In this document: piece by piece, positions 1-64,000 of the stretch
How the letters are laid out: every line of letters begins with the position of its first letter
Position numbering within the stretch: position 1 is the stretch's first letter
From: Candidatus Peribacteria bacterium RIFCSPHIGHO2_01_FULL_51_35
Lineage (GTDB): Bacteria > Patescibacteriota > Gracilibacteria > Peribacterales > Peribacteraceae
Reading direction: 5' to 3'
Length of the DNA: 64,000 nucleotides
Assembly: GCA_001787535.1 (NCBI GenBank)
Contig: MFXP01000006.1
Span: forward strand, 56,339 to 120,338
The notes under the pieces: generated by a model
Database searches by the model: none
Seen by the model: only the letters and a program-made list of their open reading frames with translations
Told to the model about the DNA's origin: nothing
Translations under genes and position numbers: made by a program

Positions 1-465
1 CTGTACAGCAGTTGTATCAGCCTCCGTGTGGACTGGGACACGGCTTCTCCCATCACCTTCACCGATGTTCCCCGCATTTCGCGCCCACGTGAAAGCGATG
101 ACCGAGAGCAGCATCGAAAGATCATCTACACGGCAGCGGCGCTCGGCATTGTCCAAGGATATGAAGACGGAACATTTCGACCCGACCAGCCTGTCACGCG
201 CGGTGAAGCATTGAAGATTATGCTGGCTGCGTCACGTTTGGAGAATATCGAGGAAGAAATAGAGATCCCATTCTCTGACGTGGATGACACCACCTGGTCA
301 TTGCCGTACATCATCAAAGCGCTTCTCTATGACCTCATCGAAGGCTACGAAGACGGCACCTTCCGCCCCGATGATGCCATTACGCGTGCGGAAGCCGCGA
401 AGATCGTGCACCACATTATGGTCAGCAATCCGAATGTAAACGGGTATGTCATTCCCAGTGAATGA
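1..465 (+). CDS. S-layer homology (SLH) domain protein, C-terminal part (5' end outside window)
   Basis: Frame 1 is open from nt 1. Two SLH-type repeats are present (FTDVP...GIVQGYEDGTFRPDQPVTRGEALKIM and LIEGYEDGTFRPDDAITRAEAAKIV). Confidence 0.75.
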   Translation: MYSSCISLRVDWDTASPITFTDVPRISRPRESDDREQHRKIIYTAAALGIVQGYEDGTFRPDQPVTRGEALKIMLAASRLENIEEEIEIPFSDVDDTTWSLPYIIKALLYDLIEGYEDGTFRPDDAITRAEAAKIVHHIMVSNPNVNGYVIPSE

Positions 466-466
466 T

Positions 467-540
467 GGCAGGAATGTAAGAAAAGGCAGGAAAGGCAGGA
501 ACGTTTCTGCCCTTCCTGCCCTCTAGACTTTTCTGCCTTT
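467..540. repeat. Long imperfect hairpin with GGCAGGAA-type periodic arms between convergent genes
   Basis: ggcaggaatgtaagaaaaggcaggaaaggcagga / tgcccttcctgccctctagacttttctgcc are roughly reverse complementary. It overlaps the stop of the 539..862 gene. Confidence 0.6.
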
Positions 541-862
541 ATAATTTCGTCTTCATCTCCTGGAACGCCGCGATGAATTGATCCAGATCTTCGACATCGA
601 ACATGATCGTCGTTTTCTGGCCGCCGCGTGATTTCTCCGACACTTTGAAGAACTTGCCGTTGCCGGATTGCTTCAAGTCGATGTAGAAGGTGCGCTGGCG
701 AGCGTGGATGGTAACGGAGTGCACATCTTGTGCAAAACTGCCTCCGCCGCCCATTCCGCCTTGCCTGGGAGGACGTGCAGCAGGTCGCGGTGGTGGCGGT
801 GCGCCACCCGCATCATCATCGCCCATTCCGCTTCCGGAAAGTTCCGACATAGGATCAAACAT
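539..862 (-). CDS. PUR-alpha-like (DUF3276-type) ssDNA/RNA-binding protein
   Basis: 107 aa. RQRTFYIDLKQSGNGKFFKVSEKSRGGQKTTIMFDVEDLDQFIAAF fits the PUR repeat pattern. The N-terminal tail is Gly/Pro-rich. Confidence 0.6.
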   Translation of the reverse strand: MFDPMSELSGSGMGDDDAGGAPPPPRPAARPPRQGGMGGGGSFAQDVHSVTIHARQRTFYIDLKQSGNGKFFKVSEKSRGGQKTTIMFDVEDLDQFIAAFQEMKTKL

Positions 863-1011
863 AGAAAAGTGTGAAAAGAATAGAACGCTCTCGCTGGCCG
901 CTGGCCTTCACTCTCCATACGTCCGCACTCATCGTGCACCGTCTGGGAATCTTGAGAGCATCGATATTCTATCACATTCAAGCACCTGCGAAAGAGCGCT
1001 TTCTACACAAT

Positions 1012-1051
1012 CGTTTGTCGTAGAGACGTGCCGCCGGGACGTCTCTACAAA
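1012..1051. repeat. GTAGAGACG...CGTCTCTAC palindromic hairpin (family copy)
   Basis: gtagagacgtgccgccgggacgtctctac flanked by gtttg/caaac. It belongs to the same family as 24869-24978, 17255-17283 and 48135-48163. Confidence 0.7.
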
Positions 1052-1058
1052 CCGCGCA

Positions 1059-1274
1059 TTAGTAAATTTCAGGAAACCTTTCCTTTATCGCTTCGCGGAG
1101 CTCATGACGATCCGAAGGCTCACATCCAACAAGGTTCCTGTACATCTTTCCTGCCAACTCCTGCCACACTTGGCTTGTCGCCATATCACAGGAAATACCC
1201 AGCGCTTCTTGTGCTTCGATTTTTTGGAACATCGTTATTGCCGCTTCTTTCGATCCGAATGCCATGAAATCCAT
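1059..1274 (-). CDS. hypothetical small protein (71 aa)
   Basis: ATG-initiated ORF directly upstream of metG on the same strand. No recognisable motif. Confidence 0.4.
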   Translation of the reverse strand: MDFMAFGSKEAAITMFQKIEAQEALGISCDMATSQVWQELAGKMYRNLVGCEPSDRHELREAIKERFPEIY

Positions 1275-1313
1275 TCTAGCATTACAAATCTTTTACGCAA
1301 GAAACGCAATTAC

Positions 1314-2831
1314 CTATTCAACCAGCGGAAACAAGATCTTCGGCTCCCCCACTGTCTTCCACCCTTTGCAACCACCCCACGTTTTCAGCTCCTCTGTAAT
1401 CACAAAATCTTTCTCCAGCATCTCTTTGGCGTATGGCACATTGAGTTGCAAAGAAATTTTCTGGGCGGTTTCCGGAATAAATGCCAGAAGCGTGAGTGCC
1501 GCATGACGAAGTGCTTCCGCAAAATGCGATAGGATCTTGATACGTTCCGCACCCTTCAATTTCCATGGTTCAGCTGTATTGAAATTCGCATTCATGCAAT
1601 CAATGGCAGTGGTAACGCTCTGCAAGGCCGCATGAACTTCGAAGGAATCGAGAGCGTCGCTGAATGTCTTCCACGCCTGCGCGATGGATTTCTCATCTTC
1701 TTTGCTCACAGGAATCGCAAGTTCTGCATCTTCTTTCTTCAACATCACGAGGACGCGGTTCAGCATGTTACCCAGCTGATTCCTGAGCTTTGCATCGTAG
1801 ACTTCCGCAAATCGCTTCCAGGAAAAATCACCGTCATTGCCCACGGAAATTTCATGGCTCAGATAAAAGCGCAGAGCATCCACACCGTATTTATCGATGA
1901 CATCTTGCGGCACCACGACATTGCCCAGCGACTTGCTCATCTTTTCTCCTTCGCTCGTCAGGAAGCCGTGGATGAGTAATCTGTCAGGTGTGCGGACCCC
2001 TGCATTTTTCAACATCGCAGGCCAGATGAGCGCATGGAACCGTGCGATGTCTTTGCCAATAACATGCGTGACTTCGGCATCATCCCACCACAATCGATCT
2101 TCTTTCTTCGTGAAAATCCCGAGTCCTGAAATGTAGTTCGTCAGCGCATCGCACCAGACGTACATGGTTTGATTCTCATCCCCGGGAACAGGAACACCCC
2201 AGGACAAACTCGATTTCGGACGCGAGAACGAAACATCTTCCAGTCCTTGATCCAAGAGCGAGAGCGTTTCATTGGCGCGCGAATCCGGAACAATCTTGTA
2301 CGTGCTCTTCAAAAGCTTCTTGAGCCAGTCTGCTTCGCGCTTGAGCAGAAAGAACCAGTTCTCCTCTTCCACTTTTTCCGGAGCCTTCTGATGAATGGGA
2401 CATTTGCCGTCGATTAATTCTTTTGCAGTGATGAATCGTTCGCAACCACTGCAATAGAGTCCCGTGTACGTGCGCTTTTCCAGTGCTCCTGCAGCCTGCA
2501 ATTTCTTCCAGAGTTCGATAACCGTCGGCCAATGCTGCTCTTGATCACTGGTGCGAATAAACACATCTGCGGAGATGTTCAGACGCTCGTAGAGATCTTT
2601 AAAGAGCGGCACATTGCGATCGACAAGTTCCTTGGGAGTAATCCCCTCTTTCTTGGCTGTGTCCTGGATCTTGATGCCGTGCTCATCGGTACCTATCTGA
2701 AAACGAACTTGATCGCCGCGTAACCGAAACCAGCGCGCGCAGACATCGGCCAACACTTTCTCCAGCACATGACCCATGTGCGGCGCTGCATTGGGGTAAT
2801 CAATGGCCGTTGTTATGTACTGACGAGTCAT
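1314..2831 (-). CDS. metG: methionine--tRNA ligase
   Basis: 505 aa. N-terminal ITTAIDYPNAAPHMGH (HIGH-type motif), KMSKS motif (KMSKSLGN) and a CxxC knuckle (CSGCERF...CPIH). Confidence 0.95.
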   Translation of the reverse strand: MTRQYITTAIDYPNAAPHMGHVLEKVLADVCARWFRLRGDQVRFQIGTDEHGIKIQDTAKKEGITPKELVDRNVPLFKDLYERLNISADVFIRTSDQEQHWPTVIELWKKLQAAGALEKRTYTGLYCSGCERFITAKELIDGKCPIHQKAPEKVEEENWFFLLKREADWLKKLLKSTYKIVPDSRANETLSLLDQGLEDVSFSRPKSSLSWGVPVPGDENQTMYVWCDALTNYISGLGIFTKKEDRLWWDDAEVTHVIGKDIARFHALIWPAMLKNAGVRTPDRLLIHGFLTSEGEKMSKSLGNVVVPQDVIDKYGVDALRFYLSHEISVGNDGDFSWKRFAEVYDAKLRNQLGNMLNRVLVMLKKEDAELAIPVSKEDEKSIAQAWKTFSDALDSFEVHAALQSVTTAIDCMNANFNTAEPWKLKGAERIKILSHFAEALRHAALTLLAFIPETAQKISLQLNVPYAKEMLEKDFVITEELKTWGGCKGWKTVGEPKILFPLVE

Positions 2832-2860
2832 AATAAAAAATTATCGCGAAGGCAGGCTTT

Positions 2861-3027
2861 TTACCCTGAGCTGGTCGAAGGGTGCCTGCCTGGAGCGATT
2901 CCATAAAGGGAAAGGAGAGCTCGTGAGAGGAAAACCGTAGGTTTTCCTTTCACGCTGAGTACATGCCCCATGTGCGGCGCTGCATTGGGGTAATCAATGG
3001 CCGTGGTGATGTACTGACGCTTCTGCA
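2861..3027 (-). pseudogene. partial duplicate of the metG 5' end (first ~20 codons) upstream of the real metG
   Basis: nt 2961-3027 reverse-translate to MQKRQYITTAIDYPNAAPHMGHVL, against the genuine MTRQYITTAIDYPNAAPHMGHVL at 2766-2831. The copy then runs into unrelated sequence and stops at 2861. Confidence 0.7.
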
Positions 3028-3080
3028 TGCACGGCAAATGATAGCGGAAATCCGAGAGGACATCAGACAATCTATTTGGC

Positions 3081-3464
3081 TCAGCTCGCTGCGACGTTTA
3101 CAAGCTGTACGACGTACAGCACCAGCGCATCGGCAATGATGGCAAGGACAAGGCCAAGGAGCGCGTACATCGCGATCTTCTTTCCTTCACTCATGCCTTC
3201 ATCCTGTCCGCGAGAGAGGATGATCTTGATGCCGGCGTAGATGAGTGCCGCGACAGCAACGCCGCCGATCATCATGAGGAGGAAACCGCTGATTTTCAGG
3301 AAAAGCAGTGCGGGTGCGCCGGTGCCGACCGAACAGAAAGGCACCGTGGAACAGACGGTCGCCCACATGCTTGCCACACCGGGGTTCGCCGTCCCGACAT
3401 TTTGGAGCACCTGTGCGTGCGCCACGGAGATCAGCGAGCCGATGAGTGAGAGGAGTGCATGCAT
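3081..3464 (-). CDS. TrbC/VirB2-like (T4SS pilin-type) small membrane protein
   Basis: 127 aa. Signal peptide ending AHA-Q. Two hydrophobic helices are separated by the charged loop SRGQDEGMSEGKK. Confidence 0.65.
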   Translation of the reverse strand: MHALLSLIGSLISVAHAQVLQNVGTANPGVASMWATVCSTVPFCSVGTGAPALLFLKISGFLLMMIGGVAVAALIYAGIKIILSRGQDEGMSEGKKIAMYALLGLVLAIIADALVLYVVQLVNVAAS

Positions 3465-3465
3465 G

Positions 3466-4050
3466 TTAGAAATTCATGGCAAGGAGAGCGTTCACAAGAG
3501 CATGAGCGGCATTGGTGATGACGGCGCCGGTAAGCGACCACCGAACGATACCGAGGCATTTCTTGTATTCATCGCCTTTGCCGCCGGCAATGGTCATGCG
3601 GTACCCGGCAAACATGATGGTAAGGACGAGCACAACGTTGAAGAGAGTGACAATGATGCGAATGACGGACGGCAATGCGCCGCCAAAGAGGAAGTTCTGC
3701 GTAAAGCCTTGGCCGTAATCTTCCGTCACGACGAAGGCGATGACCACTTGCGATGTCAGCGCCACCATGAGTCCGATGAGCGCATAGATGACCGCCCACT
3801 TGGAACTCGTGATTTTCGCCTCATCGCCGAATGCCAGCATCATCTGCACGCCGGCGACGGCAATGAAGATAACGGCGGCCGCACCGGCGACATTGCCGAG
3901 GATGCCAATGAGCGCAGGAAGTGCGCCTGTGAAGAGGACATTGTCGAGAGATCCTCCGCACCCCGCCAATCCCGTGCACACAACCACAGGGGGCGTCTGC
4001 GCGAACGCGTGTTCCATGAGAAGTGCCGAGAAGAATGAGAGAAGTTGCAT
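3466..4050 (-). CDS. TrbC/VirB2-like pilin-type membrane protein (larger paralog)
   Basis: Start reassigned to ATG at 4050 (MQLLSFFSALLMEHAFA-Q signal peptide). The ORF-track N-terminus is Arg-rich read-through of the upstream gene. Several TM helices; loop FGDEAKITSSK. Confidence 0.6.
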   Translation of the reverse strand: MQLLSFFSALLMEHAFAQTPPVVVCTGLAGCGGSLDNVLFTGALPALIGILGNVAGAAAVIFIAVAGVQMMLAFGDEAKITSSKWAVIYALIGLMVALTSQVVIAFVVTEDYGQGFTQNFLFGGALPSVIRIIVTLFNVVLVLTIMFAGYRMTIAGGKGDEYKKCLGIVRWSLTGAVITNAAHALVNALLAMNF

Positions 4051-4052
4051 GA

Positions 4053-4448
4053 TTAACAGCCTCCGCCGCCGACGGAGCCGGAGACGAAGAACGAGGGATT
4101 GAGGACACGGAGGATGACGCCTGCAAACACGAGCATGAGGAGTCCAAGCAACGCATTTTTCAGACGATCGAGTCCTTCTTGTTTCTTGCTCTGATCCCCT
4201 CCGGACATGATGACCTGGAGTCCGCCGACGAGCGCCATGAGCACGGCGATGCCCGCGGCGGTTCCAATGAGCCACGGCCAGAGAAGATTGAAATATCCGA
4301 AGAACGTACCCAATCCCGGTTTGGGAGTGAGCTTGTCACAGCCACCGACGGGTTCCATCAGTTGGATGTCCGCTGCCAGTGCCAAAGGCATAGCCCAGAG
4401 TGTGGATACCAGAGAGGAAAAACTGTGAAGAAGGGTTTTTGTGTACAT
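4053..4448 (-). CDS. TrbC/VirB2-like pilin-type membrane protein
   Basis: Start at ATG 4448 (MYTKTLL...). Signal peptide ALA-AD, two TM helices, loop SGGDQSKKQEG. The stop lies 2 nt from the next start. Confidence 0.6.
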   Translation of the reverse strand: MYTKTLLHSFSSLVSTLWAMPLALAADIQLMEPVGGCDKLTPKPGLGTFFGYFNLLWPWLIGTAAGIAVLMALVGGLQVIMSGGDQSKKQEGLDRLKNALLGLLMLVFAGVILRVLNPSFFVSGSVGGGGC

Positions 4449-4570
4449 CGAAGTATTATAGCACAAAACGGCTTCAGGAGCGAGTATTTAGATGTACTGA
4501 TTTTGGTATGTGGCAGCCTAAAAAAACACCCTGCAAGCGGGTTAGCGGAAATTGTTACCACAACGACTGG

Positions 4571-4861
4571 TCAGCCCTTCTTTTTAGGATCTTCCCATGC
4601 GTAGATGCAATCTGCGCCACCAAGTATCTGCGTACAATGAACTCGTCCTGCTCCACTCAGATGTGCTGCTTTTGGGCAACAAACACGTCGAATTCCATTT
4701 GCAAAGGTTGTAATTTGTGCAACCACAGGTGACTCGAGTCGTGAATCAAATTCATGGCTATCTTCGTTGTAACAGATTCCATTACATTCAACTGACTGCA
4801 CGAGACCTGTGCCAGTTGGAATCTGATCTGAGGCCAAGACAACTCCTACTAATTTGTTCAT
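4571..4861 (-). CDS. hypothetical Cys-containing small protein (96 aa)
   Basis: ATG ORF heading the pilin gene string on the same strand. No recognisable domain. Confidence 0.4.
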   Translation of the reverse strand: MNKLVGVVLASDQIPTGTGLVQSVECNGICYNEDSHEFDSRLESPVVAQITTFANGIRRVCCPKAAHLSGAGRVHCTQILGGADCIYAWEDPKKKG

Positions 4862-4897
4862 ATATGTTTATATTAATAAAGTTAATTATTCTGTCAA

Positions 4898-4971
4898 TGG
4901 AGCGGGATACGAGAATCGAACTCGCGTCTCAAGCTTGGGAAGCTCGCGTACTGCCACTGTACTAATCCCGC
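4898..4971 (-). tRNA. tRNA-Gly (anticodon CCC), CCA encoded
   Basis: Reverse complement GCGGGAT..CGAGC-TTCCCAA-GCTTG..GTTCGATTC..ATCCCGCTCCA folds as a cloverleaf. Confidence 0.9.
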
Positions 4972-4994
4972 ACTTTTTCCCCACACGCGTGAAA

Positions 4995-5071
4995 TGGAGC
5001 GGATGACGGGACTCGAACCCGCGACCTTCGCCTTGGCAAGGCGACGCTCTAGCCAACTGAGCTACATCCGC
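4995..5071 (-). tRNA. tRNA-Gly (anticodon GCC), CCA encoded
   Basis: Reverse complement GCGGATGTAGCTCAGTTGGCTAGAGCG-TCGCC-TTGCCAA-GGCGA..GGTTCGAGTCC..CATCCGCTCCA. Confidence 0.9.
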
Positions 5072-5131
5072 AGAACCTGGAGATGCTACGAATCTTCGGC
5101 TTTCGATGCAAGTCAGAAAACACCCATCAAA

Positions 5132-5206
5132 TGGTGCCCTCGACAGGAATTGAACCTGTACTTCCAGCTTCGGAGGCCAGTGGTCTATCCGTTAACCTAC
5201 GAGGGC
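5132..5206 (-). tRNA. tRNA-Arg (anticodon CCG), CCA encoded
   Basis: Reverse complement GCCCTCGTAGGTTAACGGATAGACC-A-CTGGC-CTCCGAA-GCTGG..CAGGTTCAATTCCTGT-CGAGGGCACCA. Confidence 0.85.
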
Positions 5207-5961
5207 AGTCTGTAGAACTCTACCGCATTCGCGGTCGTCGCTGCATCCACTTCTTCTACGGAGACTCCTTTGATGTCCGCGATTGCCTTTGCGACTTCGA
5301 TGACGAACGCTGGCTCATTCCTCTTCCCGCGATGCGGCACCGGAGCCAGGTACGGTGCATCGGTTTCGATCATCATCTGCGAGAGCGGACAATGTTTGAT
5401 GGTCTTTCTGATGTCTGCAGCGTTCGGATACGTCGTGATTCCTGTAAAAGAGAGTAAGTATCCAGCTGCGATGAATCGTTCCACATCTTCCCATTTCTCC
5501 GTGCAGCAGTGGAGCACGAGGGACGCCGGTTTTTCTTTTTCGATGATCATCCACAGATCTTCGACAGCTTCGCGACAGTGAATCACTGCGGGCTTTTTGA
5601 TTTCTTTTGCAATCTTTAATTGGAGAGCGAAGACTTCTCGCTGTGTGTCGCGCGGCGAAAAATCATAGTGATAGTCAAGGCCTATCTCCCCCACCGCCTT
5701 CACTTTCTTGGAAGATTGCACCAGCAATCGAAGACGATCATCATCTCCTTGCTTCCAACTTTTTGCTTCGTGCGGATGCACGCCGACGGTGGCAAAAATC
5801 TGCGGATGTTTTTCTGCGATGGCGATGCATTTTTCTGCCTCTTCCAATGTATCGGCAATCGTCACCATGCGATCCACGCCGTTTTTCGTTGCACGTGCGA
5901 TGACGTCAGGAAGATCAGCGGCAAATTTAGCATCTGCAAGATGGCAATGGCTGTCAATCAT
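5197..5961 (-). CDS. tatD: TatD family metal-dependent hydrolase/DNase
   Basis: 254 aa. MIDSHCHL start, later HPHEA, EIGLDYHY, VIHCREA and ETDAPYL motifs. A TATAAT hexamer lies 6 nt upstream of the ATG. Confidence 0.9.
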   Translation of the reverse strand: MIDSHCHLADAKFAADLPDVIARATKNGVDRMVTIADTLEEAEKCIAIAEKHPQIFATVGVHPHEAKSWKQGDDDRLRLLVQSSKKVKAVGEIGLDYHYDFSPRDTQREVFALQLKIAKEIKKPAVIHCREAVEDLWMIIEKEKPASLVLHCCTEKWEDVERFIAAGYLLSFTGITTYPNAADIRKTIKHCPLSQMMIETDAPYLAPVPHRGKRNEPAFVIEVAKAIADIKGVSVEEVDAATTANAVEFYRLPS

Positions 5962-6049
5962 ACGGCGATTATACGCATAAAAAGCCCTTTCTGCTGCGCA
6001 GAACCACAGTCGCTTTTCTGAGTGTTTGGTGGTATAATAAAGTTAACAT

Positions 6050-6568
6050 ATGAACATCCACACACAAACCATCATCGGCACGTTCGCAGGCGTTTTGATA
6101 GGTCTTTCCGTTTCCGCTGCTTCCGAAAACTTCAGCGCAGGACTCATGAGTATCAAACCGAGAATGATTACCGATTCGTGCCTGACACAAGGTAATGGAT
6201 CGCTGGCATGCCAAGGGTGTTTGAAAAATTCATGTAGGAACCAAACCAAGACAGGAGCTCTGCAAGAGTGTCTTGTGAGTTGCAGCGGAGAACCCAAGCT
6301 CCATGGCAGTGCAGCGGACAGGTGCACGGCACAAGGCAATGGAAGTGAATCATGCAATACATGTTTGAAGAACGCATGCAGGACTGCATCCACGGAATAT
6401 GCAGCGGTCATCTGCGAACGAAGTTGCAAGACGGGCACGGAAGGGGAAGACCCCGCTTGTTTGCAGCAAGGAAACGGCAGCGTACGATGTGCCACCTGTT
6501 TGGAAGATCGTTGCGAAAAACACAGTACGTCACAGTCGCTGTATTTGTGCAGGTATCGCTGCCTGTAA
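6050..6568 (+). CDS. secreted/membrane-anchored cysteine-rich protein with three internal repeats
   Basis: 172 aa with an N-terminal hydrophobic segment. Three repeats of C-x2-QGNGS-x2-C-x2-CL-x3-C...C-x3-C (18 Cys in total). Confidence 0.6.
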   Translation: MNIHTQTIIGTFAGVLIGLSVSAASENFSAGLMSIKPRMITDSCLTQGNGSLACQGCLKNSCRNQTKTGALQECLVSCSGEPKLHGSAADRCTAQGNGSESCNTCLKNACRTASTEYAAVICERSCKTGTEGEDPACLQQGNGSVRCATCLEDRCEKHSTSQSLYLCRYRCL

Positions 6569-6704
6569 CTAATAATGCACGATAGATGATGCGAGAATTT
6601 TTTTCCTATGCCACACAAATCCGCATAGCATTGAAAAATTTCTTGGCTTTGGAATAGGATAGGCACAGTGCCATTTTCCTATACACCAGAAAGGAGGTGA
6701 ATAG

Positions 6705-6782
6705 ATGGCCACGCCATCAAAGCCGCCGAAGCCTCAGCCTCAACCAAGGCCTCAGCCAAAACCTTGCGGTGGCGGTAGCTGA
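6705..6782 (+). CDS. candidate 25-aa proline-rich micro-ORF (MATPSKPPKPQPQPRPQPKPCGGGS)
   Basis: Preceded by AAAGGAGGTGA, which ends 4 nt before the ATG. This is the only strong SD noticed in the window. The ORF is below the ORF-track length cutoff. Confidence 0.3.
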   Translation: MATPSKPPKPQPQPRPQPKPCGGGS

Positions 6783-6791
6783 CGGTAGCTA

Positions 6792-6815
6792 CACAAAAGC
6801 CCTCAGTTTGAGGGC
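6792..6815 (-). terminator. Rho-independent terminator candidate downstream of tRNA-Lys
   Basis: The minus strand reads GCCCTCAAACTGAGGGC followed by TTTTGTGT. A second 11-bp-stem hairpin lies at 6829-6860. Confidence 0.5.
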
Positions 6816-6881
6816 AAAGCTTCCGACCGCCCGCTACGACCTATTATGATCGTAGCGGGCACCTTATAAATGCACGGGTTG

Positions 6882-6957
6882 TGGTGGGTCGGGCGGGACT
6901 TGAACCCGCGACCAAAGGCTTAAAAGGCCTCTGCTCTACCAACTGAGCTACCGACCC
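6882..6957 (-). tRNA. tRNA-Lys (anticodon TTT), CCA encoded
   Basis: Reverse complement GGGTCGGTAGCTCAGTTGGTAGAGCA-GAGGC-CTTTTAA-GCCTT..GGTTCAAGTCC..CCGACCCACCA. Confidence 0.9.
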
Positions 6958-7038
6958 GCGGTAGCCCAAAGTATGGAGGAGAAATCGGAAATTATGAAGA
7001 GGATTTGTATGCCTTCTATTGCTTCAGGAAATTGTGAA

Positions 7039-7212
7039 TCAGCTCGCATTCGCCCAGTCCACTTCTTGCGGCAGCAAACGACGATACGATTCCCCGAGAA
7101 GATCTTTTTTCACTGCAAGATTTTGCTCCACCCGTATCAAGTGTTCATTGGAATCAATATCACCCCAGAGATCATTTGATGCTGTATCAAGAACGGCAGT
7201 TTCTTGTTGCAT
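7039..7212 (-). CDS. hypothetical small protein (57 aa from internal ATG)
   Basis: The only ORF in the tRNA-Lys/typA gap. No motif and no SD. Confidence 0.2.
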   Translation of the reverse strand: MQQETAVLDTASNDLWGDIDSNEHLIRVEQNLAVKKDLLGESYRRLLPQEVDWANAS

Positions 7213-7341
7213 AGAATATGTGGGAATGAATATGAAAACATAATGCAATACACAAAGACGGTTGAAACGCCGAAGACTTTCCGAAAAAACCGTCATCTAA
7301 AATGATGGCCTTCAGATGCAAATAATTGAGGATCATCGAAG

Positions 7342-9138
7342 CTACTTCCCCGAGCGTTTCCGTTCTGTCTCGGTGAGGAATTTCTTGCGGAGACGGATGC
7401 TCTTCGGCGTGATTTCGACCAGTTCGTCGTCGTCGATGTATTCCAACGCCTGCTCCAGTGTCATCGGCTGCACGGGAGTGAGCTGGATGGCCTCGTCCGT
7501 GCCGGACGCGCGCACGTTCGTGAGCTTCTTTCCTTTGGTGAGGTTCACGACCAGATCCTGATTCTTCGCGCTCTCTCCAATGATCATGCCTTCGTACATC
7601 ACGGTTCCGGGTGTGATGAACATCTGCCCGCGTTCCTCCAGTTTCCAAATGTCGTAGGCCGTAGCCGTGCCATTCAGCATGGAGATGATGGAACCGCGCG
7701 TGCGACCGGGCATGTCGCCTTTGTACGGTTCGTACATCAGGAATGAATGTGAGAGGATTCCCTCGCCACGCGTCTCGATGACGAAATCTCCACGGAAGCC
7801 CAGAAGTCCGCGTGTCGGTGCCTTGAATTCCATACGTGTGTGCGCAGCCTCCGTTTTCATATCCACAAGTTCCCCTTTGCGGCGACTGAGCATGTCGATG
7901 ATGCCGCCGGTGCATTCTTCCGGCACGTCGATGATCACTTGTTCCATGGGTTCCTCTTTGCCGCTCGGTCCTTCACGGAAGATCACCTGCGGACGGGAAA
8001 CTTGCAATTCAAATCCCTCGCGGCGCATGGATTCGAGCAAGACAGAGAGGTGCAATTCGCCGCGTCCGGAGACTTTGTAGGAATCCGAACCGGGGATCTC
8101 TTCTACGAGAAGACCGACGTTCGTTTCTTTTTCTTTCTCCAAGCGCGCTTTGATGTGTCGCGTCGTCACGAGCTTTCCTTCCTTTCCGGCGAACGGAGAA
8201 TTATTCACGAGGAACGTCATGGAGACGGTGGGAGGATCGATGTGGATGGCGGGCAACGCGGGGGCATTTTCATCGACGGTAATGGTCTCGCCCACGTAAA
8301 TATCCGGAATGCCCGCAATGATGACGATATCCCCTGCTTCGGCCTTTGGAACTTCCAAGCGGTTGATGCCTTGGTACTGGAAAATTTTCGAAATTTTGGC
8401 CGTACGCGTCTGCTTTCCGTCGCTCTTCACGAAGACTTTATCTCCGACACCGAGCGTTCCTTCAAACACGCGCCCGACTGCGAGACGACCGAGATAGTTA
8501 TCGTAATCCAAGCTGCTCGGCTGCATGCGAAAGTTCGCAGCGGTATTCTGTTCGGCCGGCTTCACCTTTTCCAAAATAAGATCGAAAAGCGGATTCAAGT
8601 TTGTGGATGTGTCTTCCAATTTTTTCTTTGCGATGCCCTCGCGCGCGATTGTGAACAGGTATGGGAAATCGAGCTGCTGATCGTTGGCTCCCAATTTCAC
8701 GAAGAGATCGAAGACCATGTCCACCACTTTCATGGGACGCGCGGCGGGCTTGTCGATTTTATTGATGATAACGATGGGCAAGATGCCGAGTTCCAAGGAT
8801 TTCTTCAGCACGAACTTGGTCTGCGGCATGGGTCCTTCTTGTGCATCGACCAGAAGCAAAACGGAGTCGACAGTGCGCAAAATACGCTCCACTTCGGAAC
8901 CAAAATCCGCATGGCCGGGCGTATCCACGATGTTGATTTTGCAATCTTTGTAGTGAATGGATGCGTTCTTCGCGTAGATCGTGATGCCACGCTCCTTCTC
9001 CTGCACATTGCTATCCATGATCAGCTCCCCCACTTGCTCGTGTGCCGCAAACGCGCCACCCTGTTTCAAAAGGGCGTCCACGAGCGTGGTTTTGCCGTGG
9101 TCCACGTGAGCAATAATAGCGATGTTACGTATGGTCAT
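7342..9138 (-). CDS. typA: translational GTPase TypA/BipA
   Basis: Start reassigned to [22 protein letters not shown]-domain motifs DTPGHADF and NKID, followed by EF-G-like domains. Confidence 0.95.
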
Positions 9139-9308
9139 AATGAGGAGTGGCGACTTGCCTGTCCGAAACCCGAGCAAAGCGAGGGCGTAGGCAGGTGCTT
9201 CGGATGGTCATGAGATTTATCCGCCGAAGTTCAAAACGCAGGCGGACGCGATAAAGTAGCGTTTTGAAGCGATAAACACAACCCATGACCTTCAGCTATG
9301 CTTTCTCC

Positions 9309-10424
9309 ATGAAAGTAGCCCTTGTCCATGAACTCCTCACGATACGTGGTGGAGCTGAGCGGGTCTTGCGGATCCTTACAGAGATGTTCCCGGATGCGCC
9401 GATCTACACGCTTCTGTACGATGAAAAGAAACTCGGCGACTGGTTTCCGAAACACAGAGTTCGAGCTGCGAAGCTGCCTACCCCTTACTCCCTGCTCCCC
9501 ACCCCCTATCGTTACAACCATCACCTCTACCTAAAAACATTCCCGAAGACAGTGGAGTCCTGGGACTTCTCGGAATTTGATCTCGTGATCTCCACGTCCT
9601 CCGCGTTCGTGCACGGCATCATCACGAACGGAAAACCAAAGCATCTCTGCATCGTGAATTCTCCCGCACGGTATTTGTGGGATCGCACGCACGATGTGAT
9701 GCAGCAGCGCGGACTCTCCGCACCCATCATCAATCTCGCACTCAGTTCGATCTTCCATCGTTTAAGAATCTGGGATGCTGAAGCCGCCGATCGGCCGGAC
9801 ATGCTCCTGGCGGCATCCAAAGAAGTGCAGCGAAGAGTGGAACTCTACTGGAGACGCAAGAGTGATGTTCTCTATCCCCCACTGGATGATGGGTGGCTCA
9901 TGAAACCATTGTCGACTTCCGAACGATCGGATTATTTTTTGATCGTCTCGACGTTGGTTCCCTACAAACGCATCGATCTCGCGATTGCCGCGTGCAATGC
10001 ACTCGGGAAACAATTGAAGATCGTGGGAGAGGGACCCGACCTCCAAAGACTCCGGAAAATGGCCGGTACCACCATCGAATTTTTGGGATATCGATCGCAT
10101 CAAGAACTGTGCGATCTTTACGCAAGCGCACGCGCCGTTCTTTTCCCCGGTGAAGAAGATTTCGGTCTCGTCCCTTTGGAGGCAATGGCCTGCGACACAC
10201 CGGTCATCGCCTATGGCAAAGGAGGAGCATTGGAAACGATCGTTGATGGAAAAACAGGCATCTTCTTCCGGGAGCCGACCGCTGATTCTCTGGGAGAAGC
10301 CTTGCAGCAATCGGAGAGCATGGCATTCGATCGCAACCACATGCGGGAGCACGTGCAACAATTTTCACGTACACGTTTCGAGCAAGAGCTGAAAAAACAT
10401 ATAGATGCACTATCCCAAGAATAG
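9309..10424 (+). CDS. glycosyltransferase, GT4 (GT-B fold) family
   Basis: MKVALVHELLTIRGGAERVL N-terminus. C-terminal EEDFGLVPLEAMACDTPVIA (E-x7-E type motif). Confidence 0.85.
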   Translation: MKVALVHELLTIRGGAERVLRILTEMFPDAPIYTLLYDEKKLGDWFPKHRVRAAKLPTPYSLLPTPYRYNHHLYLKTFPKTVESWDFSEFDLVISTSSAFVHGIITNGKPKHLCIVNSPARYLWDRTHDVMQQRGLSAPIINLALSSIFHRLRIWDAEAADRPDMLLAASKEVQRRVELYWRRKSDVLYPPLDDGWLMKPLSTSERSDYFLIVSTLVPYKRIDLAIAACNALGKQLKIVGEGPDLQRLRKMAGTTIEFLGYRSHQELCDLYASARAVLFPGEEDFGLVPLEAMACDTPVIAYGKGGALETIVDGKTGIFFREPTADSLGEALQQSESMAFDRNHMREHVQQFSRTRFEQELKKHIDALSQE

Positions 10425-10458
10425 GGAAAGCGCAGTAGACAAGAAAAGAAGGACGGAG

Positions 10459-10660
10459 GGGTGGCGCGCCACCCACTTACGTCTGCGGACTCCGGTGGGC
10501 AGGGGGGGGTGAAGTGGATCGCCGCCTTGAAAAATTTCCGTAGCGCAACTTGACGAAGCGGAGCGCCCGAAAAATGCATGTTTGAGGCTGAGCGGAGCGA
10601 AGCCGAGTTTTGCATTTTTCAGCGGAGCGAGCCATTGTTGCGCAGGAAATTTTTCAGAGC
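10459..10660. repeat. composite nested palindromic repeat locus
   Basis: Shares ggtggcgcgccac...ggggggtgaag with 47929/59004 and gccgccttgaaaaatttccgtagcgcaacttg with 58950-58987. It also holds a reverse-oriented GC-rich R2-type element (cccacttacgtctgcggactccggtgggcagg). Internal inverted repeats occur at 10526-10555/10633-10658 and 10570-10588/10605-10620. Confidence 0.65.
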
Positions 10661-10784
10661 GGCATGTTTTCTTTGCTCCACTTTCTTGTGCGCCACAAGA
10701 AAGTGGAAACCCTTAAAGGGCAACAGCTGGGAGTCAGCAATCATGAATTGACTCCCATCGTTCTTCCTCTCATACTCCCTCCCC

Positions 10785-11354
10785 ATGGAGAAAAAAATAA
10801 TCTACATAACGGCTGCGCTGTTTGTCCTCATTCCCTTGGGAATGTACGTGGCCGCCGCCGTGCGTACCGAGAGCTCTGAAACGGGAGCACAAATCGTCGG
10901 TGCTCTGGAAACCTATGAACATCCTAAATTGAATTTCTCGGTGGATCATCCGAAAGCGTGGACAATCCAGTCCGAAGCAAAGGGTGTGTATTTTCTCTCT
11001 CCGAAATTGGAAAGCCTGGATGTGGTGCAGGAAACCATCAGCGTGCTTGTGGAACCTCTGCCGGACGATGTGGAGACGCAGGAGCAATACACCAAAAAAG
11101 CATTGGATGAGATTGCGGAACTTTCGAATTACACGATGATGGAATCCAAACGCGTGAGCTTCGCCGGCCTTCGCGGCCACACCATCACCTACCAAGCAAC
11201 CATCCAAAATAATCTGATTCAATTTCGACAGGCCTGGGTCATCTACAAAGGAAAATCGTATTTGATGACATTGGCCTCGCCTCCAAACACGTTTGCCAAC
11301 TTCGAGCGGGTTTTCGGTCGCGTGATCAAGTCCTTGAAGATCGAGGGAGCATAG
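10785..11354 (+). CDS. secreted hypothetical protein (PsbP/DcrB-like fold suspected)
   Basis: 189 aa with a signal/TM segment. It is a paralog of the next gene (shared F.V.HP..W...,..Q.WVI...K.Y..T.A....F..F...F..++.SLKI pattern). Confidence 0.6.
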   Translation: MEKKIIYITAALFVLIPLGMYVAAAVRTESSETGAQIVGALETYEHPKLNFSVDHPKAWTIQSEAKGVYFLSPKLESLDVVQETISVLVEPLPDDVETQEQYTKKALDEIAELSNYTMMESKRVSFAGLRGHTITYQATIQNNLIQFRQAWVIYKGKSYLMTLASPPNTFANFERVFGRVIKSLKIEGA

Positions 11355-11422
11355 ACAAACATCGATGCTCGCATGCAAATGCTGTTGCCTCGCCACGACA
11401 ACACTCTTACCATTCCGTGCAT

Positions 11423-12055
11423 ATGCGCTTACTTTCCGCTCTCCTTCTCTTCATCGCCCTGCTTTTTCCGCTTGCGACGGAAGCAGCCGGTTCGTACGGC
11501 GTACCCGAGTCCGTTTCACGAGGACGCATGTCCAACAGAAGCTTGCGGGGAAAGACGCGAGGTACCATGAAAAAAGTGAACGTGCGCGCTGCAAAACCTT
11601 CGCTTATCGCGCGACACATGAGGACATACAAGAATGAACCATACGGCATCACCATTGGGTATCCGTCGGATTGGGAAGTGAAAGACAATCACATGAATAC
11701 GATTGTGTCCTTTATTTCCCCCCTTGCGGATTCCGGTGACGCGCTGACGGAGAATATGAATATTCTGGTGGAAGACGCGAAAGAATCCTTGGAAGCTTCG
11801 ACACGCGCTGCGCTGGAAGAACTCAAAGTCATCGAAAATTTCAAACTGGTGTCTTCCGAGTCTCCGGTGATCGATTACAAATCGGCAAAGGCGCTCGTCT
11901 ACACGGCAAGCAACAGTCCTCTGCTCAAGTTCAAGCAAGTATGGGTCATCCACAATGACCGACTCTACATCTTCACGTTCGCCGCCTCCGCCGTGGATTT
12001 CCGCGAGTATGCGAAAATCTTCGATAAGATGCTCGGAACGTTGAAGATTCAGTGA
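11423..12055 (+). CDS. secreted hypothetical protein, tandem paralog of 10785..11354
   Basis: MRLLSALLLFIALLFPLATEA signal peptide. YGITIGYPSDWEV...KQVWVIHNDRLYIFTFAASAVDF parallels the upstream gene. Confidence 0.6.
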   Translation: MRLLSALLLFIALLFPLATEAAGSYGVPESVSRGRMSNRSLRGKTRGTMKKVNVRAAKPSLIARHMRTYKNEPYGITIGYPSDWEVKDNHMNTIVSFISPLADSGDALTENMNILVEDAKESLEASTRAALEELKVIENFKLVSSESPVIDYKSAKALVYTASNSPLLKFKQVWVIHNDRLYIFTFAASAVDFREYAKIFDKMLGTLKIQ

Positions 12056-12056
12056 A

Positions 12057-13100
12057 TCAGAGCAACGAAATCTGCGCTCCTTTGGGAACCTCTCGTCCAA
12101 ACTTTTCGTACGCACGCTTCGTGACTGTGCGACCTTTGGAGGTGCGATCCAAGTAGCCCTGTTGGAGCAGGAATGGTTCGTACACGTCTTCCACGGTGTC
12201 TTGTTCCTCCGCGAGCATGGCAGCGATGGTTGTGAGTCCCACGGGACCGCCGCCGAAATTGTCGATGATGGCAAGAAGGATCTGGCGATCAGTTGCGTCC
12301 AGTCCATCATGATCGATCTCCAATGATGTGAGGGTTGCATCCACGCAAGCCAAGTCGATGGATGCGCGCTTTTGGACTTGTGCGTAATCGCGGACGGAGC
12401 GAATGAGTCTGTTTGCAATACGTGGCGTTGCCCGCGCGGCGGATGCAATGCGGAAGGCCGCGTTGCTTTGCAAGTCGATACTCAGGATGCGCGCGGAACG
12501 TTCCACGATTTGATGCATTTCCGCGGGTTCGTAGAATCCCAGTTTGAAATGATGTAGGAACCTGTCCCGCAGCGGTGCGCTCATGGATCCTGACTTCGTC
12601 GTCGCGGCGATCAGCGTGAAAGGCTTGATCTGCAGGCGCATCGATCGTGCGGTGGGGCCTTTGCCGATCATGAGGTCGAGTGCGAAATCTTCCATGGCTC
12701 CGTACAAAATTTCTTCGACGATGGGACGCATACGGTGCACTTCATCGATAAAGAGCACATCGCCCTGCTGCAGGTTGGTGAGGATCGATGCGAGATCGCC
12801 CGGCTTTTCGAGGACAGGTCCGCTCGTGATGCGCAGCTGCGCATTCATTTCTTTTGCGATGATGTGCGCGAGCGTTGTTTTGCCGAGCCCCGGAGGGCCA
12901 TGCAGCAATGTGTGGCCGAGCGGTTCGGATCGTGTCCGTGCCGCTTCTATGTGTACCAGCAAATGTCCTTTGATCTTCGCCTGTCCCACATACTCGGAAA
13001 TACGCTGCGGCCGAAGGGTCTGTTCGTAGTCCGTGTTCTCCTCCTTCATCACCTGCGGCGTCACCGCGCTCTTGGCCTGCTGCGTTCGCTTGATGACCAT
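12057..13100 (-). CDS. ruvB: Holliday junction branch migration helicase RuvB
   Basis: LRPQRISEYVGQ..., Walker A GPPGLGKTTLA, DEVHR (Walker B) and a winged-helix C-terminus. TATCAT lies 6 nt upstream of the ATG. Confidence 0.95.
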   Translation of the reverse strand: MVIKRTQQAKSAVTPQVMKEENTDYEQTLRPQRISEYVGQAKIKGHLLVHIEAARTRSEPLGHTLLHGPPGLGKTTLAHIIAKEMNAQLRITSGPVLEKPGDLASILTNLQQGDVLFIDEVHRMRPIVEEILYGAMEDFALDLMIGKGPTARSMRLQIKPFTLIAATTKSGSMSAPLRDRFLHHFKLGFYEPAEMHQIVERSARILSIDLQSNAAFRIASAARATPRIANRLIRSVRDYAQVQKRASIDLACVDATLTSLEIDHDGLDATDRQILLAIIDNFGGGPVGLTTIAAMLAEEQDTVEDVYEPFLLQQGYLDRTSKGRTVTKRAYEKFGREVPKGAQISLL

Positions 13101-13185
13101 GGACAGATGATAGCAGAGACAAGATCCTTTATCCTTTTGATTTTAAGCAGTGTTATACTATGCACCTGTGTCTACGCAGAAACTC

Positions 13186-13782
13186 ATGGTCGGCGGCGGG
13201 TTGCTCCTGGGACTTGTCCTCCTTGGCATTGCCGATGCGCTGATCACGAGGAATTTCATCATGTTGCCGGAAACCGATGCGGAGGAAGTGATCCCGATTG
13301 TCGAGCAACCGGGCGTGGCGCCTGCACAGCCGGAATCCGACACCGGCGGTGTACGAAAACTCTCAGGGCCGAATATTGAGGAAACACTCGCAAGTCTTTC
13401 GCTGGCATCCACTGCGACGGAGCAAATGAGCATCATCCGCCGCGTCATTCCGGAAAAAATTCCCGTCACGACCATAGTTGTCATGAAAGACGGTGATCGT
13501 GTGGGATTGCTCTCCTCCACGGAATCACCCCAAGTGAAAACCTATTTCCTCGCCCTCAAGGAAGCGCTGCACACCTCATTCACACCAGACATGCGGGAAC
13601 TGGTGGATGAAACGCAGCAACGGCCGGGGCACCCTGTCCGGAATTTCCTCACGTTCTTCGATCCCGGCATCGACACCGAACGTTTGGTGTTCGTCCGCGT
13701 CCGCGAGCGGCTGTATGAATTCCATATTGCGGAAGGCAAAGACGACGATATGTTCGCTGTCATTGAGGCACTCACAAACTGA
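13186..13782 (+). CDS. hypothetical membrane-anchored protein
   Basis: ATG at 13186 (MVGGGLLLGLVLLGIADAL TM). A GTG alternative exists at 13150. No known motif. Confidence 0.5.
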   Translation: MVGGGLLLGLVLLGIADALITRNFIMLPETDAEEVIPIVEQPGVAPAQPESDTGGVRKLSGPNIEETLASLSLASTATEQMSIIRRVIPEKIPVTTIVVMKDGDRVGLLSSTESPQVKTYFLALKEALHTSFTPDMRELVDETQQRPGHPVRNFLTFFDPGIDTERLVFVRVRERLYEFHIAEGKDDDMFAVIEALTN

Positions 13783-13808
13783 ACGTTTCTCATTCATCAT
13801 CTATTATC

Positions 13809-14291
13809 ATGGGGAAAAAAAATGACAACGAGGCACAAAAGGATTCGACATCGGCATCCGCTGATGCCGGTTCTAACGTTCCCGGCACGCCCGTCCAAGC
13901 GGTTCTGAGCGAAGCCGGAGCGACGGTGGGCTACATCTTTCGATGCGTGGGAAAAGGAAGAGTTGATGCCAACGGCAAAACCATCGAATTCATCCCCGAA
14001 GATGGCGAGACACTCGATCCAGAGCATCTCGAAATTCTGCAACGTGTGACAGCAAAAATCCGTGAAAAAGCAGGATTTCTTCACTATGGAAAAAGTGCGC
14101 CGCATATCGTTGCAGAACCACCCTATTCTCGGGATGATCTCACCGCAGTAGGCAATACAATTGGTCAAATTTCCGACGGTGAACTCTATTTTTCCATCGA
14201 TGCAGAGTACCTTTCGCATCGGCTGCCTGCCTTCGGTTTGGAGGATTTGCTGAAACGGTATGCTCCGGAAAACCTTCCAAACGAAGCATAA
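13809..14291 (+). CDS. hypothetical protein (160 aa)
   Basis: ATG ORF filling the gap upstream of rplK. It is not NusG-like by eye. Confidence 0.5.
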   Translation: MGKKNDNEAQKDSTSASADAGSNVPGTPVQAVLSEAGATVGYIFRCVGKGRVDANGKTIEFIPEDGETLDPEHLEILQRVTAKIREKAGFLHYGKSAPHIVAEPPYSRDDLTAVGNTIGQISDGELYFSIDAEYLSHRLPAFGLEDLLKRYAPENLPNEA

Positions 14292-14336
14292 TCCTCCATT
14301 GACCGTACAAAGATCTTTCCATACACTGCCGCGGCT

Positions 14337-14762
14337 ATGGCAAAGGCGATTAAGAAAGTCATCAAAGTGCAAGCACGCGGCGGACAAGCGAATCCCGCCC
14401 CTCCGTTGGGACCTGCGCTCGGCCAGGCCGGTGTGGACATCAATGGTTTTTGCACGAAATTCAACGAGCAGACGAAGGACAGAAAAGGACAACTCGTTCC
14501 AGTGGAGATCACCGTATACGAAGATCGTTCGTTCTCGTTCAAACTGAAGCAGCCGCCGGCAGCCACGTTGATTATGGAGCGTGCGAAGATAGAAAAAGGA
14601 AGCGGCGAGCCGAACAAGAACAAAGTCGGCAAGATCACGAAGGCGCAGCTCAAGGAAATCGCAGAGATCAAAATGCCGGACTTGAACGCAACGGATTTGG
14701 AAGGAGCCATGCTGATCATTGCAGGATCTGCGCGAAGCATGGGAGTGACGGTGGAGGGTTGA
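14337..14762 (+). CDS. rplK: 50S ribosomal protein L11
   Basis: [46 protein letters not shown] is the canonical L11 N-terminus. Confidence 0.97.
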
Positions 14763-14765
14763 TTC

Positions 14766-14842
14766 ATTACTCGTTACTAGCATATGTTCGTTACTCGTTT
14801 TTTGTGTATCTGAACGAGTAACGAGTGAACGAGTAACGAGCA
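14766..14842. repeat. long hairpin with heptamer-periodic arms (ACTCGTT/AACGAGT)
   Basis: ttactcgttactag..gttcgttactcgtt - loop - aacgagtaacgagtgaacgagtaacgag, immediately after the rplK stop. Confidence 0.75.
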
Positions 14843-14960
14843 ACAAATGATCAAAAAAATGCAGGGCAAGGAATACGACCACGTAACATTGATTTAAGGC
14901 TGCAATCGCTTTCGAGAATCGAAAGACGTACGCTACCTTCCAACTCTTCCCCTTTGAGAT

Positions 14961-15536
14961 ATGTTCGAAGCACCCTCTGCACTCTTTAGCGGAGTTGGAA
15001 TGTTCTACGGCCTGACATTGCCGATCGGAATCCTCCTGCTCATCACTGTTCTCTTTGTTCCCAGCCTGGCGCACAGCGCCGGCGTGAAGCCCATGGCACT
15101 CGGCAAGGCGGTCTACTCTTATTTGCTGCAAGCCACCGGCATTTTGCTGATGACGCTCGGCGGACTCCCCGCCCTCTACAGCGTCGTTGCACGCACCCAG
15201 TACGAAGCCAGCGCCTATTTGGGGTTGCTCGTCCTCTTTGCCTGCGGAGGATTCACCTTCCTCTGGCATGACCATGCTGCTCGCGACTTGGAACCCGCTG
15301 CACGCGCTGTCCCGCATGCCATCTACTTGTTCACATTCAAGATGATGGGATACGTGCTTACGTTGCTTTCGATCCTTTCGCTGGTGCTTACTATCCTCCT
15401 GGGCATGCCGAGCGAACCCAACTGGTGGATCATGCCGACGCTGCTACTGCTCGATGGCTTGCTCCTTTCCTGGTGCACGCGGGATCAGAAGGCTCCGTCT
15501 CCTTTCAAGGCTCCGGCCAAAGGGAAGAAGAAATAG
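14961..15536 (+). CDS. hypothetical integral membrane protein (about 5-6 TM)
   Basis: 191 aa and strongly hydrophobic. It lies between rplK and rplA. Confidence 0.6.
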   Translation: MFEAPSALFSGVGMFYGLTLPIGILLLITVLFVPSLAHSAGVKPMALGKAVYSYLLQATGILLMTLGGLPALYSVVARTQYEASAYLGLLVLFACGGFTFLWHDHAARDLEPAARAVPHAIYLFTFKMMGYVLTLLSILSLVLTILLGMPSEPNWWIMPTLLLLDGLLLSWCTRDQKAPSPFKAPAKGKKK

Positions 15537-15545
15537 GACTTTATG

Positions 15546-15596
15546 AATGACCAATGACCTGCCTGCCGGTAGGCAGGCGCAATGACCAATGACCAA
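15546..15596. repeat. AATGACC-family repeat arm (left flank of four-helix-bundle cassette)
   Basis: aatgaccaatgacc[tgcctgccggtaggcaggcg]caatgaccaatgaccaa is the reverse complement of the 16120-16149 core. Confidence 0.8.
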
Positions 15597-15610
15597 CTTG
15601 CTATTTTGAT

Positions 15611-15997
15611 TTATTTCTTAGCAAGATGCTCGAAGCCGGTTCTGCGCACGATAGCATTAAAGATGAGGACAAATTCATTGGCTTCTTTCCAAAGTTCTCG
15701 GCATCTGATCTTGAGAGACTCCGAAAGTCCATCGGAAAGAAGTTCCAGCCAATGACACGATTCTTTAGATTCCTTTCTGCAAATTTTTATGATGTTTGCA
15801 AAATCCCTTCGGCTTACTGCTTCATCTGCTTCTCTATAGTTGGCACCAACGGAACCAGAAGAACGAAGCAACTGTTTTATATCATCAGCATTGATAATGC
15901 TGATTGGAATTGATCGGGCAAAAGCGCGAACGTTTTTCCCAAACAGAGTTGTTCGTTTCTTTAAATCGAAAGTTTTCTTCGAAGGGAGTTCTTGCAT
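15611..15997 (-). CDS. four-helix-bundle protein (23S rRNA intervening-sequence protein family)
   Basis: QLLRSSGSVGANYREADEAVSRRDFANIIKICRKESKESCHWLELL matches the family signature (LLRS.tSIGANy.EA...S..DF..K..I..KE..E..yWL.LL). Confidence 0.85.
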   Translation of the reverse strand: MQELPSKKTFDLKKRTTLFGKNVRAFARSIPISIINADDIKQLLRSSGSVGANYREADEAVSRRDFANIIKICRKESKESCHWLELLSDGLSESLKIRCRELWKEANEFVLIFNAIVRRTGFEHLAKK

Positions 15998-16119
15998 GAA
16001 ATCATCCTATATTGTGCTTATGGAATCGAAAATAGGGATATCTCTATGTCATTTTCATAACCTTCTTTTTTTGACTTACAGCAATGCTAAATTAAGTTCT
16101 ATAGCATGGCAGAACCCCC

Positions 16120-16149
16120 TTGGTCATTGGTCTATGGTCATTGGTCATT
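16120..16149. repeat. GGTCATT-family 30-nt core (right flank of cassette)
   Basis: TTGGTCATTGGTCTATGGTCATTGGTCATT is identical to 62713-62742. Confidence 0.9.
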
Positions 16150-16281
16150 TGCCAAAAGGATCTCGTTTAGCGCTTGCATTTACGAAGTAAAACCCTGATA
16201 CTCTGCGTCCGTTCGTGGGAGCCTCTAATCCTTAGGCGTTACGATCCTTCCCGGATCTCCTACCACGTTCTCCTCATCGTT

Positions 16282-16983
16282 ATGACCTCCAAGCAGAGTC
16301 CCCTCGCACGTCGTCGAGGCAAAAAGTACGCCGAGAAAAAAGCACTCGTCACGAAACCCATTCTCCCGCTCGCAGAAGCCGTGGAACTTTTGACCAAGCT
16401 CTCCACAACCAAGTTCGATGCGACGGCGGAAGCGCACATCCGTATTTTCGCGGACACCACACAGGCCGATCAACTCGTGCGCACCACGGTGATCCTTCCA
16501 CATGGTACGGGACAAAACGTGCGCGTTGCAGCCTTCGTGCCGGATGACCAGATTGATGAAGCGAAAAAAGCAGGAGCGGACCTCGCGGGCAATGAAGATT
16601 TGATCAAGCAGATCACCGATGGAAAAATCGATTTCGATATTGCCGTCGCCAGCCCCAAGATCATGAAAGACTTGGGAAAGATCGCAAAGACACTGGGTCA
16701 GAAAGGATTGATGCCATCACCGAAGGCAGGAACCGTCACGGAAAAGATCGGCAAGACCGTGCAGGAACTGAAGAAAGGCCGCATCGAATGCAAGATGGAC
16801 AAGCAGGGCATCATCCACACGGTGTTCGGAAGAATTTCCTTCGGCGGAAAAAAACTGGAGGAAAATCTCACGGCTCTCCTGGGTGCAATAAAAGAAGCGC
16901 GCCCGAACGGCATCAAAGGAGAATACATTGCATCCGTCTTCATCACCCCAACCATGGGACCGGGAGTGAAAGTGCAACTCTAA
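16282..16983 (+). CDS. rplA: 50S ribosomal protein L1
   Basis: Start reassigned to ATG 16282 (MTSKQSPLARRRGKKY...). FDATAEAHIRI, LPHGTGQNVRVAAF and KGLMPSPKAGTVT are L1 hallmarks. Confidence 0.95.
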   Translation: MTSKQSPLARRRGKKYAEKKALVTKPILPLAEAVELLTKLSTTKFDATAEAHIRIFADTTQADQLVRTTVILPHGTGQNVRVAAFVPDDQIDEAKKAGADLAGNEDLIKQITDGKIDFDIAVASPKIMKDLGKIAKTLGQKGLMPSPKAGTVTEKIGKTVQELKKGRIECKMDKQGIIHTVFGRISFGGKKLEENLTALLGAIKEARPNGIKGEYIASVFITPTMGPGVKVQL

Positions 16984-16984
16984 A

Positions 16985-17048
16985 GATAGAAGACTCAAGA
17001 TGTAAGACATAAGTTTTCTTAAGTCCTGTGTCTTATAGCTTATGTCTT
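16985..17048. repeat. hairpin with heptamer-periodic arms (AAGACAT type) between convergent rplA and dusB
   Basis: agatagaagactcaagatgtaagacataag - ttttc - ttaagtcctgtgtcttatagcttatgtctt. Confidence 0.7.
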
Positions 17049-17050
17049 CA

Positions 17051-18037
17051 TCATCGACAGATGACTGCCTTCACATCATCAATGCGCTCTGCGAGCACCA
17101 GTTTTGCACGCATTTCTTTCGCACCATCCACTCCCTTTACGTAGCTCGCCAAGTGTCTGCGCATTTCCAGCATTCCCCTCTTTTCGCCTTTCGTTCGCAC
17201 GGCAAGTTCGCAATGTTCCAGAATCCAGGGGATTTTTTCTTCGAAAGTTGTTGGTGTAGAGATCGACCGCTGGTCGATCTCACGTTGGTCATTGGTCATT
17301 GGTCTATGGTCATTTCTCAAGGCCTCAACAATCTCCCCCATCACCCAAGGGTTTCCAAATGTCCCCCGCCCCACCATCACGCCATCCAAATTGCCGATTT
17401 TTGCGACGGCGTCGGCTGCAGACATGATGTCGCCATTGCCGATGACGGGCACGGAGACTTCTCGCTTGAGTTCGTAGATGGGATCCCAATTCGCCGCGCC
17501 GCTGAATTTATCATGGTAACGGCGGCCGTGGATTGCGAGAGCCTGAGCGCCCGCTTCCACCAGACCTTTGCAGAAAGGAATCAGCGTATCGATGCATTCC
17601 CATCCGAGACGCGTCTTCACGCTCACGGGAATCTTCACAGCCTTCACCGTTGCATGGACGAGCTCTGCCGCAAGTTTCGGATTGCGGATCAACGCCGAGC
17701 CATGACAAGAGGAAACGACCTTTGCTGCGGGACAACCCATGTTGATGTCGATGCCGTCCGCCCCAAGTTGCTCGATCACCTTCGCAGCACTGAGGAAATG
17801 CTCCGGATCTTTGCCAAACACCTGCACGATGAACGGTCGCTCCAACGTGGGATCGAAATTGAGCAATTCCATCGTCTTCTTCGCGCCGTAGTGGATGGCA
17901 TCGGTGCTCAGAAACTCCGTGTACACGATCACTTCGGGTGCGATCCTTTTGATGAGTTGTCGGTACGACGCATCCGTCACGCCCGCCATAGGGGCAAGTG
18001 CGACAATGGGCCGGGGGGTGGTCTGCCAGGAGAACAT
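17051..18037 (-). CDS. dusB: tRNA-dihydrouridine synthase (Dus family)
   Basis: LAPMAGVTDASYR, IDINMGCPAAKV, VSVKTRLGW and VMVGRG motifs. The C-terminal region contains the repeat-derived segment NDHRPMTNDQREIDQRSIST. Confidence 0.92.
   Translation of the reverse strand: MFSWQTTPRPIVALAPMAGVTDASYRQLIKRIAPEVIVYTEFLSTDAIHYGAKKTMELLNFDPTLERPFIVQVFGKDPEHFLSAAKVIEQLGADGIDINMGCPAAKVVSSCHGSALIRNPKLAAELVHATVKAVKIPVSVKTRLGWECIDTLIPFCKGLVEAGAQALAIHGRRYHDKFSGAANWDPIYELKREVSVPVIGNGDIMSAADAVAKIGNLDGVMVGRGTFGNPWVMGEIVEALRNDHRPMTNDQREIDQRSISTPTTFEEKIPWILEHCELAVRTKGEKRGMLEMRRHLASYVKGVDGAKEMRAKLVLAERIDDVKAVICR
17255..17314. repeat. 60-nt composite palindromic element inside the dusB coding sequence (in frame)
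   Basis: gtagagatcgaccgctggtcgatctcac (GTAGAGA hairpin family) plus ttggtcattggtcattggtctatggtcatt (GGTCATT family). 60 nt equals 20 codons. Confidence 0.8.
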
Positions 18038-18044
18038 GATGAAA

Positions 18045-18150
18045 CGATTGTTATCGTGTACGATTGTTATATTGTTACATTGTTATATTGTTCGCAAGCG
18101 AGCCCCACTGATTTTTCATCAAAACAATATAGCAATATAACAATATAACC
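18045..18150. repeat. ATTGTTAT-family long inverted repeat (copy 1 of 3)
   Basis: cgattgttatattgttacattgttatattgttcgcaagcga - loop - aacaatatagcaatataacaatataacc. Related copies lie at 46095-46186 and 53681-53773. Confidence 0.85.
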
Positions 18151-18218
18151 CTCCGAATATCAATCCCAAATACCGCATCGGGATCGCATAGATCGACAGC
18201 CTCCCGCAAGATACCTGC

Positions 18219-18605
18219 GTGAAACAATCTTCCGTCATCACGCTTCTGATGATCGCCCTTGGTGCGGCCGCCGGGAGCGCCGTTGCACAGGATCCAGCGC
18301 TCATTCCCGCAAGCGGAACGCTTGGCGACAAGTGCAATTTTATCACGGGAGAATTCGATTTTGACTGCGTTCCTTTGTATGTGGGGTATTTGATCCAGAT
18401 CGTTTTTGCCATGAGCGGAGGATTCGCGTTGATGGAAATCCTCAAGGGCGGATATCAAATCGGCATGGGCGGACTGACGGGCGATAAAGAGGGCGGCAAG
18501 AAGCGCGTGACATGGGCGCTCATCGGTCTTGCCCTCTGTATTCTCTCCTTCGTCATTGTCGACTTCGCGATCAGTACGTTACTATTGGGACCGGTAGCCT
18601 TATGA
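18219..18605 (+). CDS. TrbC/VirB2-like pilin-type membrane protein (fourth copy)
   Basis: GTG start. Signal peptide ...GSAVA-QD, two TM helices, loop GGLTGDKEGGKK. The stop overlaps the next start (ATGA). Confidence 0.6.
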   Translation: MKQSSVITLLMIALGAAAGSAVAQDPALIPASGTLGDKCNFITGEFDFDCVPLYVGYLIQIVFAMSGGFALMEILKGGYQIGMGGLTGDKEGGKKRVTWALIGLALCILSFVIVDFAISTLLLGPVAL

Positions 18606-19852
18606 CACCCAAAGATTCTTCGCAGGCATTCACATCGCTTCGTATCATTGGAAGAAAGGCGCAGAAACTTTTTGCAAAGGCGAAGCAGGGCGGCATCCGT
18701 GAACAGAAGAAAACTTCCTCACCGCTGCCGGAGGCTCCCGAGCAGGAAGAAATTCTTGTGCACCTTTCCATCCGCAGCGTCGTCAGAGCGACATTCGCCA
18801 TTGTCGCCATTGTCGCGGGCGTCTTCCTCACATATTTCCTCCGCGACAAACTCATTCTGCTTCTGCTCGCGGTCTTTATCGCCATGGTGCTGGACCCGGG
18901 AGTGCACGCCATGAAGCGCATGGGCATCCCACGCGGCATCGCCATTCTTCTTCAATACTTCGTCGCGGTATTCTTGATTCTGTTCCTGCTGATTTCCCTC
19001 ATTCCGATCATCTCGGTGCAGCTGCAGCAGATTGCGCTGTTCGTGAGCGAGGAAGTGAATACCTTCCTGGCGGATCCCACGATTTCGTTGCCGCTCTTCA
19101 CCGAGGAAGTGAATGCTCGTTTGACCGTCCTCATTCAAACCACATTGCAGGATCTCTCCATCGATCGCTTTACGGACGCGCTGCAACGGTTTGGCCAAGA
19201 TCTGTCCACGGCGGCGCAGAGTTGGTTGCGCATTGCTGCACAGCTCGCCGGCTCGGTCGTGAATTTCTTTGTTAACCTCGTCATCGTGCTGGTGCTGGCC
19301 TTCTTCATTCAGATCGAAAAAGAAAAAATCTTGAGCTGGCTGCGCGGTTTTCTCCCCAGAAGATTCCGTCCGTATTTGGATAATAAATCCGAAGCCGTTC
19401 ACATGAAGATCGGCCAGTGGGCGCGCGGACAGCTGCTCCTGTGCCTCTCCATCGGCCTGCTCGTCTTCCTTGCTTTGGTCATTCTGCGGATGCCATATGC
19501 CCTCACGTTGGCCATCCTCGCAGGGTTCACGGAATTCATTCCCGTCGTCGGTCCGTTCATTGCGGCGGTGCCGGCAGTCTTGATCGCCCTCACGCAGGAA
19601 GGATTCATCTGGGCTCTGGTGCTCGCGGTTGTCTATTACATCATCCAGTGGTGCGAGAATAACTTGCTCGTGCCGCTCATTATGAAACGCGCCGTGGGAC
19701 TCTCGCCCGTCGCCATCATCTTCGCCATGCTCGTGGGTGTCAGCTTCCCGACTGTGATCCATCCTGTTCTCGGCATCATCCTTTCGATTCCAACAACAAC
19801 GATCATTGCTCTTTTCCTGGAAGATTGGAGAGAAGCACACGCGAGAGGATAG
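18602..19852 (+). CDS. AI-2E family transporter (PerM/UPF0118)
   Basis: Start reassigned to ATG 18602. About 8 TM helices. The C-terminal FIPVVGPFIAAVPAVLIAL and NLLVPLIMKRAVGLSP are typical of the family. Confidence 0.8.
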   Translation: MTPKDSSQAFTSLRIIGRKAQKLFAKAKQGGIREQKKTSSPLPEAPEQEEILVHLSIRSVVRATFAIVAIVAGVFLTYFLRDKLILLLLAVFIAMVLDPGVHAMKRMGIPRGIAILLQYFVAVFLILFLLISLIPIISVQLQQIALFVSEEVNTFLADPTISLPLFTEEVNARLTVLIQTTLQDLSIDRFTDALQRFGQDLSTAAQSWLRIAAQLAGSVVNFFVNLVIVLVLAFFIQIEKEKILSWLRGFLPRRFRPYLDNKSEAVHMKIGQWARGQLLLCLSIGLLVFLALVILRMPYALTLAILAGFTEFIPVVGPFIAAVPAVLIALTQEGFIWALVLAVVYYIIQWCENNLLVPLIMKRAVGLSPVAIIFAMLVGVSFPTVIHPVLGIILSIPTTTIIALFLEDWREAHARG

Positions 19853-20191
19853 TTGGGATGGGTAGCATCGGCATCTTGCCGATGAGGTGTGCACCGAGGA
19901 ATATTTTTCACAATCTTTTGCATAACAATTTCCTGCCCACCTCATCGCCTGGAAGGCGATGCCACCTGCACCCTGAAAGTAATAATTCAATCCATTGAAA
20001 GTTTTGGTCAATCCCACTAACTTGAACAAATTTAGTGAACACTTAGAATGGGCTGCATGAAGCCTGTCTTCTTGCAAAAAGTTGCAGATGTACTATCCAT
20101 TTTCCATTTGGTTGTCCGAACATTCTTTTTGACGAGGGTGAGTTCCGCCCCTCTGCTTCTTCGGGTAAAATATCATGATTCTTGTAGAAAA

Positions 20192-20218
20192 TTATCACTC
20201 GGTAAGTTAGAGTGATAA
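20192..20218 (+). promoter_or_regulatory. CIRCE-like inverted repeat (candidate HrcA operator) upstream of clpC
   Basis: TTATCACTC-N9-GAGTGATAA versus canonical TTAGCACTC-N9-GAGTGCTAA, with one compensated change per arm. It lies 31 nt upstream of the clpC ATG. Confidence 0.5.
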
Positions 20219-20248
20219 ACCCAAGAAGATTTCTACCCCCTATCGAAT

Positions 20249-22867
20249 ATGCATCCCTTCGATCGTTTTACACCCAATGCAAAGCTTGCTCTCCAGATTG
20301 CGGAGCAGGAAGCGAAGAACATGAAATCGAGCTACATCGGCACCGAGCACTTGCTACTGGGTCTTTTGAGCATTCCGAAGTCACTCGGCTTTTCGATCTT
20401 CACCGGAGCGGGAGTCACGCAGGAGAACGTTCGGATCCTCCTCAAAGCGATGAAAACGACGAACATCGAAGGACAACATGTGAAACACGGACTTTCGACA
20501 TTTCTGCACACCGTCATTGAACAGAGTGTGATGACGGCCCACAAGTTCCGTCATGCGAACGTCGGTACGGAGCACCTGCTCCACTCGCTCGTTTCGACGG
20601 GGAAGAATGCCGCAACGTTGATACTGGAGAACATGCAGGTCGATCCGGAAGATTTGAGACTCAGAGTCGAAGAAATGTTCGGCCAGATCAACCAGTTCAA
20701 GCAGCAGAACAGAAACATGGAGCAGTCATTGGAAGCGTTCTTCCACGGCCTCCAGGGCGTGATTGTCGGCATGCAGAATGGTCAAGGCGGAGACCCGATG
20801 ATGATGGAAGGGGGCCCGAAGCGGAAAAAAGGCGATGGGAAGAGTAAAACTCCCGTGCTCGATTACTTTACGGATGACCTCGTGGAGAAAGTGAAAGAAG
20901 GAAAGATGGACCCCATTATCGGTCGAGATCAAGAGATCGAACGCCTGGTGAGGATCCTCAATCGGAAGACCAAAAACAACCCCGTGCTCATCGGTGAACC
21001 AGGTGTGGGAAAGACCGCGATTGTGGAAGGACTCGCGCAGCGCATTGCCGCGGGCACCGTGCCGGATTCACTGAGGAATGTCCGCGTGCTGATCCTGAAT
21101 ATGGGTTCACTCGTTGCGGGAACCAAGTACCGCGGAGAATTCGAGCAGCGTTTCGACGACATTATTAAAGAAGCAACGAAGAGTGAGAATCAGATCATTC
21201 TGTTCATCGATGAAATGCACACCGTCGTGGGTGCAGGCTCGGCGGAAGGTTCGCTGGATGCAGCCAATATCTTGAAGCCTGCACTGAGCCGTGGGACACT
21301 CCGTGTCATCGGAGCGACGACCGTGGATGAATATAGGACGATCGAGAAAGACCGGGCACTGGAACGCCGATTCCAATCCATCATGGTGGAAGAACCGACT
21401 GTGCCGGATGCCATTCAGATCCTGAAAGGGCTGAAGAAGAGTTTTGAAGAGTTCCATCACCTCACGATCACGGACGAAGCGATCGAAGCTTCCGTGCATT
21501 TGAGCAAACGGTACTTGAGCGAGCGCTACCTGCCGGACAAAGCCATCGATGTGCTGGACGAAGCCGCTGCAGGCAAGAGTTTACAGCATGCGCAAGTGTC
21601 GCCGGAATTGAAGAAGACCGAAGATAAGTTGGAACAGCTCATCGCGAAACAGCAGCAAGCTGTGAAGGAACAGAAGTACCACCTGGCTCTGAAATTGAAA
21701 CAGGACCAGCAGAACTTAAAAGAAAAGTTGGATCACATGAAGGAGAGCGTGGACGGCGACCGCCGCACGCCCATTCAAATCAATGAAGATGATATTGCAC
21801 ACGTCATCGGCCGCATGACGGGCATCCCGGTGACGAAACTGCTGAAAACCGAAGCCAAGCGCCTCACGAATCTTGAGTTGCTCCTGCGAAAATCCGTCAT
21901 CGGACAGGACGAAGCAATCAAGAAAGTGGCGCGCGCCATCCGCCGCAGCCGCGTCGGCATCAGCGACATCAAGCGTCCCATCGGGTCATTCCTCTTCCTC
22001 GGACCCACAGGCGTGGGAAAGACGGAACTTGTGCGTACCATCGCGAAAGAAGTCTTCAACCGCGAAGATGCCTTGATCAAGATCGACATGTCCGAGTTCA
22101 TGGAGCGCCACAACGTCTCCCGCCTTGTCGGCGCAACGGCCGGCTACGTGGGCTACGAAGAAGGAGGTCAACTGACGGAAGCCGTTCGCAGGAAACCGTA
22201 CTCCGTCGTTCTCTTTGATGAAGTGGAGAAAGCGCACCCGGAATTCTTCAACGTTCTCCTCCAAATTTTGGAGGACGGCATGCTCACCGATGCGCAGGGC
22301 AAGCAGGTGGACTTCACGAACACGATCATTGTCATGACCAGCAACATCGGTGCAGAGAAGCTGACCAAGCAAGCCGCAAAGATCGGCTTCAAGTTGGAAG
22401 AAGAAGCCAAAGCCGAGGAGAACGAGTACGAAGCCAAGTGTCAGGAAGTCTTGGAGGAATTAAAGGATCACTTCCGTCCGGAATTCTTGAACCGCGTGGA
22501 TCATCAGATCGTCTTCAACGCGCTGAATCAACAGAGCATCCGCAAGATCGTGAAAATGCACTTGGAACACTTGGCGGACCGTTTGAAGCAACAGGGCTTC
22601 GAAATCGATTTCGACCAGAAGGTCATCAACTTGCTTGCGGAAGAAGGCTTTGATCCCGAATACGGTGCGCGTCCCGTGCGCCGCGTCATCCAAGAACGCA
22701 TAGAAGCGGAACTTGCGGAGCACATTCTGAAAGGAATCTTCCACAGGGGTGACCTCATCCGCGTGACGAAGAACAAGGACAAGCTCGAGTTTATGCCGTC
22801 TTCTTCAAAGGCTCCAAAACAGCGTCAGGAAGAGCCGGAGCCGGAAGATGTGGTTCTTGCCGAGTAA
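20249..22867 (+). CDS. clpC: AAA+ chaperone ATPase ClpC-type (Clp_N repeats, two NBDs, short M-domain)
   Basis: [16 protein letters not shown]...[10 protein letters not shown] (Clp_N x2). Walker [10 protein letters not shown] and [10 protein letters not shown] short coiled-coil lies between the NBDs, and KIGFKLEE resembles a ClpP-docking loop. Confidence 0.9.
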
Positions 22868-23174
22868 GAGCTCCCCATCTCTCCCCTGTGCGCCAGCGTT
22901 TCAATGCTTCGCGTATGACAGCAATTCTGCGTTTGCAATTCTCCGATTCCTGAGATTGCTTCAGCGTCATCGGACGCACTTGATTCATCATCACGAGACG
23001 CAAGCCTGCCAATTGCCTTTGTAAAAATTTCTTACCCCTTGTTCCTTCGATATAATCCGGGGCTGCGTGATGTTCCGCATGATGTTCGACGCCACTTGCA
23101 TCTCGAAGATAATAGTCTTCAATTTTCTTTTGTTCACGAAGTCCTGCGCTCATAAAGTAGGGAAAGACAGACAT
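22791..23174 (-). CDS. hypothetical protein (weak call)
   Basis: The only ORF in the 560-nt clpC/prgI gap. Its 3' end overlaps the clpC 3' end by 77 nt. No motif. Confidence 0.2.
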   Translation of the reverse strand: MSVFPYFMSAGLREQKKIEDYYLRDASGVEHHAEHHAAPDYIEGTRGKKFLQRQLAGLRLVMMNQVRPMTLKQSQESENCKRRIAVIREALKRWRTGERWGALTRQEPHLPAPALPDAVLEPLKKTA

Positions 23175-23426
23175 GCTGCAACGATCTTTCAATAAAAGCA
23201 ATAAGCGCACAAAAGATATACTTTGAAGCTTGACACTTGAACCTCTCTTGGCGTTTGCCTGCCCGCCGTAGTCTCCGCGTAGCGGAGCGAAGGCGGGGTG
23301 TTACTTTGGTTCTTTTGCGCGAATTGACCACAATAATTGATACTTAAAAAATAGTATTACATCAACATATTCTTATATTAAGCCAAACCTTCACAGAAGC
23401 GTTCTCCTAATTTTTATGCTATAATT

Positions 23427-24086
23427 ATGGGTTCCCGCTCACAAAAACAAATGCCCATTGAACCCGTCAAAATTCCGCAAAACGTGTACATCGAAGATCG
23501 CATTGTCGGTCCTCTCACGCTGCGCCAGACGCTCATTATGGCCATTGGCGGCGGATTCAGTTACGCACTCTGGGCAAGCATTGCGAAAGTGTACGGCAGC
23601 GTTCCCTTGGCCATAACGATTCTTGTGTGGATTCCCTGCGCCATTGCCGTTGCGTTCGCACTCATCAAGATCAATGACTTGAGTCTCATGCGCATCTGCT
23701 TTTTGATGTTCGAACGCTTCAACAAGCCGAGCATCCGCACCTTCAGTCCCCGCCGCGGCATCAGCATCAACATTCGCGTGCTGTCGCAGCAAGACAAAGC
23801 GAAGAAAGAGAACCCGAGCATGTCACAACCGGCGACAGACGAGCGCAGTGAACGCATCAAAGAACTCAGTTCCATCTTGGACAGTTCCGATCACGAGATG
23901 CTGGAAACAGAGGAAGACATGATGCAAGAACCTGCGCATGAACTTCCGGAAACGGAACACGAAGAGATGGAAGAGCGTCCGCGTCGTCCGGTGGATCCGG
24001 GCAGAATTTCCGCCAATGAACCGGATGATTTGACGGGACACGACGATCTCCCCGCCGTCTTCCGCGATATTTTTCCTTTAACCTGA
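23427..24086 (+). CDS. PrgI/VirB3-like T4SS membrane protein with acidic C-terminal extension
   Basis: PIEPVKIPQNVYIEDRIVGPLTLRQTLIMAIGGGFSYALW matches the PrgI-family N-terminus, followed by 2 TM helices. An alternative start exists at 23451. Confidence 0.65.
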   Translation: MGSRSQKQMPIEPVKIPQNVYIEDRIVGPLTLRQTLIMAIGGGFSYALWASIAKVYGSVPLAITILVWIPCAIAVAFALIKINDLSLMRICFLMFERFNKPSIRTFSPRRGISINIRVLSQQDKAKKENPSMSQPATDERSERIKELSSILDSSDHEMLETEEDMMQEPAHELPETEHEEMEERPRRPVDPGRISANEPDDLTGHDDLPAVFRDIFPLT

Positions 24087-24088
24087 TC

Positions 24089-24814
24089 ATGGATTTGAAA
24101 AACATCATCAAGCTGCCGAAGAGCACCGTGCGCGAGCGCAAGAAGAACATCTTGAGCTCCACGCAGCGCTTTGTACCCATCGGAGAAATCCGCAATGACA
24201 CCGTTCTCCTGAAAAACGGCGGCGTCCGCGGCGTGCTGCAAGTGGAAGCCTTGAACTTCAACTTGAAGAGCGAGACGGAGCAGCAGGGCATCATCTCCGG
24301 TTACGAGTCGTTTGTGAACACGCTCTATTTCCCGGTGCAGGTTCTGGTGCGTTCGACGAGAATGAATATCGATCCGTATCTGGAGCAGTTGAAAAAGACC
24401 GGCGACAAACAGACGAATGAACTTTTAAAGTCTCAAACACAAGCCTACGCCGGCTTCATCGAACGTCTTGTGGATGTGGCCGACATCATGCAGAAGAAGT
24501 TTTACGTGATCGTTCCGTTTGATCACATCATCCGTAAAAAGACGATTCTGGAACAGTTCTTCGGATGGATGAATCCGGATGACACGGGAAGCAAAGCCAC
24601 GCAACGGCATCGAGAATTCGCGGACATCAGCCGTCAATTGAATGACCGCGTGAACCTGGTGCAAACGGGCTTGGAAAACATCGGCCTCACCAGCCGCAGA
24701 CTTTCGACGCACGAACTCATCGAACTGTATTACCAAATCTACAATCCCCGTACGAGCCAAGAACAAAAACTGCCGCCGGAGGAAAAGATGAACGTGGAGA
24801 AGTCGGTGCTGTAA
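24089..24814 (+). CDS. VirB4/TrsE-like N-terminal domain protein (no ATPase domain)
   Basis: STQRFVPIGEIRNDTVLLKNGGVRGVLQVEALNFNLKSETEQQGIISGYESFVNTLYFPVQVLVRS fits the N-terminal region of Gram-positive/CPR VirB4-like ATPases. No Walker A motif occurs in the 241 aa. Confidence 0.55.
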   Translation: MDLKNIIKLPKSTVRERKKNILSSTQRFVPIGEIRNDTVLLKNGGVRGVLQVEALNFNLKSETEQQGIISGYESFVNTLYFPVQVLVRSTRMNIDPYLEQLKKTGDKQTNELLKSQTQAYAGFIERLVDVADIMQKKFYVIVPFDHIIRKKTILEQFFGWMNPDDTGSKATQRHREFADISRQLNDRVNLVQTGLENIGLTSRRLSTHELIELYYQIYNPRTSQEQKLPPEEKMNVEKSVL

Positions 24815-24868
24815 ATTCTCAAAGGATAAAAATCCTTCGCAAGGTTTTTGGAAATGCGATGTTCGTTT

Positions 24869-24978
24869 GTAGAGACGTCCCGGCGGGACGTCTCTACTGA
24901 CGGAGATGAGGATCCCCTTCGACGTCAGTAGAGACGCGACACCTGTGGTGAGCTTGTCGAACCATGTCGCGTCTCTAC
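24869..24978. repeat. two tandem GTAGAGACG...CGTCTCTAC hairpins
   Basis: gtagagacgtcccggcgggacgtctctac (13-bp stem) and gtagagacgcgaca-N23-tgtcgcgtctctac (14-bp stem). Confidence 0.85.
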
Positions 24979-25126
24979 AACGGATTGGAGCAATTGTGAT
25001 GAATTTTGATCGTCAAGAAGCATTGACAATGAATAGCCGGGAAGCCATAGTATGCGCCGAAGTTTCTGCTGCTCGTGCGAGGACAGTTGCTTCCTCTACT
25101 TCTTCCTCTCGCACCAACCGTTTTTT

Positions 25127-26488
25127 ATGGCAAAAAAAGCAAAAATTTTGGAACGAACGAATCCCGTGATGGATGCTCTCCTCAAAGATTCTCCCGAAGT
25201 GGTGCAAGTGAAACCCGGAGAACTGGTGGAAGGAACCGTGGTATTTCGCGGAAAGAACAAACTGCTCCTGGATATCGGCGGCGTGACGACCGGGATCGTT
25301 TCCGGACGAGAACTCCGTGATTCTTTCAATACGTTTAAGGATCTCAAACTCGGCGACCCCATCATGGCACTCGTATTGGAGGAAGAGAACGACGAAGGAA
25401 TGATCGTGCTGAGCCTCCGCATGGCCAGCCAACAGCGTGCGTGGGACAAGTTCCACCGCATGGTGGAAACGGACGCCACGATGAAATTCACGCCACAGGA
25501 GGCGAACAAAGGAGGTCTGCTCGCGAATATTGATGGTATTCGCACCTTCTTGCCGGTGAGCCAACTGGCGCCGTCCAATTATCCGCGCGTCAACAATGCG
25601 GATGCATCCGAGATCATCAACCGCCTGCAAAAGTTCGTCGGCCACACTTTCACGGTGAAAATCATCACGATGGATGAAGATGCCGGCAAGATCGTTGTGT
25701 CCGAACGCGAGGCAATGGCAGAGGAACGCGCGAAGTCTTTGGAAAGCCTGAAGGCCGGCGATGAAAAAGAAGGTCTCGTCAGCGGCATTGTGAAATTCGG
25801 TCTCTTCGTCGCCTTCGACGGACTGGAAGGACTCGTGCACATTTCCGAGATCGCCTGGGGACATGTGAAAAACCCGTCCGAGTTCGCGGAAGTCGGCGAC
25901 AAAGTGAAGGTGAAGATCATCGGTATCGACGGAGACAAACTCTCGCTCAGCATCAAGCAGCTGACGAAAGACCCCTGGGAAGAGATTGCAGAGCGCTACC
26001 CGGTGGGCAAGCGCGTGCAGGGAACAGTCGTCCGCTTTGCGGATTACGGCGCATTCCTGAAGCTGGAGAAGGACATCAATGGCTTGGTGCACCTCACGGA
26101 ACTTGCGCACCACAAAGTGACGGATGCATCCGAAGTGCTGAAGATCGGCGAGAAAGTGGATGCACAAGTCATCAATATCGATGTCGACGAGCGCCGCATC
26201 GGTCTCTCGGTAAAAGCCTTGAAGCCGATCGATAAAGAGACGATGGAGCGCATCAAGCGCGAACGCGAGGAAGAGGAAGCCAAAGCCAAGGAATCCGCGA
26301 AGAAAGAAGGCACCGAATCCGAAACATCAAAAGAGCGGCCTTCCATGGCCGCGACCGGATTCGTGGCATCCAAGACCGGCAAGAAATACTACCCGGCGGA
26401 TTCTGCCGCAGCAGAGAAGATCAAAGATGAGAACCGCGTGGAGTTTAAGACAGAGGACGAAGCGAAGGAGGCGGGATACAGCGCCTAA
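25127..26488 (+). CDS. rpsA: 30S ribosomal protein S1 (about 4 S1 domains) with extra C-terminal tail
   Basis: Start reassigned to MAKKAKILE. Repeated S1 motifs (G.VV....G.L+DIGG..G.+, GLVHISEIAWGHV, GLVHLTELAHHKV). Confidence 0.9.
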   Translation: MAKKAKILERTNPVMDALLKDSPEVVQVKPGELVEGTVVFRGKNKLLLDIGGVTTGIVSGRELRDSFNTFKDLKLGDPIMALVLEEENDEGMIVLSLRMASQQRAWDKFHRMVETDATMKFTPQEANKGGLLANIDGIRTFLPVSQLAPSNYPRVNNADASEIINRLQKFVGHTFTVKIITMDEDAGKIVVSEREAMAEERAKSLESLKAGDEKEGLVSGIVKFGLFVAFDGLEGLVHISEIAWGHVKNPSEFAEVGDKVKVKIIGIDGDKLSLSIKQLTKDPWEEIAERYPVGKRVQGTVVRFADYGAFLKLEKDINGLVHLTELAHHKVTDASEVLKIGEKVDAQVINIDVDERRIGLSVKALKPIDKETMERIKREREEEEAKAKESAKKEGTESETSKERPSMAATGFVASKTGKKYYPADSAAAEKIKDENRVEFKTEDEAKEAGYSA

Positions 26489-26489
26489 G

Positions 26490-26580
26490 CAACTGACAAT
26501 GGACAATTGACAACGATGGCAGCAGCTCTCGATTCTGAGCTCCTGCGTCATTGTCAGTTGTCAGTTGTACATTGTCCATT
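26490..26580. repeat. long hairpin with heptamer-periodic arms (CAACTGA/CAATTGA type) between convergent rpsA and HIT gene
   Basis: caactgacaatggacaattgacaacgat - loop - cattgtcagttgtcagttgtacattgtccatt. Confidence 0.8.
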
Positions 26581-26911
26581 AATCCTCCGACACTCTCTCT
26601 TCGCTGAGAAAATGTAAGTGGAGGTACATCACCTCCTGCCCTCCGCCTTTTCCCACGTGGAACGTTAATTTGTAGCCCTGAATCCCCTTCTCTTTGGCGA
26701 ATTTCTGCGCTTTTAAGATGAGCATCCCCGGAAGATGCGCGGTCTCCGGCGTGACATCTGCTATGGAAGCAACGAAATGTTTGGGAATGAACAGCAGATG
26801 TGTCGTTGCTTTCGGATGAATGTCTTTGAATGCCAGCACTTCCTCGTCTTCGTACACAACACTCGCGGGAATTTCTTTTTGAAGGATGCGATGGAAAATC
26901 GTTTGTTCCAT
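26579..26911 (-). CDS. HIT family (histidine triad) nucleotide hydrolase
   Basis: IFHRILQKEIPASVVYEDEEVLAFKDIHPKA and the HLHLHFL triad motif. Confidence 0.9.
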   Translation of the reverse strand: MEQTIFHRILQKEIPASVVYEDEEVLAFKDIHPKATTHLLFIPKHFVASIADVTPETAHLPGMLILKAQKFAKEKGIQGYKLTFHVGKGGGQEVMYLHLHFLSEERVSED

Positions 26912-27021
26912 ATCATCATGATATCGAGCGCGGAGTGTGCCGTAAAGATGGCTTGCAGTAGCTGAAAACCATGTACGCTTTCGATTGACTTTTCATCGAA
27001 AAAAAGGGAAAATAGAGGTAC

Positions 27022-27519
27022 ATGGGAGCGACATCTTCACCATTCGAAAAGGGATTCTCACACTCACCGGAGTATCACGACGCTACAAAACATATCGTAT
27101 CGCAGCCGTTGAAAAGTGAAGTAATACGCATGTTGGATACATTGAACGCGATTGACAGCGTTCCGCAGCGCGTGAGTGAAAGAACAGGTGAAGATATCTC
27201 CGGTGACATGGGAATGGCCGCAGGCACAGCCGGTGCGGGGCAGATCTCTCCGCGCGATCAAGCAATTGCCAATCTGCCGGAGCCCGTGCTCATGCAGAAG
27301 CAACTGGAAAAACATATTCAGAGAGAAGTGAGGCGACTGACAAAAGAAGCTGCTCGCATTTCGCGCCTGCAGAAGCCCGGCGCGGCCTTTTATTTGAACG
27401 AACTCTACGCACGCATTCGCCGCCTGAATGCTCTCCTCCATGAACTGTGGGATGCCTCCGTGGAGGTGGTGAAGCGGCTCTTTATCCGCGTATTCGTGGA
27501 TAAGCAGCCAATCCTTTAA
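27022..27519 (+). CDS. hypothetical protein (165 aa)
   Basis: ATG ORF with a helical C-terminal half and no recognised motif. Confidence 0.5.
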   Translation: MGATSSPFEKGFSHSPEYHDATKHIVSQPLKSEVIRMLDTLNAIDSVPQRVSERTGEDISGDMGMAAGTAGAGQISPRDQAIANLPEPVLMQKQLEKHIQREVRRLTKEAARISRLQKPGAAFYLNELYARIRRLNALLHELWDASVEVVKRLFIRVFVDKQPIL

Positions 27520-27522
27520 TAA

Positions 27523-27629
27523 AGGACACGAAAGACACGAACGAAGAGAAGGACACGAAGGAAAAAATACGCACGATCCCCGGGCGTCTTTTTATTCATT
27601 TCAATTCCTTCGTGTCATTCGTGTCTTTC
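27523..27629. repeat. long hairpin with about 9-nt periodic arms (GGACACGAA type) between convergent genes
   Basis: aggacacgaaagacacgaacgaagagaaggacacgaagg ... ccttcgtgtcattcgtgtctttc. Confidence 0.75.
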
Positions 27630-27929
27630 ATGGTGCTTCTTCTCTTTCTTCTTCGCGAGTGCATCTATGTTGGAAATCACCCACTCCATGATCTGGTCCG
27701 CCATGGAGATCGGTTTGAGGATAACTGCTTCCACTTGCGCCGTAATGTCTTCCACCCGGCGGAGGATTTTCCGCATGTCCACCATCACAAACAGCGCGTG
27801 GTACAGCACGATGATCAGCATGACCGCCACAACGATGTAAAGGCCGATGAGAACATCTCCGGAAGTGAGCTGCATAAGAGTGCGGAAAGGATTACGATGG
27901 AACATACCGATTCTCTTCTCCGTAAGCAA
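27615..27929 (-). CDS. hypothetical single-pass membrane protein (104 aa)
   Basis: One TM helix (VLIGLYIVVAVMLIIVLY) followed by a helical tail and a Lys/His-rich C-terminus. Confidence 0.5.
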   Translation of the reverse strand: MLTEKRIGMFHRNPFRTLMQLTSGDVLIGLYIVVAVMLIIVLYHALFVMVDMRKILRRVEDITAQVEAVILKPISMADQIMEWVISNIDALAKKKEKKHHERHE

Positions 27930-27940
27930 TTCCCTTCCGC

Positions 27941-28228
27941 ATGAAGCATTTTCTAGTCACGCTTTGGCACATACCGCGCACACTGCTCGTGGGCTGCATA
28001 ACGGTGTATCAGCACACGCTTTCACCGGATCATGGACCGCTGAGGCACCTGCATCCGTACGGTTACTGCCGCCACTCCCCCACCTGTTCTAAATACGCTC
28101 AGCAGATTATTCAGGAAAAAGGAGTGGTTGTCGGCAGCGCACTGGCATTCTGGAGATTGCTCCGATGCAATCCGTGGACAAAACCGGATACCAAGCGAGC
28201 GATGGAGGCGTCTCATGAAAGAAAATGA
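27941..28228 (+). CDS. yidD: membrane protein insertion efficiency factor YidD
   Basis: VYQHTLSPDHG....CRHSPTCSKYAQQII...G...G..LAFWRLLRCNPW signature. Confidence 0.9.
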   Translation: MKHFLVTLWHIPRTLLVGCITVYQHTLSPDHGPLRHLHPYGYCRHSPTCSKYAQQIIQEKGVVVGSALAFWRLLRCNPWTKPDTKRAMEASHERK

Positions 28229-28285
28229 TTATTTTGAACTCCTTCGGGAGTTTCTTGAGCACTGAAATCCATGTAAGCTTGTCCC

Positions 28286-28603
28286 ATGTCCACACTGACT
28301 GAAGCGATTTCTGTCTTTCAACAAAATCCAACGGATGAGAGCGCTCAAGATATCAATCTGGCTGCCATGACGGAATCAGCCGTGGCATTCGTACAAAGTG
28401 GAGATGGAATATCTATAGATTCTGAATTGTTTACCGCATTGGATAGTGCGCGCCAAGCATTGGAAAGCACTGCTAGCCCGAGCCACCTCATAAAGCATTA
28501 TGCGAAAAGTATGAACTTGCGCATAAAGCTCCTGCAGGCAAAACAACTTGGAAATTCCACTCTGGTGAAACAACTGCTTCGTGATGCTCTTCAGCAAAAT
28601 TAA
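28286..28603 (+). CDS. hypothetical protein (105 aa)
   Basis: ATG ORF with no motif. Confidence 0.4.
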   Translation: MSTLTEAISVFQQNPTDESAQDINLAAMTESAVAFVQSGDGISIDSELFTALDSARQALESTASPSHLIKHYAKSMNLRIKLLQAKQLGNSTLVKQLLRDALQQN

Positions 28604-28624
28604 ACGCGAGCAATCATTGTAAAT

Positions 28625-28882
28625 CTAAAGCCTTGCCAGCTTTGCTTCGTGCTTGCTGAGCTTACGCATCGTTTCCTCCAAATCCTCCTGAAGTGCCTGA
28701 CGGTGCTGGCGGGCTTCTTCGAAACCTTCGCCCATTTTTGCGCTCAGATTTGCCATATTCTTTTCAACCCCAGCTATTTTCTGATCTAACTTCCGGTCTA
28801 AAGCTGCTATCTGCTGCTGCAAATCGTTCTTCATTGCCTGCATATGCTCCAGAAGCACGATGTTGGTGATATCGTCTGCCAT
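28625..28882 (-). CDS. hypothetical coiled-coil protein (85 aa from ATG 28882)
   Basis: Heptad-like MKNDLQQQIAALDRKLDQKIAGVEKNMANLSAKMGE. The longer ORF-track N-terminus is unlikely to be real. Confidence 0.4.
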   Translation of the reverse strand: MADDITNIVLLEHMQAMKNDLQQQIAALDRKLDQKIAGVEKNMANLSAKMGEGFEEARQHRQALQEDLEETMRKLSKHEAKLARL

Positions 28883-28968
28883 GAAGATGCATACTAAACC
28901 ACCGACCCAGTCAAAACAACTTCTATGTTTGTTGACTTCCATTGGCACGTACCATATCATTCAACCAA

Positions 28969-29322
28969 ATGGTTGAATTAACGATCGATCCCATCGGCCT
29001 GATCTTTCAGTCCCTCGCGGATCCAACTCGCCGCGATATCCTCAGACGCGTCGCGAGGAAGGAACTCTCCATCGGAGATATTGCCAAGCATTATAAGATG
29101 ACATTTGCTGCGATTTCGAAGCACCTGAAAGTTCTGGAGAAGGCCAGATTGGTCGTAAAACGCCGCGAAGGCAAAGAGCAAATTGTCCAACTTTCTCCCG
29201 CCGCTTTTAGTGACGCCGCAAAGTATTTGCGCTACTATGAACGTTTCTGGAATGACCGTTTGGATTCACTCGAATCGTATTTAAAAACCCTTCCCCCCTC
29301 TTCTTATGGCCGTGCAAAGTAA
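28969..29322 (+). CDS. ArsR/SmtB family transcriptional regulator
   Basis: IFQSLADPTRRDILRRV...LSIGDIAKHYKMTFAAISKHLKVLEKARLV winged-HTH signature. Confidence 0.88.
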   Translation: MVELTIDPIGLIFQSLADPTRRDILRRVARKELSIGDIAKHYKMTFAAISKHLKVLEKARLVVKRREGKEQIVQLSPAAFSDAAKYLRYYERFWNDRLDSLESYLKTLPPSSYGRAK

Positions 29323-29821
29323 GACGAAAGATTTAGTTATTACCCGCATCTTGAACGCCCCGCGCGAACAGGTTTGGAAAGCGTGGACGGAACCTGAACA
29401 AATCAAAAAATGGTGGGGTCCCAAGGACTTCACTGCACCGATGATTAAAAATGACCTGCGTACAGGCGGCAAATTTATGTACACCATGCGCGGACCGGCG
29501 GGCACGGAATACGACAAAGACATGCCAAGCGGAGGCACCTACAAAGAAGTCATTCCTATGGAGAAGATCGTCGCATCGGATCACTTCATGGACAAAGACG
29601 GCAATATCATCACGCCGAATGAGGCCGGTCTGCCGGGCGAATGGCCGGAAGAAATGGAAGTGACTGTGACATTTGAAGACGCGGGCCCCGGCCCTTCGGC
29701 TGCGCTCAGGGCAAGCAAGACAAAGCTGACGGTTCTGCATAAAGGCCACCCGACGGACTTCGCTTCAATGGCCGAGCAAGGCTGGAATGAATCACTGGAT
29801 AAGTTTGTCGCTATTCTTTAA
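29306..29821 (+). CDS. SRPBCC (AHSA1/Aha1-like) domain protein
   Basis: ITRILNAPREQVWKAWTEPEQIKKWWGPKDFT signature. Confidence 0.85.
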   Translation: MAVQSKTKDLVITRILNAPREQVWKAWTEPEQIKKWWGPKDFTAPMIKNDLRTGGKFMYTMRGPAGTEYDKDMPSGGTYKEVIPMEKIVASDHFMDKDGNIITPNEAGLPGEWPEEMEVTVTFEDAGPGPSAALRASKTKLTVLHKGHPTDFASMAEQGWNESLDKFVAIL

Positions 29822-29838
29822 TTTTCTCTCATTCTTCC

Positions 29839-30297
29839 ATGCACACTTCAAGCACCAAAGACCGGGAAATGATCATCACAAGGGACATCCAAGCACCACG
29901 CGACCTTCTCTGGCGCGCGTGGACGGAGCCGGAGCACCTTATCAAGTGGTGGGGTCCGAATGGATTTACGAATACGTTCCATGAAATCAGCGTGAAGCCC
30001 GGTGGTGTGTGGCGGTTCATGATGCACAGTCCCGATGGCGTCGATTATCCGAACAAGATCATTTACAAGGAACTCGTGAAGCCAGAACGGATCGTGTACG
30101 TACATGCGGAAGACGGGGCAAAAGTGCACCATTTCGAGTCCGTGGTGACGTTCGACGATCTTGGCAACGGAAAGACGCGCGTCACGATGAAGGTGCTCTT
30201 CGTCACAAAGGAAGAGTTCGAAAGAGTGAAAGGCTACGCCATCGAGGGCGGACAACAGACGCTGGGCCGTCTCGCAGAACACGTGAAAACCATGTAA
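29839..30297 (+). CDS. SRPBCC (AHSA1/Aha1-like) domain protein, paralog
   Basis: ITRDIQAPRDLLWRAWTEPEHLIKWWGPNGFT. Confidence 0.85.
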   Translation: MHTSSTKDREMIITRDIQAPRDLLWRAWTEPEHLIKWWGPNGFTNTFHEISVKPGGVWRFMMHSPDGVDYPNKIIYKELVKPERIVYVHAEDGAKVHHFESVVTFDDLGNGKTRVTMKVLFVTKEEFERVKGYAIEGGQQTLGRLAEHVKTM

Positions 30298-30315
30298 TTC
30301 TTTCCCCACTTTTTT

Positions 30316-30690
30316 ATGCGTTACATCGATGGCTTCGTTATTCCCATTCCAAAGAAAAATGTGAAGGCCTATTTAAAAATGGCTAAGCTGGGCGGAAAAT
30401 TATGGAAGAAATACGGCGCTTTGGAATACATAGAAGCCGTGGGCGATGACCTGCCATCCAACATGGGAGGTATGGCATTTGCCTCATTTCCCAAAATCGC
30501 AAAAGTGAAGAAAGGCGAGACGGTGGTGTTCTCCTTCATCGTCTACAAGTCCCGCAAGCACCGCGACCAAGTGAATGCCAAAGTCATGAAGGATCCCGCT
30601 ATGAGCGAGGACAATTTTAAAGATAAGCCCATGCCTTTTGACATGAAGCGCATGTCGTACGGCGGATTCCAAGCAATCGTCGACATGTGA
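30316..30690 (+). CDS. DUF1428 family protein
   Basis: MRYIDGFVIPIPKKNVKAYLKMAKLGGKLWKKYGALEYIE... and the C-terminal MSYGGFQAIVDM are typical of DUF1428. Confidence 0.75.
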   Translation: MRYIDGFVIPIPKKNVKAYLKMAKLGGKLWKKYGALEYIEAVGDDLPSNMGGMAFASFPKIAKVKKGETVVFSFIVYKSRKHRDQVNAKVMKDPAMSEDNFKDKPMPFDMKRMSYGGFQAIVDM

Positions 30691-30829
30691 AAGACCATTG
30701 AGCGAAACCGCGGCGTAGTCACGCTTCAGCGGGACGAAGCCGGGTGAGGCGGATGGTGTATGGAGGGCTTGAGGCGATCGTAGATCTCTGAGGGGAGCGC
30801 ACAGGAAACAATTCCGTTACACTCAGGCA

Positions 30830-32569
30830 ATGAAGCGTATTCCATGGCACATCGTTATTCTGGGAATCTTCCTGTTCTTCTTTTTCTGGGGACTGAACGC
30901 GCAGTACCCGGTACTGGGGCACGATTATTTCTACTTCTTCCCGCGCATGCTGGAGGGAAAGTGGCATTTTCTTCGTCAGGGGCTTCTACCGCTTCGCTTC
31001 GCGCCGCATTTGTGCGGCGGTTTTCCTCAGTACGGCAATCCGCAAGATCTTTTCTACTCTCTGCCGCAGTTCCTGAGCTTCTTTCTTGACCTCTGGACTG
31101 CCGCACAGCTCAGCATTTTCATCGGCATGGTGCTGGGCTATGTCGGATGGGTTTTCTTCGGGAAGGATGTCTTGCGGCTGACATCCCCGTGGTCACATGT
31201 CCTGGCTCTGGTGTGCACGGCGAACGGATTCTTTTTTGTTCATCTCGCTGTGGGACATCTTTCCTACTTCACTCTCCCGTTGATGTCGTGGGTGCTATGG
31301 GTGCTTTTTCATCGTGAGAAGGAATCAAACCGGTTCGTTCTCCTGCAGCGCGCCACCTTTGCCACAGTGCTCGCAGGGATTTTCCTGTATTCGGGCAGCC
31401 ATTTGGCATCCTTCATTATTCTTCCGCTGATTGTCTTTTTCCTTCCCTTCGATCTTCTGCTGTCTGCGGAGCCCCGGAACAGATTGATTGTTCTTGGCCG
31501 CCGATGTTTCTTTTTTGGATTGGCTTCACTGACGCTGGGTGCAAGCAAACTCGTTGCCGTATACAGCGTCATGCGTGTCCTGCCACGATCCATGGCTTTC
31601 TATGAATACACCGCAGGCCAAAATGTCCTCCTGTTCGCAGCGAAAGCCCTGTGGGCATTCCCACAGCTGCCGTGGTTCTTTACGCAAGATCCCATCAACA
31701 GGATCCACGAAGAGAGCATGTTCACATCCCCCGTCGTTCTCATTGGAATCATGGTGCTCGCATGGTTATTTCTCAAGAATCCGCACATAGGAAGATGGAA
31801 AAAGGTTTTTCTTGCAATCACCGCATTGTGCATTGCCGGGTTCCTTCTGGGGATAGTCCATGGGGTGGGAATCATCCCCGAAACGCTGCAGAAATTCCCT
31901 TTCTTTTCTTCACTGCGCGTGCCGGAACGCTTCCTTCTCATTCTCGCGTTGCTTTTCTCCATAGGCGGCATCCGGGGATTGGCTCTCCTCTTCCAAAAAG
32001 AGCGTTGGAAAGTGTGGAATGCACGCGCAGCGCTGGGAGCCTCTGTGCTGACCGTTGCGGCATTCATCGGAGCATACAGTCCCCTCCTCCAAAGCCTGGA
32101 GTACACGCTTCCGTATGATCAGATTAACGCATCACTGCATGCGGATCCGGACCCGCTGAAGCAGCCGATTACAAAAGTGCAAAATTTGCGCGGTCTTAAG
32201 GTGTCCGATTTTCATTATTTCTTCCAGGGTTCCACCGGATCGCGCTGTTACGAAACCATCCAATCCTCGAATTTCCCCGCCTTGCAAGACGGCCCCGTCA
32301 ATTTGGCATGGGACGACGCACTGAATGTCTACAATCCCGCATGCATTGCATATGGAAAAGAGAACGGTTGCCGTCCCGGAGATCGCATAGACATCGATGA
32401 TCTTCCGAATCTGGAACGATTCATCAATGGCAAGCAGACGACGTGGAAGCTGTCCGCAGCACAACATGTGGCGGACGGCGTGACTCTGGTTGCATTGCTT
32501 GGAATTATTCTTGTAACAGTCCTATCGGCCTTGTATACGTGCAGAAAAATATGGTCGGCACGCGGTTAA
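30830..32569 (+). CDS. large polytopic membrane protein, function unknown (glycosyl/lipid-carrier transferase-like architecture suspected)
   Basis: 579 aa, at least 10 predicted TM helices followed by a soluble region and a C-terminal TM. No catalytic motif recognised. Confidence 0.6.
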   Translation: MKRIPWHIVILGIFLFFFFWGLNAQYPVLGHDYFYFFPRMLEGKWHFLRQGLLPLRFAPHLCGGFPQYGNPQDLFYSLPQFLSFFLDLWTAAQLSIFIGMVLGYVGWVFFGKDVLRLTSPWSHVLALVCTANGFFFVHLAVGHLSYFTLPLMSWVLWVLFHREKESNRFVLLQRATFATVLAGIFLYSGSHLASFIILPLIVFFLPFDLLLSAEPRNRLIVLGRRCFFFGLASLTLGASKLVAVYSVMRVLPRSMAFYEYTAGQNVLLFAAKALWAFPQLPWFFTQDPINRIHEESMFTSPVVLIGIMVLAWLFLKNPHIGRWKKVFLAITALCIAGFLLGIVHGVGIIPETLQKFPFFSSLRVPERFLLILALLFSIGGIRGLALLFQKERWKVWNARAALGASVLTVAAFIGAYSPLLQSLEYTLPYDQINASLHADPDPLKQPITKVQNLRGLKVSDFHYFFQGSTGSRCYETIQSSNFPALQDGPVNLAWDDALNVYNPACIAYGKENGCRPGDRIDIDDLPNLERFINGKQTTWKLSAAQHVADGVTLVALLGIILVTVLSALYTCRKIWSARG

Positions 32570-32584
32570 AGATCCTTTAAAACT

Positions 32585-33442
32585 TCAGCGAAACGCCACG
32601 CGAGCAACGATTCCCGTCGAAAGTTTCCTTCCGTCTTCCGTCTCGAGATTCATCTCTTTTGTTTCCAAATCAAACTTCTGCCGCGGATTCTTGGTCTTGA
32701 TGATGCCCGTGAGCAACCTGCGGAAACTGTCCGGTGTATCGGCTTGTGCATAGCCATTGAGGATCAAAAATGCAGGCTGGCTAGAAAGAATCGCAATGCA
32801 ATCTTCCAATAGAGGCGCTAGATCGCGCTCCACACGCCAGGTTTTGCCCGAGGGAGAATGCCCGTACGCAGGAGGATCTAAAATAATGCCGTCGTACTGC
32901 TTGCCGCGCTTTTTTTCCCGAGCGACGAACGTGGGAACATCATCCATGATCCAACGGACACTCGTCGGGGAAAGTTGATTGAGCTCGGCATTCTCTTTCG
33001 CCCAGACAATGGCGGGCTTGGAGGCATCCACATGGGTGACCGCATGCCCATCCTTCGCCAATGCCATCGTCATGCCTCCGGTGTATGCAAAAAGATTCAG
33101 CACCGTGAGCGGCTTGCCCGCCGATCCCCGCGCACGAGCCCAGCGCCAATTTTCTACTTGTTCCGGAAAGACTCCCGTATGTTTGTACGGCGCAAGTCGA
33201 ACACGCAGATGAAGATCATCCACTGCGATCATCCACTGCTCCGGAAGTTCCGTGTTCTTTCTCCAAGTTCCTTTTCCTTTCTCCCCTTCATACACGGCAT
33301 CAGCCTTGCTCCACAATGCGGGATGCAGTGGCTCCCCTGCAGCCGTGGGATCCGGACGCACAAGCATGTACTCGCCCCACTGTTCCAGGCGTTTGCCGTG
33401 GCCGAAATCGAGGAGGTTGTACGTATTCTTCTGCACAGCCAT
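32585..33442 (-). CDS. class I SAM-dependent (RNA) methyltransferase, RlmI/RlmK-like catalytic domain
   Basis: Start reassigned to MAVQKNTYNLLDFG. VLNLFAYTGGMTMALA (motif I) and IILDPPAYG (motif IV). The ORF-track N-terminus reads through a tRNA gene. Confidence 0.8.
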   Translation of the reverse strand: MAVQKNTYNLLDFGHGKRLEQWGEYMLVRPDPTAAGEPLHPALWSKADAVYEGEKGKGTWRKNTELPEQWMIAVDDLHLRVRLAPYKHTGVFPEQVENWRWARARGSAGKPLTVLNLFAYTGGMTMALAKDGHAVTHVDASKPAIVWAKENAELNQLSPTSVRWIMDDVPTFVAREKKRGKQYDGIILDPPAYGHSPSGKTWRVERDLAPLLEDCIAILSSQPAFLILNGYAQADTPDSFRRLLTGIIKTKNPRQKFDLETKEMNLETEDGRKLSTGIVARVAFR

Positions 33443-33472
33443 AGAATAGAGGATTTTTGCTATACTGACTGC

Positions 33473-33736
33473 ATGCGCAAACTTTCGTGGAAACAAAAGG
33501 CAAAGATTGCAGTGGCTCTCTTCTTTCATCGCAAAACTCCATTCGCTGCAAAAGCAACAATCATCGGTGCGATTCTCTATGGCCTTATGCCGCTGGACAT
33601 TATTCCCGATATTCTCCCCGTTCTCGGCTTTGCAGATGATGCCACCGTGCTCATCCTGGCTATCATTGCGTTTCTCCATCTCACAAAGAGCATCCGGAAA
33701 GAGATGGCGAACAAAAAAGATATCATTGATGTGTGA
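33473..33736 (+). CDS. DUF1232 (YkvA-like) membrane protein
   Basis: KATIIGAILYGLMPLDIIPDILPVLGFADDATVLILAI signature. Confidence 0.8.
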   Translation: MRKLSWKQKAKIAVALFFHRKTPFAAKATIIGAILYGLMPLDIIPDILPVLGFADDATVLILAIIAFLHLTKSIRKEMANKKDIIDV

Positions 33737-33750
33737 TCTGCTGTAAAGAT

Positions 33751-33824
33751 TGGAGCGGGTAGCGGGAATCGAACCCGCATCCTCAGCTTGGAAGGCTGAT
33801 GTACTACCACTGTACGATACCCGC
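33751..33824 (-). tRNA. tRNA-Gly (anticodon TCC), CCA encoded
   Basis: Reverse complement GCGGGTATCGTACAGTGGTAGTACA-TCAGC-CTTCCAA-GCTGA..GGTTCGATTCC..TACCCGCTCCA. Confidence 0.9.
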
Positions 33825-33841
33825 ATGTGAGAATGATCTTA

Positions 33842-33919
33842 GGAAGGCTGATGTACGAACACTGCCTGCCCACCGTAGTCCCGCCGGTGCGGGACGAAGG
33901 CGGGTACGATACCCGCATG
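33842..33919 (-). pseudogene. pseudo 5' half of tRNA-Gly(TCC) interrupted by a 40-nt GC-rich palindromic element
   Basis: ggaaggctgatgtac (15 nt) and gtacgatacccgcatg (16 nt) duplicate the adjacent tRNA. They are separated by gcctgcccaccgtagtcccgccggtgcgggacgaaggcgg at the D-stem/D-loop junction. Confidence 0.75.
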
Positions 33920-33987
33920 AAAAAAGAGCGAAGGCAGCATATCAGCCAAAGTATCTTTCTGTGAAGGGAATGCGTCCTTCAATAAGC

Positions 33988-34614
33988 TCAAAAATACTCA
34001 AACACCTTCAGTGCCTCCTGTTCGCTCCGGCGCACTGCCAGCTCAAGTTTCGGCGTATATCGGCATTGTTCCCGCCAGGAATCCAAGGACGCAGCCTCAT
34101 TCTGTTTAGGTGTTCCACGGATGATGGATGCATCGAACATTTCGCCCGCTTCGGTGAGCGCTCGAATCAAATCTTCTGCCAATGTTTCCTGTTTCCCAAT
34201 GATGTGCACTCGATCATTGCCAAGATACGCCTGATACATGGATGTCACCCATCCCGGCTTTTCCGAAGTGACTGCCCGAACGAAGGATGAAAAATCTTCG
34301 TGCGCGAATGTTTGGTCGAAAATATCCCTGTGATTCCAACCCGTGCGCATTTTGAACGCCCAGTAGGATTGATAATACGAGAGCGGATGTCGCACGAACG
34401 CAAAGAACATTTTCCCCTTGATCGAATGATCATCCAGATCTTCCACGCGCGTGTGCTTGCAGCAGTGAGGATAGGCAGTCAATGTGCCCTCCGCATGTTG
34501 CCGATGCCGGAGCTCGGCCTTTGCAAGACCCGATCGCAGGAGAGCCTGTCGTACCCACATGCCTCCGGTTTTTGGAATATGTAGGAAGACCGAGTGTGGG
34601 AGCAGAAGAGCCAT
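33988..34614 (-). CDS. sulfotransferase family protein
   Basis: Start at ATG 34614. FLHIPKTGGMWV matches the PAPS 5'-phosphosulfate-binding loop (IPKTGG[TS]) of the Sulfotransfer_2-type families. Confidence 0.7.
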   Translation of the reverse strand: MALLLPHSVFLHIPKTGGMWVRQALLRSGLAKAELRHRQHAEGTLTAYPHCCKHTRVEDLDDHSIKGKMFFAFVRHPLSYYQSYWAFKMRTGWNHRDIFDQTFAHEDFSSFVRAVTSEKPGWVTSMYQAYLGNDRVHIIGKQETLAEDLIRALTEAGEMFDASIIRGTPKQNEAASLDSWREQCRYTPKLELAVRRSEQEALKVFEYF

Positions 34615-34667
34615 GCAGAGAAGGGACAAATAAAGTTCGTGGCTGTGGCATCAAGGATAAAATGTCC

Positions 34668-34742
34668 GGTAGGTACGGTAGGTCAGGTAGGTCAGGTAGG
34701 TTAAAACCTACCATACCTACCTGACGTACCATACCTACCTTA
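34668..34742. repeat. long hairpin with 9-nt periodic arms (GGTAGGTCA type)
   Basis: ggtaggtacggtaggtcaggtaggtcaggtaggtt - aaaa - cctaccatacctacctgacgtaccatacctacct. Confidence 0.8.
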
Positions 34743-34768
34743 CTTCCCCGCGTGCTATCATTATTGAC

Positions 34769-35116
34769 ATGAAGACAGGCGTGTTCATCGGACGCTTTCA
34801 ACCTTTTCATGCAGGACATAAAAAATGCGTGGAGAAAATCCTGCAAGAGAAAGATCATTGCGTGATCCTGCTGCGCGACACGGAGCAGACTGACATCAAC
34901 CCTTTTGATGTGGAAAAGCGCAAAGCACTCATCCGTGCAGCATTCCCCGATCCCGCCCGCGTCACCATTCTTTCCATCCACGATCCCGGTGCCGACCTCA
35001 CCGTCTTCATCGGTCGCGACGTGGGGTATGAACTCATTCAATTGGACACGGATACGGAAGCAATCTCCGCAACAGACATCCGCAAAAAACTCTACGCAGA
35101 AAAACGCACCGCATGA
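34769..35116 (+). CDS. small cytidylyltransferase-superfamily nucleotidyltransferase (NMNAT/NadM-like HxGH motif)
   Basis: 115 aa. GVFIGRFQPFHAGH signature. The stop overlaps the cysC start (ATGA). TATCAT lies 7 nt upstream of the ATG. Confidence 0.7.
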   Translation: MKTGVFIGRFQPFHAGHKKCVEKILQEKDHCVILLRDTEQTDINPFDVEKRKALIRAAFPDPARVTILSIHDPGADLTVFIGRDVGYELIQLDTDTEAISATDIRKKLYAEKRTA

Positions 35117-35646
35117 GCCATCGATTCCCTATTTTCTGGCTGACGGGGAACTCGGGTGCCGGGAAAACGACGCTCGCGGAAGATCTGGAACGACATTTTA
35201 ATGTAGAAATGGACACGCGATCTCCCGCTGCGCGCAGAGTGATTGTGCTGGATGGCAATGCCATGCGGGAAACGATTTCCACGGATGCATCCTTCACGCC
35301 CGAAGATCGCAGAAATCACAACCTGCGGGTGGCTCGCCTTGCAGCACATCTGCAGAGCCGAGGATTCCTCGTCATCGTGTCTGTGATCGCTCCATTCACA
35401 TCCGTTCGGTGTGAAATTGATGAGCTGTGCTCACCGATGTGGATCTACGTCAAACGATCGGGATTGGAAACGCGGGGGAAACCGTACGAAGAACCAGTGT
35501 CGCCGAATCTCACGATTGATCATAATGAATTGAATCCAGAAGAAGCACTGACACTCCTCCAAGCATTTGTCCTGGGAAGAATCACACCGATCAAAAGCGG
35601 TCGCCCTGACCGCAAATCGCGGGTCGAAGACCCGCTCTTCGCTTAA
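35113..35646 (+). CDS. cysC: adenylyl-sulfate (APS) kinase
   Basis: FWLTGNSGAGKTTLAEDL (P-loop), VLDGNAMRE, FTPEDRRNHNLRVARLA and VIVSVIAPF match CysC motifs. Confidence 0.85.
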   Translation: MSHRFPIFWLTGNSGAGKTTLAEDLERHFNVEMDTRSPAARRVIVLDGNAMRETISTDASFTPEDRRNHNLRVARLAAHLQSRGFLVIVSVIAPFTSVRCEIDELCSPMWIYVKRSGLETRGKPYEEPVSPNLTIDHNELNPEEALTLLQAFVLGRITPIKSGRPDRKSRVEDPLFA

Positions 35647-35652
35647 ACATCT

Positions 35653-38508
35653 ATGCATCTTTGCCGCTACAACCACAAATGGACAACTCCCTATCTTCCA
35701 ACATATGAACGGCAAGATCGATTCATCAATGAAGAACATGCACGCATCCCACAGATCGTTGCGGGAATAGAAGGATGGTTGAATCCGGAAGATGCATGGA
35801 AACTCTACGAAATGGCATATTTTGCAAACGGACCGATTCTGGAAATCGGAACGTATCGAGGCAAATCCACCACAGTCCTTGCACTCGGAATCCGAGCATC
35901 CGGTCGCAAGACACGATTGATCACCATTGATCGGGACAGTGCATCTGTCTCGGCAGCAGAGAATGCCGTGCGACTGTTTGCAGGAAATGTGGATCTCCAA
36001 GCAATCAAAGGAGAAAGCACGGACATTCTTCGATCACTCAATGAATATTTTACCTTTGTGTTTGTCGATGCAGATCACAGTGCGAACGGAGCGAGAGAAG
36101 ATCTGCAGGTAGTGGATCCCCTGCTCCTGCCCGGTGGCTTCCTTCTGCTGCATGATCTGTTTGATGAGAGGAACGAACGAGAAGAAATAAAGGAATACGG
36201 CGTTCCGGAAGGAGTGTTTGAAGCACTGGGCGAAGAGTATCTCTTCTATGGACGCTTCGGCTGCACGGGGCTCTTCCGCAAGAGAGAGAAAGAATCGATG
36301 GATGCCGCGGAAGCGACTGCACTTGCCCATGTGCAGAACATTCTTCGCAAGGAACAAGTGGCGCATGCGGCAACGCGAGAGAGATTGGATCGTCTACAAC
36401 GCTCCGGGAGCTACCGCATGACCGCTTTCCTTCGCAACCTGGGGTCCTTCACAGAAAAAGTAAACGATGTTCTTCGAAAACCTCGATCACTCCGTGGAGC
36501 GAACCGAATCACTGTCATCATTCCCATCTTGAATGCGTTTGATCACATGAAACGATGCATCGAAAGCGTCTTGCTGCATACCGATCCGGCGAATGCACGG
36601 ATCCTCTTGATGGACGATGGCAGCACGGACGAACGGATCCCCGCCTTTCTTGCAGAGATCGCGACATCACATCCCGATTTCGTGAGCGTGATGCGAAACG
36701 AAAAGAATCTCGGCTTCGTCCAAACTGCAAATAAGGGGATGAAACTCGCAGCACCGGATGACGTCGTGCTCCTGAATAGCGACACGATCGTGACGCAGGA
36801 TTGGCTCACGCTTCTCAGAGAAACCGTTGCAGAAAAGCGGCACGTTGGCAGTGTCATTCCCCTCTCCAACAATGCCAGCATGTATTCCGTGCTCCACGAC
36901 AGCATTTCCGAGCATCCGCGCGACATTGATCTGGCTGCTGCGTCCGTCCGAAAGCAGAGCGGACACTACAGACCGCGCATTCCCACAAGCGTCGGCTTCT
37001 GCATGCTCATCACGCGTGATGCGCTCGAGCACGTTGGTGATTTTGATACGGCGTTCGGCCGTGGCTACGGCGAAGAGAACGACTGGTGCATGCGTGCAAC
37101 GGAAAAAGGATTCGCACATTATCTGGATGATCGCTGCTTCGTCTTTCATGCCGGAGGAGTTTCGATGCGGGCAGTTGGTCATCTCCCCGAGGGAAAGATA
37201 TCGAATCCTGCAAACGAAGCCCTGCTCGAGCAGAAACATCCGTCGTTTCGAAAAAAAGCGGATGCGTTTGCCGAAAGCAAAGTTTTGAAAAGAATTCGCC
37301 AACGCGCACTGCGATCACGAACGAGCAATCTCACAAAACCGCGAACGAAGATCGGATTTTTGCTGCACCAGCACATCGATGCTCCGGATGCAGGGGGAAC
37401 GGAATGGCATGTGCATGACCTCGTGGAAGAACTCAGGCAAACAAATGAGTGCATCGTCCTGTTTCCGAAGAAAGATCGCTTCTTGGCGCTGCGCCACGTG
37501 AATGATCTGTGTATGCGCTACGAATTCCCGCTCCTTGGAAACGGCGAAGAACGTTTGTTGGAAGCGTTTCGTCGAGCACTCACGACACTGGAGATCGATC
37601 TTCTTCATGTACATCATCTGCTTGGAATGCATGCCGGACTTCTTTCCATCCCTCGCGAAGCAGACATTCCGTTCGTCGTCACCATTCACGATCAATTCCT
37701 CTTTTCCCCGACACCGCATCCTTCTGTTTTCACGGATGACCGTCGCAACGGCTTCGAGCGAACTGTTTTCGCAACCCTGCTTCGTCCTGCGGCACGCATC
37801 ATCGCACCGTCACGATCAGCCGCACAAAATTTTGAGCAGGCGTATCCGCAATTGAATGTTCCGATCGTGCGAATCGAGCATGGAATGCACTGCCATGACC
37901 GCACGTTCTCGTCCCCTCCTCTGCATCCAACGGTCTGCTTCCTCGGCGCAACGCATTTCCCGCGCAAAGGTCGTGATGTCATTGAAAAACTCGCGGAGGG
38001 ATTGCTCGCAGAACATATCCGGATCGTTTTTGCAGGATCGACTGCTGAGGATTGGCCGACGCTCAACAGCCGTCGCAACATCCGCTTCCTCGGTCGCTAC
38101 GATCGAGCTGATGCCGTCTCACTTCTGAAAAAAGCGAATCCGAGTGTCGTGTGCATCCTCTCCATGTTTGCGGAAAGTTTCTGCTTCACGGCGTTGGAAG
38201 CACTGTGCGCAGGACTGCCGCTCTATGTCACACCGGCGGGTGCATTGCCCGAAATGATCGAACGGTCGAAGGCGGGGCGCGTGGCGACGGGGTTCGATCC
38301 CGCGATCATTCTGCCCGATCTTCTTTCGTACGTGCTATCGGATGCATGCAAGGAAGATCGCTTGAGAGCAATGATGTTCACCGTTCGATCTCGCAAGGAA
38401 ATGGCGGACGGCTACGGGGCGTTGTACGCAGAAGTTCTTGCCGAATCCGCGCATACGGCTGTCCCGAGCGAAAAAAATCCACGGGAAATTGCCCTGCAAA
38501 AAGCGTAA
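35653..38508 (+). CDS. three-domain fusion: class I SAM methyltransferase + GT2 glycosyltransferase + GT4 glycosyltransferase
   Basis: LEIGTYRGKSTTVLA...VFVDADHS (Methyltransf_24-like). ITVIIPILNAFDHMKRCIESV...LLMDDGSTD...LLNSDT (GT2). The C-terminal GT-B half carries ESFCFTALEALCAGLPLYV (E-x7-E). Confidence 0.8.
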   Translation: MHLCRYNHKWTTPYLPTYERQDRFINEEHARIPQIVAGIEGWLNPEDAWKLYEMAYFANGPILEIGTYRGKSTTVLALGIRASGRKTRLITIDRDSASVSAAENAVRLFAGNVDLQAIKGESTDILRSLNEYFTFVFVDADHSANGAREDLQVVDPLLLPGGFLLLHDLFDERNEREEIKEYGVPEGVFEALGEEYLFYGRFGCTGLFRKREKESMDAAEATALAHVQNILRKEQVAHAATRERLDRLQRSGSYRMTAFLRNLGSFTEKVNDVLRKPRSLRGANRITVIIPILNAFDHMKRCIESVLLHTDPANARILLMDDGSTDERIPAFLAEIATSHPDFVSVMRNEKNLGFVQTANKGMKLAAPDDVVLLNSDTIVTQDWLTLLRETVAEKRHVGSVIPLSNNASMYSVLHDSISEHPRDIDLAAASVRKQSGHYRPRIPTSVGFCMLITRDALEHVGDFDTAFGRGYGEENDWCMRATEKGFAHYLDDRCFVFHAGGVSMRAVGHLPEGKISNPANEALLEQKHPSFRKKADAFAESKVLKRIRQRALRSRTSNLTKPRTKIGFLLHQHIDAPDAGGTEWHVHDLVEELRQTNECIVLFPKKDRFLALRHVNDLCMRYEFPLLGNGEERLLEAFRRALTTLEIDLLHVHHLLGMHAGLLSIPREADIPFVVTIHDQFLFSPTPHPSVFTDDRRNGFERTVFATLLRPAARIIAPSRSAAQNFEQAYPQLNVPIVRIEHGMHCHDRTFSSPPLHPTVCFLGATHFPRKGRDVIEKLAEGLLAEHIRIVFAGSTAEDWPTLNSRRNIRFLGRYDRADAVSLLKKANPSVVCILSMFAESFCFTALEALCAGLPLYVTPAGALPEMIERSKAGRVATGFDPAIILPDLLSYVLSDACKEDRLRAMMFTVRSRKEMADGYGALYAEVLAESAHTAVPSEKNPREIALQKA

Positions 38509-38583
38509 GGGCGCTGAGAATGCAGCCCACAGGTGACTTTTGCACAATGTACGGTTATACTCGGCACTCTTTCCTTTGTCTCC

Positions 38584-39069
38584 ATGCGCACAACGCTTTC
38601 TCTGCTCTCGATAAGCACTCTTCTTCTCTCCTCCCTCCCTGCTCTTGCAGAAGAAACACCGGGATTTACGGACACGGTCGTTCCGGAACCGGCTCCAAAA
38701 GAAAAAACCATGCGAGAGCTCTGCTATGAGGAATTAAATGCAACGGAAGGACTGAAAATGCAACCTGCCATTCTCACGCTGATGCAACGATGCATCAATC
38801 GCCGAAACCAGGAATTGGAAAACCAAAAGAAGGCGGACGCCGCTGCTTCCAGGAGAGCGCTCGTGGGTTCAGGACAAAAGAAAGTGATGGAGCGCCGCAT
38901 CGCGGGATCGAAACGCGTGGTGAAAGCCCAGGCTCTGCTGCGCCAAAAGAATGATGCGCTCAAGAAACTCAAAAAAATTGCGTCTCGCTACCGTATGCGA
39001 AACCGCATCATTGAACCCGCAAAAAGCGGCAGCGGTTCCACACAGTCCGGCGGCAGCCTGAATCCGTAA
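38584..39069 (+). CDS. secreted hypothetical protein, Lys/Arg-rich
   Basis: MRTTLSLLSISTLLLSSLPALA-EE signal peptide. No motif. Confidence 0.5.
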   Translation: MRTTLSLLSISTLLLSSLPALAEETPGFTDTVVPEPAPKEKTMRELCYEELNATEGLKMQPAILTLMQRCINRRNQELENQKKADAAASRRALVGSGQKKVMERRIAGSKRVVKAQALLRQKNDALKKLKKIASRYRMRNRIIEPAKSGSGSTQSGGSLNP

Positions 39070-39076
39070 CTTTCCC

Positions 39077-39601
39077 ATGCGCACCGTTATTCTCACTGAT
39101 GAACGGGGATCTCCCATCGGGCAAGAGGAGATTGTCAAAGCGCATACGGGGGATGGCATGCTGCATAAAGCATTCTCCGTGTATGTCTTTCGCAATGCGC
39201 GCAAACAAATCTTGATCCAACGCAGGAGCACGAAAAAAATGCTCTGGCCGCACATTTGGGCGAACACTGCCTGCAGCCATCCCTTTGAGAATGAGTCGCC
39301 TATCGAAGCAGGCACGCGACGGCTGAAACAAGAAATGGGGATCACCTGCAGCCTGAAAGAAGCCGGTGACCTTGTGTACCGGGCGGAGGACCCGGAGGGA
39401 AGAGGTGTGGAACACGAACATGTCACATTGCTCGTGGGCGATGTGGATGAAACGATAGAAGTGTATTCCGACGTGGATGAAGTGGAAGAGTGGGAGTGGG
39501 TGGATGTCGAGGAACTGCAGCGCAACATGAAAGAGAACCCCGATCTGTACGCGCCTTGGTTTCACCTCGGGCTCCCGATAGTCCTTAAAAAAGCCGCATG
39601 A
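39077..39601 (+). CDS. idi: isopentenyl-diphosphate delta-isomerase, type 1 (Nudix)
   Basis: HKAFSVYVF......LIQRRS..K..WP..WANTACSHP..NES...A..RRL.QEMGI...EHE fits the IDI-1 pattern. Confidence 0.85.
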   Translation: MRTVILTDERGSPIGQEEIVKAHTGDGMLHKAFSVYVFRNARKQILIQRRSTKKMLWPHIWANTACSHPFENESPIEAGTRRLKQEMGITCSLKEAGDLVYRAEDPEGRGVEHEHVTLLVGDVDETIEVYSDVDEVEEWEWVDVEELQRNMKENPDLYAPWFHLGLPIVLKKAA

Positions 39602-40272
39602 AACATGCTCCTCTTCATCTCGCGATCATTCCGGACGGAAACCGGCGCTGGGCGAAAGCCAAAGGATTGATGCCCTGGAACGGACACGAGAAGGCAGTGG
39701 AGAATTTCCGAACGATCAGCGATTGGTGCCGACAGCACCCGAGAATCGGGATTCTGACCGTGTGGTGCTTCTCCACAGAGAACTGGAAGCGTGATCCGTT
39801 GGAAGTCCGTGCGCTCATGAAGTTGCTGGAAGATTTTTTGAAGAAGGAACAAAATGAATTGATGGAAAAGAAGACACGATTCGTTCATTCGGGACGAAAA
39901 GATCGCATTCCAAAGAGTTTGGCCAAGTTGATGGCGGACACGGAAGAAGAAACGAAGAACAATACGGACTTCACGTTGCATCTTGCCATCGACTACGGCG
40001 GAAAAGATGAAGTGGTGCGTGCAATCAAGAAGATGGAATCGAAGGATGCCACCGAAGAAGATCTGCGCGCGCATCTGGATCACCCGGAATTGCAAGACAT
40101 CGACATTATTCTTCGTTCGTCGGGCGAGTACCGCACCAGCAACTTTTTCCTGTGGCAGTCTGCGTACGCAGAATGGATCTTCAGCAAAAAATTATTCCCG
40201 GACATCGGTACGGAAGACTTGGAAGCGGCAATCCTGGAATTTGATGAGCGCAAGCGGCGTTTCGGATCATGA
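39598..40272 (+). CDS. uppS: cis-prenyltransferase (undecaprenyl diphosphate synthase family)
   Basis: HLAIIPDGNRRWAK...G...V.....W.......LTVWCFSTENWKR, RSSGEYRTSNFFLWQSAYAE. Confidence 0.9.
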   Translation: MKHAPLHLAIIPDGNRRWAKAKGLMPWNGHEKAVENFRTISDWCRQHPRIGILTVWCFSTENWKRDPLEVRALMKLLEDFLKKEQNELMEKKTRFVHSGRKDRIPKSLAKLMADTEEETKNNTDFTLHLAIDYGGKDEVVRAIKKMESKDATEEDLRAHLDHPELQDIDIILRSSGEYRTSNFFLWQSAYAEWIFSKKLFPDIGTEDLEAAILEFDERKRRFGS

Positions 40273-41105
40273 AAAAGAGTGGTTCTGTTTGCGGCAAGAT
40301 TATCCTATCCGGTGAATATGCCGTTGTCTTCGGCTATCCCGGCATCGCGACGCCTGTGAGCCTGACCATCGACGCAGAGTGGGAAGCAAAAACCTCCGGA
40401 GGGATGGAAATCCTGCTCGATGAACGCTCGGAAAGAGATGGCGCGAGAAAATACATTGAAAAAATTCTCGCTTGCCTCGGTAAACATCAGGGAATGCTGA
40501 ACATCCGGAGCACGATCCCCATTGGACGCGGGATGGGCTCCTCCACTGCGCTCGTCATTGCAATCACGCGCGCAATTCTGGGAAAAGATTCCAAGTCCGA
40601 GGCTATGAAGATCGAAGACACCATGAATCCCGGTCACAGCGGACTGGATTTCGCGGTAATTTGGGATCAAAAACCCGTTCTTTTTCGAAAAGGATTTCCT
40701 TCGGACCACATTCAGATTCCAAAAGATATTTTGAACGGCGCTTTTTTGATTGATACCGGAAAACCGAATGAGACAACGCCAGAACTTGTGGCATGGGTGA
40801 AGTCGCGGGCGGAAGAATTGAGTGAACCGCTCAAAACAATCGGCCAATGCACAGAAAAATTGATCCAAGGCGGAGATTTTCCTTCGATTGTCCACGATCA
40901 TCATCGAGCGCAGATGAAACTCGGAGTGGTTCCGGAAAACGCCACACGATTGATCCATGAAATTGAGAAAAATGACGGATCAGCAAAAGTTCTGGGTGCC
41001 GGCGGGCGCACGGCTGGAGGTGGAATGGTGCTAATTCTGGGAATCAACGCCGATGCACTGGAGAAAATCGCCGCAAAGCATAGAATGCCCTTCTTTCCGC
41101 TCTGA
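40269..41105 (+). CDS. mvk: mevalonate kinase (GHMP family, compact 278 aa)
   Basis: GKIILSGEYAVVFGYPGIA (motif I) and IPIGRGMGSSTALVIAI (GHMP motif II). ATGA overlap with uppS. Confidence 0.8.
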   Translation: MKKSGSVCGKIILSGEYAVVFGYPGIATPVSLTIDAEWEAKTSGGMEILLDERSERDGARKYIEKILACLGKHQGMLNIRSTIPIGRGMGSSTALVIAITRAILGKDSKSEAMKIEDTMNPGHSGLDFAVIWDQKPVLFRKGFPSDHIQIPKDILNGAFLIDTGKPNETTPELVAWVKSRAEELSEPLKTIGQCTEKLIQGGDFPSIVHDHHRAQMKLGVVPENATRLIHEIEKNDGSAKVLGAGGRTAGGGMVLILGINADALEKIAAKHRMPFFPL

Positions 41106-41109
41106 TTCC

Positions 41110-42117
41110 ATGTCCGTCACAGCCGTTTCCACGCCGAACATTGCCCTGATTAAGTACTGGGGCAACCGTAATAATGACCTGCGTTTGCCGATGGCGGACT
41201 CTCTTTCGATCACACTGAATCAACCGACGGTACAGATCATTGTCGACCGCGCCGAGCGCTTCACCGCACGGACGTTTGAACCCGATGGCACCGAGCGCAC
41301 ACTTACCGAGAAAGAACGAGCACGATTGGAGAAACATTTCACGCTCACGAAAACATATTTGGATGTCCTCGGACTCGCAAAAGCATTTCCAGGCTCCGTC
41401 TCCTTGGAAATCAGATCAAAAATTCCGCGAGCCATTGGCATCGCATCCTCCGCGGCGATTTTCAGCTGCCTTGCGAAAGCCTATGCAGGCCTTGTGGGAG
41501 AGAATCGATCATTCACGATGCAGGAAAAAAGCGTGATCGGCAGGCTGGGCTCCGGTTCCGCTGCACGCAGCCTAGCAGGAGGTTTTGTTGCGTTGCATGC
41601 AGGCACGGGAAATGACATCGACAGTGCTGCTGCAGAGCAGATAGCCGATGAAAACCACTGGAATCTGTTCGACGTGATCATTATCCCAAGTGCGGAAGAG
41701 AAAAAAGTTGGCTCCACCGAAGGTCACACGCTGGCACACACCAGTCCCCTCTTTTCAAAACGCATTGATACGATCCCGCGTCGCCAGCAGGAGTGTATTG
41801 ATGCCATTCTAAAGAAAGATTTTGAAAAACTGCAGCATGTGACGGAAGAAGATGCGCTGGATATGCACAACGTCATGCAGACGCAGACGCCACCGCTCAA
41901 ATACCTGAGCAATGAAACATATCGCATGATGGAAGAAGTGGAAGAACTGCGGGACACGGAACACTTGGAAGTTCTGTATACGATGGATGCCGGTCCCACT
42001 GTGCATTTGATTTGCACGGAGGCAGCTCTGCCAAAGATTCGGGCATACGCCAAGGAACAGAAAGGATGCACGCTATTTGAAGCGGGAGTAGGAAATGGAA
42101 GCCATCTCCTGGATTGA
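41110..42117 (+). CDS. mvaD: mevalonate (di)phosphate decarboxylase family (MvaD-like)
   Basis: Start reassigned to MSVTAVSTPNIALIKYWGNRNN. SSAAIFSCLA, GSGSAARS and YTMDAGPTVHL are typical motifs. Confidence 0.85.
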   Translation: MSVTAVSTPNIALIKYWGNRNNDLRLPMADSLSITLNQPTVQIIVDRAERFTARTFEPDGTERTLTEKERARLEKHFTLTKTYLDVLGLAKAFPGSVSLEIRSKIPRAIGIASSAAIFSCLAKAYAGLVGENRSFTMQEKSVIGRLGSGSAARSLAGGFVALHAGTGNDIDSAAAEQIADENHWNLFDVIIIPSAEEKKVGSTEGHTLAHTSPLFSKRIDTIPRRQQECIDAILKKDFEKLQHVTEEDALDMHNVMQTQTPPLKYLSNETYRMMEEVEELRDTEHLEVLYTMDAGPTVHLICTEAALPKIRAYAKEQKGCTLFEAGVGNGSHLLD

Positions 42118-42144
42118 ACGAAATTTTTGTTTGTTTATTTTCAA

Positions 42145-42178
42145 CCCTCTCCCTGCCCCTCTCCCTGAAGGGAGAGGG
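42145..42178. repeat. CCCTCTCCCT-type palindromic repeat, left flank of DUF559 cassette
   Basis: ccctctccctgcccctctccctgaagggagaggg resembles the reverse complement of 42615-42648. Confidence 0.75.
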
Positions 42179-42185
42179 AACGTCA

Positions 42186-42548
42186 TTACACTATTTTCTT
42201 AGAACATACTGAAAGAATTTTCTCGAGCACATCTGATGAATATTTCACTTGATCGTTTGTGAATCTTAGAATGGTAAAACCCAAGCCTTCCAGTTTTTGA
42301 TCACGAACCCAATCTGATTGGATGTTTGTTTTTCTTGTATGACCGCTGCCATCTATTTCCACGATGACCTTCTTCTCGAGACATGCAAAATCAACAACAT
42401 AGGAACCAATGGGAACTTGCCGCCGGAATTTCAACCCATGAAATCTTTTTGCCCGTAAATCATGCCATAAGATCTTTTCGCTCGGAGTCATCATTCTTCG
42501 AAGATATCGAGCTTTTCCTTTCGAACCCCACAGGTCAGAAATACGCAT
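42186..42548 (-). CDS. DUF559 endonuclease-domain protein (Vsr-like fold family)
   Basis: MTPSEKILWHDLRAKRFHGLKFRRQVPIGSYVVDFACLEKKVIVEIDGSGH...DQKLEGLGFTILRF matches the DUF559 signature. Confidence 0.85.
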   Translation of the reverse strand: MRISDLWGSKGKARYLRRMMTPSEKILWHDLRAKRFHGLKFRRQVPIGSYVVDFACLEKKVIVEIDGSGHTRKTNIQSDWVRDQKLEGLGFTILRFTNDQVKYSSDVLEKILSVCSKKIV

Positions 42549-42614
42549 AGAAAGAAATTGTAAGGAATACTCCTATCATCTGTCGAATGTCTTAAAGCAA
42601 GGAACAATGGCGTT

Positions 42615-42648
42615 CCCTCCCCCTGTAGGGGGAGGGACAGGGAGGGGG
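42615..42648. repeat. CCCTCCCCCT-type palindromic repeat, right flank of DUF559 cassette
   Basis: ccctccccctgtagggggagggacagggaggggg. Confidence 0.75.
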
Positions 42649-42675
42649 TTAAAAAGTCCGCTATACTTCCTGCCC

Positions 42676-43866
42676 ATGGACTTACGAAATTTCAGCCAAA
42701 ATCTCGAACCATTTATGCGCGTGGAGGAACGTCGTAAGCGGATCGAAAGCGAACTCGGCGTCGATCTTTCTCTACTTTCGATAGAAGAAAAGAAGATCGG
42801 ACAGGCTGATGAGAAAAATTGTGAGCAAATGTTCGGCGCGGTTCCTATCCCTGTCGGTCTTGCAGGACCACTGACAATCCATTTTAGTTCCGGTGAAGTC
42901 CAGGAGGTGTATCTGCCACTGGCTACGACGGAAGGAGCGTTGATTGCGAGCGTGAATCGCGGATGCAAAGCGCTTTCCCAAGCGGGCGGCGTGCATGTGA
43001 AGTCCGAGTACAAAGGAATCACACGATCGATTGCGTTTGAAGTACAAAGTACAAAGTGCGAAGTGCGAAGGAAAGAGATTGAGGAGCTTGAAAGCGAGTG
43101 GAAAAAATTTGCGGAAGCAACGAGCGATCATTTGAAAGTTTTATCCTATGAAATCGATGCGAAGGATGATTTTCTCTTCTTAACAATCGCAGCCGATACC
43201 GACGAAGCCATGGGTATGAACATGATTACGATTGCCGCCGATGCAGTGGGACATTTTCTTTCCGAGAAGCTCGGCATTCCCCTTATAACAATTGCAGCAA
43301 ATGTAGACAGCGACAAAAAACCAAGTGAGCGGACGAAAAAGCTCGGCCGAGGCTACGATGTGCGTGCCGAAGCAACGCTCACGGAAGAAGTTCTGCAATC
43401 AGTTCTAAGGGCAGATGCCGCAGCCATGCTGAAAACAGCGCATGCAAAGCTGGAGATTGGATCTTCCATTGCAGGATCACTGGGAAAGAATCTCCACGCC
43501 GCGAACATCGTCGCTGCGTTGTACCTTGCAATGGGGCAGGATGCTGCGCACGTGGTGGAAGGGTCGCTCACCGATACACGCGTTGAAATCGTAGGGGCAC
43601 GGCATGCCGTGCCCCTACAACCGTTGCGTGTATCGGTTCATTGCCCCGCCATCCTTGTTGGCGTTCGCGGTGGCGGCACGGCACTGCCTGCCCAAAAACA
43701 ATGCTTGGATCTCTTGCTCAAAAACCGCACATCGCTGCATCCATCCAAGCAACTTGCGGAAAGTATCGGTGCTGCTGTCCTTGCGGGAGAAGTCTCTCTT
43801 TTAGCCGCACAAGCGACGAATACTTTGGCGGAGTCGCACAAAAAACATGCTCGGAAGGATCATTGA
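42676..43866 (+). CDS. HMG-CoA reductase (class I/archaeal-like catalytic domain, no membrane anchor)
   Basis: Start reassigned to MDLRNF. ENCEQMFGAVPIPVGLAGPL, LPLATTEGALIASVNRGCKA, DAMGMNMIT and a C-terminal HKKH-like segment. Confidence 0.85.
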   Translation: MDLRNFSQNLEPFMRVEERRKRIESELGVDLSLLSIEEKKIGQADEKNCEQMFGAVPIPVGLAGPLTIHFSSGEVQEVYLPLATTEGALIASVNRGCKALSQAGGVHVKSEYKGITRSIAFEVQSTKCEVRRKEIEELESEWKKFAEATSDHLKVLSYEIDAKDDFLFLTIAADTDEAMGMNMITIAADAVGHFLSEKLGIPLITIAANVDSDKKPSERTKKLGRGYDVRAEATLTEEVLQSVLRADAAAMLKTAHAKLEIGSSIAGSLGKNLHAANIVAALYLAMGQDAAHVVEGSLTDTRVEIVGARHAVPLQPLRVSVHCPAILVGVRGGGTALPAQKQCLDLLLKNRTSLHPSKQLAESIGAAVLAGEVSLLAAQATNTLAESHKKHARKDH

Positions 43867-43920
43867 CGTTCCTGGGTTTTCTGCCTTCTTTGCCCTTTTC
43901 CTCTGCTATACTTCTGCCCC

Positions 43921-44955
43921 ATGGCATCTTCCGCCATTGTCGGTTTCGGCATGTATCTGCCGAAGTATCGTATCCGCACGGCGGAGATCGCAGCACACTG
44001 GGGGGAAGACCCCGCAGGGCTCATGGCGAACTTGGGCGTCGAAGAAAAAACAGTGCCGGGAAAAGATGAAGACAGTTTCACGCTGGGGTTCGAAGCAGGA
44101 AAGATGGCGATCGAAAATGCAGGCATCAAGGCTTCCCAAATTTCTGCAATCTTTGTGGGATCCGAATCGCATCCGTATGCCGTAAAGCCGACGAGCGGAA
44201 TGCTGGCGGCTGCACTAGAGTTGGATCCTTTCTGTCATGCCGCAGATTTGGAATTCGCCTGCAAGGCAGGCACGGCTGCCATGCAAATTGGGGATGCATT
44301 CGTACGTAGCGGCCAAGTAAACTTCGCCATGGCGATGGGAACGGACACGGCGCAGGGAAAACCCGGCGATGCACTGGAGTACACGGCTGCCGCCGGTGCT
44401 GCTGCGGTGATCCTTTGCACAGCCACGGCAAAGAACGCGCTCTGCAAGATTGATCACACCTTATCTTTCACCACGGACACGCCGGATTTCTGGCGCGCTG
44501 CCGATGAAAAATATCCCAGACACGCGGGACGTTTTACAGGCGAGCCGGGATACTTCCACCACATGCGGGAAGCCATCAAAGGAATTCTGGAAATTGGGAA
44601 CATCAAGATGAAGGAGATCGATCACGTGATATTGCACATGCCGAACGCCAAGTTCCCTCTGCGCATCGCGAAAGAATGCGGCATCAGTAAGGAACAACTT
44701 GATCACGGCTTCATTGTTCCGACCGTCGGTAACACGTACAGCGCGTGTTCCCTCCTGGGTCTGACAAACGTGTTGCAGAAGGCAAAAAAAGGAGAAAGAA
44801 TCCTGCTGGTCTCCTACGGTTCCGGCGCAGGCTGCGACGCTTTCCTCTGCACGATGCTCAAAAACGGCGCGGGTCTGCCTCCGGACACGCGCGCAATCTC
44901 GTACTTGCCGTACAGTACGTATCTGGAACACTCGGGTGCACTGGCGGCAAAATAA
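43921..44955 (+). CDS. HMG-CoA synthase, archaeal-type (thiolase-fold condensing enzyme)
   Basis: IVGFGMYLPKYRI...EDSFTLG..A...A......I.AIFVGSESHPYAVKP, ACKAGTAAM (active-site Cys context), HMPNAKF, GNTYSAS-like. Confidence 0.8.
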   Translation: MASSAIVGFGMYLPKYRIRTAEIAAHWGEDPAGLMANLGVEEKTVPGKDEDSFTLGFEAGKMAIENAGIKASQISAIFVGSESHPYAVKPTSGMLAAALELDPFCHAADLEFACKAGTAAMQIGDAFVRSGQVNFAMAMGTDTAQGKPGDALEYTAAAGAAAVILCTATAKNALCKIDHTLSFTTDTPDFWRAADEKYPRHAGRFTGEPGYFHHMREAIKGILEIGNIKMKEIDHVILHMPNAKFPLRIAKECGISKEQLDHGFIVPTVGNTYSACSLLGLTNVLQKAKKGERILLVSYGSGAGCDAFLCTMLKNGAGLPPDTRAISYLPYSTYLEHSGALAAK

Positions 44956-44960
44956 TCTTC

Positions 44961-46091
44961 ATGGAAAAAGACATTTTCCTCGTCGGCCAGGGACTTACGC
45001 GTTTTGGTGAACACTGGGATAGGAGTCTGCTCAACCTGATGGATGAAGCGACAGAAGCGGCACTAAAGAACTCCGGGCTCAATGCACTGGATGTTGATCT
45101 GGTGATTGTCGCGAACATGCTTGGCGAACGCACGAATAACCAAGCGCACCTTGGTGCTCTCGCATCCGCATTGTTGCCGCATCACCCGCCTGCGCTGCGC
45201 ATAGAATCCGCGTGCGGATCGGGCGCGATGGCGCTGCACACTGCAGCCGCATATTTGGAGAGCAAACGCGCGGAAACAGTTCTTGTGATCGGCGTGGAAA
45301 AAATGACGGATGTCTCGGTGGATGAAGTGAGTGCAGCATTGATGGGAGCCGCGGACAGCGAGCTGGATGCTCCGTCGGGACTGACATTCCCGGGCATCTT
45401 TGGATTGATCACACAACGCTACATGCATGAGTACGGCCTGACACGCGAGCAACTGAGTTTGGTGAGCGCGGTGCATCACAGACAGGGCAAAGAAAATCCG
45501 TTCGCACAGTTCCGGTTCGATGTGAGTCCGGAAAAAGTGACGGCCAGTCCCATGGTTGCGGATCCTCTGCGGTTGCTGGATTGTTCTCCTGTCAGCGATG
45601 GCGCAGCCGTCTGCATCCTATCCACAACACACAGAAGCGAACTTCGCTTGGCAGCCAGCCAAATTGCGAGTGACTCGGTGAGCATCACGGAGCGTGCTTC
45701 CATCACAAGCTTCTCTGCCACACGCGACGCCATGCAACGTGCACTGAAAGAAGCAGAGATTGATCGTGAAGAGATCCGCGCACTGGAAACCCATGACTGC
45801 TTCTCTATGGCAGCCATTATCAATATGGAAGACCTTGGCTTTGCGGAGCCCGGTGAAGGAATCAGCGTCTACGAACGCATTCACGCAGGAGATTACCCAA
45901 CGTTCGTGAATAAGAGCGGTGGTTTGAAATCCTGTGGCCATCCTGTCGCCGCAACGGGCATCAAGCAAATGATCGATATTGCAAAGCAACTCGGCGCTTC
46001 CAAAGAGCAGTATGGCCTTGCGCACAATTTCGGTGGGGCATGCGCCAGCTGCGGTATCCATATATTGGAAAATTTAGATGCTTCCTCATGA
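44961..46091 (+). CDS. acetyl-CoA acetyltransferase (archaeal-type thiolase)
   Basis: MEKDIFLVGQGLTRFGEHW, ESACGSGAMAL (catalytic Cys), ETHDCFS, GHPVAATGI and GGACASCGIHIL. Confidence 0.85.
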   Translation: MEKDIFLVGQGLTRFGEHWDRSLLNLMDEATEAALKNSGLNALDVDLVIVANMLGERTNNQAHLGALASALLPHHPPALRIESACGSGAMALHTAAAYLESKRAETVLVIGVEKMTDVSVDEVSAALMGAADSELDAPSGLTFPGIFGLITQRYMHEYGLTREQLSLVSAVHHRQGKENPFAQFRFDVSPEKVTASPMVADPLRLLDCSPVSDGAAVCILSTTHRSELRLAASQIASDSVSITERASITSFSATRDAMQRALKEAEIDREEIRALETHDCFSMAAIINMEDLGFAEPGEGISVYERIHAGDYPTFVNKSGGLKSCGHPVAATGIKQMIDIAKQLGASKEQYGLAHNFGGACASCGIHILENLDASS

Positions 46092-46094
46092 CCT

Positions 46095-46186
46095 TATTCG
46101 CAAGTTATATTGCTATATTGTTATATGGTTACCTCAAATTCGATCCGTGCTTGGCTAACAATATAGCAATATAACGTATAGCAATT
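46095..46186. repeat. ATTGCTATATTGTTAT-family long inverted repeat (copy 2 of 3)
   Basis: ttcgcaagttatattgctatattgttatatgg - loop - ggctaacaatatagcaatataacgtatagcaa. Confidence 0.8.
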
Positions 46187-46189
46187 CCT

Positions 46190-47104
46190 ATGTCTTCTCC
46201 TTCGATTATCCATCGGGCACAAAAAAAAAGGGCATCCAAGCTCCAGGCAGGCACCGTCCTCTCCTTTACTGTCCTCGCGCATCCTCCTGCGCGTTTTGGC
46301 AAAAGGCCCCGGCAGATCGGGTTGATCCAATTGGAGGACGGCAGCAGCGTGCTGGCTCCGCTCTTGGCCGAACGCCCATTCATAGGACAACGGGTTCACG
46401 CACGCATGCGCCTGTCCCATGTGACGGAAGAGAAGCTGCGCGTCTACGAAGTGAGTTACGAAGCGCTCTCGGAAGTCCCTGCCATCATGGAAAAGACCTT
46501 CCCGGGGTACATCCTCGCGCTCACGGGTCCGTCCGGCGTTGGCAAAACAACCGTCAGCCGCATGCTGGTGCAAATGTTCTCCGATGTCGCCGTCAATGTT
46601 CCGATTGTGACGACACGGAAGGAGAAACCCGGTGATGAAGGAGAATATGTGTATGCCCCCACCACAGAGTTCGACGAATGGAAGCGCGGAGGCTTGCTGG
46701 TGGCTGCTACGGATATCCCTTCGCGCGGCGAACATCGTCAGTACGGCTACCGCCGAGCGGATTTCGAAGCCATTTGGAAGGAGGGAAAATTGCCAGTCGT
46801 GATCACAGAGATGCATCTTCTCAAAGATCTAGCGAATACGTTCGGCCGAAGATCGATCCTTTCGTTCGGGTTGCTGCCTCCCGGCAAGAGCAAGCGCGCC
46901 AAGCTCTCGCAGCTGCTACATCGCTTACGCAAGCGCGGCCGCGAAACGGAAGCGCACATTCAAGATCGTTTGAAGAATGCGGAGAGAGACCTGGCGTTCT
47001 TCAAGGAGCGTTCGGATCTGTTTGATCACGTCGTCGTTAACAAAGACTTGAATGTTGTCATCCGCAGCATGCAGAAGCGCATCCCGGGACTTTCGCAGGC
47101 CTGA
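46190..47104 (+). CDS. fusion protein: DUF35-type OB-fold domain (N) + guanylate-kinase-like P-loop NMP kinase domain (C)
   Basis: N-terminal GTVLSFTVLAHPPARFGKRPRQIGLIQLEDGSSVLAPLLAERPFIGQRVHARMRL fits the DUF35 C-terminal OB pattern. The C-terminal half has LTGPSGVGKTT (P-loop) and VTTRKEKPGDEGEYVY...QYGY (Gmk-like). Confidence 0.75.
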   Translation: MSSPSIIHRAQKKRASKLQAGTVLSFTVLAHPPARFGKRPRQIGLIQLEDGSSVLAPLLAERPFIGQRVHARMRLSHVTEEKLRVYEVSYEALSEVPAIMEKTFPGYILALTGPSGVGKTTVSRMLVQMFSDVAVNVPIVTTRKEKPGDEGEYVYAPTTEFDEWKRGGLLVAATDIPSRGEHRQYGYRRADFEAIWKEGKLPVVITEMHLLKDLANTFGRRSILSFGLLPPGKSKRAKLSQLLHRLRKRGRETEAHIQDRLKNAERDLAFFKERSDLFDHVVVNKDLNVVIRSMQKRIPGLSQA

Positions 47105-47107
47105 AGT

Positions 47108-47680
47108 ATGGCACTCATCCTTGCTTCAGCCAGTCCGCAACGCAAAACCCTTCTTCGGGGAATCGGCGTTTCCTTTCAAGCGATCCCAAGTTCTATTGAT
47201 GAAAATGCCTGCGACGAAAAAGATCCGGGCAAACGTGCGGAAACATTGGCACTTTTGAAAGCACGCGATGTGAAAACATCACACCCCAATGATTGGATCC
47301 TCGGCTGCGACACGCTGGTGGAAGCCCATGATGGCTCGGTCTTGGAAAAGCCGGCAGATGCTGCTGATGCGCGAAGAATGATCGCACTACAGAGCGGCAA
47401 AACATCAAAAGTCCATTCTGCCATCGCATTGATCGCTCCTGCCGGAAAAGAATATGTCGGCCTTTCCACCTCGCACGTCCGTTTCGCTACGCTTGATACA
47501 AAGACGATCGATGCATGGATCGAACAAGGATTCTGGGAAGACCGTTCGGGGGCCTTTCAAATCGACGGCCCCGGACAGTTATTGATCGAGCATCTGGAAG
47601 GAGACTGGACAGGGGTCGTGGGGCTGCCGGTTTTCCTCTTCGGACAGCTGTATCGCAAAGCGGGCTTGGCCATCACGTAA
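47108..47680 (+). CDS. maf: Maf-like nucleoside triphosphate pyrophosphatase
   Basis: LILASASPQRKTLL, GCDTLV and GAFQIDG motifs. Confidence 0.9.
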   Translation: MALILASASPQRKTLLRGIGVSFQAIPSSIDENACDEKDPGKRAETLALLKARDVKTSHPNDWILGCDTLVEAHDGSVLEKPADAADARRMIALQSGKTSKVHSAIALIAPAGKEYVGLSTSHVRFATLDTKTIDAWIEQGFWEDRSGAFQIDGPGQLLIEHLEGDWTGVVGLPVFLFGQLYRKAGLAIT

Positions 47681-47928
47681 TATTTGCTTCTGCGGGATCC
47701 GATCCTTCCCCAATGCGCGTGTCTTGATAATATTTACCGGCTTCGGCTCCGCCTTTGTCTTCCTGGGTCTTCTGATCATCGTCATCACCATTACCGCCGT
47801 TCTTTTTTTTCTTTGGCTCATCAAACATACGTAGAGATTGGAAAAGTATTTCTGATGATAGCGAAAAAGGAACATCGGAGCCAGAAAGAATATGTTTTAA
47901 TTTCTTCCTCTCGTTCGAAGCAAAATTC

Positions 47929-48114
47929 CATAGGAGGGGTGGCGCGCCATGGGGGGTGAAGGGGAAGCCCCTGTTTTCCGTCCCGCGCATGCGGGACGGA
48001 GTCGAACGAGCCGAGCCGAAGCCTTGGAGGCTCGGCGAGGAGACACAGGGGCGGGCGGAGGAGCTCTGGCGCGCCGGCGTTTTGGCTCCACCTTTGTCGC
48101 CGGACAAAGGTGGA
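47929..48114 (+). repeat. 186-nt structured repeat element, copy A (candidate ncRNA or MITE-like element)
   Basis: Conserved termini are shared with 59004-59172 (ggtggcgcgcca.ggggggtgaaggggaag ... ggcgcgccggcgttttggctccacctttgtcgccggacaaaggtgga). Three internal helices are maintained by different sequences. Confidence 0.8.
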
Positions 48115-48134
48115 AAAACAAGAATCAATCATGG

Positions 48135-48163
48135 TAGAGATCGACCAGCGGTCGATCTCTACA
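48135..48163. repeat. GTAGAGATCGACC...GGTCGATCTCTAC hairpin (family copy)
   Basis: gtagagatcgaccagcggtcgatctctac. A near-identical unit lies inside dusB at 17255-17283. Confidence 0.85.
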
Positions 48164-48231
48164 AAAGATTTGAGAAATCAAAAAACGGAGCACCGGATCT
48201 CGGCACTCCGCTTGGAATCACAATATTGTTA

Positions 48232-48885
48232 TTAATTTGTCGGAGCCGACGTCCTCATGGGAGCCGTGCTCTCACGCTTTGTTCCTTCGCGCGCTTGACG
48301 CAGCATTTCCAGACGATTCTTGAGCGTGTTCGGCAGAGTCGTGCGTGAGCGAGCCTTAATAAGATCATTCAAAATCCCCGTGCGGTTTCCGCTCTTCAAT
48401 TTTGATCCCGCGAGTTTCACACAGAGTTCAAAGAAACCGGAAACGTAGTTCTTCAAGCTTTCCGGGCAGTAGCCTGCACGCTCGTAGCGGCGGAGCAGCA
48501 AACGGTCATCATCGGAAATATTCTGCGCCGTGACAACGTCCGTCCTCTTCGGAGCGGCACTGTGCTCGGCTTCCTCCTCCGCTTTCTGCAAGTAGAAGTC
48601 GACCGTGGCGGGGTCATTGATATCCGGCTTCACGAGCCCCATTTCACCCCTCTTCAAGCGATCACGGTAGAGTTCAATGGCCTTGTGATACTCACGCGCA
48701 CGCAATCTCCTGTCCGTGGTGTCCGCCTTTGCCGCCTTTTGGACGTCCGGAACTCCCACTTCCAATCGCGTCCCATCATCGTGCTGCGAACGGAAAAGCG
48801 CTTCCGTCGAAAGAGGGATGGAAGCAATCGACACAAGAACCGCGAGGCTCAAAGCGACGAAATTATGAACATGTTCTTTGTGCAT
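48232..48885 (-). CDS. secreted hypothetical protein (217 aa)
   Basis: N-terminal anchor/signal segment (FVALSLAVLVSIASIPL) followed by charged helical sequence. No motif. Confidence 0.55.
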   Translation of the reverse strand: MHKEHVHNFVALSLAVLVSIASIPLSTEALFRSQHDDGTRLEVGVPDVQKAAKADTTDRRLRAREYHKAIELYRDRLKRGEMGLVKPDINDPATVDFYLQKAEEEAEHSAAPKRTDVVTAQNISDDDRLLLRRYERAGYCPESLKNYVSGFFELCVKLAGSKLKSGNRTGILNDLIKARSRTTLPNTLKNRLEMLRQAREGTKRESTAPMRTSAPTN

Positions 48886-48930
48886 AGGTGTGTGTTGGAA
48901 ATACCTTATTATTATACCTTATTTTAGTGT

Positions 48931-49893
48931 TTATCGCAATCCCACAGCTTTCCGCACTTTCTCCATGGTTTTCTGGGCTTCTTTGGATGCCCTTTTCGCT
49001 CCATCGGCCAGAATCTCCGAGACACCTGCCAAATCCTGTTTCAGAGCGGCACGCTTCTCGCGCATCGGGGTAAACACGTCCATGTACGTTGCAAAAAGCT
49101 TCTTCTTCGCATCGCCGTATGCGAGCCCATTGCGATACTCCTCAGCTAATGCTTTTGCTTCGGATTCATTGAGGAAAAGCGCATGGATTTGGTAGATGAT
49201 GCACGCCTTTGGATCTTTGGGATCGTTCGCCCCTTTGGAATCCGTTTTGATGCCCATGATCGCTTTTTTGATGGCGCTCTCTTCCCCAAAAATAGGGATG
49301 ATATTGCCGTAGCTCTTGCTCATTTTCTGCCCATCGGTGCCGGGGACCACCGCAACATCCGCTCTGATCTGCGGTTCCGGAAGGACAAACGTCTTCCCGA
49401 ACGCGTGATTGAATTTTCCTCCGATATCGCGTGCGATTTCTACGTGCTGTTTCTGATCCTTTCCAACAGGTACGACATCCGCTTGATACAAAAGGATATC
49501 GGCAGCCATCAGTACGGGATACGTAAAGAGGCCAACGGTGGCGGAAACGCCCTTCTCTACTTTTTCCTTGTAGCTCACCGCACGCTCTAAAAGCCCCATA
49601 GGGGAAACCGTGGAGAGGATCCAAAGAAGTTCAGTGTGTTCAGAAACAGCGGATTGATACCAGAGAACAGTTTTTAGAGGATCCAGTCCGCATGCGAGGA
49701 TGTCCAACACCGCATCTTCCCGATACGTTTTCAACAATTTCGGATCGTGCAGAGTCGTGAGCGCATGCAGATCGACGACAAAGTAAAAGCTTTGATCCGC
49801 CTTTGCCGCCATCTCTACATTCGGTTTGATGGATCCGAAATAATTGCCCAGATGCAGTTGGCCCGAAGGTTGGATTCCGGAGAGGACTCTCAT
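48931..49893 (-). CDS. trpS: tryptophan--tRNA ligase
   Basis: Start reassigned to MRVLSGIQPSGQLHLGNYFG (HIGH-type motif). KMSKS present (GQKMSKSYGN). The ORF-track N-terminus reads through the repeat/IS end. Confidence 0.93.
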   Translation of the reverse strand: MRVLSGIQPSGQLHLGNYFGSIKPNVEMAAKADQSFYFVVDLHALTTLHDPKLLKTYREDAVLDILACGLDPLKTVLWYQSAVSEHTELLWILSTVSPMGLLERAVSYKEKVEKGVSATVGLFTYPVLMAADILLYQADVVPVGKDQKQHVEIARDIGGKFNHAFGKTFVLPEPQIRADVAVVPGTDGQKMSKSYGNIIPIFGEESAIKKAIMGIKTDSKGANDPKDPKACIIYQIHALFLNESEAKALAEEYRNGLAYGDAKKKLFATYMDVFTPMREKRAALKQDLAGVSEILADGAKRASKEAQKTMEKVRKAVGLR

Positions 49894-49940
49894 GATTTGG
49901 AGTATATATTGATCAGTGGGCAAAACCCAATGATCTGAAT

Positions 49941-49969
49941 AATGACCAATGACCATAGACCAATCAGAA
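49941..49969. repeat. AATGACC-family repeat arm, left flank of the IS200-like element
   Basis: aatgaccaatgaccatagaccaatcagaa is approximately the reverse complement of 50634-50676. Confidence 0.8.
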
Positions 49970-50633
49970 CTACCGGCAGAGCCGGTAGTATGAGGAAAGC
50001 CCCTGGAAGGGGCTAAGTAGGAATGCATACTACCGATGGCTCTGCTTCTTAATTCCAGTACAGATCAAGTTGTGGACCGTCGAAGAATTGATCGTTCTTC
50101 CATTGGTCTTGGATGTATTTGCGGATGGCATCGGGATCTTGACCGACGGTGCTCACGAAGTATCCGCGAGACCAGAAGGATTTTTGGGGACCTCCTTGCT
50201 TGCGCTTGGAACACTGCTGATGGATGCGGATAGCGCTTTTCCCTTTGAGGAATCCCATGACATGGGCGACGCTGTATTTGGGCGGGATGGAGAGGAGGAG
50301 ATGAATGTGGTCGGGGCAGGCATTTCCTTCGAGCACTTCGGTTTCCTTCTGCTTGCTAAGCTCTCGAATGATTTTGCCAACCTGGACACGCACAGCTCCG
50401 TACAGGATTTTTTTGCGGTACTTTGGTACAATCACGATGTGGTACTTACAGTTCCATATCGTGTGGCTCTGTGATTAGAAAGAACACATGTGTTGAGACA
50501 GGGAATGCTCCTTCGCTGGGACTTTCCCTGTACCAAAGTACCGTATGCCAATGCCGGGACGGTGGAACCTGGCGGCGTCTCACCGGCGGAGCCGGTGGTT
50601 TCCAAATAGGGAATGACCAAGATGGTTTGGCTA
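49970..50633 (-). mobile_element. IS200/IS605-family insertion sequence (about 660 bp, boundaries approximate)
   Basis: A single Y1-transposase gene with similar subterminal hairpins in direct orientation: ctaccggcagagccggtag (49970-49988) and caccggcggagccggtgg (50581-50598). Confidence 0.75.
50049..50435 (-). CDS. tnpA: IS200-type Y1 (HUH) transposase TnpA, apparently lacking a canonical start
   Basis: PKYRKKILYG, PDHIHLLLSIPPKYSVAHVMGFLKGKSA (HUH) and FWSRGYFVSTVG (catalytic Tyr). The frame stays open upstream (SQSHTIWNCKYHIV) to a TAA at 50475-50477, with no ATG and only the GTG at 50435. Confidence 0.85.
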   Translation of the reverse strand: MIVPKYRKKILYGAVRVQVGKIIRELSKQKETEVLEGNACPDHIHLLLSIPPKYSVAHVMGFLKGKSAIRIHQQCSKRKQGGPQKSFWSRGYFVSTVGQDPDAIRKYIQDQWKNDQFFDGPQLDLYWN

Positions 50634-50676
50634 TTCTGATTTTCGTTGGTCATTGGTCATTGTGTCATTGGTCATT
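50634..50676. repeat. GGTCATT-family repeat arm, right flank of the IS200-like element
   Basis: ttctgattttcgttggtcattggtcattgtgtcattggtcatt. Confidence 0.8.
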
Positions 50677-50689
50677 TCCCTGTCGGGAG

Positions 50690-51364
50690 TTATTTTTCCA
50701 GTTTCTTCAGCACTTCTTGAAATATCCTTGGGAGCGGCGCTTCTATCTTCACTTCCTGTTTCGTAAAAGGATGCAGGAAGGACAGACGTGATGCATGCAA
50801 AAAGAATTTACGGTATTTATATGCTTTGGTGAACGCCACATTGGCCTTCGCATTGCCATACAGAGGATCCAAGATCAACGGACAACGCACACTCTGAAAA
50901 TGCTTGCGGATCTGGTGATGCCGGCCGCTCGTGAATTCCGCTTCCACAAAAGTGACGGTATCGAAACGTTCCAACACGCGATACTTCGTCTCCGCAGGAA
51001 TCAGTTCTTTGGATGCGCGCGCAGGGAGTGGCGTGCGAATGGTCCCCTGCGAGAGCGGCGGCGCACCCGACACCAGCGCACAGTAGGTTTTCCGCACGTG
51101 CAGATCCTCTTCGGATCCTCCGGGCATCATGGCCGCAAGCGCGGCTTTGGTGCGCGCAAAAAGCACAACACCCGATGTCTCGAAATCAAGACGGTTCACG
51201 GGACGGAGTCCCGGAAAATCCTTCTTCAAAAAATCCAGCAGCGGTAGTTTCCCCACGGGACCTTTCCCCCGCACAACCAGTTCGCCGCTCAATTTATGAA
51301 CAGCAAGGAAGTGCTCGTCTTGGTAGAGGATTCTATCGGCGGATATTCGTGCGGATTGGCTCAT
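50690..51364 (-). CDS. RluA-family pseudouridine synthase
   Basis: ILYQDEHFLAVHKLSGELV, PVNRLDFETSGVVLFA (catalytic Asp motif) and HQIRKHF. Start ambiguous (51364, 51376, 51379 or 51397). Confidence 0.85.
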   Translation of the reverse strand: MSQSARISADRILYQDEHFLAVHKLSGELVVRGKGPVGKLPLLDFLKKDFPGLRPVNRLDFETSGVVLFARTKAALAAMMPGGSEEDLHVRKTYCALVSGAPPLSQGTIRTPLPARASKELIPAETKYRVLERFDTVTFVEAEFTSGRHHQIRKHFQSVRCPLILDPLYGNAKANVAFTKAYKYRKFFLHASRLSFLHPFTKQEVKIEAPLPRIFQEVLKKLEK

Positions 51365-51563
51365 AATCAGCCCCATCATCCCCGATGATCGTTGCATCTA
51401 CAAATTCATCTCCGAATTCTTTCTGTGCCCATTCCGGCAGGCTCCCGTACCGATGACGATATTCTTCAAGCAATGCTTTTGTGCCTAAGAAATTTCCAGC
51501 ACAATACGCTTCGATAACTGCATATTCATCGGCATCCTTAATTCCTCCGCGCAATGAGATCAA
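51333..51563 (-). CDS. hypothetical small protein (weak; TTG start)
   Basis: The only ORF in the rluA/DHS gap. It overlaps the possible rluA 5' end. Confidence 0.2.
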   Translation of the reverse strand: MISLRGGIKDADEYAVIEAYCAGNFLGTKALLEEYRHRYGSLPEWAQKEFGDEFVDATIIGDDGADYEPIRTNIRR

Positions 51564-51651
51564 ATTCGTTAAACATAGAATAAATAAGAAGACAGAATTC
51601 TAGGCTCCACAAAGCGAAAATCAAGAGTATTTCTTCGCATTGATCCTAAAC

Positions 51652-52752
51652 TTACAGATCCAAAAGAACGGCTGCAATCCAAGGAAATGCGACCGTCACA
51701 TCGCTCTGAATGATCTGGTAGTAACTTGCCGTGCTCAGCTTGTCCCACGTGATCTTCTCTTTGCCGCCTGCGCCCGAGTACGAGCCGTAGGACATGGGGG
51801 AAGAACCTATTTCCACGAAGCCTGCCCAATCACGAACCCCCTGATAAAGCAGGTCGTGCTTAAGGGACGGGACGATGCAGATGGGGAAATCGGCGGCGAT
51901 ACCTCCACCCAGCTGGAGGAATGCGATGGGAGCATCTTTGGACTCTTCCATGTACCAGTCGTATAAAGAAGTGAAGTACTCCAATCCGCTCTTCATGACT
52001 GTGGGGCTCACCATTTTGCCGTCTTTGCCCTTATATTTCCCGACGTACGTGTAGCTCGCGAAGATGTTGCCCGTGGTTGAATCCTCGAAGCCCGGGATGA
52101 CGATGGGAATATTTTTCTCGTACGCAGCATACGTCCAACTGTCGTTGGGATTTGCGTTCGGATCCGGCCGGATCAATTTCTCCGCGTACAAACGGCGGAA
52201 GTACTCATGCGGAAAGTAGCGCTCCCCTTTCTTCTCCGCATCCTTCCACATTTTGAGGAGAAGCGGCTCCATAATGCGCACGCTCTCGTCTTCAGGCAAA
52301 AACGTATCCGTGATGCGGCGGAGCCCCGCATCACGCAGTTCCGCTTCCTGCTCGGGTGTGAGCTCGGTGTAGCGCGGAATATATGCGTAGTGCGAGTGCG
52401 CGACATAGCGGTAGTACGATTCTTCGTGGTTCGCTCCCGTGGCGGAGATCAGGTGCACTTTTCCCTTGCGAATGAGTTCCGCCAGCGTCACGCCGATTTG
52501 GAACGAGCTGAGCGCCCCTGCGATAGTGACGACCAGCTTGCCGCCGTTATCCAAGTGCTGTTTCAGCCACAGCGCAGCCTGCAGGGTTGCTCCGCCGTTG
52601 CAGTGCCTGAGGGCACGCTCCGCGAAGGTGGAAACCGGTGTCTTACTTTTCTGCACGTCCTGCGACACCGATTGTGTTCCGGTAACGCCGGGCGCTTCCT
52701 CCACGATGTACTTCTTGAGTCCCGCCGATAGCTGATCGAATTTCTTCCTCAT
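51652..52752 (-). CDS. deoxyhypusine synthase-like (DHS/homospermidine synthase-like) protein
   Basis: Start at ATG 52752. VTIAGALSSFQIGV, ISATGANHEES and FLQLGGGIAADFPI fit the DHS family. Confidence 0.75.
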   Translation of the reverse strand: MRKKFDQLSAGLKKYIVEEAPGVTGTQSVSQDVQKSKTPVSTFAERALRHCNGGATLQAALWLKQHLDNGGKLVVTIAGALSSFQIGVTLAELIRKGKVHLISATGANHEESYYRYVAHSHYAYIPRYTELTPEQEAELRDAGLRRITDTFLPEDESVRIMEPLLLKMWKDAEKKGERYFPHEYFRRLYAEKLIRPDPNANPNDSWTYAAYEKNIPIVIPGFEDSTTGNIFASYTYVGKYKGKDGKMVSPTVMKSGLEYFTSLYDWYMEESKDAPIAFLQLGGGIAADFPICIVPSLKHDLLYQGVRDWAGFVEIGSSPMSYGSYSGAGGKEKITWDKLSTASYYQIIQSDVTVAFPWIAAVLLDL

Positions 52753-52814
52753 CGAGAATGTATCGTACACAGTTTCACAACGTGATCAATCCTTTGTGGT
52801 ACACTTTTGCATCC

Positions 52815-53681
52815 ATGGAGAAAAAAATCGTCACGGTCGGCTTGGTACAAATGCAGTGCACTGCCTCTGCGGAAGACAACCTCAAACGCGCACTGCAAAA
52901 AATAGACGAAGCGGCCCAGAAAGGCGCACAGATCGTGTGCTTGCCCGAACTCTTTTTGAGTCCGTACTTCTGCCAACGCCCGGATGACAAAGCAGCGCTG
53001 GAATTGGCAGTGCCGTTGCCCAATGCCGTGACGGAAGCATTGGGCAGGAAAGCCAAAGAACACGGCATCGTGCTGATAGGCGGATCACTGTACGAACTGG
53101 GAAAGGACGGCAAACGCTATAACACGGCTCCCGTGTTCAATACCGATGGCACGATGCTCGGAACGTACCGAAAGACACACATTCCCGAAGACATCTTGTA
53201 TCACGAGCAGCATTACTTCGAACCAGGAAACACCGGCATCAAAATTTTTGATACACCCTTCGGAAAAGTCTGCCCGCTGATCTGCTTCGACCAATGGTTT
53301 CCGGAGGCAGCCCGCATCGCAACGCTGAATGGAGCCGAAATCATCTTCTATCCCACTGCCATTGGAACCATTGATGATGAAGTGGAAGAAAACATCACAG
53401 GCGATTGGGAGCAGATGTGGCGCAGCGTCCAAGTGGGACACGGAGCCGCAAATTCCGTGTATATCGCCGCAGTGAATCGTGTCGGCAAAGAAGACCATAT
53501 CAACTTTTGGGGAGGATCGTTCATTGCCGACCCTGCCGGACAAGTTCTGGTAAAAGGCGACGACAAAGAATCGACCATTATCGCAGAGTGCGATTTGAAC
53601 CGCGTGAAAGCATTGCAGGATGCATGGCGATTCTTAAACAATAGAAGACCGGACGTGTATCACGATCTCACAAAATTGTAA
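52815..53681 (+). CDS. aguB: N-carbamoylputrescine amidase (carbon-nitrogen hydrolase family)
   Basis: VGLVQMQC....NL......I.EAA.KGAQIVCLPELF, YRKTHIPE and ICFDQWFPE (E-K-C triad context). Confidence 0.85.
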   Translation: MEKKIVTVGLVQMQCTASAEDNLKRALQKIDEAAQKGAQIVCLPELFLSPYFCQRPDDKAALELAVPLPNAVTEALGRKAKEHGIVLIGGSLYELGKDGKRYNTAPVFNTDGTMLGTYRKTHIPEDILYHEQHYFEPGNTGIKIFDTPFGKVCPLICFDQWFPEAARIATLNGAEIIFYPTAIGTIDDEVEENITGDWEQMWRSVQVGHGAANSVYIAAVNRVGKEDHINFWGGSFIADPAGQVLVKGDDKESTIIAECDLNRVKALQDAWRFLNNRRPDVYHDLTKL

Positions 53682-53773
53682 TGTTACATTGTTATATTGC
53701 TATATTGTTCGCAAGCGAAACGTTCGGTCTCTGCGTGGCTAACAATATGACAATTTAGCAATATAACAATAAC
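53681..53773. repeat. ATTGTTAT-family long inverted repeat (copy 3 of 3)
   Basis: atgttacattgttatattgctatattgttcgcaagcga - loop - ggctaacaatatgacaatttagcaatataacaataacc. Confidence 0.85.
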
Positions 53774-53783
53774 CATTCTTGTT

Positions 53784-54821
53784 ATGACTCCAAATTTCTC
53801 AACTCCTTCCACCGACTACCGCATGCCCGCTGAGTGGGAACCCCATGCCGCCACCTGGCTCACCTGGCCGCATGATGAAGCGCACTGGCCGGGACTTTTT
53901 GAAAAGATTCCACCTATCTGGGCACGCATCACGAAGGAATTGATTGCCGGAGAAGATGTTCACATTTTGATCCATGACACAAAGACCGAGAAAATCGCCG
54001 AGAAAGAACTGAAGGATGCCGGAGCGACCGGCGATCGGATCCATTTGCACCGCGTGCTGAATAATTTTTCCTGGGCGCGCGACCACGGACCCATCTTTGT
54101 GAAGAATGCGAACGGTGATGTGCGGATTACGCATTGGATGTACAACGCCTGGGGGGAAAAGTGGATGTATGACATGGACGAGCATATCCCATCGATCGTA
54201 TCCAAGCTGATCGACATGCCGGAAACGCGCATTCCGATGGTTTTGGAAGGCGGATCCATCGATGTGAACGGAAAGGGCAGTCTGCTGACGACAACATCCT
54301 GTCTGCTGCACAAAAACAGGAATCCTCAGTTAAAAAAGAATCAAATCGAGCAGCATTTGAAGGAACATCTGGGTGTCACCAATGTCCTCTGGCTCGGCGA
54401 CGGCATCGTTGGTGATGATACGAACGGCCACATAGATGACATGACACGCTTCATCGGTGAAAAAGAAATCTTCACTGTCATCGAAGAAAATAAAGACGAT
54501 GAAAATCATGCTCCTCTGAAAGCAAACTTGGATCTTTTGAAAGAAATGACTGATCAAGATGGGAATCCTTTCATGATCCATGCCGTTCCGATGCCAGCTC
54601 CACTCTTTCATGAAGGCATCCGCCTGCCTGCCAGCTACTCCAACTTTTACATAGGCAATGCTGTAGTGCTCCTGCCTGTTTTTAATGATCTCCACGACAG
54701 CGAAGCGATCAACGTGCTGAAAAAAGCATTTCCCACTCGAAAGATTGTGCCCATCGATGCCCGGGATCTTGTGTGGGGATTTGGCGCATTTCATTGTGTC
54801 ACTCAACAACAGCCGACATAG
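53784..54821 (+). CDS. aguA: agmatine deiminase
   Basis: YRMPAEWEPHAATWLTWPH, GGSIDVNGKGSLLTT, NGHIDDMTRF and GAFHCVTQQQP (catalytic Cys). Confidence 0.9.
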   Translation: MTPNFSTPSTDYRMPAEWEPHAATWLTWPHDEAHWPGLFEKIPPIWARITKELIAGEDVHILIHDTKTEKIAEKELKDAGATGDRIHLHRVLNNFSWARDHGPIFVKNANGDVRITHWMYNAWGEKWMYDMDEHIPSIVSKLIDMPETRIPMVLEGGSIDVNGKGSLLTTTSCLLHKNRNPQLKKNQIEQHLKEHLGVTNVLWLGDGIVGDDTNGHIDDMTRFIGEKEIFTVIEENKDDENHAPLKANLDLLKEMTDQDGNPFMIHAVPMPAPLFHEGIRLPASYSNFYIGNAVVLLPVFNDLHDSEAINVLKKAFPTRKIVPIDARDLVWGFGAFHCVTQQQPT

Positions 54822-54860
54822 ATTGAAAAGAATCACTAAAGCGTGTATTCTCTGCCGTCT

Positions 54861-55565
54861 ATGAGCAAAGAACACCCGCAGCAGGATGCCAAGCCGGAGC
54901 ACGGCAAACGCGACGAGTTCCTCTCCAAAACCGGAGAGAAGGCAGAGGAGTATGCGAAGGATTATTTTTCAAAAGTCAAAGAAGCACATGCGGAAGATCA
55001 CTGCCAAGGCTGCCACAATCGTGTGAACAAGACGGAGAAGATGGTGAAGACGACCTTGATCGTGAGCATTCTCGCGTTTCTGCTTTCGACTGCTTCGCTC
55101 GCTCTCCCCTTTCTTACATCCGATGCCGTGCAATTCAGCCCGAAGGAATGGGAACAATTTCTGACAACACTGGAAGAAAGTTTGAAAACAGAAACGCCGG
55201 CAGTTCCGCCGCCGGCAGGTGCATCAACACAGAAGCCGGCGCCGAGCAAACCCGTGACAAATAAACCTGCTTCCTCGGCACAGCAAAGCTCACTGATGGC
55301 AGCAGCGGTTTCCAGTCGTGCACAGAGTTCGACCGCTGTCATAACAAGTTCTTCGCGCGTCGCTGTTGGCGATGGGGTGCAATCGAGCAGTGAACAAGTG
55401 ACAAACTCCAGCCAAGCAAGCAGTGAAACAGCACAGGAAAGCAGCGTCGCCCAATCTTCCACTGCAGAACGCTCATCTGTTCCTCCGGCAGATGGCGGTG
55501 CCGGGATGGGAAAGGATCCGGGCACTCTAAAACCATGGTGGACGATACTGGGTTCGAACCAGTGA
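54861..55565 (+). CDS. hypothetical membrane-anchored Ser/Thr/Ala-rich protein
   Basis: One TM helix (TTLIVSILAFLLSTASLALPF) followed by a low-complexity S/T/A/Q-rich region. The 3' end overlaps tRNA-Val by 30 nt on the opposite strand. Confidence 0.45.
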   Translation: MSKEHPQQDAKPEHGKRDEFLSKTGEKAEEYAKDYFSKVKEAHAEDHCQGCHNRVNKTEKMVKTTLIVSILAFLLSTASLALPFLTSDAVQFSPKEWEQFLTTLEESLKTETPAVPPPAGASTQKPAPSKPVTNKPASSAQQSSLMAAAVSSRAQSSTAVITSSSRVAVGDGVQSSSEQVTNSSQASSETAQESSVAQSSTAERSSVPPADGGAGMGKDPGTLKPWWTILGSNQ

Positions 55566-55612
55566 CCTTACGAATGTGAATCGTACGCTCTAACCAGCTG
55601 AGCTAATCGTCC
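55536..55612 (-). tRNA. tRNA-Val (anticodon CAC), CCA encoded
   Basis: Reverse complement GGACGATTAGCTCAGCTGGTTAGAGCG-TACGA-TTCACAT-TCGTA..GGTTCGAACCC..ATCGTCCACCA. Confidence 0.9.
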
Positions 55613-55636
55613 ATAAGTCCTGCGAGGAAGTGAAGG

Positions 55637-55717
55637 AACCAGCTGCCTGTCCGTCCCCGCCTGCCGGCAGGCAGGTAGGCGTAGCCCAAAGGGCGGAGGC
55701 GGAAGCTAATCGTCCAT
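55637..55717 (-). pseudogene. pseudo 5' fragment of tRNA-Val interrupted by a 58-nt GC-rich palindromic element
   Basis: aaccagctg (55637-55645) and agctaatcgtccat (55704-55717) duplicate the contiguous tRNA segment 55591-55613. The insert is cctgtccgtccccgcctgccggcaggcaggtaggcgtagcccaaagggcggaggcgga. Confidence 0.75.
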
Positions 55718-55784
55718 TTCGAAGTCGATTGTACGTTTATTTTAAGCATCATCCAAACATCCTAAACGCATTTTAATGTGGATA

Positions 55785-55812
55785 TTGACAATACATACAT
55801 TTTATATATTAT
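55785..55812 (+). promoter_or_regulatory. sigma70-type promoter candidate giving a leaderless mRNA
   Basis: TTGACA (55785-55790), 16 nt spacer, TATTAT (55807-55812). The ATG at 55819 lies 6 nt after the -10 hexamer and there is no SD. Confidence 0.4.
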
Positions 55813-55818
55813 TATTAC

Positions 55819-56445
55819 ATGCCCGAACACCTGCGCAACGCATCGGATGAAGAGAGTGGGTTACCAATTAATACTCTCCTCCTAGAGATTGTTTTCAAGA
55901 GACATAAAGACATACAAGCATTTTGCATGGCACACAAAGAACTTGGCGAAGGTGCCGTTCGGAATATGAAACTTCTCTTGAAAAGGAAATTATCTCCCTT
56001 TGATACGCGAGGGAACTACCGAGGCATCGCAAAGCAACTCTGCAAAGCCACGGGCTACGATCCAGAGACGCTGTTTCCCAAAGAATTGTACGTACAATCC
56101 GAACCCGCAGAAATTCCTTTCGCTTCCAACCCCAAGGGGTTGAAACAAAAATTAGCGTCAGCACGCGTGCCGGAAGAGCCAGAAATAGTGGCCTTGAGGA
56201 AAAGTGAAAATTTCCATCGAGATATTGATAAAATATTAGAGCCACTCACCACGCGTGACGGAGAAATTTTGAAAGATTATTTTGGATTAAATGAAGAAAG
56301 AGAAAGAAAGTCATTGGAACTCATTGCGCACGAAAGGGAAATTTCATTTGTAAGGGCGCGCAACATTGTTGTGAAAGGCATCAACGAACTGCAGCGCATT
56401 GCAAAGAACGATTTGAAAAAATACGTGGAGGAAGATGACGCATAA
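55819..56445 (+). CDS. sigma-70 region-4-like HTH protein (no recognisable region 2)
   Basis: C-terminal LTTRDGEILKDYFGLNEERERKSLELIAHEREISFVRARNIVVKGINELQRIAK fits the sigma region 4.2 pattern. The N-terminal 130 aa are unassigned. Confidence 0.55.
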   Translation: MPEHLRNASDEESGLPINTLLLEIVFKRHKDIQAFCMAHKELGEGAVRNMKLLLKRKLSPFDTRGNYRGIAKQLCKATGYDPETLFPKELYVQSEPAEIPFASNPKGLKQKLASARVPEEPEIVALRKSENFHRDIDKILEPLTTRDGEILKDYFGLNEERERKSLELIAHEREISFVRARNIVVKGINELQRIAKNDLKKYVEEDDA

Positions 56446-56452
56446 GTCAGAA

Positions 56453-57037
56453 CTACGAAGCAAACTCGGGATCCTTCGACAAGCGACTCTCTTCCGGCAA
56501 CACCTGCCCCTGGTACTTGCTGAACGGTTTCATGTTGTAGGGCATCTCCGCAGGACTCGTCATCATTTCAAACGCCAGCTGGCAAATGCGCATGCCGGGA
56601 TACAAGGCGACGGGCATGCGGTTGAGGTTGCTGATTTCCAGCGTGATAGTTCCGGAGAAGCCGGGATCCACAAAACCTGCCGTGGAGTGGATGATGATGC
56701 CCAGGCGACCGAGAGAACTTCTGCCTTCCACACGGACGACAAGATCGTCCGGCACCGTGAGCGTTTCCATGGTGACGCCCAGGACGAACTCCCCTGGCTG
56801 GACAATAAAAGGGTCGCCGTCCGGCACCGTGATGGTGCGCATGTTGCCGGCGACGGTTTCGGGATTTTTGGGATCCAACACTGCGAACTTGCTGTGTTCG
56901 TAGAGCTTGAAGATGTTGCCCAACCGCAGATCCATGGAGGACGCATGGATGTGGCGAAACAGTTCCTTTTGCGGAGACTCGACCTTTACGCGGCCGCTGT
57001 CCAAAGCCTTCTTGATGTCACGATCGGATAAAATCAT
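56453..57037 (-). CDS. dcd: dCTP deaminase
   Basis: Start reassigned to MILSDRDI. SSMDLRLG, VEGRSSLGRLG and HSTAGFVDPGFSG.ITLE motifs. Confidence 0.92.
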   Translation of the reverse strand: MILSDRDIKKALDSGRVKVESPQKELFRHIHASSMDLRLGNIFKLYEHSKFAVLDPKNPETVAGNMRTITVPDGDPFIVQPGEFVLGVTMETLTVPDDLVVRVEGRSSLGRLGIIIHSTAGFVDPGFSGTITLEISNLNRMPVALYPGMRICQLAFEMMTSPAEMPYNMKPFSKYQGQVLPEESRLSKDPEFAS

Positions 57038-57118
57038 ACGAGAAGCGTACCATACAATGAAAAAGTGCAAGAGCTTTGCATGGATGCGGATGTTCCTTGC
57101 GGTATAATTCCCTTCCCA

Positions 57119-58927
57119 ATGAGCAATACGACCGCCGAACTCGAGCAGGATTTTGCATCTCCCAAAGAATGGGAGAAGGGCAACAAGGAACCCAAAGAAC
57201 TTGCGGAACAGCGCGATATCATTCGACGGGCGTGTTTACGAAAGGTGGAATTGGCCACGACATCCTCCATCCTCAAAAGCGCCGACGTAAAAGCATACCG
57301 GGAGATGGTGCTTTCGGAATCATCCTTTGAGCTTGTCGGCATGACCACGCACGAGGAGAAAATCAAAGCATTGCGAGAAAACCTTCATACGATGATCCCA
57401 AAGATTATTGATGATGCCCGCGACCTGGAACGTGAATTCAATTCACTTCTTACGACAGCCAAGGAATCGGGCGGCATCAGTGCCGACGGCGCAGAGCGCT
57501 GGCTCGCAAGGCTCCGCGATGACAAGGTCATCTATATGAAAAAGAAGGAATTCGTGAAGAATACGTTTAAAGAATATGTGCATAACTGGGTGGAGGTCGG
57601 CAGAGACATGAAAACGGTTCAGGAGAAAAAAGCGAAATTGAAACTCTCGGAGGACACGGTGCCGGAATTGAAACCTCTCAAGGCAGCCGGTTTCCTGGAT
57701 TCCCATTACCTCTTCAAACGCGATCGTGTGAATGCGGCATTGGCAGCCATCGCAGCCATCGAGAAGGGGGCATACAAGAGCGAAAAATTGGATGACCCAA
57801 GCCTCTACGACAAAGCGAAAACCATGCTGGTGAAAGCGGCCAAATCCGATGGCGTGCTCTCCGAATGGAAGATCGGCGAATGGATGAAAAAGATTTTCCA
57901 AAGCAACGCAAAGCCGGAAACGATCCGCGCATTCATCATGGGCAACGAACAAACATCGTTGCGCGGGCTCATCCGCAATTGGACAAAAGTCCGGTCGGAA
58001 TTCGATGATGTGGAGAATAAGAGGAAGGACTTGGGGACGCCGCGCACGTTCCACTTCGTGCACTTGGATGTCTTTCTTGGTTGGCACTACGAGCGTCGCC
58101 GAGCGTACGTTGCGGAAGCCAATAATCGCTTCAAGGACATCGATAAAGAGCCCTACATTTTCCTGAAGATTCGCCACGCGTTGGACGCGAAAGACTGGGA
58201 AGAGGCGGATGAGCTGATCGTGCGGGCGGAACCGGGTGCAAAAACTTCCGAGCACAGAGAGAAGCTCGATTCCATGAAAAAATATCTGCGCGAGCATCGG
58301 GGCAGCGCATCAAAAGAAGAGCATTCGATCAACGAAGTCTTCGAAGCGAACGAAAATATCAAACAGGCGCTTTCCGGTTTGCCCTCGGATTCGATCAAAA
58401 ATCGTTTCCTCCTGGCCATGCGGTACGATTACCAAACCCTCTGGGCGCTCTGCACGATGTACTACAACTGGGAATGGTGCCGCCAGCGCGGGTTCAGCAG
58501 TGATGAAAAGGATGTGGAGTTCGAGAAGATCGCAAAGGAAGAAACATACGATCATTTGGAACATGGTCAGCCGGACGACTACGCAATCAATGATTTTACG
58601 TCGGACACAGCTACGGAACCCGCTGCCCGCTCGGCAAACGACACGAAATCCCCGCAAGTCATCCACTTGAACCAAACGACGGACAACGGCGCGCTCCTCA
58701 CGTACGTGCATCACAATCGCAACAACCGAGCGGTGTGGTACTGGACGCGCTTCGTGGAAAAGGACGTCCCCTTCGAGAAAATCCAGGAAATGATCCAGCA
58801 TGTCCAACCGATGATGAAAAAGAGCATGCGCACCTTGGAAAAACATGGTTATGGATTCGGCATGAACGGCCCGCAGAAGAAAAATGCATCGCTGTATGAG
58901 CGAACGCTGAAAACGTCTAGAAATTAG
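57119..58927 (+). CDS. large hypothetical protein (602 aa), helical, no recognised domain
   Basis: Long uninterrupted ORF with protein-like composition. ATG at 57119 chosen to avoid overlap with dcd. Confidence 0.6.
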   Translation: MSNTTAELEQDFASPKEWEKGNKEPKELAEQRDIIRRACLRKVELATTSSILKSADVKAYREMVLSESSFELVGMTTHEEKIKALRENLHTMIPKIIDDARDLEREFNSLLTTAKESGGISADGAERWLARLRDDKVIYMKKKEFVKNTFKEYVHNWVEVGRDMKTVQEKKAKLKLSEDTVPELKPLKAAGFLDSHYLFKRDRVNAALAAIAAIEKGAYKSEKLDDPSLYDKAKTMLVKAAKSDGVLSEWKIGEWMKKIFQSNAKPETIRAFIMGNEQTSLRGLIRNWTKVRSEFDDVENKRKDLGTPRTFHFVHLDVFLGWHYERRRAYVAEANNRFKDIDKEPYIFLKIRHALDAKDWEEADELIVRAEPGAKTSEHREKLDSMKKYLREHRGSASKEEHSINEVFEANENIKQALSGLPSDSIKNRFLLAMRYDYQTLWALCTMYYNWEWCRQRGFSSDEKDVEFEKIAKEETYDHLEHGQPDDYAINDFTSDTATEPAARSANDTKSPQVIHLNQTTDNGALLTYVHHNRNNRAVWYWTRFVEKDVPFEKIQEMIQHVQPMMKKSMRTLEKHGYGFGMNGPQKKNASLYERTLKTSRN

Positions 58928-58949
58928 ATTTTTTTAGCAAGAAGAACGG

Positions 58950-58987
58950 GATTGCCGCCTTGAAAAATTTCCGTCGCGCAACTTGGA
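58950..58987. repeat. repeat module shared with 10517-10555
   Basis: gattgccgccttgaaaaatttccgtcgcgcaacttgga versus gatcgccgccttgaaaaatttccgtagcgcaacttga. Confidence 0.8.
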
Positions 58988-59003
58988 GAGCAGAGTCTTA
59001 GGT

Positions 59004-59172
59004 GGTGGCGCGCCACGGGGGGTGAAGGGGAAGACCCAGCTTCACGCCGCAGCGTGGACGACGAGTCGGCTCCGAAGCCTTGGAGGAGCCGACGAGGAGG
59101 TGCTGGGTCGGGTGGAGGGGCTATTGGCGCGCCGGCGTTTTGGCTCCACCTTTGTCGCCGGACAAAGGTGGA
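59004..59172 (+). repeat. 169-nt structured repeat element, copy B (candidate ncRNA or MITE-like element)
   Basis: Same termini as copy A. Helices acccagc/gctgggt, cacgc/gcgtg and gtcggctcc/ggagccgac replace cccctgt/acagggg, ccgtcccgc/gcgggacgg and gccgagcc/ggctcggc. The loop gaagccttgga is identical. Confidence 0.8.
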
Positions 59173-59237
59173 TACCTAAAGATGGCAGAGAACCAAGAGA
59201 GTTGTGACCTCCAATTCACCGTGTACAATAGCCGCCT

Positions 59238-59813
59238 ATGAAAAAATCCCTCCCTCTTCTTGCTGCATTATCCCTCGCTGCCTGCTCCGGCGCAGCGGGC
59301 ACTGTGACATTGGAACAGAATCTGCAAAATCCTCTCTACGCGGAACAGTATTATGATGTCCTGCTCGATCGCATGGTCGAACTCGACATTCAGGATGATC
59401 CACTGATGCAAGATGCAAGCAAAGCTGCTCTCGTGGAAGACACGCGCCTGGATGCCTTAAAAAAGGCGAAAGAAGCCACGCAGCGCCAGCGGGAAGGGGC
59501 GACCGGGCAATTTATCGGCGCAGGGGAAGAAGTGCGCGGTGAGGCGCTGTACGCGAACAACATGCTCTATTTTGGCCCGACGTTCGAGACATACCCAGGT
59601 CCGGAGCTGCATGCGTTCCTCTCCACGGTGGTCGACCCGAGAGACGTAGAGTTCCCGGATGGCTCAAGTTTGGATCTTGGACGAGTGGAATCGGCCTTCG
59701 GCGCCCAAAGCATGGCGGTGCCGGAAGTGGAAAATCCCCTGCTCTACCGCACAGCTGTCCTCTGGGACACGAAGCTGGAACGACTCTACGGGTTCGCGCA
59801 GCTTGCGAAGTAA
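59238..59813 (+). CDS. hypothetical lipoprotein
   Basis: MKKSLPLLAALSLAAC lipobox signal peptide. No other motif. Confidence 0.6.
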   Translation: MKKSLPLLAALSLAACSGAAGTVTLEQNLQNPLYAEQYYDVLLDRMVELDIQDDPLMQDASKAALVEDTRLDALKKAKEATQRQREGATGQFIGAGEEVRGEALYANNMLYFGPTFETYPGPELHAFLSTVVDPRDVEFPDGSSLDLGRVESAFGAQSMAVPEVENPLLYRTAVLWDTKLERLYGFAQLAK

Positions 59814-60404
59814 TTACAAACGTTGCATCGCCCCTTGCAGCACTTCTTCGATCTTCGCTCCGATTTTCGCAGCATCCGTTTCCACGCGCACGCCATTCAC
59901 AAAGTACGTGGGAGTGCCGCCCACTCCTTGCTGCTTGCCGGTTTCATAATCGTCCAGGATCGTATCTTTTTTGATCTTGGATGCTGTGCAGCGGTTGAAC
60001 AGATCCATGTCGAGCTGGAGATTTTCCGCCCATGTTTTGATGGCATCCCGGGAGAGATCCTTTTGATTCACATACGCCGTATCCACAAACTCCCAAAATT
60101 TCCCCTGGTCCGCCGCACACTCGGCAGCCATGGCGGCATCCAATGCATAGCGGTGGAGGGATTGCAGCGGGAAATGCATGAAATCAAAGCGAATTTTGTT
60201 TCCGTATTTTTCCAGCAGCGGCCCGTTCAATGTCATGTGTGCGGCTTGGCATGCAGGACATTGCAAATCGGCAAACTCCGTCACGACCACGGCGGCGTTC
60301 GGGTTTCCCTTGGGCGTTCTGGAAGATTCTTTGGAAAGACCCGTGGTGTCGACGCAGGCGACGAGAGCCAAGGTAACAATGAGAATCGCAAAGGTTTTTT
60401 TCAT
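59814..60404 (-). CDS. DsbA-family thiol:disulfide oxidoreductase lipoprotein
   Basis: MKKTFAILIVTLALVAC lipobox. Thioredoxin-fold CPAC active site (ADLQCPACQAAH) and GGTPTYFVNG. Confidence 0.85.
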   Translation of the reverse strand: MKKTFAILIVTLALVACVDTTGLSKESSRTPKGNPNAAVVVTEFADLQCPACQAAHMTLNGPLLEKYGNKIRFDFMHFPLQSLHRYALDAAMAAECAADQGKFWEFVDTAYVNQKDLSRDAIKTWAENLQLDMDLFNRCTASKIKKDTILDDYETGKQQGVGGTPTYFVNGVRVETDAAKIGAKIEEVLQGAMQRL

Positions 60405-60420
60405 AGAAACCTATTGTAAT

Positions 60421-60516
60421 GAAAAGGATTCAGAAGAAACAGAGGAATCAAAAGATTCAGAGGAGGAATAAATACCTTCCTCTGAATCGTCTGTTTCTTC
60501 TGATTCCTCTGTTTCC
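60421..60516. repeat. long imperfect hairpin with about 7-nt periodic arms (GATTCAG/AGAGGAA type) in divergent dsbA/dnaX region
   Basis: ggattcagaagaaacagaggaatcaaaagattcagaggagg - aataaatac - cttcctctgaatcgtctgtttcttctgattcctctgtttcc. Confidence 0.7.
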
Positions 60517-60571
60517 TGCAAAAAGGCGGATTATTTCCCAAACCCCCAAAGAACGATATACTGCACCTCTC

Positions 60572-62038
60572 ATGTCGCTCTACCGTAAATATCGCCCGAA
60601 GACGTTTGCCGAAGTGGTGGGACAAGATCACATCGTGACGACGCTGGAAAACGCAGTGCTCCAGAAAAAAGTATCGCATGCCTATTTGTTCAGCGGCCCG
60701 CGCGGGACGGGAAAGACTTCTATCGCCAGGATCCTCGCGAAGATGCTCCTGACGAAAGACATGGAGGACGAGTCGATGCAAAAGCGGATCATCCGAGCCG
60801 TGGAAGAGGAAAGTCTCGTGGATCTTCTGGAGATCGATGCAGCAAGCTACACGCAGGTGGATAACATTCGCGATCTGATCGAGAAGATCCAATTCTCGCC
60901 CGTCGTCGCCAGCGCCAAGGTCTACATCATCGACGAAGTGCACATGCTTTCGAAGAGCGCCTTCAATGCGCTGTTGAAAACGCTCGAGGAGCCACCCGCA
61001 TACGCGTATTTCATCCTCGCGACGACAGAATTGCAGAAAGTCCCTCCAACCATCCAATCCCGCTGCCAGAGGTTCCCCTTCCGTCACGTGCGGGAGGAAG
61101 ACATCATCCGGCATCTGCAATTCATTGCGGACCAGGAAAAGATCAATGCCGACCGCACCGCCTTGAGAGCTATCGCACACCATGCGCAAGGAGGCATGCG
61201 CGACGCCATCTCGCTGCTGGATCAGTTGAGGAGCTTGGAAAAGATCACCGTTGAGCATGTGAAGATTCGCATCGGCGAAAGCGGACAGGAATACATCGAC
61301 TCGATTTTGGAAGCAGTGGCTGCGGAGGACAAAAAAGCGATCCTCGCCATCGTCGCAAAGATTGAGGAAGCGGGCATTGCCCTGGATACGCTGCTGCGCC
61401 AACTCCTCACGACCATACGTGTGAGCCTCCATGAAGGCATCGCGGAAGGAAAACCGACGGAACGGCTTTCCTATGTGCTGGATGTCCTGCTGGAAGCTAT
61501 CCGCGACATTCGCGTGGCGCCCGTGCCGGGCTTGGTGCTGGAATCCGCGCTCCTCTCGCTCTGCGAAAGCGAGGAGAAGCAAGTGCTGCAGGCCGTCCGC
61601 AAGAAAACGGACGAGCAGGTGAGGGAAGCGCCGAGCAAGTCCGCGAAAGAAGTGAAACAAGAGATTGCTGCGGAGAAAACTCCCGAGCCTGTGGCAGCAG
61701 ATGCCACGTTGGAAGCACCCGAGCTGACACTCGTGAGTATCCGCGAGTACTGGCCGAAAATCCTGAGTGAAGTCTCGCCCGCAAGCGTGAAGATGTCTCT
61801 GAAAAACGGTCGCGTGCATGCCCTGAAAGAAAAGACGGTGACGGTCAGCTTCGCCTCCGCGTTCCACCGCGACAAAGTGGCGCACACGGACGCCAGCAGG
61901 AGCGTGGAAGAAATCATGGAAAAGATGTTCCGCAGGCAACTCAAAATGGAATGCATTGTCGACGAAGAGAAAGATCAAAAAACATCCGCGGATGAGAAGA
62001 TGGTGAATTTGGCGGAAGCGGCAGCTGAAATATTTTAG
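60572..62038 (+). CDS. dnaX: DNA polymerase III subunit gamma/tau
   Basis: Start reassigned to MSLYRKYRPKTFAEVVGQDHI. GPRGTGKTS (Walker A), IIDEVHMLS and SRCQRF (sensor 1/SRC). Confidence 0.93.
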   Translation: MSLYRKYRPKTFAEVVGQDHIVTTLENAVLQKKVSHAYLFSGPRGTGKTSIARILAKMLLTKDMEDESMQKRIIRAVEEESLVDLLEIDAASYTQVDNIRDLIEKIQFSPVVASAKVYIIDEVHMLSKSAFNALLKTLEEPPAYAYFILATTELQKVPPTIQSRCQRFPFRHVREEDIIRHLQFIADQEKINADRTALRAIAHHAQGGMRDAISLLDQLRSLEKITVEHVKIRIGESGQEYIDSILEAVAAEDKKAILAIVAKIEEAGIALDTLLRQLLTTIRVSLHEGIAEGKPTERLSYVLDVLLEAIRDIRVAPVPGLVLESALLSLCESEEKQVLQAVRKKTDEQVREAPSKSAKEVKQEIAAEKTPEPVAADATLEAPELTLVSIREYWPKILSEVSPASVKMSLKNGRVHALKEKTVTVSFASAFHRDKVAHTDASRSVEEIMEKMFRRQLKMECIVDEEKDQKTSADEKMVNLAEAAAEIF

Positions 62039-62094
62039 AATTAAGAAGTAAGGATAAAGACATTCCTAATTCATAATTCTTAATTCATAATTCT
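62034..62094. repeat. AT-rich hairpin with heptamer-periodic arm (AATTCAT/AATTCTT)
   Basis: tagaattaagaagtaagg...cctaattcataattcttaattcataattctt. Confidence 0.6.
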
Positions 62095-62097
62095 TCT

Positions 62098-62673
62098 ATG
62101 CATCCTCGCGAAGAAAAATCTCAAGTCCGGCTGAGTATAAAACAGCGCCTGGAAGCCTATCCGGAACGGCAGCGCCATGCGGAAAGCAGGACAGTCTGTA
62201 GAGAGATACACAAGATTATCCCCAATGATCCTGCGCTCAGCATCGCAGCCTATTATCCGCTAAAAGATGAAGTGGATCTGCGACCATTGTTCGAAGAACT
62301 CTTAAAACGAGGCGTGAAAATCTATCTCCCCTGTTTCGAAGACAAGCATTTTTTCTTCCGCCTGATGGACAGTACGGAAAATTTAAGACCTGGCGAATTC
62401 AAGATTCCGGAGCCAACCAAAGATGCTCCTATCTTGGATCCCGCAACATTGGATATTGCACTGATTCCCGGACGAGCCTTCACGCACGAAGGCTATCGCC
62501 TGGGGCGTGGCAACGGCGGTTATGACCTGTGGATTACGGAGCAACGAAAAAAGAACCCAAAGACGAAAATCTACGGCGTGGCACTGGAATGCCAGATACT
62601 CACGGAGATACCCATGGAACCGCACGATGAAAAAGTGGACGGGGTGATCACGGCACGAGGACTTATAAAATGA
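62098..62673 (+). CDS. 5-formyltetrahydrofolate cyclo-ligase
   Basis: AAYYPLKDEVDLRPL, YLPCF, FKIPEP and IPGRAFTHEGYRLGRGNGGYD motifs. Confidence 0.88.
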   Translation: MHPREEKSQVRLSIKQRLEAYPERQRHAESRTVCREIHKIIPNDPALSIAAYYPLKDEVDLRPLFEELLKRGVKIYLPCFEDKHFFFRLMDSTENLRPGEFKIPEPTKDAPILDPATLDIALIPGRAFTHEGYRLGRGNGGYDLWITEQRKKNPKTKIYGVALECQILTEIPMEPHDEKVDGVITARGLIK

Positions 62674-62742
62674 CCAATGACACAATGACCAATGACCATA
62701 TTGATTTCTTTCTTGGTCATTGGTCTATGGTCATTGGTCATT
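62668..62742. repeat. GGTCATT-family complete hairpin (both arms)
   Basis: aatgaccaatgacacaatgaccaatgaccata - 12 nt - TTGGTCATTGGTCTATGGTCATTGGTCATT. The left arm contains the stop codon of the upstream gene. Confidence 0.9.
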
Positions 62743-62774
62743 CTCTTCGGTATGCTCTGAGCCTCCTCAACCTC

Positions 62775-64000
62775 ATGCCTACGTACACAGCCCTGCAAAC
62801 CCAAGATCCGGATATCTACAACGCTCTTATGGGTGAGATGCGCCGCCAAGTGGAAGGAGTGGAATTGATCGCGTCCGAAAATTACATTTCGCCTGCCGTG
62901 CTGGAGACGATGGGAACCGTGTTCAACAATAAATATTCGGAAGGGTACCCGGGCAAGCGCTACTACGGCGGACAGGAGTTCACGGACATTGTGGAAACGC
63001 TCGCAATTGAGCGCGCGAAGAAACTCTTCCGCTGCGAACATGCCAACGTCCAGCCGCACGCAGGTTGCCCCGCGAACGTCGCGATGTACTTTGCGCTGTT
63101 GGAACCCGGCGACACGGTGATGGGCATGGATCTCAGCCACGGAGGCCATCTTTCACACGGTCACCCCGTCACGTACCTCACGAAGATTTTCAAATTCGTC
63201 CGCTACGGCATGAAAGATGTGGAGACCGGAGAGATCGACTACGACGCCATGCGCCAAGTGGCACTCAAAGAAAAACCAAAGATTCTTCTGGGAGGATTTT
63301 CCGCGTATCCCCGTGAACTGAATTACGCAAAGATGAAAGCGATTGCCGATGAAGTGGGTGCCGTGACGGTCATGGATATGGCGCACATCGCAGGCATGAT
63401 TGCCGGTGGCGCGCTCAGAAATCCTTTCGATGATGGCTTCGACATTGTCACGACGACAACGCATAAAACACTGCGCGGTCCGCGCGGAGGCATGATTCTT
63501 TCCCGCACGGCAGAGCTCGGCAAGAAGATCGATAAATCGGTGTTCCCCGGCTTCCAAGGCGGCCCCATTATGCAGATGGTCGCTGCGAAAGCTGTTGCAT
63601 TCGGCGAGGCTCTTAAGCCCGAATTCAAGGATTACGCGCATCAGATCATCCGCAACAGCAAGCATCTGGCCACGTTCTTTATGGAGAAAGGTGCCAAGCT
63701 TGTGACGAACGGCACGGACAACCACTTGATGATGATCGACTGCGTGACGTCCTTTGGCATCGCGGGAGCGGAAGTGGAAACGGTGCTCGACCGCGTCGGC
63801 ATCACACTGAACAAGAACATGATCCCGAATGACCGGCGAAAACCCATGGATCCCTCCGGCGTGCGCCTGGGAACTCCTGCCATCACCACACGCGGTATGA
63901 AGGAAAAGGAGATGGAAACCCTCGGTGCATTCATCTTGAAGGCGATCGAAAAGCGTGCAGATGAAGCTGCGCTCAAAAATCTGCACAAAGAAGTGGAAAT
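62775..64000 (+). CDS. glyA: serine hydroxymethyltransferase (3' end outside window)
   Basis: My own translation from ATG 62775 gives MPTYTALQTQDPDIYNALMGEMRRQVEGVELIASENY...YYGG...TTTTHKTLRGPRGG (PLP-Lys motif). The frame is open to nt 64000. It is absent from the ORF track because it has no stop in the window. Confidence 0.93.
   Translation, partial: MPTYTALQTQDPDIYNALMGEMRRQVEGVELIASENYISPAVLETMGTVFNNKYSEGYPGKRYYGGQEFTDIVETLAIERAKKLFRCEHANVQPHAGCPANVAMYFALLEPGDTVMGMDLSHGGHLSHGHPVTYLTKIFKFVRYGMKDVETGEIDYDAMRQVALKEKPKILLGGFSAYPRELNYAKMKAIADEVGAVTVMDMAHIAGMIAGGALRNPFDDGFDIVTTTTHKTLRGPRGGMILSRTAELGKKIDKSVFPGFQGGPIMQMVAAKAVAFGEALKPEFKDYAHQIIRNSKHLATFFMEKGAKLVTNGTDNHLMMIDCVTSFGIAGAEVETVLDRVGITLNKNMIPNDRRKPMDPSGVRLGTPAITTRGMKEKEMETLGAFILKAIEKRADEAALKNLHKEVE

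Follow-up and report, generated by a model that had tools for sequence, protein, structure and literature searches.

In archaea, acetoacetyl-CoA thiolase and HMG-CoA synthase (HMGS) form a complex with a DUF35 scaffold protein (2018, PDB 6ESQ and 6ET9; PhlB and MucC are related), and the corresponding genes occur in the order HMGS-thiolase-DUF35. Our literature search gave a single DUF35 fusion, that of HMGS with DUF35 in Pseudomonas fluorescens. The protein studied here consists of a DUF35-type OB domain followed by a domain that resembles guanylate kinase (Gmk); its initial annotation knew of no described fusion of this kind, and our search of the published literature found none either.

At the other end of the mevalonate (MVA) pathway, isopentenyl phosphate kinase (IPK, EC 2.7.4.26), an enzyme that has an amino-acid-kinase (AAK) fold, acts after a mevalonate kinase (MVK) and a phosphomevalonate decarboxylase (PMD) in the alternate pathway found in haloarchaea and Chloroflexi. 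In the CPR, AAK-type IPK is mostly confined to Microgenomates, and synteny between IPK and isopentenyl-diphosphate isomerase (IDI) is seen where other MVA genes are missing (Hoshino & Gaucher). The authors of the Peribacter genome describe its mevalonate pathway as 'near-complete', the conversion of mevalonate-5-phosphate into mevalonate-5-diphosphate being unaccounted for.

The locus that we analysed belongs to a stretch of 64,000 nucleotides (hereafter the window) from Candidatus Peribacteria bacterium RIFCSPHIGHO2_01_FULL_51_35. Its relevant genes and domains are the following:

39077..39601, + strand: type 1 isopentenyl-diphosphate isomerase (IDI, Nudix); NF002995 156.9 bits (cut-off 127), TIGR02150 121.3 (105.8)
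39598..40272, + strand: undecaprenyl diphosphate synthase (UPPS, a cis-prenyltransferase), a consumer of isopentenyl diphosphate (IPP); PF01255, E 2.7e-68
40269..41105, + strand: divergent mevalonate-kinase-like GHMP kinase ('G278'); TIGR00549 94 bits, under the cut-off
41110..42117, + strand: GHMP-family decarboxylase with PMD determinants; best PDB match 6n0x
42607..43866, + strand: HMG-CoA reductase (HMGR); PF00368, E 6e-91
43921..44955, + strand: archaeal-type HMGS; NF003274 426.8 bits (cut-off 244), TIGR00748 394 (353)
44961..46091, + strand: archaeal-type acetoacetyl-CoA thiolase, presumed partner of the OB domain; NF004720 363 bits, NF053570 (Methanothermococcus-type acetyl-CoA acetyltransferase) 330 bits
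46190-47104, + strand: 304-aa fusion of a DUF35-type OB domain, a linker and a Gmk-fold kinase
46247..46465, + strand: OB-fold domain of the DUF35/ChsH2 C-terminal type, residues 20-92
46466..46501, + strand: flexible linker, residues 93-104
46502..47101, + strand: guanylate-kinase-fold P-loop kinase domain, residues 105-304
46526..46552, + strand: Walker A / P-loop GPSGVGKTT, residues 113-121

The fusion gene, 46190-47104 (+), has the maximum length that its frame allows, the ATG being the first start past the upstream stop, and it lies directly behind the HMGS and thiolase genes (43921-44955 and 44961-46091), as the initial annotation had noted. The two domains proposed there are recovered by Pfam above the gathering scores: PF01796 (OB_ChsH2_C/DUF35) matches residues 20-73 (E 2.4e-8, 34.2 bits for a gathering score of 27.1) and PF00625 (Guanylate_kin) matches residues 110-296 (E 7.4e-9, 36 bits for 25.2). 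The P-loop and the Gmk-like block that had been pointed out could both be located, at residues 113-121 and 137-155 (VPIVTTRKEKPGDEGEYVY), respectively. The AF2 model of the fusion has a mean pLDDT of 83.7, which drops below 50 in linker residues 96-101, where the alignment columns are poorly conserved.

In this model, the OB domain is a barrel of five beta-strands, and a short helix (residues 5-17) occupies the usual site of the rubredoxin-like zinc ribbon. There is no cysteine in residues 1-20 and no Pfam match to DUF35_N, nor is there any cysteine in the N termini of the 30 homologues that we looked at; the absence of the zinc ribbon had escaped the initial annotation. When the OB domain is searched alone against the PDB as a single sequence, it gives a marginal match to residues 51-93 of 6esq_E (E 0.42). 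An OB domain of the OB_ChsH2_C type is common to the fusion and to the DUF35 protein of the archaeal complex, and the fusion locus matches the archaeal gene order; unlike the archaeal protein, the fusion ends in a C-terminal kinase of 200 aa. Based on this homology and on the invariant gene order, we propose that the zinc-ribbon-less DUF35 OB module would dock on the archaeal-type thiolase/HMGS pair encoded upstream. That a kinase is joined to a DUF35 scaffold suggests that the two ends of the pathway are physically linked.

The kinase domain matches the fold of Gmk/GUK1 (PF00625, TIGR03263; yeast 1GKY, mouse 1LVG, human 6NUI) over its whole length: hhalign aligns it to canonical Gmk with a probability of 100% (E 6e-48), and Foldseek returns TM scores of 0.83-0.87 with closed, GMP-bound Gmk structures. 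The domain shares with Gmk the P-loop, the arginines of the LID and the binding residues for the acceptor phosphate (R38, Y50 and Y78), R41 being present as a lysine. No variation is seen in 43-113 family members at residues G113, P114, S115, G116, V117, G118, K119 and T121, and K119, R143 (R38), Y153 (Y50), Y185 (Y78) and the LID arginines R245, R249 and R260 are at least 99% conserved among 113 members. On the contrary, the residues that read guanine are replaced throughout the family. We compared the same 113 members with 76 canonical Gmks: Ser34 (yeast numbering) becomes Ile139 in 99% of the family, Glu69 becomes Ala or Ser172 in 100% (Ala172 in the window protein) and Ser/Thr80 becomes Tyr187 in 100%, whereas the canonical enzymes have S/T (96%), E (88%) and S/T (87%) at these positions. 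Also unlike Gmk, the domain carries two insertions: one of 4 residues at the tip of a hairpin (S178, E181), adjoining a new invariant arginine, R183, and another of 6 residues behind LLPP (S234, K235, R236).

The initial annotation had suspected a changed acceptor pocket, in which the Glu of LEHAEV, the Thr of YGT and the Asp of DIDWQG are not conserved. The proper alignment confirms that the GMP-binding residues of Gmk are not all intact: the Glu is found in none of the 113 members and the Thr is a tyrosine in all of them. The Asp is indeed replaced, by Glu207, but this change is conservative and has no diagnostic value, because 13 of the 76 canonical Gmks also carry Glu there. The kinase thus retains its ATP site and the residues for the acceptor phosphate, whereas the polar guanine readers are replaced and two conserved loops are added. 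From these observed changes, we infer that a small phosphomonoester other than a nucleotide is its most likely substrate.

Should the protein be merely a second guanylate kinase, fused by chance to a DUF35 domain? Its fold, the Pfam and KEGG assignments and the name 'guanylate kinase' used in several sources would say so, but we consider this highly improbable. All three guanine-specific residues are replaced across the family, the association with isoprenoid genes is seen in every context examined, and the score with the Gmk equivalog TIGR03263 (73.9 bits) is less than half of the cut-off (160.45); the OB fusion and the location in an isoprenoid operon also distinguish the protein from canonical Gmk. 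The initial annotation had proposed that the genome be searched for a separate gmk, PMK or IPK. No second gmk is present within the 64-kb window, and no canonical gmk was found in the window and about 1.2 Mb of related loci taken together. The complete genome of Ca. Peribacter riflensis, however, encodes a separate, canonical gmk of 200 aa (K00942, 157.7 bits), which coexists with the operon-linked fusion of 312 aa. Judged by its sequence, the kinase is a diverged paralogue and not the housekeeping Gmk, because of this separate gmk and because family members score far above canonical Gmks: 135-272 bits against the window kinase domain (17 cluster representatives, E<=1e-30), compared to ~50-65 bits for canonical Gmk-length proteins.

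As for the other two kinases, neither phosphomevalonate kinase (PMK, K00938) nor IPK (K06981) is annotated in the complete genome of Ca. Peribacter riflensis. A search of the entire 64-kb window gave neither a GHMP-type PMK nor a protein of the AAK fold, so that the absence of a GHMP PMK and of an AAK-fold IPK, first noted for the operon, extends to the whole stretch. In the related loci, about 1.2 Mb in total, no IPK-like AAK protein was found either, and the sole AAK-fold protein there is a canonical ArgB (locus L101). The GEY motif of G278 might designate this protein as the PMK; this is disfavoured, since G278 has kept the catalytic Asp (LIDTG) that is missing from PMK, and its best PDB matches are MVKs.

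Which kinase step is missing depends on the decarboxylase. The operon decarboxylase scores 171.6 bits against 6n0x, the PMD from Anaerolinea thermophila, and at most 130.6 bits against classical diphosphomevalonate decarboxylases (MDDs). The determinants of PMD were derived from the sequences of 6n0x and 6n0z and from Dellas 2013. The operon enzyme shows Asn (in KYWGNR) and His (in GSTEGH), like wild-type 6n0x; the variant 6n0z differs from 6n0x at both residues, which are Lys and Met in classical MDDs. The Asn/Arg pattern agrees with the MPD row of Table 4 in Dellas 2013, and the PMD-type signature recurs in all related operons; it was seen in 23 distinct related loci. A decarboxylase with these determinants would produce isopentenyl phosphate (IP), and the missing enzyme would then be an IP kinase. 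The gap is thus probably the conversion of IP into IPP and not the phosphomevalonate kinase step. The proposal of a missing kinase, made in the initial annotation, holds as regards the existence of a gap; its choice of the phosphomevalonate step is probably wrong, considering the PMD-like decarboxylase. It is fair to add that the same annotation named IPK among the absent enzymes and wrote 'or related', so that its idea is refined rather than overturned.

The alternative is that the Gmk-like domain is the PMK, which would convert mevalonate-5-phosphate into mevalonate-5-diphosphate, the decarboxylase then acting on the diphosphate. The chemistry is of the same class (a phosphate acceptor, EC 2.7.4.x), the acceptor-phosphate residues are kept, and the new invariant arginines R183 and R236 could just as well hold a carboxylate, that of mevalonate-5-phosphate. 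TIGR01240 (diphosphomevalonate decarboxylase) recognizes the operon decarboxylase with 197.5 bits, above the cut-off of 171, and the step is exactly the one that the Peribacter authors list as unaccounted for. There is a precedent: the animal-type PMK (PF04275) is an enzyme of the NMP-kinase fold which acts on a phosphomonoester in the mevalonate pathway. For the fusion, Pfam finds neither a GHMP nor a PF04275 match at E<=0.01 and, unlike the setting of the animal enzyme, the operon decarboxylase points to a pathway that can do without PMK, since it most resembles a characterised PMD and has Asn and His where 6n0z and the classical MDDs have Lys and Met. Besides, the replacements in the pocket (Ile, Ala, Tyr) are hydrophobic, which favours an isopentenyl tail over a hydroxy-acid. 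We regard the PMK assignment as distinctly unlikely, also in view of the related loci.

The search for homologues gave 451 matches, almost all from Candidatus Peregrinibacteria; nearly all of the best 120 of these 451 are ~303-307 aa long and have both domains. Related loci were collected by a C-terminal alignment search of metagenome contigs, full-length alignment on genome contigs giving three Peribacteria loci. Of 47 distinct related loci whose upstream sequence is long enough, 43 have the fusion gene immediately 3' of the thiolase gene.

In four loci (L106, L110, L116 and L164), a block of 5.6 kb encoding MVK, PMD, HMGR, HMGS, thiolase and the OB domain is gone, and UPPS, the kinase and IDI are retained. 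A second deletion, independently arranged, is seen in L172, where the order is IDI-UPPS-kinase-Crp. The loss of MVA genes is seen here at the scale of loci of 4-20 kb, which reach no further than 10 kb from the kinase in each direction. The catalytic motifs are intact in these deletion variants, and dN/dS values of 0.08-0.17 indicate that the kinase is under purifying selection. That the kinase persists beside IDI and UPPS argues against the PMK assignment, because a PMK would be useless where MVK and the decarboxylase have been lost. Other standalone members of the clade (for example L169, L170 and the P0348 contig, which additionally encodes a polyprenyl synthase) are at most two genes away from UPPS. 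The standalone kinases thereby mirror the AAK-fold IPKs of the CPR, whose genes are reported to be syntenic with IDI where other MVA genes are lacking.

The loci L005/L006 depart from the common arrangement. Their Gmk-like domain has lost the P-loop Lys and the LID Arg, the decarboxylase is swapped for a different one (MDD5, with KYWGRK), and an MVK-like kinase without the catalytic Asp (G323), which is PMK-like, is present. This speaks for the IP-kinase role, in that the Gmk-like kinase would have become dispensable in this one lineage. We rejected the assignment of G323 as a plain PMK, since its HMM score says MVK, and re-read it as PMK-like based on the change of the catalytic Asp to Tyr. 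Nor is MDD5 a clear DMD: overall, it is closest to the PMD from A. thermophila (300 bits), and the sole pointer to the use of a diphosphate is the Asn to Arg change. If MDD5 is still a PMD, the L005/L006 lineage is left with no visible IP kinase, its Gmk-like domain being degenerate. The loss of kinase residues alongside the gain of a PMK-like GHMP kinase would also fit a Gmk-like domain acting as PMK. However, wherever the PMK-like kinase has been gained, the decarboxylase has also been swapped, a change that would have been unnecessary if a PMK step had already existed. A strict pattern, in which an intact kinase goes without the extra GHMP kinase and a degenerate one goes with it, does not hold: complementarity is not strict because L093 and L098 combine the swapped decarboxylase/GHMP kinase cassette with an intact Gmk-like kinase.

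It may also be that the kinase step is performed elsewhere, the Gmk-like domain being structural or regulatory, in the manner of the GK-like domains of MAGUK proteins (catalytically dead and protein-binding), or being a kinase of an unrelated phosphomonoester. Peribacter gene 544 (RIFOXYC2_FULL_PER-ii_58_32_544) encodes an orphan AAK-fold protein of 437 aa (K00930, 76.9 bits), unaccompanied by other arginine genes, which could be a divergent conventional IPK. In addition, a minority of fusion lineages resemble the MAGUK domains in that they lack the P-loop Lys and the LID Arg. The motifs are clearly degenerate in P0127, P0134, P0138, P0130 and P0126, where the domain and the HMGS-thiolase-fusion order are kept, which suggests that the domain has a value beyond catalysis; the contigs of P0134, P0138, P0126 and P0130 stop short of the lower-pathway genes. 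Three standalone members are coupled with a histidine-phosphatase gene. On the other side, the window protein and about 95% of its relatives retain every catalytic residue, unlike MAGUK GK domains, and the conservation (at least 99% in 113 members) of the P-loop, the LID arginines and the phosphate-binding residues argues for catalysis. Two independent deletion lineages keep the kinase without the OB domain, the thiolase and HMGS, always beside UPPS and IDI, and IPK homologues among the CPR are reported to be mostly limited to Microgenomates. We consider it rather unlikely that the step is performed elsewhere.

The explanation that we favour, by a little more than an even chance, is that the Gmk-like domain catalyses the last step, from IP to IPP, after the MVK-like kinase and the PMD, the OB domain docking on thiolase and HMGS; the assignment as IP kinase draws on genomic context and on the logic of the residues. 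The MVK-like GHMP kinase would convert mevalonate into mevalonate-5-phosphate, which the PMD-like decarboxylase would convert into IP; the Gmk-like domain would then phosphorylate IP with ATP, and the resulting IPP would feed IDI and UPPS. The domain would be a functional analogue of the AAK-fold IPK, with which it would share a putative reaction and a position after MVK and PMD. As a P-loop kinase, it is outside the AAK-fold IPK family: the folds are entirely different and there is no homology.

If this is true, the pathway variant used here is MVK, PMD and then an IP kinase, in place of the classical route, and there is a second, fold-unrelated solution to the isopentenyl phosphate kinase reaction, by a fold that is not known for this activity. 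It would be a case of non-orthologous displacement, in which a nucleotide kinase has been retooled for an isoprenoid phosphate and the trail of residues can still be read, and a single assembly would unite the last enzyme of the pathway with the first two. A compact P-loop IP kinase could also be of use in engineered isoprenol or IP-bypass routes. The database names 'Guanylate kinase' and 'OB-fold domain-containing protein' are misleading with regard to this evidence.

The published gap in the mevalonate pathway, which is called 'near-complete' in Peregrinibacteria and 'potential' in the CPR, may be closed, and the fusion gene is a concrete candidate for doing so. We suggest, with slightly less than even confidence, that Peregrinibacteria and their pathway-depleted relatives make IPP by means of a Gmk-derived P-loop enzyme, mostly tethered to thiolase/HMGS by the OB domain, and that the standalone form beside IDI and UPPS is a salvage kinase for isoprenoid phosphates in reduced symbionts. 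The deletion variants suggest a way in which ultra-small symbionts could continue to produce undecaprenyl carriers out of precursors that they scavenge.

The gene at 46190-47104 (forward strand) encodes a 304-residue protein in which, as proposed in the initial annotation, a DUF35-type OB domain is indeed fused to a guanylate kinase (Gmk)-like P-loop kinase. Both domains score above the Pfam gathering thresholds, the OB domain (OB_ChsH2_C/DUF35) at residues 20-73 (E 2.4e-8) and the guanylate-kinase domain at residues 110-296 (E 7.4e-9). In the AlphaFold2 model (from 43 homologues, mean pLDDT 83.7), a short helix is followed by a barrel of five strands (residues 20-92), the linker is disordered (pLDDT below 50 at residues 96-101), and the kinase domain that makes up the remainder is an alpha/beta fold modelled with confidence; the best Foldseek matches in the PDB are all guanylate kinases (TM 0.83-0.87 to closed GMP-bound forms, 20-28% identity). 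The N terminus contains no cysteines, so that the rubredoxin-like zinc ribbon known from DUF35 proteins is missing.

The fusion is the last gene of the mevalonate (MVA) operon, which comprises:

39077-39601, forward: type 1 isopentenyl-diphosphate isomerase (IDI)
39598-40272, forward: undecaprenyl diphosphate synthase (UPPS)
40269-41105, forward: divergent GHMP kinase resembling mevalonate kinase (MVK)
41110-42117, forward: GHMP decarboxylase
42186-42548, reverse: DUF559 endonuclease-like gene in the decarboxylase/HMGR interval (PF04480, 126 bits)
42607-43866, forward: HMG-CoA reductase (HMGR)
43921-44955, forward: archaeal-type HMG-CoA synthase (HMGS)
44961-46091, forward: archaeal-type thiolase
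46190-47104, forward: the fusion

The DUF559 gene is absent from the relatives examined; Ca. Peribacter riflensis has a minus-strand HAD hydrolase one gene earlier. Maf (47108-47680, forward) lies directly 3' of the fusion, while in most relatives the fusion is followed by glycogen-type genes (GT5-like synthase, GH57, GH15) and Maf lies at a distance of 8-10 kb on the opposite strand; the glycogen-type block was either lost from the window or never there. An IS200-like Y1 transposase (50049-50435, reverse; PF01797, 114 bits) has counterparts directly upstream of HMGS at an operon break in the related locus L173, and on the contig of the family protein P0348. A 951-residue methyltransferase, GT2 and GT4 glycosyltransferase fusion (35653-38508, forward) and a deoxyhypusine-synthase-like gene (51652-52770, reverse) are unrelated to the kinase.

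A search of 5.8 billion proteins gave 451 relatives of the fusion. The best 120 of these 451 are nearly all 303-307 residues long with both domains, carry generic database names ('OB-fold domain-containing protein', 'hypothetical' or 'guanylate kinase') and, where labelled with an organism, come almost all from Candidatus Peregrinibacteria or Peribacteraceae. Synteny between the window and Ca. Peribacter riflensis takes in the tRNA cluster, ClpC, S1 and the MVA operon, and the order IDI-UPPS-MVK-decarboxylase-HMGR-HMGS-thiolase-fusion recurs on 1.03-Mb and 1.17-Mb contigs. Of 78 distinct related loci, 47 extend far enough upstream to be judged, and in 43 of those the fusion comes directly 3' of the thiolase.

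The kinase domain of the fusion is not the housekeeping Gmk. It scores 73.9 bits against the guanylate-kinase equivalog TIGR03263 (NCBIfam), whose cut-off is 160. The gene table published for the complete genome of Peribacter lists the same MVA operon, ending in a 312-residue 'gmk' (gene 643; K00942, 103.7 bits), and a separate gmk, such as the initial annotation proposed to look for, is listed there as well (gene 213; 200 residues, 157.7 bits). An exhaustive HMMER scan, with the kinase domain as query, delineates a discrete clade of 17 representatives (50%-identity clusters) at E<=1e-30 (135-272 bits), below which are a few weaker matches, mostly fragmentary or divergent; canonical proteins of Gmk length reach only about 50-65 bits.

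To map residues, the family profile was aligned with that of canonical Gmks (probability 100%, E 6e-48; yeast Guk1 numbering), and residues were counted in 113 family members and 76 canonical Gmks. At least 99% of family members retain the P-loop Lys, R38, Y50, Y78 and LID arginines, and 83% have Lys in place of R41. The residues that read the guanine base in canonical Gmks, S/T34 (96%), E69 (88%) and S/T80 (87%), are replaced by Ile139 (99%), Ala/Ser172 (never Glu) and Tyr187 (100%), respectively. The family also has a four-residue insertion at the hairpin tip (S178, E181), adjoining a new invariant R183, and a six-residue insertion after LLPP that bears the invariant R236. Of the three guanine contacts that the initial annotation considered lost, the Glu of LEHAEV (Ala172) and the Thr of YGT (Tyr187) are thus gone family-wide; the Asp of DIDWQG (D100) is also replaced, by Glu207, but this is not diagnostic of a changed substrate since some canonical Gmks have the same Glu. 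The residues exclude that the domain is simply a second Gmk. This residue pattern suggests that the domain still moves phosphate from ATP to a phosphomonoester, that the group on this phosphate is probably no longer guanosine, and that the acceptor pocket may have become more hydrophobic.

The authors of the Peribacter genome described the pathway as 'near-complete', with genes leading to mevalonate and mevalonate-5-phosphate, and from mevalonate-5-diphosphate on. The gene table contains no phosphomevalonate kinase (PMK, K00938), isopentenyl phosphate (IP) kinase (IPK, K06981) or third GHMP kinase, and the 64-kb window contains no second Gmk, further GHMP kinase or protein with an amino-acid-kinase (AAK) fold. 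The decarboxylase is the key to which step is missing. Its best PDB match is 6n0x (171.6 bits), classical diphosphomevalonate decarboxylases (MDDs) scoring at most 130.6. We regard 6n0x as the phosphomevalonate decarboxylase (PMD) from Anaerolinea thermophila in Thomas et al. 2019, a work considered here as cited in PMC9254496. In alignments, wild-type 6n0x has the motifs KYWGNR and GSTQGH, the deposited variant 6n0z has KYWGKR and GSTQGM, and the mouse, human and Arabidopsis MDDs have KYWGKR and GST.GM; the window decarboxylase has KYWGNR and GSTEGH. At the positions of Table 4 of Dellas et al. 2013, where MDDs have Lys21 and Ile27 and phosphomevalonate decarboxylases a non-Lys and Arg, it has Asn and Arg. 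Every decarboxylase of this type in related operons (23 distinct loci, each with one or more of the determinants readable) bears the PMD-type signature. The catalytic Asp of true MVKs is present in the MVK-like kinase (LIDTG); the PMK of S. pneumoniae has Trp at this position. Because the decarboxylase has the PMD signature and the MVK-like kinase its catalytic Asp, the most economical pathway is one in which MVK and then PMD would produce IP, and a final IP kinase would be needed.

Such a kinase could be a conventional one encoded elsewhere in the genome, and this is the main alternative. Peribacter has an orphan 437-residue AAK-fold protein (RIFOXYC2_FULL_PER-ii_58_32_544; K00930, 76.9 bits), weakly annotated as argB, and its gene table shows no other arginine-pathway genes; it is possible that this protein is a divergent IPK, or something else entirely. 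Among CPR bacteria, conventional AAK-fold IPKs are reported to occur mostly in Microgenomates (Hoshino & Gaucher).

Deletion variants bear on the function of the fused kinase. In four loci from several species (L106, L110, L116 and L164; 68-73% nucleotide identity), a standalone kinase without OB domain sits between a UPPS gene in divergent orientation and a bona fide IDI gene (L110 and L116 show this IDI, which NCBIfam confirms for L110, 202 bits vs a cut-off of 127). In a blastn comparison with L089, which has the complete operon, the match covers UPPS and the kinase domain, and the 5.6 kb between them (MVK, PMD, HMGR, HMGS, thiolase and OB domain) are replaced by a 127-nt gap; the 235-residue standalone product P0277 still carries, at its start, what is left of the last OB strand. 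Locus L172 (MscS on the reverse strand, IDI, UPPS, kinase, Crp), whose flanks match complete Peregrinibacteria operons, is an independent deletion in the other operon layout. The absence of MVA genes was judged on loci of 4-20 kb, with at most 10 kb on either side of the kinase. The kinases of both deletions have all catalytic motifs intact and a dN/dS of 0.08-0.17. More distant standalone members have UPPS within two genes in three further contigs, one of which also has a trans-prenyl synthase. Keeping the kinase beside IDI and UPPS after MVK and the decarboxylase are lost makes sense for the conversion of IP to IPP, and none for a PMK; it parallels the synteny of AAK-fold IPK with IDI described in CPR bacteria that have no other MVA genes (Hoshino & Gaucher).

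Some standalone kinases (L169:5073-6187, L170:719-1953 and the P0348 contig) overlap a histidine-phosphatase (His_Phos_1) gene at its 3' end; these pairs adjoin UPPS and, in one case, also a trans-prenyl synthase. L106, which has no MVA genes, encodes a lycopene-cyclase-domain protein beside UPPS (8209-8985, forward; PF18916).

L005/L006 and L093/L098 carry, in place of the PMD-type decarboxylase, another one, MDD5 (KYWGRK), always accompanied by an additional GHMP kinase, G323:

L005, 5237-6208, reverse: G323
L093, 3893-4912, forward: G323

G323 scores as a mevalonate kinase (TIGR00549, 215 bits, above the equivalog cut-off; 149 bits against archaeal MVK structures), and has Tyr in the catalytic-Asp column (VIGYTG vs the usual xDTG), which is reminiscent of the Trp of PMK. 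Judging from this motif, G323 may be a PMK recently evolved from MVK, which automatic annotation would mislabel. In L005/L006, the P-loop Lys, Y153 and LID arginines have disappeared from the Gmk-like domain; the domain is intact in L093/L098. This is suggestive of a switch to a route with PMK and diphosphomevalonate decarboxylase that relaxes selection on the IP kinase, in one degenerate lineage, the contigs of the other degenerate fusions stopping short of the lower-pathway genes. MDD5 is overall even closer to the A. thermophila PMD (300 bits) than the window decarboxylase is, and, if it were still a PMD, this lineage would possibly be a counter-argument to the IP-kinase reading. The order HMGS-thiolase-fusion persists with a dead kinase, which shows that the fusion also has a role other than catalysis, presumably as a scaffold.

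The initial annotation saw in this domain the missing phosphomevalonate (or related) kinase. The gap in the pathway stands, now probably as that of an IP kinase, but the PMK step is made less likely by the signature of the decarboxylase, by the retention of the kinase after the deletions and by the joint exchange of kinase and decarboxylase. Full-text searches found no description of a DUF35-Gmk fusion or of a P-loop IP kinase. The family is best viewed as a subfamily of the Gmk superfamily whose substrate is predicted to be new, joined to DUF35 in a new kind of fusion; we infer that it probably functions as the IP kinase.

Follow-up and report, generated by a model that had tools for sequence, protein, structure and literature searches.

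Repeats of the ERIC/IRU, BOX and bcr types are about 100-200 nt long and occur in many copies between genes, often past genes or inside operons, with stable folds that can be read through by neighboring transcription. Their spread is at best indirectly known, and some ERIC/BOX-type repeats carry compensatory changes that point to selection on the fold. The Peribacteria element analyzed here resembles them in size, copy number, intergenic sites and stable fold, but has no sequence relationship to them: those repeats are long imperfect palindromes or modular hairpins, whereas in our element a closing helix and a large, asymmetric internal loop rich in purines lead to a three-way junction, three G·A motifs are present, the 3′ hairpin is separate, and the loops are conserved across a family-level CPR clade. 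With REP/BIME sequences and their RAYT (Y1) enzymes and with PATEs derived from IS200/IS605 it shares the lack of inverted repeats and target-site duplications, single-strand hairpins, sites past genes or between convergent genes, and lineage-specific sequence "dialects". However, a REP is a 20-40-nt palindrome with a 5′ GTAG and a PATE has similar hairpins at both ends, while the Peribacteria unit is about 180 nt long, lacks GTAG, has a local hairpin only at its 3′ end together with a complex core, and shows no link to the resident IS200-like gene.

Orphan multi-copy RNA motifs, such as TD-1 and HEARO (the IscB omega-RNA before its function was assigned), are similar in their complex covarying folds, many copies, narrow taxonomic range and lack of a consistent regulated gene; the Peribacteria element differs in having no Rfam 15 match, no attached nuclease or transposase ORF and almost no G·U pairs. 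Integron attC sites also conserve structure above stem sequence, function as a single strand and lie at the 3′ ends of genes, but the Peribacteria element has no R/L boxes (GTTRRRY), cassette arrays or integrase context, its neighbors are housekeeping genes, and its loops are conserved as well.

The genomes of CPR bacteria are tiny and streamlined, the cells cannot be cultured on their own, and to our knowledge very few non-coding elements have been reported from them. In such a genome, a many-copy repeat with more than 30 covarying base pairs and loops conserved across a family-level clade is notable. If it is a selfish element, it is an unusually sophisticated one, raising the question of what recognizes and copies it; if it is a structured RNA, it is a new one with a cellular role. 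In either case it causes recombination and breaks in the assembly of Peribacteria MAGs and can serve as a marker for strain-level rearrangements, and the covariance model built here can be used to annotate it.

Two window copies and their common fold

The window, meaning the whole 64-kb stretch of DNA analyzed, holds two + strand copies of the element, A and B, which have their ends in common and adopt the same fold (Table 1). Each unit starts at the G-rich leader and ends a few A's beyond the 3′ hairpin. An earlier note on this DNA had placed + strand copies at 47929-48114 and 59004-59172, and both were found there. They share the 5′ block it described, ggtggcgcgcca[tc]ggggggtgaaggggaag, and GGGGGGTGAAGGGGAAG occurs exactly twice in the window, where 0.1 occurrences are expected at up to three mismatches. 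The common 3′ block was equally evident, with 48 nt (TGGCGCGCCGGCGTTTTGGCTCCACCTTTGTCGCCGGACAAAGGTGGA) identical between A and B and 0 expected, as was the identical loop, which lies in a context, CCGAAGCCTTGGAGG, that is itself the same in both copies.

The three helices that had been proposed appear in the separate minimum-free-energy folds of A and of B: the outer helix P2 (CCCCUGU/ACAGGGG in A, ACCCAGC/GCUGGGU in B), P3 (CCGUCCCGC/GCGGGACGG in A, CACGC/GCGUG in B) and P4 (GCCGAGCC/GGCUCGGC in A, GUCGGCUCC/GGAGCCGAC in B). Copy A folds at -109.1 kcal/mol (z-score -6.6) and copy B at -90 kcal/mol (z-score -4.3), and none of 200 shuffles was as stable. Our analysis adds a closing helix, P1, which pairs (U)GGCGCGCC(A) with (U)GGCGCGCC(G) around the whole core, tandem G·A pairs in the core helices, and an aberrant third copy, C, none of which had been recognized before. 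The GGCGCGCC of P1 is palindromic.

Table 1. Positions of the element copies, their parts and related features in the window
Feature	Position	Strand	Sequence or motif	Remarks
Copy A, whole unit	47933-48118	+
Copy A, leader	47933..47939	+	GGAGGGG	family consensus (U)GGNGGG, then 1-2 nt to P1
Copy A, P1 5′ strand	47941..47949	+	GGCGCGCCA	pairs with 48067-48075; fold
Copy A, internal loop 5′ strand	47950..47966	+	UGGGGGGUGAAGGGGAA	most conserved segment
Copy A, P2 5′ strand	47967..47973	+	GCCCCUG	pairs with 48046-48052; fold
Copy A, P3 variable hairpin	47978..47999	+	CCGUCCCGC-GCAU-GCGGGACGG	fold
Copy A, P4 long helix	48001..48044	+	GUC-GA(A)-C-GA-G ... C-GA-G-GA-GAC	two tandem G·A/A·G motifs
Copy A, P4 conserved loop	48018-48028	+	GAAGCCUUGGA	fold
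Copy A, internal loop 3′ strand	48053..48066	+	GGGCGGAGGAGCUC	consensus GGGYGGAGGRGCUYU; GGAG core most conserved
Copy A, P1 3′ strand	48067..48075	+	UGGCGCGCC	fold, covariation
Copy A, linker	48076..48086	+	GGCGUUUUGGC	consensus RGCGYUUU...
Copy A, P5 hairpin	48087..48118	+	UCCACCUUUGUC-GCCG-GACAAAGGUGGA, then A-rich tail	fold, covariation
Copy B, whole unit	59001..59175	+		covariance-model score 167 bits, E = 6.6e-38
Copy B, leader	59001-59005	+
Copy B, P1	59007-59015 with 59125-59133	+
Copy B, internal loop 5′ strand	59016-59032	+
Copy B, P2	59033-59039 with 59103-59109	+
Copy B, P3	59043-59056	+
Copy B, P4	59057-59101	+
Copy B, P4 loop	59074-59084	+
Copy B, internal loop 3′ strand	59110-59124	+
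Copy B, linker	59134-59144	+
Copy B, P5	59145-59172	+
Aberrant copy C	10455..10709	+		weak covariance-model matches, E = 0.18 and 2.1
42-nt fragment just upstream of copy B	58944..58985	+		90% identical to 10511-10552, inner part of the aberrant copy
IS200-like TnpA gene (Y1_Tnp)	50049-50435			E = 7e-33; 2 kb from copy A

From its 5′ end the unit consists of the G-rich leader, the 9-bp P1, an internal loop rich in purines, P2, a three-way junction bearing the variable P3 and the long P4, a U-rich linker and the 12-bp hairpin P5. P4 contains two tandem G·A/A·G motifs and is capped by a conserved 11-nt loop. G predominates at 7-8 positions ahead of P1 in 54-70 copies, and the leader is the point where the identity of near-identical paralogs begins. 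P1 is GGCG/CGCC in some copies but CCGC/GCGG elsewhere, each of its pairs showing 21-28 double changes, and P2 has double changes at six of its seven pairs. Conservation of the 5′ strand of the internal loop was repeated in the 11 metagenome copies, which were fetched by their P4 pattern and are thus free of ascertainment bias. P3 ranges over the family from nothing to about 85 nt. In P4, four column pairs retain G·A/A·G in 40-50 of 51 copies, and the Watson-Crick pairs all covary. For P5 there are two main covarying types, CCACCUUUGUC and CUUCUUUCUUUGUC, and within the window the hairpin is confined to the elements. A GGAGG-like loop motif had also been pointed out; it is present, but within a conserved loop closed by G·A pairs, and is not evidently a ribosome-binding site. 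Pairing of leader and linker as an extension of P1 was inconsistent from copy to copy, and a G-quadruplex in the internal loop was unsupported, as the first G-tract of its 3′ strand is not conserved.

A covarying family restricted to Peribacteria

The family comprises 73 copies from about 30 species-level Peribacteria/Peregrinibacteria genomes, plus 11 from metagenomes, with a unit length of about 165-190 nt, and it is restricted to Peribacteria (Peregrinibacteria, CPR). Among the 73 copies, 97.1% of cells are paired, compared with about 42% when the partners are slid, and 32 of 37 pairs are changed on both sides, values reached in 0 of 500 shuffles. A structure-blind MAFFT alignment agrees (94.9% paired against about 43% slid), and the number of double-changed pairs stays at 30-32 of 37 across alignments. 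Pairing is held at 97% despite a 15-30% difference between copies in unpaired columns. One common secondary structure, under selection as a fold, is therefore strongly supported by covariation, and the earlier inference of selection on a secondary structure of RNA or ssDNA, drawn from two copies, holds on the full set. One refinement is that the sequence is under selection as well, as the loops are the most conserved parts. Positional orthologs show fewer changed pairs than neutrality predicts, so that resident copies seem constrained. Insertions that expand hairpins fall at peripheral sites (loci L012, L008, L035, L104 and L005), and two subtypes occur side by side within genomes.

An Rfam search had been suggested as a check, and covariance models of Rfam 15 at gathering and permissive thresholds identified no family in the window copies or in a consensus-like copy; in the window, tRNAs alone passed. 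The best matches over the elements (E = 0.29-6) were far under gathering scores and belonged to unrelated eukaryotic families. We also found no description of the element in the literature on structured RNAs, ncRNAs and intergenic repeats of Peregrinibacteria and Peribacter, and we regard this family of intergenic elements as previously undescribed. A phage origin was rejected, since the three viral contigs that contain the 17-mer are not family members, and so was a coding role, as the 5′ block lies in different frames in the two window copies and the distance between blocks differs by 8 nt.

In 2460 cells we counted 22-32 G·U against 14-22 A·C, so that G·U and A·C are equally rare, and the reverse complement retains 87% of the folding energy. 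The P3 caps are mostly C-GAA-G (14), C-CGCA-G (11) or C-GUA-G (3), with no GNRA or UNCG among them, and the commonest are C-GNA-G triloops; d(GCGNAGC) is a hyperstable DNA minihairpin. Together, these observations point to a fold maintained in both strands or in DNA.

Dispersal and turnover of the copies

The repeat is kept at roughly 10-40 copies per genome of about 1.2 Mb. At least 11 copies are present in the roughly 1-Mb genome UBA11694, two copies and an aberrant one lie in the 64 kb of the window, and reads cover the shared blocks 18-40 times as deeply as the flanks. Near-identical paralogs occupy unrelated loci and are identical from the leader to just past P5, with sharp borders; L063 and L110 are 99% identical, and L081 and L100 are 98% identical and have a derived 85-nt insertion in common. 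Identity is higher within genomes (0.82-0.84) than between them (0.67-0.73). Sharp-bordered near-identity can also be obtained by gene conversion between existing copies. Copies can be mosaic, as in L095, whose ends match those of its positional ortholog L042 and whose center is that of its genome-mate L092.

Positions turn over between related genomes. In syntenic regions the elements lie at different intergenic sites (for example L006 and L016), and in five further loci (L062, L043, L028, L104 and L051) the sites differ from those of the syntenic window; decayed copies (L037, L035 and window copy C) occur too. In one strain contig, the context switches exactly at the 5′ border of copy B. Among the near-identical strains compared there was no empty-site allele, as all carry copy B, and the syntenic empty-site junctions compared, at 79% flank identity, are too divergent to be read. 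We found neither terminal inverted repeats, the ends being GGNGGG... and ...hairpin plus A's, nor target-site duplications: the longest word shared by the flanks averages 5.35 nt (5.32 nt when the pairings are shuffled) and never reaches 8 nt. A DDE-type MITE or retroposon was rejected on these grounds. The T/A-rich flank holds no fixed target word ahead of the leader, and no transposase, recombinase or reverse transcriptase recurs near the copies in the family loci. Retron msr-msd, IS110 bridge RNA and omega-RNA were likewise rejected, given that no reverse transcriptase, DEDD recombinase or TnpB/IscB recurs there.

The earlier note had left open whether the copies form a family of small structured ncRNAs or belong to a structured mobile element. 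That it forms a family is clear, and the evidence leans to the mobile or repeat branch, with dispersed near-identical paralogs, positional turnover and no association with a promoter, terminator or gene. The reading we favor, though with slightly less than even confidence, is that A and B are copies of a mobile or recombining structured repeat that a trans-acting factor would recognize as RNA or ssDNA. A non-autonomous repeat would have been multiplied and moved within the small Peribacteria genomes by a copying mechanism that leaves no terminal inverted repeats or target-site duplications, and segments would be exchanged between copies by recombination or gene conversion. Selection would keep the single-strand fold, written here as the G-rich strand, and the invariant loops and the P1 and P5 sequence types may serve as surfaces for a factor presumably encoded elsewhere in the genome. 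As nearly all pairs are Watson-Crick, both strands fold, and with the flanking genes mostly having no terminators of their own, transcripts coming in from either side would adopt a very stable structure; the copies probably also serve as REP/ERIC-like 3′-end structures.

Several observations count against mobility: no mobilizing enzyme and no insertion event was found, resident copies seem constrained, and metatranscriptome assemblies contain family members. So do the three-way junction, the three conserved G·A motifs and the loops that are invariant over family-level divergence; such traits, together with peripheral hairpin insertions, are seen more in functional RNAs than at the ends of transposons. 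We give a low probability to a more far-reaching proposal, that the element is the substrate, or an RNA or ssDNA component, of an undescribed CPR-specific system. This could be a new class of RNA, either catalytic or a scaffold for proteins, built around a G·A-rich three-way junction, or a new transposition or recombination process that makes no target-site duplication and recognizes a folded single strand of 180 nt in place of simple hairpins.

Genomic setting and competing explanations

The foremost rival, which we hold possible but less probable than a mobile or recombining repeat, is a set of paralogous structured ncRNAs in which the G-rich strand is transcribed and acts as RNA, whether as a protein scaffold, as a ribozyme or, with its many GGA/GGAGG-like motifs, as a sequestering RNA. 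Its spread would then be by duplication of paralogs that are homogenized through gene conversion, a proposal we hold just as tentatively. The complex and strongly covarying fold with its most conserved loops, the three conserved tandem G·A motifs, length variation limited to peripheral hairpins, the pairing retained in positional orthologs and the two subtypes within genomes all suit such RNAs. Metatranscriptome assemblies (contigs with no strand information) contain family members, one of them a 181-nt contig that corresponds to about one element while others reach into the flanks, and the gap is wider on the 5′ side (median about 100 nt) than on the 3′ side (about 30 nt), which would leave room for a non-canonical promoter. 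However, the depth of the shared blocks in an RNA run is about the copy number times the flank depth, which gives no hint of strong expression. At no fixed distance were -10/-35 elements enriched, and of 70 upstream regions just one reaches 9 of 12 or more in a sigma-70-type model; an independent gene with a sigma-70 promoter was rejected for want of a positional signal upstream. P5 is not followed by a U-tract terminator, and the orientation of the element is indifferent to neighboring transcription. The rarity of G·U, the DNA-type triloops in P3 and the turnover of positions also speak against this rival. The element behaves unlike an ordinary small-RNA gene or a riboswitch.

The setting of the copies could instead suggest a cis-acting 3′-end module, a bidirectional barrier, stabilizer or terminator that folds in both strands and works especially between convergent genes. 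Copies always lie between genes, singly and mostly past gene 3′ ends, in either orientation to their neighbors, which are housekeeping genes. Of 45 classifiable copies, 39 are downstream of at least one gene end; 20 (44%) are convergent, 11 antisense-tandem, 8 sense-tandem and 6 divergent, and in 24 of 34 cases P5 is 1-50 nt from the stop codon of the convergent gene. Few gaps contain a canonical terminator (5 of 25 5′ gaps and 4 of 34 3′ gaps), pairing is purely Watson-Crick and the reverse strand reaches 87% of the folding energy, and a U-tract follows P1′, although only after 4 nt. Against this, a stabilizer or terminator needs neither invariant 17-nt loops nor a G·A three-way junction, and purifying selection on insertions predicts the same bias toward intergenic 3′ ends. 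P5 itself was rejected as an intrinsic terminator because its flanking tracts, U's before and A's after on both strands, are the wrong way round, and the gene convergent with copy A has its own canonical terminator between that gene and the element. We consider this explanation unlikely as the primary role.

Still less probable is an IS200/IS605-type (Y1 HUH) non-autonomous or REP-like element moved as folded ssDNA by the TnpA encoded near copy A. The lack of inverted repeats and duplications, a subterminal 3′ hairpin, a strand-specific fold with DNA-like wobble and loop statistics, and the Y1_Tnp gene itself would fit. Yet the hairpins flanking that gene are its own and unrelated to the element, a Y1 transposase is present in none of the 70 other family loci, and the element has no 5′ subterminal hairpin like P5 and no conserved 4-5-nt target ahead of its leader. 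Orientations are mixed within 20 kb of one contig, which speaks against a fork-linked transposition of ssDNA as in IS200/IS605 elements. As to a replication-strand bias, GC skew in the window is not usable and orientations in UBA11694 are mixed. The window also contains a separate family of GTAG...CTAC palindromes, which fits REP/RAYT better than the structured element does.

A riboswitch or 5′-leader regulator in which P5 sequesters a ribosome-binding site is very improbable and already largely refuted by context. The architecture is aptamer-like, with conserved junction and loop nucleotides, and in P5 the 3′ arm is rich in purines (AAAGGUGGA or GAAAGAAGGAGG) and looks like a Shine-Dalgarno sequence. 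Yet a downstream gene in the same orientation is found for only 16 of 50 copies, at 5 to over 600 nt from its start, the downstream proteins have no common family, copy A has no downstream gene on its strand, and beyond copy B there is a site resembling a promoter for the next gene. Neither the flanks nor the 8-kb loci hold any recurring protein family; the largest "cluster" in the loci consisted of spurious ORFs running through the element.

The window holds further traces of the repeat. A putative fourth copy at 6431 was rejected, since the site is merely a 28-nt partial match (82% to copy B) beyond which the element does not continue, and the covariance model found no match there. Aberrant copy C keeps the leader, the P1 5′ strand (GGAGGGGTGGCGCGCCAC) and GGGGGGGGTGAAGTGGA, besides an extra hairpin, but in place of the P2-P4 core it has a long AT-rich inverted repeat, followed by a P5-like hairpin (CCACTTTCTTGTG-CGC-CACAAGAAAGTGG), and it has no P1 3′ strand. 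The 42-nt fragment next to copy B repeats the inner part of this aberrant copy, suggesting that it is a remnant of another repeat unit beside copy B.

The fold of the window copies and its conservation

Both copies that the earlier note had described on the plus strand (A and B, see table) were confirmed at their places. The 17-mer GGGGGGTGAAGGGGAAG of the 5′ block occurs exactly twice in the 64 kb, with 0.1 occurrences expected at up to three mismatches, while a 48-mer at the 3′ end does not differ between the copies and the loop context CCGAAGCCTTGGAGG is common to them. Folded separately, A and B adopted one architecture, with energies of -109.1 and -90 kcal/mol (z = -6.6 and -4.3 against dinucleotide shuffles). 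The helices first called outer helix, helix 1 and helix 2 correspond to the helix P2, the variable hairpin P3 and the long helix P4, and the A/B differences in them are compensatory, as had been claimed. A 9-bp closing helix, P1 (GGCGCGCCA/UGGCGCGCC), had been overlooked, and with it the shared end blocks become opposite strands of a large internal loop rich in purines. We also found an aberrant third copy in the window. An AT-rich long inverted repeat stands in place of its core, and the left half of this repeat recurs immediately upstream of copy B. This inverted repeat may belong to a second family of small repeats or have arisen by rearrangement.

We aligned 51 copies without regard to structure (MAFFT, alignment A2), built the covariance model R1, and fitted 73 copies from ~30 genomes to it (alignment A3). 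The consensus runs from a (U)GGNGGG leader through P1 (9 bp), the 5′ loop strand CGGGGGGUGAAGGGGAA, P2 (7 bp), P3 (0 to 85 nt) and P4 (GCC-GA-C-GA-G...stem...C-GA-G-GA-GGC) to the 3′ loop strand CGGGYGGAGGRGCUYU, and after P1′ follow the linker RGCGYUUU, the hairpin P5 (11-14 bp, with a pyrimidine-rich 5′ arm and a purine-rich 3′ arm) and an A-rich tail. In P4, two tandem G·A/A·G motifs flank one C-G pair, and G·A and A·G recur in its cap, C-GAAKCCYUGGA-G, at the first two and last two bases. The covariation proposed from two copies held across the family: 97.1% of cells were paired in A3, compared with 37-44% when partners were slid by 1-3 columns, and 94.9% in A2, compared with ~43%. Changes on both sides were seen in 32 of 37 pairs (A3) and 30 of 37 (A2), none of 500 shuffles reached the observed values in either alignment, and RNAalifold, unaided, recovered 36 pairs, of which 31 had double changes. 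Two main subtypes, P1 GGCGCGCC with P5 CCACCUUUGUC and P1 CCGCCGCC with P5 CUUCUUUCUUUGUC, occur together within single genomes. The Rfam search suggested at the outset (cmscan, Rfam 15) matched no family, and the literature searched contained no description of the element. The finding is real and the element is a new family; its fold and repeat-like genomic behaviour are established, and we infer the agent and the molecule under selection.

Distribution and gene context

A scan for the 17-mer, with one genome per species, matched at least 118 stretches. Among the 118 matches listed, 70 are family members, all in Candidatus Peribacteria, Peribacteraceae or Peregrinibacteria MAGs, and the other 48 are chance matches in other phyla. 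Three phage contigs carrying the 17-mer were rejected as members. The window's organism itself derives from a groundwater metagenome. A second scan, of metagenomes with the P4 pattern and independent of the 5′ loop, gave 11 further members whose 5′ loop is GGGGGUGAAGGGG(A/U/G)AG, so conservation of this loop is not an ascertainment artefact. The UBA11694 assembly (~1 Mb) holds at least 11 copies with the exact 17-mer, and the depth of the shared blocks in the source metagenome is 18-40x that of the flanks.

By crude ORF calls for 54 copies, 20 lie between convergent genes, 11 antisense and 8 sense within a tandem pair, and 6 between divergent genes. By the same crude calls, the P5 end is 1-50 nt from the convergent gene's stop codon in 24/34 cases, and the 5′-side gap has a median of ~100 nt.

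Evidence for exchange between copies, and the nature of the element

Identity at the element's ends is 0.82 within genomes and 0.73 between them, and in the centre 0.84 versus 0.67. Loci L063 and L110, 30 kb apart with unrelated flanks, are 99% identical from the GTGGG of the leader to directly after P5; in the LaPlata genome the shared unit is ~20 nt longer on each side. L081 and L100 (98% identical) both carry, within the P5 loop, a derived palindromic insertion of 85 nt that has the appearance of an independent miniature element lodged in the repeat. The intergenic sites that elements occupy differ between syntenic regions: L006 and L016, with flanks 79% identical, hold one element each, ~1 kb apart, and L062, L043, L028, L104 and L051 carry one at sites empty in the window, and vice versa. 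L095 has the position and P1/P5 type of its ortholog L042 and the P3-P4 centre of its genome-mate L092; it is a mosaic, for which gene conversion is the best explanation. In a strain contig encoding an identical downstream protein, the context changes exactly at copy B's 5′ border, which means that either copies have recombined or the assembly is chimeric across the repeat. Neither terminal inverted repeats nor target-site duplications were found at the copies. We tentatively favour, over any single alternative, a structured repeat that multiplies, moves or recombines without such features, its folded single strand being recognised by a trans-acting factor; it would probably also be a REP/ERIC-like 3′-end structure. 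The readings considered here are not mutually exclusive.

A bona fide ncRNA family is possible, if rather unlikely. The core is complex, loops are invariant, peripheral sites take hairpin-shaped expansion insertions, positional orthologs retain pairing, with fewer pair changes than expected under neutrality, and members occur among assembled metatranscriptome contigs, one of which (181 nt) consists of little besides a single element; these contigs are unstranded and possibly contain DNA. However, G·U and A·C are equally rare (32 vs 22 of 2460 cells; 22 vs 14 in intact copies), and because of this the reverse complement folds at 87% of the energy. P3 caps are C-GAA-G (14), C-GUA-G (3) and C-CGCA-G (11), never GNRA or UNCG, and ~10 copies contain the exact heptamer GCGAAGC, which we take to be a hyperstable DNA minihairpin. 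Orientation is also indifferent to neighbouring transcription, arguing against a conventional RNA gene. No -10/-35 signal was found at a constant spacing, a score of 9 of 12 being reached in just one of 70 upstream regions.

That the element is primarily a bidirectional 3′-end module seems doubtful. In its favour, few of the gaps next to a copy contain a canonical terminator. On both strands, though, U's precede P5 and A's follow it, and the gene converging on copy A has a terminator of its own. An IS200/RAYT-type ssDNA element is improbable: the only Y1 transposase among the family loci is the window's own, its ends are unrelated to the element, and we found no link between the two. A riboswitch is least probable of all; flanking proteins have no family in common, no protein cluster recurs in the 8-kb loci, and at copy B a promoter-like site for the next gene lies downstream of the element.

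Other repeats and genes

Features in the window and in family loci of other genomes
Feature	Position	Strand	Sequence or detail
Copy A	47933-48118	+	
Copy B	59001-59175	+	
Aberrant third copy	10455-10709	+	
AT-rich inverted repeat	10521-10650; left half 58944-58985		GCCGCCTTGAAAAATTTCCGTAGCGCAAC ... GTTGCGCAGGAAATTTTTCAGAGCGGC
GTAG...CTAC palindromes	1020-1048, 24869-24897, 17256-17281, 48134-48162		e.g. GTAGAGATCGACCAGCGGTCGATCTCTAC
IS200-like Y1 transposase gene	50049-50435; flanks to ~50700	-	Pfam Y1_Tnp, E = 7e-33
Short tandem repeats	16119-16149, 17270-17314, 62712-62742, 15580-15607, 62683-62710	both	TGGTCAT(T) / CAATGACCAATGACC
8-nt tandem units, then conserved block	18049-18101, 46103-46173, 53674-53757		TGTTATATTG-type; TTCG.TC..TGC.TGGCTAACAATAT
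Putative small acidic ORF	47673-47828	-	MFDEPKKKKNGGNGDDDDQKTQEDKGG..., ~51 aa
Six tRNA genes	4898-5206, 6882-6957, 33751-33824, 55536-55612	-	Gly-CCC, Gly-GCC, Arg-CCG, Lys-UUU, Gly-UCC, Val-CAC
85-nt palindromic insert	L081:6560-6660, L100:2490-2590		GTCCTTCGGCTTCGCTCAGGAC ... GACCCTGAGCGGAGTCGAAGGGTC
UBA11694 upstream module	L001:1745-1815, L022:3470-3540		GGGAGGGAAACC-nnnn-GGTTTCCCTCCC, then TCCCATCCCACCCTTCCC

The GTAG...CTAC palindromes look like REP sequences; one lies 20 nt past copy A and another adjoins a TGGTCAT repeat run. The IS200-like gene, which could encode their RAYT partner, is flanked by hairpins of its own and preceded by AATGACCAATGACCA repeats, and the dispersed TGGTCAT(T) repeats adjoin it as well. 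The TGTTATATTG-type repeat is also dispersed, and where another genome (L051) is syntenic with the window's 53.7 kb, it has the structured element instead. Two UBA11694 copies have a common upstream module, a hairpin followed by a C-rich run, which is another repeat adjoining the element. The putative acidic ORF is on the strand opposite to copy A, in the interval between that copy and maf.

Follow-up and report, generated by a model that had tools for sequence, protein, structure and literature searches.

An insertion sequence between rluA and trpS

The DNA analysed here, a 64-kb stretch to which we refer as the window, comes from a genome of the Peribacteria (Peregrinibacteria), from groundwater or sediment, within the candidate phyla radiation. 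Between its rluA and trpS genes lies an insertion sequence (IS) of the IS200 group, 650 bp long and oriented on the minus strand (49963–50612), with parts of a GGTCATT-type hairpin repeat on either side. In order to set its boundaries we used relatives that occur at more than one junction (the P0004 element, L016/L017, L095–L097 and L103/L104), whose left boundary is 13–15 nt away from the hairpin foot on the 5' side and whose right boundary is 7 nt away on the 3' side. Applied to the window, this spacing gives 49963–50612, and excision of precisely this interval restores the host arm exactly (see below); owing to an ambiguity of a single T at the boundaries, 49962–50611 is equally possible. 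The element has neither terminal inverted repeats nor a target duplication. The first-pass annotation was thus right in seeing an IS-like unit at this position, whilst the extent that it gave (approximately 49970–50633) has to be replaced by ends at 49963 and 50612.

Each end of the element carries a subterminal hairpin. The right end (49963–49988, minus strand) consists of the hairpin CTACCGGC-TCT-GCCGGTAG (49970–49988; DNA fold of −10.3 kcal/mol, z = −8.8), followed by TTCTGAT (49969–49963); right ends of the relatives read GCCGGTAG-TCATGAC, and the string 'tcagaa' is the final part of this IS end, not host DNA. At the left end (50581–50612, minus strand), 15 nt (TCCCTATTTGGAAAC, 50612–50598) precede the hairpin CACCGGC-TCC-GCCGGTG (50597–50581; −8.2 kcal/mol, z = −3.0), which is kept in nine of nine relatives, two of them with a compensated change from G:C to A:T. 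Both hairpins are of the type CACCGGC-N3-GCCGGTG and form direct repeats with 89 % likeness. The similarity noticed previously between them is real, and their cores, ACCGGCAGAGCCGGT (49972–49986) and ACCGGCGGAGCCGGT (50582–50596), are the sole sites of this kind in the 64 kb, where 0.12 are expected. A second conserved hairpin, AGCCCCT-TCC-AGGGGCT (49998–50014, minus strand), lies downstream of the tnpA stop codon, ahead of the right-end hairpin, and it recurs as GCCCCTTC.AGGGGC in relatives L004, L094, L095, L102 and L103.

The transposase gene and its relatives

The only gene of the element, tnpA, spans 146 codons on the minus strand (50049–50489), from an ATG at 50489–50487 to a stop codon at 50051–50049. 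Upstream of it is an AAGGAG Shine–Dalgarno sequence (50508–50513, minus strand), enclosed within a local hairpin (ACAGGGA...TCCCTGT) that is present in relatives too. A 15-nt perfect complement between the 5' UTR (50529–50543) and the codons for VPKYR (50416–50430) was considered as a conserved regulatory stem and rejected: it is specific to the window copy and not conserved in eight relatives, which share just the local hairpin around the Shine–Dalgarno sequence.

The reading frame is interrupted by a premature TAA at codon 5 (50477–50475), such that the N-terminus reads MCSF-stop-SQSH in the window versus MRSF(Q/E/K/T)SQSH in the relatives, the relative with 83 % identity having GAA at this codon. 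The first-pass annotation had described the frame as lacking an ATG and directly following a TAA, which is incorrect as to the ATG; the suspicion that the gene may be decaying nevertheless holds, for the nonsense codon rather than for a missing start. The TAA is present in eight contigs and shows no variant in eight metagenome runs. The remainder of the ORF is intact, with one residue differing between strains, and a GTG at 50435 yields a 128-aa ORF, the one reported by gene callers. We infer that the IS no longer produces full-length transposase and is immobile. Some residual function is conceivable, through read-through of the stop, initiation at the GTG or a role other than transposition.

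The encoded protein is a Y1 transposase, as had been proposed from its HUH and catalytic tyrosine motifs: it matches Pfam Y1_Tnp (PF01797) with an E-value of 1.2 × 10−38, its HUH motif is PDHIHLL, and the tyrosine in RKYIQDQ aligns with Y127 of IS608. The first-pass annotation had gone further and suggested a REPtron-like arrangement in which this TnpA mobilises the GGTCATT family. In that reading, the Y1 enzyme would be domesticated and single-copy, and the inverted repeats on either side of its gene would be copies of those that it spreads in trans through the genome, and superficially the locus, a Y1 gene between inverted GGTCATT arrays, has such an appearance. The clade of the protein argues against it. 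TnpA scores 142 bits with the IS200/IS605 equivalog NF033573 (cutoff 55) and only 37.3 bits with NF047646 (REP_Tyr_transpos), below the cutoff of 80. Its best solved structures are all IS200/IS605 TnpAs, namely 2EC2, 2A6M (IS608), 2F4F and 2XM3 (ISDra2), and no REP-associated (RAYT) structure occurs among its PDB sequence matches at E ≤ 0.01.

Copy number was assessed by read depth, which is the same over the IS body as over its flanks (e.g. 22 versus 21 in run X1), making the element single-copy; the sequence analysed covers 64 kb of this genome, and a second Y1 gene may lie elsewhere in it. All contigs and runs that we examined carry the IS with the identical TAA, and all contigs have it at one and the same locus. 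Although a single-copy gene at the same locus in all samples may be listed in favour of a REPtron, and would equally fit a domesticated gene, this observation does not discriminate between the readings, because a dead, fixed IS looks alike. The fixed nonsense codon itself counts against a REPtron.

Relatives of the IS in other Peribacteria, at 64–83 % identity, have differing junctions on differing contigs and share the end architecture of the window element. Several of them occur at more than one flank (those used above to set the boundaries), whereas the window copy is single and has the stop at codon 5. None of these relatives has GGTCATT flanks; they occupy unrelated sites. The unit owns its left and right ends, and the same architecture is found in multi-junction relatives at unrelated sites, which further counts against a REPtron.

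The GGTCATT repeat family and the insertion point

GGTCATT occurs 32 times in the window versus 10.3 expected, a number reached in none of 100 shuffles, and a 12-mer of the family occurs 22 times versus 5.7 expected. Four heptamers in a row make up the repeat unit, which is not palindromic. On its own, such an arm is unfolded (0 kcal/mol), has no GTAG or CGTC tag and bears no likeness to the CACCGGC hairpin of the IS, all of which speaks against the REPtron reading. We counted five array loci in the window, where at least six had been claimed: two inverted pairs (the IS locus and 62669–62742), two solo arms and one direct pair. The palindrome at 62669–62742 is uninterrupted and has the same arms as the IS locus around a different, 14-nt loop (−25.2 kcal/mol, z = −8.2). 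One solo arm, TTGGTCATTGGTCTATGGTCATTGGTCATT (16120–16149, plus strand), lies upstream of the ribosomal protein L1 gene, and the other (17285–17314, plus strand) lies within dus (17051–18037, minus strand), where it is read in frame as NDHRPMTNDQ in an inter-domain linker. The direct pair, two short arrays that face the same way with a G+C hairpin between them (15546–15594, minus strand), lies between convergent ORFs.

Beyond the window, at least eight paralogous palindromes were found in the same metagenomes, their loops all different and 7–40 nt long. Read depth over the GGTCATT arm was 45–65 times higher than over the IS, corresponding to tens of copies per genome. This abundance, together with the presence in every heptamer of TCAT, the cleavage or target tetranucleotide of the IS, can be read in favour of a REPtron. 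Against that, other array hairpin families with unrelated units coexist, several of them in the window and in a related genome, which points to a host-wide process rather than to one enzyme acting on one substrate. The units appear to be lineage-specific; besides TGGTCAT here, they include AAGCTAA in marine and Rifle relatives and several more. A search of Rfam on both strands gave nothing significant (the best match, STnc490, reached 21 bits against a gathering score of 56), and our literature search found no earlier description of long hairpins with short-tandem-array arms in Peribacteria. A likeness presumably exists to the short tandemly repeated repetitive (STRR) heptamers of cyanobacteria, dispersed arrays of 7-nt units, one of which is probably TTGGTCA, the same unit as in the window; a literature search for STRR heptamer sequences found no paper giving them. 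Unlike in STRR, the host is a member of the Peribacteria rather than a cyanobacterium, and the arrays are short (about four units) and often paired as hairpins. A small genome studded with tandem-array hairpins of several families, including an in-frame copy in dus, is possibly worth more than the IS itself.

At the IS locus, the strings said to bracket the element were located at 49941–49969 and 50634–50676, with a perfect 15-nt inverted match (49941–49955 with 50647–50661). Their parts could be assigned as follows. The 22 nt at 49941–49962 (TGGTCTATGGTCATTGGTCATT on the minus strand) abut the right end of the IS and form the outer part of a split arm, which is completed to 30 nt by its inner, loop-proximal heptamer at 50613–50620 (TTGGTCAT on the minus strand), whose TCAT is the integration target. 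Thereafter come the true loop of the host palindrome, 25 nt in the reconstituted 86-nt fold (50621–50645), and the other arm, which is intact (50646–50676, plus strand; TTGGTCATTGGTCATTGTGTCATTGGTCATT); its reverse complement matches the left palindrome arm at 62669–62698 almost exactly, the difference being one additional base. The interval 50613–50645 ('ATGACCAA' plus the 25-nt loop) is host DNA, and hence the insertion lies in the arm, 8 nt from the loop.

Excising 49963–50612 gives back the 30-nt arm TTGGTCAT/TGGTCTATGGTCATTGGTCATT (the slash marking the joint), identical to 16120–16149 and 62713–62742, with no duplicated bases. It also rebuilds the 86-nt hairpin with a fold of −25.4 kcal/mol (z = −8.3), versus −25.2 kcal/mol for the intact paralogue at 62669–62742. 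It had been claimed that the two flanks together form one GGTCATT hairpin, and this is confirmed; of the proposal that the IS inserted into the loop of a pre-existing hairpin, the pre-existing hairpin is upheld by the exact restoration of the arm, whilst the position has to be moved from the loop to the loop-proximal heptamer of the arm. The flanks are accordingly one split arm and the remainder of one palindrome, not two REPs. Taken together with the protein clade, the element's own ends and the fixed nonsense codon, this makes it very unlikely that TnpA is a REPtron enzyme mobilising the GGTCATT family.

An alternative is that the inverted arms were made by the IS itself, by duplication or rearrangement on insertion, and were not a pre-existing repeat. 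Beyond the symmetry of the flanks nothing speaks for this, and identical arms occur without an IS at the four other loci of the window, as well as in at least eight further palindromes of the same metagenomes, whose loops differ. Moreover, IS200/IS605 elements create no target duplication (PMC3201880). We regard this origin of the arms as exceedingly improbable.

The predicted empty site reads TTGGTCAT/TGGTCTATGG; the loop would have ...ACCAAGATGGTTTGGCTATTCTGATTTTCG to one side, and the minus strand would read TTGGTCAT/TGGTCTATGGTCATTGGTCATT. The corresponding joint, 49962 to 50613, was absent in eight metagenome runs (80–95 % likeness), and no IS-free contig was found among all those carrying the neighbouring rluA. 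Joints of 49964 to 50646/7 were considered as IS excisions and rejected, as they are other palindromes of the GGTCATT family, and a joint of 49895 to 50897 in runs X7 and X8 is a contig of a diverged relative. Since no contig or run yielded an empty-site allele, the sequence of events (first the palindrome, then the IS) is deduced from exact restoration of the arm and not from a polymorphism. In a relative with 68 % RluA identity, rluA and trpS overlap by 11 nt and there is neither palindrome nor IS, which we take to be the ancestral state.

Interpretation and comparison with known systems

We conclude with considerable confidence that the locus holds a defunct IS200-group IS (IS200/IS605 family, tnpA only) lodged in a pre-existing host hairpin repeat, of which it is a passenger, not the spreader. 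Going by the established mechanism of the family, the element would have arrived by single-strand 'peel and paste' transposition, with the Y1 transposase bound to the subterminal hairpins and the target tetranucleotide paired with a few bases 5' of the left hairpin. The host palindrome belongs to a family of tandem-heptamer arms without resemblance to the IS ends, and the IS is merely lodged there, in the heptamer of an arm that is nearest to the loop, directly 3' of its TCAT. Two reasons for this site, which do not exclude each other, appear likely: the array supplies several TCAT sites in a harmless intergenic hairpin, and hairpin-forming DNA may be a preferred single-strand target.

The second of these reasons can be extended to targeted integration, in which this IS200 clade prefers the 3' arm of long array hairpins, with a guide base matched to the host unit. 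This would refine the reading of a dead passenger, not replace it, and we consider it possible, if rather doubtful. The proposed guide match is to TCAT in TGGTCAT here and to TAAT in AAGCTAAT in a marine relative. At three of approximately 12 distinct insertion places of this clade, the element touches or occupies the 3' arm of a long array hairpin. These are the window, P0004 place A (hairpin of 103 nt and −20.7 kcal/mol; left end directly after AAGCTAAT) and the L097 place (hairpin of −14.3 kcal/mol). At a fourth place the element directly follows a tRNA gene. These numbers are small, however, and most other insertion places have no such hairpin. In favour of targeting, just 24 of the 730 TCAT sites of the window lie in arrays, but outside long ORFs the figure is 12 of 86, and survival of harmless insertions alone could therefore account for one hit.

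The tetranucleotide 5' of the left end is TCAT in the window and TAAT, TTAG or similar in relatives, those with two junctions sharing (C/T)TAAT or TTAG. At target position 2 the present element has C where P0004 and L016 have A, and at position −5 from the left hairpin foot it has G where those two have T, which favours a guide. We derived a left-end pairing of target position 2 with base −5 and of position 4 with base −2. Nevertheless, the covariation amounts to one compensated change with secure boundaries, and the pairing register is unlike that of IS608; the rule is a lead only, because the right ends of those elements depart from it. The ends of this clade are compact in their geometry (15 nt and 7 nt), possibly with guide–target covariation. 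It is improbable, although worth stating, that the clade has evolved to integrate into 3' arms of Peribacteria array hairpins, its guide base tracking the unit (G for TCAT, T for TAAT); if true, a transposon that moves as a single strand would find 'safe havens' in the arrays. A part for a Y1-type enzyme in spreading the arms is a still more remote possibility.

Amongst known systems, the passenger element resembles those of the IS200 group (IS200 of Salmonella, with IS608 and ISDra2 as models) in its size (∼650–700 bp), its single tnpA coding for a Y1 HUH enzyme, its subterminal hairpins in the same orientation at both ends without terminal inverted repeats, its insertion 3' of a tetranucleotide without target duplication, and its Shine–Dalgarno sequence enclosed by a 5'-UTR hairpin. 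It differs from IS608 in cleavage spacing, which is 15 nt (left foot) and 7 nt (right foot) here versus 19 and 10 nt in IS608 (PMC3201880). Its target is TCAT, as against TAAT or TTAG in its nearest relatives, and this copy is single, fixed and interrupted by a nonsense codon at position 5.

REPtrons consist of a tnpA_REP (RAYT) gene flanked by REP/BIME sequences (Nunvar 2010, PMC2817692; Ton-Hoang 2012, PMC3333891), REPs being imperfect palindromes of 20–40 nt with a conserved GTAG or CGTC 5' of the foot (PMC3333891, PMC3733652). REPtrons lack IS ends and are not mobile as whole units, and their enzyme binds the dispersed repeat in single-stranded form and cleaves it. The window shares with them a Y1-family gene between inverted dispersed repeats, in single copy at a conserved locus. 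In contrast to REPtrons, its protein is not of the TnpA_REP clade, its brackets are two parts of one interrupted element, its arms are not imperfect palindromes with GTAG/CGTC, and it keeps IS ends and belongs to a clade that appears to move as a unit. Nor does the GGTCATT family as a whole fit REP, BIME or REPIN, in which short palindromes form inverted pairs with linkers of a few defined types or, in REPINs, with a conserved spacer, as its unit is not a short palindrome, its loops are variable, and solo arms and a direct pair occur. The lesson is that, before a Y1 gene between inverted repeats is called a REPtron, one should check the clade of the protein, whether the element owns its ends and whether the flanks simply restore one host element.

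A parallel for the location is found in the REP-targeting ISs, such as IS1397/ISKpn1 (IS3 family) and IS621, ISPpu9, ISPpu10 and ISPa11 (IS110 family) (Tobes & Pareja, 2006, PMC1525189). The survey of ISs associated with REPs lists the families IS3, IS110, IS4, IS256 and IS5, and in S. Typhimurium LT2 only one of 25 IS200 copies is near a REP (PMC1525189). As in those cases, the element sits within a dispersed palindromic host repeat that is a target and not a product of the transposase. Unlike those DDE and DEDD families, it is a single-strand Y1 element, and the host repeat is a tandem-heptamer array hairpin rather than a classical REP. The locus thus adds one further IS200-group element, a dead one, in a candidate-phyla-radiation genome, sitting in a host repeat as other IS families do in REPs.

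Boundaries of the element and the palindrome that it interrupts

In order to define the ends of the IS200-group element between rluA and trpS, relatives of its transposase (64–83 % identity) were taken together with their flanks. Several were joined to more than one flank, perhaps because the element is present more than once or because copies were merged during assembly. In a marine Peribacteraceae sequence (P0004) the 5′ flank [C]TAAT precedes the left end AATCCCCCAGTAAAC and the hairpin foot CACCAGC, and the right end reads GCCGGTAG-TCATGAC. The related sequences L016/L017 have the flank [T]TAAT, left end TAAAAAATCATAAAC and foot CACCGGC, with no right end tabulated, whilst L095–L097 combine the flank TTAG, left end TAACATCTAAACC and foot CACCGGC with the right end TCATGAC, which L103/L104 (right end only) share. 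Throughout this clade, 13–15 nt of left end precede the hairpin foot, and the right end runs on for 7 nt beyond the foot of its hairpin, on the 3′ side. Applied to the window, this spacing places the left end at 50612 (TCCCTATTTGGAAAC-CACCGGC) and the right end at 49963 (GCCGGTAG-TTCTGAT), an element of 650 bp in which one T can be assigned to either side.

Both strings reported by the first-pass annotation to bracket the element were recovered in place on reading both strands, and 49941–49955 and 50647–50661 form a perfect 15-nt inverted match. Its pair of like hairpins was likewise confirmed, as ACCGGCAGAGCCGGT (49972–49986) and ACCGGCGGAGCCGGT (50582–50596), direct repeats of 89 % identity that are the only matches to ACCGGC-N3-GCCGGT in 64 kb (0.12 expected). 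Its division between element and host needed revision: ‘tcagaa’, which had been assigned to the host, forms the tip of the right end, and 50613–50645, placed inside the element, is host DNA comprising one heptamer and a 25-nt loop. Removing the 650 bp joins TTGGTCAT to TGGTCTATGGTCATTGGTCATT, and this joint is identical at every letter to the 30-nt arm at 16120–16149 and 62713–62742, with no target duplication, as the IS200/IS605 family predicts. Folding energies are −25.4 kcal/mol (z = −8.3) for the restored 86-nt palindrome and −25.2 kcal/mol (z = −8.2) for the uninterrupted paralogue at 62669–62742; no fold forms in a single arm. The proposal that the element had inserted into a pre-existing hairpin is therefore upheld, with the site shifted out of the loop and 8 nt into the arm.

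In the nearest sequenced relative (L181:914–2564, GCA_964619805.1; RluA identity 68 %) rluA shares 11 nt with trpS, and palindrome and IS are both absent, whilst in the window (49893–50690 compared) the two genes are spaced by 796 nt, all but ∼60 nt of which is palindrome and IS. The comparison agrees with a history in which the spacer would have gained the palindrome before the IS inserted into it. At the right end, 49983–49992 is complementary to 50026–50035: CGGTAGTATG, just 3′ of the tnpA stop, matches CATACTACCG, made up of the 5′ arm of the right-end hairpin and 4 further nt. An equivalent pairing in other letters (TGGTAGC.CTGG with CCAGGCTACC) lies downstream of tnpA in a marine relative (L004), and comparison of the two suggests a conserved alternative structure.

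An inactivated, single-copy transposase gene

The minus-strand tnpA ORF matches Pfam Y1_Tnp across the full profile (E = 1.2 × 10−38), and its tyrosine in RKYIQDQ aligns with Y127 of IS608. The closest solved structures by sequence are all IS200/IS605 transposases (2EC2, IS608 2A6M, 2F4F and ISDra2 2XM3). The frame had been described as lacking an ATG; on the minus strand, however, AAGGAG-N18-ATG is followed by TGT TCT TTC TAA TCA CAG AGC, reading MCSF*SQSH, whereas the nearest database proteins start MRSF[Q/E/K/T]SQSH and an 83 % relative (L094) has GAA at codon 5. Thus, a single base change created a stop at codon 5. The ORF reported by gene callers (128 aa from GTG at 50435) omits the first β-strand residues, WNCKYHI. 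In addition, 50529–50543 in the 5′ UTR is perfectly complementary over 15 nt to 50416–50430 (codons V-P-K-Y-R), closing a stem around the Shine–Dalgarno sequence and start codon in the predicted mRNA fold. Eight relatives lack the complement, which thus originated in the present copy, possibly through an inverted duplication; as modelled, the stem would add to tnpA silencing.

The locus was found in ENA and JGI metagenome contigs from groundwater and sediment, and named relatives of both RluA and the transposase belong to Candidatus Peribacteria/Peribacteraceae. All eight contigs spanning the site carry the IS with the TAA, differing by one or two substitutions at most in the IS body, and eight public runs that include the region contained no variant at the TAA and no joint skipping the IS. 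Assembler depth of the IS body equals that of flanking genes (e.g. 22 vs 21 in run X1), whilst in most runs arm depth at 50663 exceeds it 45–65-fold. The IS is thus fixed as a single copy, and the arm present in tens of copies. Several related IS200 elements occur in the same metagenomes on IS-length contigs, at depths up to ∼5 times that of this genome, and look like active, multi-copy elements of other community members. These contigs, of ∼480–1170 nt in runs X1–X9, match 49964–50015 and 50362–50491 at 80–90 % likeness.

Tandem-array hairpins and the choice of insertion site

GGTCATT occurs 32 times in the window (10.3 expected; reached in 0 of 100 shuffles) and the 12-mer TGGTCATTGGTC, at ≤ 2 mismatches, 22 times (5.7 expected). 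The five GGTCATT loci comprise two palindromes, two solo arms and a directly oriented pair flanking a G+C hairpin. In the runs, the arms recur in at least eight further palindromes, each at about genome depth, that have wholly different loops of 7–40 nt. One 30-nt solo arm (17285–17314) lies inside dus (dihydrouridine synthase, 17051–18037, minus strand), where the only open frame reads NDHRPMTNDQ in the inter-domain linker. Here, where the catalytic domain meets the C-terminal domain, the protein has a longer stretch than the T. maritima Dus structure 1VHN, as if one arm had been inserted in frame. The 5-formyltetrahydrofolate cyclo-ligase gene (62098–62673) ends on a TGA in the first AATGACC unit (62669–62673). 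With a 7-nt unit, three successive AATGACC repeats bring TGA into every reading frame, whereas arrays read as GGTCATT are free of stops, so that translation entering a palindrome from either direction would be terminated. Between two GGTCATT loci, a small minus-strand ORF (15611–15997) matches the 23S rRNA-intervening-sequence protein family (PF05635, 38.5 bits).

GGTCATT is one family among several, long hairpins with arms of short tandem arrays of 7–9-nt units studding the genome (18044–18149, 46104–46185, 53682–53771, 34664–34743, 27522–27632, 60425–60517 and 26495–26568 in the window; L182:1403–1481, L182:13907–13983 and L004:1781–1883 in related sequences). Inverted-pair arrays of the ATTGTTAT type occupy three loci in the window, and GGTAGGTCA, AAGGACACG and other units one each; an AAGCTAA-type family of their own is found in the marine relative and in a Peribacteria contig from Rifle. 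The paper on complete Peribacteria genomes makes no mention of such hairpins (PMC4736985), and we found nothing linking them to IS200 hairpins.

The target TCAT occurs at 730 sites on both strands of the window, 24 within arrays; outside long ORFs, 12 of 86 sites are in arrays, and one array hit could be explained by survival of harmless insertions. Three of about 12 distinct insertion places of the clade fall within or next to the 3′ arm of a long tandem-array hairpin: that in the window, place A of P0004, directly after AAGCTAAT of a 103-nt hairpin (−20.7 kcal/mol), and that in L097 (−14.3 kcal/mol). A fourth lies directly 3′ of a tRNA gene. The target is TCAT here versus TAAT in the nearest relatives, one position apart, and 5 nt upstream of the foot of the left hairpin the base is G versus T, a change complementary to that in the target. 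In IS608, bases 5′ of the foot pair with the target, and altering them re-programmes it (PMC3201880). A real preference for tandem-array hairpins, with a guide matched to TCAT, is a doubtful proposition that we keep as leads, not findings: for relatives in single copy the boundaries were placed by inference, and the guide rule, checked at right ends, does not hold there.

Relationship to REPtrons and other palindrome-borne elements

The first-pass annotation had also proposed a REPtron-like unit mobilizing the GGTCATT family. REPtrons, by the criteria of Ton-Hoang et al. (PMC3333891), encode a TnpA_REP-clade protein, are bordered by REPs that are imperfect palindromes with a GTAG tag, are single-copy at a fixed locus and do not transpose as a unit. 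Here, the protein scores 37 bits against the REP-associated tyrosine transposase model (cutoff 80), and 142 bits against the NCBIfam equivalog ‘IS200/IS605 family transposase’ (cutoff 55). Neither bordering repeat is by itself an imperfect palindrome carrying a GTAG tag. The single, fixed copy does agree, but a dead fixed IS looks alike, and the element has its own ends, in an architecture common to relatives with multiple junctions. GGTCATT was found beside none of the IS relatives, which are copies in other genomes, this genome having only one; such copies had been named in advance as what would refute the proposal. With protein clade, flanks and ends all against it, the REPtron reading is not supported, and insertion at the corrected coordinates is.

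The element is a new, inactivated member of the IS200 group, and the tandem-array hairpins, together with possible hairpin-arm targeting, deserve a second look. Insertion sequences lodged in dispersed host palindromes are known for IS3, IS110, IS4, IS256 and IS5 elements (PMC1525189); the present case differs in involving a single-strand Y1 element and another kind of repeat.
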